Shown here piece by piece: positions 1-25,221 of a DNA stretch of 25,221 nucleotides (within the stretch, counting starts at the first letter, position 1; the number at the start of each line of letters is the position of its first letter). A model generated the notes under the pieces. The model was not told where the DNA came from. It saw only the letters and a program-made list of their open reading frames with translations, and did no database searches. Both the position numbers and the translations under genes were made by a program. This stretch comes from Rhizaria sp. SCN 62-66 (Eukaryota): contig MEDY01000080.1 in assembly GCA_001724265.1 (NCBI GenBank), positions 62,001 through 87,221 on the forward strand, in the 5' to 3' direction.

Positions 1-66
1 TTGCTGTTGCGCACAGACGTGAGGCGCTTACCGCTGCCGCTGCCGCTGCTGTTGCTGTTGTTGTTC

Positions 67-98
<32 letters not shown>

Positions 99-818
99 AG
101 CGGGGGGCGTGGAGGGCTGTGAGGTCGCGCTGCCCTTCTTGGTGTTGCTGTTGTTGCGCTTACCGGCGTTCTGCTGAGCCTGCGCCTGAGCCTGGGCCTC
201 AGCTGCAGCGGCAGCGGCGGCAGCAGCGTCGGCCGCGGCTTTAGCCTTAGCAGCAGCGGCTTCAGCAGCAGCCTCAGTCTCGGCCTCGGCAGCAGCCTTA
301 GCGGCAGCGGCCTCCGCAGCAGCAGCAGCAGCAGCAGCAGCAGCGCCGTCATCGTTGCTCTCAGACGCCGCCTCGTCAGCACCAACCGCAGTCGCATCAC
401 TGCGACCGTTCTGCTCCTGCTCCTGTTCGGCTTCACTGTCACTCACAGCGTCGTCATCGTCATCGTCATCGTCGTCATCGTCATCAACGCCGTCGTCGTC
501 GTCGTCGTCGAGGTCGTCGCTCGACTCAGAGCCCTGCCGACTGCCACCGGCTTCGGCGCCGCCGCTGCCCCTGTTGCCGTTGCCGATGTCACCGCCGTCG
601 TCGCTCTCGCTGTCGCTGGCCTGCAAGAACGTGTGGGTCATGCGGCCCCCCGCCCCGCCCATAGTAGCGCCCGCGCTCGCGCCACCGCGCCGATTGCGCA
701 GCCCGCCGCCAGCCAGCACAGCCACCGGCGGCGCGCGCCGGCCGGGGGGCCCGCGGACCTCCTGCCAGGGCGCCTCGGCCGGCGGTGGCGTCGGCGTCGG
801 CGACAGCACCGCCCCTCT

Positions 819-875
<57 letters not shown>

Positions 876-3800
876 TGCAGCCAGCGCGGGGGCCGGGGTG
901 CCCGAGGCCGAGAGGGGCGGCAGCGGCGACGGCAGCCGCGTCGGGGCTGGGATCGTCGTCCCCGCCGTCGCCGTCGCGCCGCCCGCCGCTCTCGCGCTGT
1001 TCCCGGCCGCAGCGTTGGCGCCGGCGTTGGTCGAGTTGGTGCCCGCTCTGGCAGGGGCCTTGTTGGGGGACGTGGCCGACACCGTCGTGACCGTGTGCGC
1101 GCGCGCCAACTGCGCCGCAGCGGCACCGCTGTTCGCCTGCTGAGAGTGTGGTGACAGCTGAGACTGAGACTGAGACTGCGAGGGGCCGGCGTTCGCAGCG
1201 GCGGGGGCGCGGGCGCCGGCGACGGCAGAGACCGAGGCGGCCACGGTGGCGGCGGCAGTCAGCGCGGGCGTGTGGCTGCGGGAGGACGCGACGTCGCGCC
1301 GGTCCTTGCCGCTCACGTTGCTGTTGGCGATGTTGCCGTCTTTGCGCTCGCCCCCGCGCACTCGGTCGGCCGCAGTCGCAGCGCCAGCGCCGGGTGCGGG
1401 CGTGGTCGCGGTCGGGGGCGGGGGCCCCGCCGCCGCAGAGGAGGCGGCGGCCGCTGCGGTGGGTGCGGAGGCCTTGAGGCCGGGGTTGGTCCTGGTCCGC
1501 ACCGGCCGCCCTGCCGCGCCCGCAGCGGCCGCAGCAGAGTTCGCACCATTGCCAGCGCCGCTGTTGTTCGATGCGACCGCGGCGGCGATGACCGCGGCCG
1601 CGGTGGGCGCACCCGCCCGCACGGTCCCAGCGGCGGCGCCGGAGCCCGGGGCTGCGCCGGCGCCGGCGGCGGGCAGCGGGGGCGTGGGGGCGGCGGCGGG
1701 CGGGGGCGACAGTACGGCGCGCACGTAAGCCGGCAGCGCGCTGGGGTTAGCGTAGGCCGCCGGGGTGCCCGCAGGGCGCTTCACTGCGCCGCCACCTGCA
1801 CCGCCACCGCCACCTCCACCAGCAGCGGCGGCCGCGGCGGAGGCTACGGCGGCGGCCGCGGCGGCGGCCGCGGCAGCGGCGGTGCCGGGGCCCGGGGTGA
1901 TCGTGGTCACCGAGGCGCCCGAGGTCGTGTACACCGCCTTGGGCGGGTTCACTGGCGCAGCCGCGCCGCCCTGGCCGGAGCCGGCGGACGCACCGGGCGC
2001 CGGGGAGGCCGTATGGGTCAGCCCCCCGTGGCGGCCGCCGCGCTGGCCGATCTGCGACTGCGCATGCGCCTGCTGGCCCTGCTGCTGTTGCTGCCCTTGC
2101 ATGAGCAGACCGGACGACGAGGGCACCACGACGACGCCGCGCCGGCCCTGCAGCGAGCCGGCGGTCACCGCGCCGCTGCCCAAGTGTGCGTGGCCGGCGC
2201 CGATGCCGTCGCCGGTGTGCTGCGCGGTCTGAGTGGTCATCGAGCGGCGGGGCGCGCCGGCTACCGCGCCGCCGCTGCCGCCGCTATGGGCGTGGTGGCC
2301 GAGGGTCGAGTAGCTGCCGCCGCCGCCCACGACGACGCTGCTACTGCTGCTGCTGCTGTTGTTGTTGAGACTGCTCTCAGCCGATGCGGAACCCGTTGCG
2401 GAGCCGGCGGCCGAGCTGGCGCTGGAGACCGAGCCTCCGCCGGTACCGGCGTTGCCGCCCGCCCCAGCAGCCGCCGCCGTGGCCGTGTTGTTGGCGGCGG
2501 GCGTGGGGCTGGGCGCGGGGCCCGGGGCCGGCGAGGCGGCGCCCGCGAAAGGCAGGAACACGCGGGCCGTGGGGTTGAGCGCGCGCACCGCATTGCTGCT
2601 GCTGCTGCTGCTGTTGCTGTTGCTGTTGTTGCTGCTGGTGCTGTGGGTGCCGTTGTAGAGGGCGGCGGCGGCGGCGGCGGCAGCCTCGGGGTCGTAGGTC
2701 CCCGGCTCGAACACGCCGGGCGCGTCCATCAACGCAGCAGCAGCGGCGGCGGCGGCAGCGGCGGCGGCAGCGGCGGAGGCGTTGGGGTTGGGCTCGAAGG
2801 CGGCGGCGTCGATGACCGAGGAGACGGCGGCCGTGGGGGCCACGGGCGCGAACAGCGCGGCGTCGGGCGCGGTGCCCGCGGCAGAGGCAAAGGAAAAGGC
2901 CTGCAGAGACACCATGTGGGGGGGCACGGAGCCCATCGGCAGCGCCGAAGACAGACCGACACCGGTCAGGCCGGTGCCAGTCAAGCCAGTGCCAGTCAGG
3001 CCGGTGCCGGAGAGCGGCGCGGCGAGCGCGGGGGAAGCCGAGGTGGAGCGGATGTGATCAAACGCCGCCGCGCTGGCCTCGTAGCCACCAACGCCGACAC
3101 CGACATGACTGTGGCCATGAGTGTGGTGCATGCTGTGATGGCCGTGCACAGCGTGGTGGTGGTGGCTATGCATCACGCCGACGCCGACGCCGTAGCCGCC
3201 CGCGGCGTCAAACGCGGCCGCGTCGAAGGCGGCCGCAGAATCAAACGCCGAGGAGCCGGCGGCGGCGTCAAACGGGGAGCCCAGTCTGGAGACGCCGCCG
3301 CCGCCGCCAGGCGCGGGCGCGGGGCCGGCCGGGCCTGAGTGCGGCCCAGTGCCAGCGCCAGCGCCAGTGCCCGCGCCTGCGGTGTCTGTCAGGGCGCCGC
3401 TGGGGACGGCGTGGTCGCGGGGGGTGGCGGCGCCGGAGGGAATGCCGCCGTCGCCGCCGCCGTTGCCGCCGTTGATGCAGTTGTTGTTGTTGTTGTTGTT
3501 TTGCATGGAGAGCGCGAGCGCTGCCACTGAGGACGCGTCCGCCGCCGCAGAGGACGCCGGGGAAGGCGCTGGCACTGGCACCACGGGCACCGGCCCCCAC
3601 GAGTCAGCGCCAGCGCCGGGCATGCCGCCGCTCATGGAGGACAGGGAGTCGAAGCTGAGGCCGCCGACGCCGACGCCGACGCCCATGTGGTGGCCGTGGC
3701 CGTGTCTGTGCGCGTGATTGTGGGCAGCGGAGAGACCAAGGGCGCCGGGGCCCATCATGTGGTGGTGGCCGAGGCCCCCAGTCATGCCTCCAGTCATTCC

Positions 3801-4628
3801 ACTGGACATACCGCTCGACATCGTGCTGGACATGCCGGTGTAGTTGCCGACGCCGACGCCGACGCCGAGGCCAGAGCCGAAGCCGGAGCCTCCCAAGCCG
3901 TTGGGGCCGCCGAGGCCATTCGGGCCGACGCCGAGGTTGAAGCTGCCAGCAGTGAGACCGCCCAGCGCAGAGCCGCCCAGTCCTGAGCCAAGGCCGGCGC
4001 CAGCGAGTCCAGAGCCGCCGACTCCGAGCGCGGAGCTGCCCAGCGCAGAACCGCCCAGCGCGGTGTTGCTGAGTGCTGCTAACCCGCCGTGGCCGTGGTC
4101 GGTGGGGCGCGCGGGCCGGAGCGCGGCGGGGGAAGACAGATGGCCCGACGACTCGTCAAAGCCGTACGGGAGGAAGTAGCCCTGGCCGTGGCCGTGGCCG
4201 TGCCCGCCGTGGGTCGGCGACTGCGCCTGGGAGTGGGCTTGCGAGTGCGTCTGCGACTGCGTCTGCGACTGGGACGCTGCGGCAGCAGCGACTGCGGCGG
4301 CGGCGGCGGCGGCGGCGGCGGCGTGTGCGTTGGCAGCCGCAGCGGCGGCGGCGCTGGTGGTGGCGTCCGCGGGCGAGTGTAGACTGAAGTACGAGACAGG
4401 GGCGACGGGGCCGAAGCCGAACGACGACGCGGTGGTGGCAGCAGGCGCGGCCTCGAGCAGGGGAGACGTGTCGCCGGGCAGGCTGCGGCGCGTGAGCGCG
4501 GGGGAGCCGGGCGCGAGCTGCGGCGTCCCGGGCGCAAGGTGCGGCGTGCCGGGGGCGCGTTGGGGCGTGCCGGGAGCGAGCTGGGGCGAGGGCTGTAGGG
4601 ACCCCACCGCGACTGGTGTGCTCGACAT
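1..4628 (-). CDS. Large low-complexity/disordered protein (>=1542 aa, 3'-partial) with PAM2-like motif
   Basis: Hand translation from ATG 4628 (MSSTPVAVGSLQPSPQLAPGTPQ...) stays open to the window edge, so the ORF track omits it. Contains ALNPTARVFLP (2550-2582), His/Gly-rich tracts, poly-Ala and an acidic DDDD tract. The many + strand ORFs here are antisense shadows. No folded domain recognised. Confidence 0.85.
4497..4580 (-). repeat. Four 21-bp coding repeats encoding (L/R)APG(T/S)P(Q/H/A)
   Basis: Translation LAPGTPQ RAPGTPH LAPGTPQ LAPGSPA at residues 17-44 of the left-edge gene. Confidence 0.85.
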
Positions 4629-5500
4629 GGCCCTGAGAAGCGCCGGACCAGGGGGCAAGAAAAAGACGGAAAGGGGGCTGTGCGCAGAAAACGGGTGGTA
4701 AATAAGCAGTGGGCCAGAAGTGAGTGGTCGGATTCCTATTATGAGGATTCGTTGACACGCGGGAGTGGAATTGAAAAGATCGGACAAGGCTTAGTTTGCG
4801 ATTCGTGGTTGGGGAATAAGAATTGAATTGCCACGGGCTCACTTCGAGACAGAGAGACAAAAATAGTTCGGAGAGCTTTAGACCACAAATAATGACATGG
4901 AATTGTGCGAAAAGCATGCAAAGTGAGATCTCTGGGTGCCCGTGAACAAAGCCTAATAAGCCCAGCCGCCAACGGCGTGTGGTACATTACGGGACCTCAC
5001 AGAATGCGCCGCCCGACTCGTGGCGCAACAAAATTTAACAACAGTGGCCAACAGAGTCGCAAATGCCCAGCTCTATGTTGTTAGAAGCACGCGTTGCGAT
5101 TCTGGCGCGCATTGCTTACAATTGCGTGGTCATGCCCGACCGACAGCATCTCTGTCAGCGCGGACCGTGGGCGCCAGTTCGTAGGTTTGCTTGCTCTATG
5201 AAACTGACCAAAAGACCATAATTTCGGAACAAACGAGTCTCTATCGCTTTGTAATTTTGCTATATTATGAATCGTGTTTGGGTGTGTATTATTATTTATG
5301 ATTATTGCGATATGACGATCAGGGGCCGTGCATTCCTTGGTTTTCTTCATTGCAACAAGACCGTTTCTCACACATGGTTCTCGTAGTTTCGGTGCAGTGT
5401 CGGCTTGCCCGTATGATCTAAGTTCACCAAATAGTCCCGAAATCTCACCAGTCTTCCTTTCTGTCCACTTTCTCGTCCTCACTTAACTCGTGCTAAGTCT

Positions 5501-6283
5501 ATGTCAACGCAAGACTACAACAAGACAGGCCCTCCCAGGGTTAAGATTGGCAACTGGGTATGTAAATCTCGAGTGTACTAAACCAACTCCAAATTTCGAT
5601 GTGATCTGTATCTTCCATCGTGAATATCGCTTATCTTCCTGATTGAATCACGTCTTTTATCCCCCACCTCGCAGGATGAGGAGCGCGCCATGTTCGACGC
5701 CACGGGCGGGCTCACGCAGCCGCGCGCCGTCGGCCGCGAGTCCAGCTTCGCCGCCACGGGCACGCGCGTCTTTCCCAGCATCTCGGAGCCTCTTCCGGCG
5801 TCTGAGCAGTACCAAACGACGCACAAGGCGGCTTTCCGTCGCGAGCTGCACGCGCCGAACCCCATCATCGACGCCTCCGGCCGCGTCGCCACGCTAAACC
5901 CGCACCTGCCGCGCCGCGCTGAGCGCCAGCAGGCCGCCTTCTTGGCGCAGGCGCGCGAGGTGCACGCGGCGCAGCAGGCTGCGGCCGCCGCCGCTGCCGC
6001 CGCCGCGTCTGCCGAAGAGCAGGCCGAGCTTGACAACCCCTTCTACGGGCGTGCACCGATGAACCGGCAGCGCGCGCTTAAGGCGCCGGGCGCCGAGTTC
6101 GCAAGCGAGGAGGAGGCCATGCGCGCGCTGTCGCAGCCCGGCAAGACGGTGTGGAACGATCGGTCGGAGCGCCAGGGCAAGCCCGCCGGCAGCGAGTTCC
6201 ACCGCAATGTGGACTTCTCGCGGCCGATCGAGGACTACAAGGGCGCCTCTGTCTGGCGCTACGACACGCACGCGGCCCAGTAA
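5501..6283 (+). CDS. SPAG8/FAP143-like ciliary microtubule inner protein (NWE motif), ~221 aa
   Basis: Exons 5501-5557 and 5675-6283; intron GTATGT...CGCAG. Splicing creates RVKIGNW|DEER (GNWxEE, the NWE motif of axonemal MIPs). C-terminal FHRNVDFSRPIEDY resembles SPAG8/FAP143 ends. Stop TAA. Confidence 0.65.
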
Positions 6284-6719
6284 GCGCGGGGCGACGCAGC
6301 GCTGCGCTTGTACGCTACTGTCTGTGGATCGACGGTTGTGAGCTGCGAGCGCTGGGTTGAAGGTTAGTCACGGAATGGAAAGGAAAGGAAGGGAGGATGG
6401 GGCCGAGGGCTGCTTCAGCGTGCGCGAGTGTGCGCGCGGAGACGGCGGTGATGGCCTGAACAATAATACCTAGTACTGAACTCTAATCTGGAGTATCATC
6501 TTATAATACAAACCTCTTATGATTGTTATCTGCTCGCAGACTCCAGAGCTCGGCTTAGACCCACAACGGATACTTTGCCGCAGGAGACCATACAGAAAAT
6601 GACTGGATATCGACACAACTTCCGTTAACAGAAATGCAGCTCTGGTATGTATATTGCATGCTTATTTTCTCTTTAAATATTTTATAATATTTTTTGAACT
6701 CTTGATCTCGCTGCGCAGA

Positions 6720-7287
6720 ATGGGGAACAGCTCGAGCACTTCGCGTCCAGCTCCCAAGGGCAAGTCAGCTGATTGGGAAGAGGCCTACGACCCCTGCAAA
6801 TCATACGTACGTCAAAACCACCTTATTTAGGTCCATGGTGCTATTATATTTATGTTTTTGCTCACCATGCCTGCTTTTTCCTGCTTTTCCCCCTACAGGG
6901 CTGCCGTCTGCAGCAATGCTACGTGGTGCGTCAAGTCACTTCACTTTCTCAGTCAAACGCCTTTGAATCGCACCACAGTCTCGACTTCGTCATCTCATAC
7001 TTCATACTCGTGTGCCTGCTTATGTTACCATCCCGGAATAGGACTTGCTTGAGCAGTCGCGACGGTCCTCGCGCCCCGTAGACGACAGCGTGTGCAACCC
7101 CCTGCGTCTGGCCCTGGAGCAGTGCCGCACCGAGAAGGGGCTCGCCACACAGCCCGCCGCTGCCACCCAGCCTGCCGCCGCTGTGCAGCCTAATGCAGCG
7201 GGGCAGACGGCAACGTCGACGAATGACAGCGCTGCGCAGGCCTGCTCAGCGACTACAGCGGCGTCTAGCAGTGGCGAGAAGCAGTGA
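6720..7287 (+). CDS. Twin CX9C (CHCH) mitochondrial intermembrane-space protein, CMC4-like, ~119 aa
   Basis: Exons 6720-6806, 6899-6925 and 7042-7287; introns GTACGT..ACAG and GTGCGT..ATAG, both phase 0. Spliced protein has DPCKSY|GCRLQQCYV|DLL...VCNPLRLALEQC, i.e. two CX9C motifs; the first resembles CMC4 DPCQKQACEIQKC. Stop TGA. Confidence 0.7.
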
Positions 7288-7564
7288 TCGATGACACAAT
7301 AGCACTCGCGACACACTGCAAGTTGTTTCCGCGAAGCATGCATCAGACAGATGTCAACAAAGATCTTGTGTATTCGTGTGGTACTTGGCACTATGCGGCA
7401 AGCAACCCTCTTAAAGCTATATAACTGTTCCAATAACGAACAACAAACACTATTTATCAGTCCACTCGCATCATAGCAAGTTCACCACAGCGACGATGGA
7501 AGCACTTTGGCCCCGTCCTATCCAGACAACACGTCGTAGAGTCCTCTTGTCACCCTCGTCGCTA

Positions 7565-8641
7565 TCACGATGAGAAGTCGAACGGTGCATTCAGCGCGTC
7601 CCAGAGCTCGGCGGCCTTGACGGGCCCGACCCCCTGCGTGGCCTCCAGCTCGGCCCTGCTCGCGCGCGCCAGCCGATTCAGCGCGCCCCCGTGCGCGCGC
7701 GCCAGCTCCGCCGCGTCCCCCGCCGTCAGCGCACGCAGCGAGCCCGCCAGCAGCGTCGCCAGGGTTCGCGCGGCGGGCGCGTTCGCGGCGGCGGCCTCTA
7801 CAGCGGCCTCGCCGAGGAATGTGCGGCGCGATACGGGGTCCTGGAGCACGTGCAGCAGCTCCAGGAAGCGCGCCGCCTCGCGCTGCGTCGCCGCGCACAG
7901 CAGCGTGAAGCCGGCGCCGAGCGCCAGCGTAGTAATGAGCGTGACGGTGTCGGCCGCGGCGGCCGCGCCCTCGGGCAGGTCGACGACGAGGACGAGCGCG
8001 CGGACGCGGAAGCCGCCCGCGCGCGCCGTCGCGAGGCGCCGCGGCACGTACTGCGGGTTGCGCAGGTGGAAGCGCAGCGAGAGCACGAGCGCGCACGCCG
8101 ATCCCATTACGAAGTCCGGCCCCAGTCCGTCGGCCAGCTGCCAGGGAACCGCCTGCAGCAGCTCCAGGAAGCGGTTACCCGCCTGGCGCTGCCGGTTCAC
8201 CAGCACGGGCACCCGCGCCAGCCCGGGCGTCTGCAGCCCGCCGCACGTGGGGTGCACCGTGATGGCGGCCGCGGCCGACGGCGGCAGCGCTGCCAGGGCC
8301 TACTGCGCCAGCGTCAGCGACCCCACGGCCACGGATCCAGCGAAGCGGGGGCCCGCGCCGCTCGCGCCGTCGGGGAGGCCCGTGTCGTCGCGGGTGCGCG
8401 CCAGGTGGTCCGCGTAGTCGTCCCAGAAGGCGTCGTTCGCGGCAGCCGCGGCAGCGGCCACGGAGGAGGCGCTAGATGCAGGCGGAGCCGCAGCAGTGGC
8501 GGTTGCAGGAGACTTTGAACTAGCAGCTGCGGGTGACACGATGGGGGCGATGGTCACTGCGGAGGAGCCGGGAGGGCGGCGCGCATAGAGACCGCCGCGG
8601 TTAGGCGCCGTGGAATGTGCTAGGGCCTGTGGAGCGTCCAT
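7565..8641 (-). CDS. ERCC1: DNA excision repair protein ERCC1/Rad10 with one in-frame TAG at 8302-8300
   Basis: ORFs 8300..8641 and 7565..8257 share a frame, separated only by TAG plus 14 sense codons. Central domain VLVNRQRQAGNRFL...VPWQL...PDFVMGSACALVLSLRFHLRNPQYVPRRL matches ERCC1; C-terminal HhH ASRAELEATQGVGPVKAAELWDALNAPF. Stop TGA. Confidence 0.9.
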
Positions 8642-9477
8642 GTGCGCTGGGCAGAGCGAGTAGAGACGAAAGTCCCACTTTCTGAGTTAAGTCACGGGTC
8701 AGGCTTCAGTCCAGATGAAGGGCAATATAGACACTAAAGGAGAGACGTTTTAAAAATGAAACAGTAAGTTGTGTGCTATTTACGAAAATACAATGCATAA
8801 TTCCAACAACGGACGGTGCAGAGCGTGAGAGCTTGGTTCTTAGTTCGTCGAGTGGGCGCCATCTCGACGTTGGCTGGACCGAAAAAACGGGACACGGCAC
8901 TGGCGAAAAGATGGAATCACAAACAGGTCTTGCGGACAGCGTGTGGACATCGCCAGAGGTCATCATTCAACTATAAGACATTCGAGGTATTGTTATGGTT
9001 AAATCGTTTTTTAGCGAGGACCTGGGATCAATGGGCATGTCGCATGTGACCGTCTTCCGAGGCCTGATTGGGCTTCGAGGTAAACAGTCGACTCTCCAGA
9101 AAGCGCGTTTGTTGAGGTCTCAAGATGCCACTTTTGAAACATAACTACCGACATCCACGTAGATCTTGTTTGATTCTTACCGAAAACTCGCGTTTTATCT
9201 TCCCTTGCTTCTATTCCCGCCTCCTGCATAGCCTTCCCGCTCTTCGCTCCCCACCTCGTCACTCGTCGTCGCCTGGCTTTCCCCCCACGGCGCAGCAGTG
9301 ACAGACAGCGAACCAGAACCGTTCCCGGTCCCCGACACTCCTTGCTCTCGTCGCTCAGACGCTGAGGCCCGCTTCACAGAAACAGCAACAGCAGCAGCAG
9401 CATCGCTCTGTTCCCTCGCTCCCACCACACACACACTCCACACCCGTTAACGCTCATTTGAGACTAACCCCACCGCC

Positions 9478-10517
9478 ATGTCTGTCAACCGCTGGAAGGA
9501 CTTGGGCAACCAGCGCGGCAAGGTCGCTGAGGTACGTGTGCTTTGCTATACGTGTCTCTTGTTTCTCTTATTCTTTAACCACAATATCCCTGCACACTTC
9601 CGCCGACGACTAACTCAATGCCCTTGCTTTTTCTTACAACTCCATTGCTCTCTCATCACCGCTCTTCACAGGAGGATGACGTCGAGGCCGGCCCGGCCGA
9701 CACGGCCGCGAAGGAGGACATCTCCTCGCAGATGAAGCAGTACGACGAGGTCTCAGAGCAGATCGACGCGATCAAGAAGAACGTCGACAAGATCAACGCG
9801 CTCAAGTCCCGCGACAACAAGGAGGCCTCGGACGAGGTCCGCAAGAAGATTATGAACGACCTGGACAAGGTACTCAACGACTCGACGGCGCGCGCCCGCC
9901 GCGTCAAGGAGTCCTTCGACGGAATCAAGCAGGACAACGAGAAGTTCAACGCCAAGCCCGAGAACGCCAATTCGGCCCGCGCACAGGTCCGCACGAACCT
10001 CTACCAGGCCCACGTGCGGCGCTTCCAGGCGGTGATGATGGCCTTCAACACGGCGCGCGAGGACTTCCGCGCGAACCTGCAAGACCGCATGGTGCGGCAA
10101 CTTAAGATGGTGGACAACACCAAGACGGAGGAGGAGCTGGTGCAGATCGTCGAGTCGGGCAAGTCGCAGGACATTATCCGCAAGGCGCTCGTGTCGGAGA
10201 ACCTGCGCGGTACCATCGAGGACCTGGAGGACCGCAACGCCGAGATCCTGAAGCTGCAGAAGAGCGTGCAGGAGCTGTTCGAGCTGTTCAAAGACCTGCA
10301 CGCGCTCGTTGAGATGCAGGGAGAGACGCTCAACGTGATCGAAACGCGCATCTCCAACGCGAAGGACTACACGATCAAGGGCACGCAGGCGCTCAAGGAG
10401 GCCCAGGAGCACCAGATCAAGGCCCGCAAGCGCAAGTGCTGTCTGTTCATGATTGTGCTCATTGTGCTCGTGGTCATCCTCGTGCCTGTGCTCGCCACCC
10501 AGCTTAAGAACTCATAA
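9478..10517 (+). CDS. Plasma-membrane-type syntaxin (Qa-SNARE, STX1/SSO/SYP1 group), ~299 aa
   Basis: Exons 9478-9531 and 9672-10517; intron GTACGT..CACAG. N-peptide MSVNRWKDL, Habc helices, SNARE motif RNAEILKLQKSVQELFELFKDLHALVEMQGETLNVIE (Q zero layer), basic KARKRK and C-terminal TM helix. Stop TAA. Confidence 0.93.
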
Positions 10518-11179
10518 GCGAACCGCCGTGGCCAACGCCAACGTTATCAAACATGTCAGCAAGCAATGTCGGAGAACAAGGACTGTGCGGTGTTAACCTA
10601 TTATTTGGTTGAAATAAGACGCAATTATCTTGTTCAATCTTATGTTCCTACTCTTGATTGCTGCTTTTTGTTCTTCGTATTCGCTGTGCATATAGTAAGA
10701 GCCCACTTGCAATAGCTGTTCGGCTTATTCTATCTGTCTTGTGTCGTGTTTGTTCTTGTTGTAAGCCTTAGTTTTTGTTTTTCGTAATAGTCGTAGTAAA
10801 CAGTTTGTATACCTTTTGTATGTGCTGCCTTTTTTGTGAGACAGCTCTCTTTTTGTGTTTATATATCACGTATTTTTCACGTTCGCACTTGCTATATGGT
10901 GTGGTCGACAAGCAATTGCGCGTCACCAATCAAGCCGATATTCCATCATTTGATGACCGATTTGCGGCATAGTTGACTGCCGTGCGTGAGCCCAATATAA
11001 AATACCATAATTTTATCCCTATATCCAGCTAGATCTCAACTTGAAATCGCGCTTTATTCGTTGCCACCACAATTGATGTCGAACCAACGGCTCTGAGGCT
11101 CTGGGAGGGCGGACTCAGCAAGAAATTTGAAAGAGTCGATGAGACTGAAGCAATCGTCATTTAGGTTTTGAGCTTCACT

Positions 11180-12772
11180 ATGTCGAGTCTTGCCGAAGCA
11201 ACTGAACTTTTACAAACTGTAGAGGCCATTCTGCAGCATGATCCCACCAACGCGGAGGCTTTGGAACTCAAGGCCACCGCCATGACTCTCCTCGCCGCCT
11301 TCGCGCAAACGGACGCCACCACGTCCTCCACCGAGGCCCCCACCCCCGCCGACGTCCCCGCGGCTGCACCGTCTGTCGCCGCTTCGGCCTGGGCCGTCGG
11401 CGCGCGCGTGGTCGCGCTGTGGCCTGAGGACCAGCAGCTCTACGTGGCGCGCATCGAATCTGAGCCCGAGCCGGGGCGCTACCACGTGCTCTACCTGCAG
11501 TACGGCAACAGCGACACCGTCGACGCCGCGCACATCCACGCCTTCGCCCCGCCCTGCGCGCTCGCCCCGGGGGCCACTGTGGCGGCGTTCTGGCCAGAGG
11601 ACGGCCTGTTCTACGAGGCCACGATCACCGCAGTGGCAGACCCGTCCGCGAAAGACAACTCAGACAACGCTGCTGCTGCTGCTGAGGCGCAGCTGCCGAT
11701 GTACTCGGTGCGCTTCTCGCACAACGGCGTTGAGACTGAGCGCAGTGCCCAGGACGTCTACGACCCCACTGCGCCCCTGCCCGCCGCTCCCGCTGCTGCT
11801 CCTGCTGTTGTTGTTGACTCTAAGGCTGAGAGTGAGACTCAGACTGGCACTAGCACTGCCGGTACTGCGACCGAGTCGTCTGCCTCTGCCAGTGCCGATG
11901 CCGTCCCTGCCCTGGAGCCCGTCCCTGCCGCTGACTCTGCTGCTAGCGCTGAGCCTGCCAGTGCCGTCAGTGCCCCTTTGACAGCGACTGCGTCTGTGGC
12001 TGTGCATGTCACTGCGTCTGCCAACTCGTCCACCCACGGCCACGGCCACGGCCACGGCGCGGCCCCCGACGCGGGCCCTGAGCCCTACTGGCCGCGCGAC
12101 ATGCCCCCGATTGACTCGGCCAACCCTGGCGCGGCAGTCTGGATTATTCCGCCCCGTCTCCTCGTCTTGCCCACCGACTCAGAGGCCGAGAAGCGGCTCA
12201 AGCTCTACAAAACCAAGAAGCTCAAGGAGACCTTCTGGCGCCGTGTGCGCGAGCTCCAGGAGCAGGCCAGCGTCAGCTCGTGGAAGGCCTTCCAGTCGGG
12301 CGGCACGGCAGGCGCCAGGGCCGGCGGCACTGCTGGCGCTGCGAAGCCCGGGTTTAAGGTGAGCCTTGGCGGCGGCCCTGGCGCTGCCGCTGGGCGCTCT
12401 GTCACTGCGGCCGCCGCCTTTGCTGCTGAGCCTGCCGCTGCCGCTGCTGCGGGGACCAGTGCCTCAGCCGCTGCGGCGCCGGTGGCAGCGCACTCGCACG
12501 CCCATCTCGTCTCTCTCTCTTTGCCCAACTCTGGCACTGGCGCGGCGGCCGGGAACTTGTTCGGCGCGGCCGGCGCCGCCAAGCCGAAGCTGTCCCTGTC
12601 TGCGGCCGTGGCGCTCAAGAAGCGGTCGATGTTCTCATCTGCGGGGCCCGGTGTCGCGGCCGGCGGCAGCGGTGCGGGCGTGGCAGCACCCGGCGGCCGC
12701 GCGGGGAAGTTAGGCCGCACCGCGGGGGGGCGCGGGGACGTCTCGGGCGCCTGGGGCGACGAGGACGAGTGA
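11180..12772 (+). CDS. SMNDC1: SMN-related splicing factor SPF30 with tandem Tudor domains, ~530 aa
   Basis: N-terminal LQTVEAILQHDPTNAEALELK, Tudor WAVGARVVALWPEDQQLYVARI...YLQYGNSDTV, a second Tudor, then IPPRLLVLPTDSEAEKRLK...SSWKAF and KKRSMFSS typical of SPF30 C-termini. Intronless, stop TGA. Confidence 0.8.
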   Translation: MSSLAEATELLQTVEAILQHDPTNAEALELKATAMTLLAAFAQTDATTSSTEAPTPADVPAAAPSVAASAWAVGARVVALWPEDQQLYVARIESEPEPGRYHVLYLQYGNSDTVDAAHIHAFAPPCALAPGATVAAFWPEDGLFYEATITAVADPSAKDNSDNAAAAAEAQLPMYSVRFSHNGVETERSAQDVYDPTAPLPAAPAAAPAVVVDSKAESETQTGTSTAGTATESSASASADAVPALEPVPAADSAASAEPASAVSAPLTATASVAVHVTASANSSTHGHGHGHGAAPDAGPEPYWPRDMPPIDSANPGAAVWIIPPRLLVLPTDSEAEKRLKLYKTKKLKETFWRRVRELQEQASVSSWKAFQSGGTAGARAGGTAGAAKPGFKVSLGGGPGAAAGRSVTAAAAFAAEPAAAAAAGTSASAAAAPVAAHSHAHLVSLSLPNSGTGAAAGNLFGAAGAAKPKLSLSAAVALKKRSMFSSAGPGVAAGGSGAGVAAPGGRAGKLGRTAGGRGDVSGAWGDEDE

Positions 12773-12783
12773 GGTAACAGCCG

Positions 12784-12804
12784 ACCGGTCACCGGTCACC
12801 GGTC
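12784..12804. repeat. (ACCGGTC)x3 tandem repeat just after the SPF30 stop
   Basis: Directly visible; each unit contains the palindrome ACCGGT. Confidence 0.85.
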
Positions 12805-13085
12805 AGTTGCGCAACAGAACACGGAGATGAGCTTTTGCTTGAGTATAACGCGTTACATAGATTCAAGTTTACACGCAAGTGGGCCAGAGTACCCAGTCAA
12901 TACACTTTTTTTTAGCTAAGAACAAAAATACAGCATAAAATATCTAAAAATATCCCAATATCTATTTATTCTCGTTGATATAACCAACACGCATTGATGT
13001 TTAAGAGCGAAACTCGAAACAGTCATAACTATTGGCCATGCAACGCTCACACTCAAAGTGATATAAACCATGTAAAACCATATCG

Positions 13086-13134
13086 TATCGTACAGTACGC
13101 AGGACGCAATATCACAATATCGTACAGTACGCAG
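13086..13134. repeat. 17-bp direct repeat TATCGTACAGTACGCAG downstream of LIG1
   Basis: Exact copies at 13086-13102 and 13118-13134. Confidence 0.85.
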
Positions 13135-13173
13135 CTGCTTAGTCACACCATGTTTGGTATCACACTGACCGCT

Positions 13174-16100
13174 TCACCGGCGGTGGCCGCCGCCGTTGCC
13201 GTTGGCCTTGATGACGTCCTGATTCATGTACATATCTGCGACCTGCTCGGCCGTGGTGGCCATGTCGGGCCGCTTGTCTTCGCGCACACGGATGAAGCGC
13301 GGGAAGCGCGTGGCGATGCCGCGGGCCTCATGCACGCGCCCGTACGCGGCCTGGTGGCGCGGGGAGAGCGATAGGTCGGCGCAGAGGATCTCCCACACGA
13401 GCGCGGGGTCGAACCACACGTCGGGCAGGATCTGCTTTGAGTACTGGTAGTACACGCGTGGGGCCTCGATTACGTGCGGCTGCAGCGCCTTGGTCGCCGC
13501 GTCGAGGTCCGCTTCGGAGAAGCCAGTCGCGACCTTGGAGAGCGATTGATATGCCTCCTCGTCGGGGTCGTAGCACGCCACGAGGAAGGCGCCGAAGACG
13601 CCGGTGCGCTTGCCCTTGCCGTACCAGGCGCCGATGGGCACGACATCGAGGGAGTCGCCCACGCCCTCCAAGTAGTCCTTCTTGACCTTGATCCACTTGC
13701 GCTTGTCGGGCACGTATGCGGCGTCGACGTACAGCGGCTTGACCATGAGCCCCTCGCACGCGTCGCGCCGCGCCTGCATCATGAACTCCATCATGTCGTC
13801 GGGGTCACGCGTGTCGAGTGACTTTGCGAAGTCGAACACACCCTCGGTGACGCGGAATGTCTCGCGCATCTTGGCGCGGCGCACGGCGTAGGGCTCCTTC
13901 ATGTACGACACGCCGTTGAGGTACAGCAAGTCGAAGCCGTAGAGCACGACCTGCACTGTCACGTCCTCCTCCTTGACGTCCTTGCGCTTGCGCGTCGACA
14001 GAGCCTGTACGTACGAAAGCAAAAAGAGAATCAAATTATTAATGACAAAGTAAGATGAAAGTAAGAAACAAAGGCGTAAAACAAGTAATTGTGAAAGAAT
14101 TAAATAAATGTGAGTGTGATTGCTTGAAAATGTGTGAAATATATCTCTTTTAAGTCATCGTCTGTTTGTTGCTTTGTGATCGCGTACCTGGTAGGGGAGG
14201 ATCTTCTTCTCCTTGGTGTCCCAGGCGACGACCTCGGCGTCGAGGATGAAGCTCGTGACGCCGGGCGCGGTGACCTGTGGCAGGCGCTGGATCACGTCGG
14301 GGTACTTGCTCGTGTGCGACTCGAGCTTGCGCGAGTAGATCTTGGTGGAGCCGTCTTCGAGGCGGTGGATCTGCGCACGCTCGCCGTCGTACTTGTACTC
14401 GAGCGCGATGTCCATGGCGTCGAACTTGGCCAGCACCTCCTCCACGCCGCCCGCGGGCTTGCCCAGCATAACCTTGATCGGGATGCCGGGGGTCAGGAAG
14501 CACTGCGTCCCCAGTAGCTCCAGTGGGAACCGCAACAGCGCGTCAACCAGCTTGTCGATCGACGGGCCTTCGTTGTACGCCGCCTCGATCTGCTCGTGCG
14601 CGCGCTGGATCGACAGCTCCAGTGGAGACTTGGCCACCGCGGAGCTCTTCTTGCCCGCCTTCTTGGCCGCCACATGGGCGCGGTGCGCCGCGGCGCGGCT
14701 CTTGGCCTGCGCCAGAATGTCCGTGAAGTCGCCCTTGCTCTTGGGGGCGCTTCCCTCGGCATCGGCTGCGGCGGGGCTCTTGTCCTCGGTAGCCTTGTTC
14801 TTGTCAGTCCCAGCATCAGCATCGTCGTCGTCGTCATCGTCGTTGAGAGAGCGAGAACTCTTGGCTGAGCCCGCGGAACCGGGCTTGGCGACAACGGTGG
14901 CCGAAGCCGCCTTCTTGCGGTTCTTGGGGCCGTCGGCATTCTCCTCCTCCTCATCCTCTTCTTCATCGTCGTCATCGTCATCGTTGTCACTGCCACTGCC
15001 TTCTTCGTCGTCCTCGTTATCGTCATCAAGGTCAACGTCGTCGTCGACAGCATCAGCATCCGCAGCGTCGTCGTCAGCGCTGTCACCATTGCCGTGGCCG
15101 GCGGCGACCTTGGCCGCGGCCTCGGCCGCCTGGCGCTCTTTGAGCGCCGCGGCCGCCGCGGCCACGTTCTCGGGCGAGTACTGCGGCGGCGTGAGCACGA
15201 TGGCGCGCGCCAGCGAGCGGATGACCGTGAGCAGCGCCAAGTTGATGCGCAGCGAGCCCTGGAGCGCGCGGACCAGGAAGCGCGCCTCGTGGCCCACGCA
15301 CGCAACCAGTAGCTGCTTGATCGTATCCTTCTTCTTCTCGCCCGACTTCGTGCCCGAGTAGTCGGCGATCTCCTTGAGCTTGGCGAAGATGCCCGGCACC
15401 GTGAGCTTGGTCGGCCGCAGCAGTGTCTTTTGTTTCGCGCGCGCCTCCTCCGCGATGATGCCCAGGTCGCCCGTGACCTTGAGCCGCTCCTTGACGGCCG
15501 CCATGGATCCGCCCGTGGCCTCCGTGAGCGCCTTCTGCAGGATCTGATCGCCCACGCCGAGCTCCTTGTTCTCATACGCGGGAGCCACGGCGTTAATGCA
15601 CAGGTACACGGAGGCTGTGAGGTGCTCGGGTGACAGCGCGATAACGGAGCGGAAGTAGTCGGAGATGTAGCTGATTATCTGCAGCCGCTTTGTGGTGGCC
15701 TCGCAGGCCGCGAACATGGCCGTCAGCGCCGCGTAGGGCACTTTCTCGCCGCGTTTCCAGCCGGCGTGGGCCACGGGGTCGAAGTCGGCCCGCCCCAGGT
15801 ACAGTCCCAGCTGCGCGGGGTCTGTGTTCACGGCGCCCGCGCTGCTGCTGGAGCTCGAGATCGAGTTGGCACTCGCACTAGAGCTAGAGCTAGAGCTAGA
15901 GCTAGAGCTAGAACTAGAGCTAGAGCTAGAGCTATCTGTGGTAGAATTGTTGGAAGAAGGCTTGGAGGAGGCAGCGCCGAAGAAGGAGGCGAACGCGGCG
16001 CCATTAGTCTTGCTGCTGCCGCCAATGGTCACGCCCTCAGTCTTGGCCTCAGTCTTGACGTCAGTTTTAGCGTCAGTCTTCGATGACTCAGTCTTCGAAG

Positions 16101-16214
16101 GTTCAGTATTCACGTCAGACTTGTCTTCCATCCTGACAGCAGCGGCGACGGCATCGGTGGCGGCGGCGGAAGTCTTGGCCTCGCTCTCAGCATCGGCCTC
16201 AGTCTTTACAGCAG

Positions 16215-16251
<37 letters not shown>

Positions 16252-16659
16252 GGACTCAGCCTTCACAGCGTCAGCCTTGGCAGCGTCGGCAGTCTTGGGC
16301 TTGGCGGCGGCGGCAGCGACGCGGCCGAAGAACGAGTGCATGGGCTTTGCGGCCGCGCCAGAGCTGCCGCCGCCGAAGTCGAGTGTGACCTCGGAAGGCA
16401 GCGCCTCCAGCTTGCCGCTCTCGAGCTTCGCGCCCTTGGCAGAGGACGACGACGACGACTTAGGCTTGGGCTTCGAAGCAGTGGCCGCGCTCGAGGGCGT
16501 CTTCGCGGGGCTCGGGGGGGCGGCGGCGATGGGCTGCGAGGACGCGGGGGTAAGGGAGACCTGCGCCTCATCGCCGCTCTCGTCGTCTGCGGTGAGCGCG
16601 CGCGAACGCTTGACGTCCTTGCGCACCACGACGTCGATCTCGTCGTCCTGACTTGACAT
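13174..16659 (-). CDS. LIG1: DNA ligase I (ATP-dependent), ~1100 aa
   Basis: Exons 16659-14188 and 14004-13174; intron GTACGC..ACAG joins KILPYQ|ALSTRKRK. Motifs EYKYDGER, FILDAEVV, FDLLYLNG, EGLMVK, WIKVKKDY, RFPRFIRVREDK; DBD begins WKRGEKVPY; PIP-like MHSFF and ASFF in the N-terminal extension. Stop TGA. Exact start uncertain. Confidence 0.96.
15878..15934 (-). repeat. (CTAGAG)n hexamer microsatellite encoding poly-Ser in LIG1
   Basis: About 9 units, read as AGC TCT on the coding strand; a shorter version occurs in SPF27 near 22811-22833. Confidence 0.9.
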
Positions 16660-16837
16660 CGACTGCTGCTTGTTGGGAGGCGAAAAGATGTTCACAGGGA
16701 TGTGCCACGTGAGCAAATTAGCATATAAATAAGGATAAATAAAGAAGTATACAAGAAGTAGCGTATACTGCCGGATACATAGATAAATAACGGAGTTTTC
16801 TTATCGATATTCAACCTCAAAGTAGATAGCGTGAAGG

Positions 16838-16845
16838 GCGCCAAA
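16838..16845 (-). promoter_or_regulatory. E2F-like site TTTGGCGC in the LIG1/YqgF divergent promoter
   Basis: Exact match to TTTSSCGC about 180 bp upstream of the LIG1 ATG; a single 8-mer, so it may be chance. Confidence 0.35.
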
Positions 16846-17001
16846 CGAGGCGCTCGCGCGGGCGACCGGCGAGCCGGTGGCGGACGCGTGAGAGAGCTCT
16901 CGAGCAGCGGAAATAATGCACTTGTTTCCCACCTATACCAACGTATTGGCGAGTTATAATAAGCAACTTCCGCCTTTTGATTGAGCCGAGTCACTGTTAC
17001 T

Positions 17002-19299
17002 ATGGCGTCTCTCAACGCAACGGGCGCGCTCGAGCGCCTGAGCCACTTTCTGCGTAAAGCCGCAAAGCCTGCGAGCGAGGCCGCAGCGCTGATTCCGTCG
17101 CTGCCGCAGCCTGCGATGACCGCCTCGGGGTTTCCGATCCCCAAAATCCCGCGCATCATGGCGCTGGACGTGGGCCGGCGCTACATCGGCGTGGCCGTGG
17201 CCGACCCGTCGACCGAGACGGCGGTCCCGCTCGCCGTGCTTGACCGGCTCCGGCCAGAGGTCGCGGCCACACTGCCACCGCGCGCCGCGCGCGCCCCGCT
17301 TAACGACCCCGAGCTGCGCGCGCGCGGCCCCGCGGACTTCAAGTCATCGGCGGCACTGGCGCAGGAGGTCGCGGCGCTGCGCCTCAAGCACAACATCGTG
17401 GCGACCGTCGTCGGCATGCCCAACGCGCGCACCTTCGACGACAAAGACGTGCCACGCTTCATCATGGACCTCACGGCGCGCCTCCGCGTCGACGGCGCCT
17501 TTGCGCCCGGCGTGGACCCCGCCTTTGACGCGCTCTTCTGGTCCGAGCACCTGTCGACGAGCGAGGCCAAGGCGCGCATGCGCGGCGCCGGTATTGTCGG
17601 CTACATGGCCCAGAAGCGCGCCGGGCTCGACAAGGAGGCCGCCGCCGTCATCCTCTCTGACTTCCTTGCTGAGCTCAACGTCGTTTCGCTGCTTGCTGAC
17701 GCCGACGCCGTCGGGGCCCAGGACACTGACGCTGAGCGCGCGGCCGCCGAGAGCGCCGCCGCGCGGTCCGCGGGCGCTCGCGCGCTGTCGTCCCGACGCG
17801 ACCTCGGCCTGCCCATCGGGCGCGGCTTCTCCGACGCCGAGTTTGAGCGCGCGATGCTGACAGGGCAGCTGGACCTGCCGCCCGAGCTGCTCGCGCGCGG
17901 CCTGACCCCCGCGGAGGCCGAGGCTGAGGTGCGCGCCCACGTCGCGCGCAACCTCTTCTTCCTCGGCGCTCAGGGCCAGGTCTTCGCCTTCGACACCGCG
18001 CTGCCCGTGCTGCGCGCCGCCAACGCGCGCCTCGCCGACTGGCAGTACTACGCCGAGTATCTGCAGCGCGAGCGGCCGCAGCAGTGGGCGCGCCTTAGCG
18101 CCGCCGACCGGGCCCTCGCGTCGCGCAAGGCCGAGCAGCGCCGCGCAGAGCTGGCCGCGCGCGACGCCGCCGCGGCCCGGGCCCTTGCGCTCACGCCGCC
18201 GACGACGATGGCGCTCGTGCACCGCACCGGCGTGCGCTCCGCCAGCGCGGTCGACGCCTTCCCCGCCGCCGCGCTCGACCGGGGCGGGTCGAGTGATGTG
18301 GCTACAACAACTCAGCGCGCTAGCCGCGAGCTACTGCTGCCCAAGCACCTGTACACGCCGGTGCAGGAGTCGATCGACTTCGCGCTAGCAGTAGCCGCGG
18401 GCGCGCCGCCGGCCGCGCTGGCTGCCGAGGTCCGCGCCGCGCGGGCCGCCCACGGCCAGCAGACCGAGGCCGCGCGGGCGGCGCGCGCGCAGCAGCTGCT
18501 CCTACAACAGCAACAGCAACAGCAACAGCAGCAGCTAGAGCAGCCGTGTGAGGGGCAGGAGCAGCATGCCGCGCTCGTGAGGCAGTTGGCTGAGCGCAGG
18601 CGCAGGCTCCGCGGCGAGGCCGAGGTCGGCAGTGCCAGTGCTGACTCAAGCGCTGCCTCAAGCGCTGGCTCGGACTCCGTCACCGGCTCTGGCTCTGGCT
18701 CTGATAATCCAAGCGCCGGCTCTGGCTCTGGCTCTGGCGTCGAGACCGAGGCTGAGGGCGCGGCCAGTCTGGCTGCCCCGCTGGCGCCGCCCTCCCGCCA
18801 CGCTGCCGCGACGACAGCTGCTGCTCATGTCTCCGCGTCGTCAGCAGTCGGCCACAGCCTCAGCCACGGCAGCGGCGGCAGCAGCGGCGGCGCTAGCGTG
18901 CGCGTGGCACCATACGCCTCCCCCGCACTCGCGTACCTCCTCACCCACGCCCCGCATCTGGGAGCCCGCGCTAGCCGTCGTGACGCTGTCCTCCGCGACG
19001 CGTCCCCCGCGGTGCAGCTCGGCCCCGCGGGCGGCGTCGACTCGGTGCTGGGCGGCGTCGGCAAGCCCATCTTCTCCCCGGCCGCGGCGGGAGAGCGCTG
19101 GGTCGAGGCCGAGGAGGCCGCGGCCGCCGTGCGTGCGCGCCTGAGGGCCGCCGTCGCCGACGCCGCGGCTGTGGCGGCCATGAAGCAACGCAAGCGCAAC
19201 AGGCGCGCGCGCGCGGCCGCCGGCGAAGGCGACGGATATGACGACGACGATGATGATGGGTATGGCGCTGCTGAGGGCGGCGCTGCCTACCGCGGCTGA
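17002..19299 (+). CDS. YqgF/RuvX-family RNase H-fold nuclease domain protein with long C-terminal extension, ~765 aa
   Basis: RIMALDVGRRYIGVAVAD, VVGMP, FWSEHLSTSEA and LDKEAAAVILSDFL are the characteristic YqgF blocks; about 530 aa of Ala-rich, polyQ and low-complexity sequence follow. Stop TGA. Confidence 0.85.
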   Translation: MASLNATGALERLSHFLRKAAKPASEAAALIPSLPQPAMTASGFPIPKIPRIMALDVGRRYIGVAVADPSTETAVPLAVLDRLRPEVAATLPPRAARAPLNDPELRARGPADFKSSAALAQEVAALRLKHNIVATVVGMPNARTFDDKDVPRFIMDLTARLRVDGAFAPGVDPAFDALFWSEHLSTSEAKARMRGAGIVGYMAQKRAGLDKEAAAVILSDFLAELNVVSLLADADAVGAQDTDAERAAAESAAARSAGARALSSRRDLGLPIGRGFSDAEFERAMLTGQLDLPPELLARGLTPAEAEAEVRAHVARNLFFLGAQGQVFAFDTALPVLRAANARLADWQYYAEYLQRERPQQWARLSAADRALASRKAEQRRAELAARDAAAARALALTPPTTMALVHRTGVRSASAVDAFPAAALDRGGSSDVATTTQRASRELLLPKHLYTPVQESIDFALAVAAGAPPAALAAEVRAARAAHGQQTEAARAARAQQLLLQQQQQQQQQQLEQPCEGQEQHAALVRQLAERRRRLRGEAEVGSASADSSAASSAGSDSVTGSGSGSDNPSAGSGSGSGVETEAEGAASLAAPLAPPSRHAAATTAAAHVSASSAVGHSLSHGSGGSSGGASVRVAPYASPALAYLLTHAPHLGARASRRDAVLRDASPAVQLGPAGGVDSVLGGVGKPIFSPAAAGERWVEAEEAAAAVRARLRAAVADAAAVAAMKQRKRNRRARAAAGEGDGYDDDDDDGYGAAEGGAAYRG

Positions 19300-19710
19300 G
19301 ACTATCGGCTGTGATATTGGGCTGTTATCATAGCGCGTGCGCACAAACAAGATACATAGAGAATGGGGGGAGGGACGCGTGCGTGTCCGTCACGACAAGA
19401 TTGACGGACTGGGTAATTTATTGAAGTTGATGTTGTAGCAAAGGAATCTCCTGCAATGTCTTCTCTTGTTTTAAGAAATAAAAATACAAATGAATGAAAC
19501 AAATTCACACAAAGACTATGGACGTACTAATTGAAACTTGTTTTGAAGATAAAAAGTGTGAAATGTGTATTAATAATCTACGCGACAAATGTTCTGTCAA
19601 ACACTGTGAACAATTTGAGTGCGTCGGTTTAGAAAGTACGTTGTTTGCATCCATTCCATCTGCATTTGAGCATGCCCACGCTAAGTAACAACATGAAATG
19701 GTAACACCCG

Positions 19711-19732
19711 CAGCAGCAGCAGCAACAGCAGC

Positions 19733-19764
<32 letters not shown>
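19711..19764. repeat. Imperfect (CAG)18 microsatellite downstream of the phosphatase gene
   Basis: CAG units interrupted by two CAA and one TAG; non-coding position between convergent genes. Confidence 0.9.
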
Positions 19765-19819
19765 CATGCAGCTTGTGGGTGTATGTGTATACGCGCAGCT
19801 AAAGCGTTGTGCGTGTCAC

Positions 19820-20632
19820 TTACGCGAGCTCCTTGCAGTCGCCGAAAGGGACACACTTTGCGATCTCGAGGCAGCCGCCGAGGTCGCGGCCCGAGGTGAG
19901 CTCGTTGCGAACGCAGTACCACTCGGTCGACGCGACGCCGAAGTAGTTGGGCACGCGACCGCACTCGGCGACGTTGCTCTTAAAGATCTCGCCGATGGTC
20001 GTGTTGCGGCGGCCGTACTCCATGCGGTAGGCCCCGATGAAGGCGCCCGTGCGGTCGCAGCCGGCCGAGCAGTGCACATACACGGCGAGCGGGCGCTGGC
20101 GCGGAGTGCCCGTGCCGGTCGACATGAGCCGGTTCACGAGTGCGACGCGGTCGGGGAACTTGTCCGTCGCCCAGACAGTCTCCATGGCGCTGCGCTCGCG
20201 CTCGGCGACGTCCTTGACGTCGCGCGGGCGGAAGACGGACGAGGTGCCGATGGGCCACTCAAAGAGCATGCCCTTGTCCGCGTTGGCGGGGTCCTTGAAG
20301 AAGTCCGCCTCCAGTGGGTCCGTGTCAACGGCGTTGTTGAGCGAGACGTCGACGATGTAGGCCTCGTCCTCGGGGAACTTGATGCCTTGCTCCTGTGCGC
20401 GCGCACGCATGTACTCCTTGAGCAGGTCGTACTGGAAGTGGGTTGCGTTGGCTGGGAAGTTGCCGCGGAAGAGGAACTGCTGCACGCCGCCGGTGACCAT
20501 GTAGTCAACCAGGTGCACGCGGTCGTACTTGAGACCGCTGGACTTCTTGGTGTAGTCCAGCGACGCGGACGCGGACGCCAGCAGTGCCAGCAGCGCCGTC
20601 GCGGTCGCGATCAGCTTAGCGAGGCTAGGCAT
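19820..20632 (-). CDS. Cys-based (PTP/DSP superfamily) phosphatase with predicted signal peptide, ~270 aa
   Basis: P-loop VYVHCSAGCDRTG (HCX5R); N-terminus MPSLAKLIATATALLALLASASA looks like a signal peptide; Cys-rich C-terminus. Alternative in-frame ATG at 20656. Stop TAA. Confidence 0.82.
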   Translation of the reverse strand: MPSLAKLIATATALLALLASASASLDYTKKSSGLKYDRVHLVDYMVTGGVQQFLFRGNFPANATHFQYDLLKEYMRARAQEQGIKFPEDEAYIVDVSLNNAVDTDPLEADFFKDPANADKGMLFEWPIGTSSVFRPRDVKDVAERERSAMETVWATDKFPDRVALVNRLMSTGTGTPRQRPLAVYVHCSAGCDRTGAFIGAYRMEYGRRNTTIGEIFKSNVAECGRVPNYFGVASTEWYCVRNELTSGRDLGGCLEIAKCVPFGDCKELA

Positions 20633-20942
20633 GACGGGATCTGTAGCAGGAAGCATAGGAGTCGAGAGAAGAAGTGTTAAAAGAAATTGAAAATATTTTC
20701 GTATATTTTGACTCGTTTACTTGCCCATACCAGTACTGCAGAAACACCGACAAAGAGACCACGGAGTTTCAGCTCTGGAAAGAAAGGAGCGACGAAGACA
20801 CTATGTCGACGAGCCAAGGACAGGGAAAAGGCGTGCAACCACAAACGAAGTAGCGCTATCCTCGAAGTCATCTGCTGCGGCGCCCTGACCGTCAACGTGC
20901 ATCTCGCTGCGCTCTCCGTGTTTTCTTAGTACTTGGGCACAT

Positions 20943-21863
20943 ATGTTTACTTTTCTCACGCGCACCCTGCGCCACATGACGCCTGTCGCGATGGCGGCGG
21001 TGGTGACCTCGGTCGCGACCGTTCAGGAGAACACCGCCGCCTCGAAGCCCGACCAGCCCACCCCGAGCGCCCCCGCTGCGCCCATTATGGCCGCCGCGGC
21101 CGCGCCGTCGTCGTTGTCCAGCCACGCCGCGGGTAAGAACTGCCGCGTCTGTAGCGACGCCCCCAACGCGCTCCAGAGCATGATGAGCTTCTACAACACT
21201 TCCAAGCCCGCTGCGCCTGCCAACACGGCCGCAGCCACGGCCGCTGCGGGCCCTGCTGCTCCCGCTGCCGCTGCGGCGTGGCCGGCCGCTGCGGACGGCT
21301 CCGCCGCGCGCGAGCCGTGTCCGCCGACGTACCGCGAGCTCGGCAACGCGACGTGGCTGTATCTGCACACGATGGCGGCCTACTACCCCGAGGCGCCCAC
21401 GCCCGAGCTGGAGCAGAGCATGCTGCCGTTCATGCGCACGTTCGCGCAGGTGTACCCGTGCGAGTCGTGCCGTGACCACATGCTCGAGTACGTGGAGCAG
21501 CACCCGCCCCAGGCCGCCAACAACGCCGAGCTCTCGCTCTGGCTCTGTCGCTTCCACAACGACGTCAACCTCCAGATCGGAAAGGTACGTGCTCGGTTTA
21601 TTCGACATATCTCGCTAGTATCGCTACTGTTGTGAGCAGATGTCTTAATGTCACACGCTTTAGCTTATGAAACACGTGTATAGTGCTACTTATCTTCAAT
21701 GTCACTCACTTTGTCACTATAATCTTCTTTAATGTTTTGTCTGTTTCTTGTTGTCAATTTGAACACGAACGCCCACACACAACTACAGCCCGCAATGCCT
21801 TGCGACGCCGCGGCCCTCATCCGGCGCTGGCGCGACGGGCCCGAGGACGGGAGCTGCGATTGA
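20943..21863 (+). CDS. ERV1: FAD-linked sulfhydryl oxidase Erv1/ALR, ~238 aa
   Basis: Exons 20943-21584 and 21789-21863; intron GTACGT..ACAG. N-terminal shuttle CRVC, CPPTYRELGNATWLYLHT, active site YPCESC, WLCRFHNDVN..GK|PAMPC, C-terminal RWRDGPEDGSCD. Stop TGA. Several candidate ATGs. Confidence 0.95.
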
Positions 21864-22326
21864 GCACAGATTCGATCAACGCATCACTTACCAAGTTCCA
21901 GTTGTAGCTGCAATGCCGCTGCCACTGCTGCTGCTGCTGCTCTAATGTGGCATGCGTATATGTCAACGTTCTGCCTGTAGCCGCGAGCGACTGACAACTG
22001 TGACAACGGCGTGGCCTATTTATGACTCTACGGGAGCGATTTGACTTCGAACAACATGGTTGTCAGCTCTCTTTCACAACAAATACTCTATTTAACACGT
22101 GTTGCTTTGATGCAACATAAGTACTGTACTATCTAACTATTCTCAATACACTCAACGAGATCAACCATCGTGACGCAAGAAGTCAAAAAAAAATCCGCTT
22201 ATTTTGTATTTATTTTCACAAAGAAAGCTATATGGGCCTTCTGTCGCTGGCTCTCACCGAACTGGCCTATCAGTCCAGTCCTCACTAGTAAGCTTGAGAC
22301 ACTGACACATCTTAAAGACATCTCTC

Positions 22327-23650
22327 TCAGCCCTTGCGCGCAGCCGTGGCGTCCTCCTCCGCGGCCAGCGCGGCGCGCACGCGCTCCAGCTCCACGCGCA
22401 CCTGATAGTTGCCGTCGATGAGGCGGCCGAAGTCGGCCATGAGCGCGTCACAGCGTCCCGCCGCGGCCGCCTGCAGCCGGTAGCGCTGCTCCGTGGCAGC
22501 CTCCGCCGCGGCCGCCTCGCCCGCCGCGGCCGCCGCCAGCGCCGCGGTGGCGCTCCCAGCGCGGGCGAGCGCGCGCGTCCAGGCCGCGGCGCCGTGCGCG
22601 CGCATGAGCTCGAGGTTCCGGAGCCGCGCCGCCTGGGTCGCGGCGGCCAGCGCGGCGTCGCGCAGGGCAGCGGACACGGGGAGTGGGGCCGGGAGGGAGG
22701 CCGCGGCGTCGGGGCTGAGCCAGGAGGACGGGCGCGCGCGGGGGCCAGACTGGGCGGGCAGCGCGGAGTCGGCGTCAGCGTCGGCGTCAGCGTCGGCGTC
22801 AGCCATGGTGGAGCTAGAGCTGCTAGAGCTAGAATCAGTTGTGCTGATGCTGTAGTTGTTGCTGTTGTCTGAGGTTGAGGGCAGCGCCGGAAGGGGTTTG
22901 CCGGTCTTCTTCTCGGTCAGGGCGCTCAACGCGGCGTGGAACAGCGGTGCAGCCTAGATGTACGAGACAAGAGAAATAACAAGAAGAGAAATGACAAAGC
23001 GACAAGCAAAGCGACAAGCACCAAACGCGGGTCAAACGCATTGAAAAACAGAACGTGAGCAAAATGAGATAAGTGGAACGGCGACAAGTGAGACCGACCG
23101 CAAAAGTCGTTGAGTTGAGAAACAAATGACACCGTATGGGTGGCAACTCCATGCAATAATACAACGAGAGTTCTGTCGTACCTGGTAGGCGGAGGAGGAG
23201 CTCTCGGCCTCGATGTCGGCGTGGAAGAGCCTGCGCTCGTACTCGGTGATGCTAATCGGCATCCGCTTCATCTCTGTTGGAGTATGTGTGCGCGTTAGAG
23301 TTTGATGATGAGTCGCGATCAGCGGGCAAGTGGAACGTGCGAAGAGAGTGTTGTGCGAGCGAAACATGGAAACATGTGTTGAATGAATGAGACAGAGTAG
23401 AGAGGCGCAACGATGAAATCAGCACGTTTTGTTCAAATTTAACAACTAAAGTGCATATAGCATCAAGCTTGAATAGTTAGAAAGCGATGACCCCCAAAAA
23501 TAGAAGTGCTGTAAAGACAAACGTACCGATAGCAATCTCACGGCGAGCACTATTCATGAGGTCTTGTGAGACCTGCGCCTCGTCGATATACGGCAGCGCA
23601 TCGATTGCGAATTTGCGCTCCGAGAGAGACGGAACAACTGTCGACGACAT
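22327..23650 (-). CDS. BCAS2: Pre-mRNA splicing factor SPF27 (Prp19 complex), ~280 aa
   Basis: Exons 23650-23527, 23273-23182 and 22953-22327 (GTACGT..CAG phase 1; GTACGA..TAG phase 0). IDALPYID, EIAI|EMKR, RLRNLELMRAHGAAAW and LIDGNYQVRVE match SPF27/BCAS2 blocks. Stop TGA. Confidence 0.88.
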
Positions 23651-24061
23651 ATTGAAGTCCTGAAAGTCGTGACTGGTTTTGTCAAGAGAATAAGTCAAAC
23701 TCAATTCGAGCTCAACTTGCCGATCACGCAACCAACTCTAACCGCTAGCTGCTTTCGCACTCCTGTGGTGAAGAGACAAACGAAGGCAAATCAGGATGTA
23801 ACAAAGAGTAAATGAAACGAAAATTATAGGAAACGTAAAATGGAAGGTCTGTATTGTGGTGCCGAAGCTATACATGTGTTAGGTCATGCTACTCAGCATA
23901 ACATCTAGGTAAAAAGTGGACGGGACCTAGGCCTGATTTCGCTCTCCTACGGTCATGAAACCATCCACAATGCCGAATCTCATGCGAGTCAACGAGCATG
24001 TGTGTGGTTCAGACGGTTTACTAGCGTGTCTAGATGGTGTGGGGAGATGTGAACTCTGCGC

Positions 24062-24581
24062 TCAAGCGCTGCCCTGCGTCTCGTTCGCACCAGCGACACG
24101 CTCCTCCACGCCTGCGAGAAATATAAAAGAAGCAAGATATACGAATAGATTAGAAGATATAGGTGAGAAAACGTCTGATAAGCAGTGTCTGACAGTCACA
24201 TATCATGTGAGTAGGGTCATAAGCGTATTAAGTGAAAAGAGCGGACACGTACCAGTGGTGAAGGCTTCGAGGTAGTCGACCTGATGTTCGAGGCGGCTCA
24301 GCTTGTGGTTCAGCTGTGCAATCTTGCCGCGCACGTCGTTGTCTAAAAACCGCGATAGTCGAAATAAATATGTATGAGCTATGTTGTGATACCACCAAAT
24401 ATGTCCTAGATAATTCGCGACAGAGAGAAAATACCTGCGAGTCGAGAGTCGAGGACGTACCAAACTTGTTAAGGAAAGCAGCGATCTGCATGATGCTATA
24501 CTGCACGTTCTGGATGAACTCGCGGTTCGCCCAATCTTGAGCAACAATGCGAACCTCCTGGTCGCTCATTTGAGAAGACAT
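24062..24581 (-). CDS. BRK1: BRICK1/HSPC300, SCAR/WAVE complex subunit, ~86 aa
   Basis: Exons 24581-24461, 24342-24253 and 24111-24062 (both donors GTACGT, phase 1). Spliced QDWANREFIQNVQYSIMQIAAFLNKFDNDVRGKIAQLNHKLSRLEHQVDYLEA matches BRK1. Stop TGA. Confidence 0.93.
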
Positions 24582-25221
24582 ATTGGTATTCTGACGAGAA
24601 AATAACGTTGTTCAGACAACGAAACGACTCGCTCCTCGACCTCATCTTGCTCTGCTTGGCTCGTGCCTGCCGCCAGCCAAGCAGGTTTGTGGTGAGTCAC
24701 GTTTCCCTATGAAGCGCCTTCTATTCTGCGACACTAAAAATAGTAATCTGACATGACATTGATCCGTAATTTTTACACTTGAAAATAAGTGTATTGCTTG
24801 CATATCAACATCTATCCATCAATAGACTTGTTGTGCCCATAATAAATAAGAAATAGTTGTAATTTGGATAAAATTAATCCTTAAACATTTCGGGCAGGTG
24901 GGCTAGCGAATGGTCAGTGAATCGTGGTCAACGTTGGGTGACCACCTATGGGTCTTCCCGACGGACATCACAACTACGATGTCACATCGTAGTTTCATAA
25001 GGCGGGGTTTGAGTCCCCGTCCTGCCAACATATATATTTTTTTGCTTCCACTCTGCTCCTCCTCGACGATCGCGCTTGCTGTACCGTTGTTTTGCCAGTA
25101 AGCTTAAGCTTAGTATAATGTGTGTAACCCCTATGTAGCGTCAACTAAAAAACGCGAATTCGCGCTTTTTTTGCGACTTTGGCGCACTTTCGTAGAAGTT
25201 ATCAAACTACGTGGTTTATTT

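Follow-up and report, generated by a model that had tools for sequence, protein, structure and literature searches.

The ERCC1 gene of an uncultured eukaryote carries an in-frame TAG within an otherwise intact reading frame. Most probably the TAG is a genuine premature stop in the standard code, created by a nonsense change of one base that became fixed in the linker of a single-exon gene. This reading is supported by the occurrence of the TAG in several assemblies, by a frame that is ancestral on both sides of it, by the uninterrupted frame of a relative and by the lack of an intron or readthrough signal. If it is a plain nonsense codon, the finding is an ordinary one: ERCC1 would then have been lost or weakened recently in a single clonal protist from the environment, and the case would serve mainly as a caution against inferring a new code from one in-frame stop.

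The ERCC1 locus

ERCC1 lies on the minus strand of the window, by which we mean the whole 25,221-nt stretch of DNA that was analysed (Table 1). Around the TAG the minus strand reads ...ACG CTG GCG CAG TAG GCC CTG GCA GCG CTG CCG..., and, as the earlier note states, 113 codons stand 5′ of the TAG; 244 codons plus a TGA stand 3′ of it in one frame. An in-frame TAA at 8689 precedes the ATG, and a second stop (TAG 7564..7562) directly follows the terminal TGA. The Pfam Rad10/ERCC1 domain (PF03834; E 3e-19, 69 bits versus a cutoff of 28.1) is located wholly 3′ of the TAG, and residues 93-293 of the 297 in human ERCC1 align with the post-TAG part (E 8e-20). The C-terminal (HhH)2 region is colinear with that of solved human ERCC1, and the Pfam HHH match taken alone is under its cutoff (16.5 versus 24). 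Both hallmarks of an ERCC1 protein, the central domain and the (HhH)2 region, are thus present in a frame that the TAG interrupts under the standard code. Two further claims of the earlier note also stand: the next in-frame ATG (FVMG) is within the Rad10/ERCC1 domain, and the TAG occupies a non-conserved linker, a variable segment in which the relative described below has a different codon. An antisense ORF (7437..8417, plus strand) was considered as a gene and rejected (no Pfam match; GC1 < GC2).

Table 1 Features of the ERCC1 locus and its neighbours, in window positions.
Feature	Position	Strand	Remarks
In-frame TAG, codon 114 of the ERCC1 frame	8300..8302	-	Triplet shared with L001:107-109 and the X3 contig
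Single-exon ERCC1 gene	7565..8641	-	ATG 8641 to TGA 7567..7565; collinear with P0002
N-terminal 113 codons, low-complexity Ala/Ser/Pro	8303..8641	-	Conserved motif FWDDYADHLARTRD; catalogued ORF P0123
Post-TAG 244 codons	7568..8299	-	Conserved linker end (LAALP...ITVHP), central Rad10 domain, C-terminal HhH2 region
Rad10/ERCC1 central domain	7853..8200	-	Residues 148-263 if the TAG is read through; match to profile positions 3-114 of 115, E 7e-19
CTG two codons past the TAG	8294..8296	-	Context GCC CTG G; putative near-cognate start for N-truncated ERCC1
ORF of at least 1,595 codons running off the window	3-4787	-	74-83% GC; no Pfam match in either half
Small three-coding-exon gene, MGN-start protein with two Cx9C motifs (CHCH-like)	6720-7287	+	No Pfam match; TGA 7285
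772-aa protein	16981-19299	+	Sole Pfam match RuvX/YqgF Holliday-junction-resolvase-like domain, E 7.5e-16
Erv1/ALR sulfhydryl oxidase	20943-21863	+	One intron: donor 21585, exon 2 from 21789
Three-exon BRK1/HSPC300 (SCAR/WAVE complex subunit)	24062-24581	-	About 46-50% GC; TGA 24064..24062
5′ splice sites of ten introns	6645, 6807, 6927, 9532, 14187, 21585, 23181, 23526, 24252, 24460		DNA ligase I 1; BRK1 2; BCAS2 2; Erv1/ALR 1; twin-Cx9C gene 3; syntaxin 1 (presumed from a donor upstream of the ORF)

Host and genomic setting

The window is metagenome-derived, and its sequence is present in runs from bioreactors and wastewater. These environments harbour the host, an uncultured eukaryote that looks clonal and has a compact genome with extreme GC3. 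Chytrid fungi and animals supply the best named matches of its DNA ligase I (LIG1), with 46-51% identity, and other eukaryotic groups are absent among the matches listed. Composition is two-tiered, with most exons at 70-83% GC (GC3 0.85-0.96) and introns and spacers at 40-50%; BRK1, BCAS2 exon 1 and exons 1-2 of the Cx9C gene reach only about 45-55% GC. Nine of the ten introns could be traced to their acceptor (75-253 nt). Their 5′ splice sites are unusually uniform, with GTACG in 8 of 10 introns and GTATG and GTGCG in the other two.

Several neighbouring genes merit comment. BRK1 was missed by the ORF listing, and its exon 1 matches BRICK1 chain 3p8c_E (E 5e-6). Erv1/ALR has a TGA within its intron, at 21633, and terminates at 21861, where the TGA coincides with the exact C-terminus of solved ALR. 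The RuvX/YqgF-like domain of the 772-aa protein is found in an unusual setting in a eukaryote, and the spacer that follows DNA ligase I contains two copies of the sequence CGTACAGTACGCAG, 32 nt apart (13093-13127).

Conservation and codon bias across the TAG

Only one ERCC1 relative exceeds 41% identity among 1.84 billion representative proteins, and the comparison made here rests on that one protein (P0002, 360 aa). It is encoded on a 1.4-kb metagenome contig (L002) by one uninterrupted ORF (54..1136) ending in TAA, is 62% identical to the post-TAG part and, in the HMMER alignment, matches the ERCC1 frame from residue 25 to the end. With the N-terminal piece alone, the motif given in Table 1 matches YWDEYEQFLAATRD, residues 71-86 of P0002 (E 2e-4). 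Inside the variable linker L002 has GAC (Asp) opposite the TAG, and the 17 residues that follow the TAG (LAALP...ITVHP) are conserved again with the relative. Because L002 is uninterrupted and has GAC at this site, the ancestral state would be a sense codon in a variable linker.

Codon bias agrees on both sides of the TAG. GC3 in successive 50-codon bins of ERCC1 is 0.58, 0.88, 0.94, 0.90, 0.96, 0.90 and 0.96; it remains at 0.88-0.94 from codon 51 across the TAG, with coding bias unbroken, and three neighbouring genes likewise start with a low bin. An open upstream frame would by itself mean no more than chance, because the DNA is 75% GC; it is homology and codon bias that make this one meaningful. 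Judged by these two lines of sequence comparison, the 113 codons 5′ of the TAG are ancestral ERCC1 coding sequence, and to that extent the alternative of a plain upstream ORF, raised in the earlier note, fails.

A probable premature stop in the linker

In the reading that we favour, a single substitution would have created UAG in a dispensable, non-conserved linker, and this nonsense substitution would have become fixed in a clonal-looking lineage whose contigs lack variation. Mutational supply would be large, because TAG is one substitution away for 859 of the 5,591 codons tallied (15%). We infer that the lesion is recent, since the gene has kept its codon bias and acquired no further defect, and since the sampled contigs are invariant. 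The gene would be either newly inactivated or still the source of a little functional protein. Such residual protein might arise by basal near-cognate readthrough of the UAG, or by initiation just downstream, at CTG 8296..8294 or GTG 8257..8255; a protein initiated there would keep all homology to human residues 93-293, because that homology is wholly 3′ of the TAG. Identical contigs from a polyA RNA library cover 7520-7729 and 7942-8180, and the ERCC1 locus may be expressed, DNA carry-over being possible for these contigs.

Some observations run counter to a nonsense codon. None of 11 terminators in the window is TAG, no second lesion is found, the RNA contigs leave room for continued expression, and from the TAG onward, as across it, GC3 keeps to 0.88-0.96. 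A sole-allele stop in a core repair gene moreover needs either dispensability of the product or a means of rescue.

UAG as a possible sense codon

The earlier note had put forward UAG as a rare sense codon. In its general form this explanation holds that UAG stands for an amino acid throughout the host, by a UAG-only reassignment or an efficient tRNA-CUA suppressor with extremely rare use, and that TAA and TGA are stops; we consider it unlikely. Consistent with it, the ERCC1 frame, its codon bias and its homology continue through the TAG, which is the sole allele in all assemblies seen, and the terminators inside the window comprise 8 TGA, 3 TAA and no TAG (11 of 12 genes). TAA and TGA are genuine stops, the syntaxin TAA falling just past the membrane anchor and the Erv1 TGA exactly at the ALR C-terminus. 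The absence of TAG terminators is mildly favourable and, at n = 11, not significant (P 0.09-0.04 at a TAG share of 20-25%).

UAG-only nuclear codes do exist, as the earlier note had stated. Two papers describe them in the rhizarian exLh (UAG=Leu; 384 internal UAGs in 71 genes) and in Iotanema spirale (UAG=Gln; 204 internal UAGs in 126 genes) (PMC5304391), and in phyllopharyngean ciliates (UAG=Leu or Gln; at least one UAG in 78-91% of genes) (PMC11687900). The window differs sharply in usage. The claim that this is the only in-frame TAG is borne out, with one internal stop in 5,591 codon positions (10 genes, 11 segments), a tally that omits BRK1, the Cx9C gene, BCAS2 exons 1-2 and Erv1 exon 2 and includes 17 Erv1 intronic codons; inspected by eye, the omitted small exons contain no stop. 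Where a UAG-only code has internal UAGs in a large share of genes, only one of the 12 genes annotated in this 25-kb window has one, 20-60 times fewer than in any documented case. At the published UAG-only rates, the probability of finding at most one such gene in 12 is 5e-7 or less.

Sense use of UAG fits, therefore, only if usage is near zero, and a reassignment with near-zero usage was not found in the available portions of the literature on UAG-only codes. The site is non-conserved with GAC in the relative, so that no amino acid can be inferred, and the 360 codons of the relative contain no TAG. A tRNA scan found no tRNA gene in the window, an Rfam scan of the window was also empty, and the gene for eRF1 lies elsewhere in the genome. 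Outside the window, no exact match to an ERCC1 40-mer was present in genome_contigs or viral_contigs, an alignment search with ERCC1 found no relative in genome_contigs, and a metagenome scan yielded only L002 and L001, a 2.3-kb contig of the same locus.

It is doubtful that an unsampled eukaryotic lineage from wastewater reactors gives UAG an amino-acid meaning, at a frequency near one per 5,000 codons, and retains UAA and UGA as stops. Such a lineage would represent an early and almost empty phase of stop-codon capture, one not known from any nuclear genome. If true, this code would join a very small number of UAG-only nuclear codes, none of the others with usage near zero, and would open codon capture in the course of reassignment to direct study.

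N-truncated protein and programmed readthrough as possible alternatives

ERCC1 might work in an N-truncated form, made from a near-cognate start just past the TAG or from a shorter transcript, with the 113-codon piece as a leftover upstream ORF; we regard this as improbable. The N-terminal ~90 residues of human ERCC1 have been reported as dispensable. Everything that aligns with the solved human protein (residues 93-293) is 3′ of the TAG, and the CTG at 8296..8294 stands in the context GCC CTG G and is followed by the GTG at 8257..8255. Against these points, there is no in-frame ATG before the domain, and ribosomes would need to bypass two ATGs, the one at 8641 and another, out of frame, within the first exon. 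Conservation of the N-terminal motif with the relative implies, in addition, that this part was functional until recently. A statement that the N-terminus of ERCC1 is dispensable was not found in the available portion of one review (PMC6320978).

Gene-specific programmed readthrough of the UAG, giving full-length ERCC1, is very unlikely, although an open, conserved frame flanks the TAG on either side. Known forms of programmed UAG readthrough include the TMV type, with UAG-CARYYA, and the retroviral type, with UAG-G plus a pseudoknot. The 3′ context here is UAG-GCC-CUG, which begins with G and is neither CARYYA, as the earlier note had remarked, nor CUAG. Downstream RNA structure above background was not detected: the 111 nt from the TAG are less stable than shuffled sequence (z = +2.1 versus shuffles), with a fold that 199 of 200 shuffles equal or exceed in stability. 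Neither a stimulatory context nor a stimulatory structure is therefore seen, and the stop is absent from L002 and hence not conserved in the orthologue compared (one relative).

Recurrence of the TAG across assemblies

The TAG is genuine and does not go back to an isolated base-call error. L001, a separate contig of 2,303 nt from a metagenome (JGI), is identical to the window, and so, over 8118-8408, is a 291-nt Logan contig (0 differences) from run X3, which belongs to another study and another year. Six contigs have been catalogued with the 113-aa ORF that the TAG terminates (P0123), and 7, the longest of 305 kb, with the 230-aa post-TAG ORF (P0271). Sequence variation at the locus is absent from the contigs compared with the window. 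In a HMMER search of 1.84 billion representative proteins, matches with E up to 1e-30 are the two halves (P0001, P0123) and P0002 only, and no full-length ERCC1 allele without the stop was found. In the polyA RNA run X7 and in runs X4 and X5 no contig of the organism itself extends over 8300; the short pieces from these runs at 8300 have 3-4 mismatches and are from other organisms.

It is thus highly improbable that the TAG stems from a mistake made repeatedly in sequencing or assembly, or that it marks only one haplotype where the site is heterozygous, and the base-call error that the earlier note had listed as an alternative is unlikely. Such an origin would be helped by the nature of the evidence, which consists of assembled contigs that drop minority variants, with a depth of only about 5 in X3; the identical base nonetheless appears in the JGI contig, in the Logan contig of the other study and in the 6-7 catalogued contigs, and no full-length alternative allele exists among the 1.84 billion representatives.

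As a side observation, L001 and the X3 contig are independent assemblies that both break at 8408. The break adjoins a GCC/GCG-rich stretch (8408-8428), which draws short mismatched pieces of other organisms.

A possible intron or RNA editing

Least credible of all is that the mRNA loses the TAG through RNA editing or through the splicing of a short, GC-rich intron of unconventional type: 38 frame-preserving GT..AG spans include the TAG, and two end exactly there (a 33-nt GTGGCC...CAGTAG, 8332..8300, and a 27-nt GTGGGG...TAG, 8326..8300), one of which holds CTGAC, but the GTs of the 38 candidate spans are ordinary Val codons that occur by chance, and the relative L002 has no intron here. Each of the ten introns identified in the window combines a GT[AG][CT]G donor with an AT-rich body. 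A pattern search found no GT[AG][CT]G or GT[AG]AG donor between 8641 and 8302, and that segment is 76% GC; on both the missing donor and the exon-like GC content the earlier note was right. Its intron alternative is unlikely on the same grounds, with no donor of the host pattern and a GC-rich region set against AT-rich introns.

Comparison with known systems

As in programmed UAG readthrough, the ERCC1 UAG is followed by G and by a downstream frame that is open and functional; unlike in that system, CARYYA is lacking, no structure rises above shuffled sequence and the stop is absent in the relative. The resemblance to the UAG-only codes of exLh, Iotanema and the phyllopharyngeans lies in an internal UAG, in termination by UAA and UGA and in the absence of any sampled gene ending in UAG. 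In those lineages internal UAGs number 1.6-5.4 per gene, or occur in 78-91% of genes, and they occupy conserved Leu or Gln positions; some of the lineages have tRNA-CUA genes. Here, by contrast, one gene in 12 has an internal UAG, at one non-conserved site.

The remaining comparison is with nonsense alleles and young unitary pseudogenes. ERCC1 is unlike typical members of this class in that the stop is the sole allele in every assembly seen and falls in a core repair gene. It is like them in having one stop, near to common codons and in a non-conserved segment, in a gene that is otherwise intact and whose nearest orthologue is uninterrupted.
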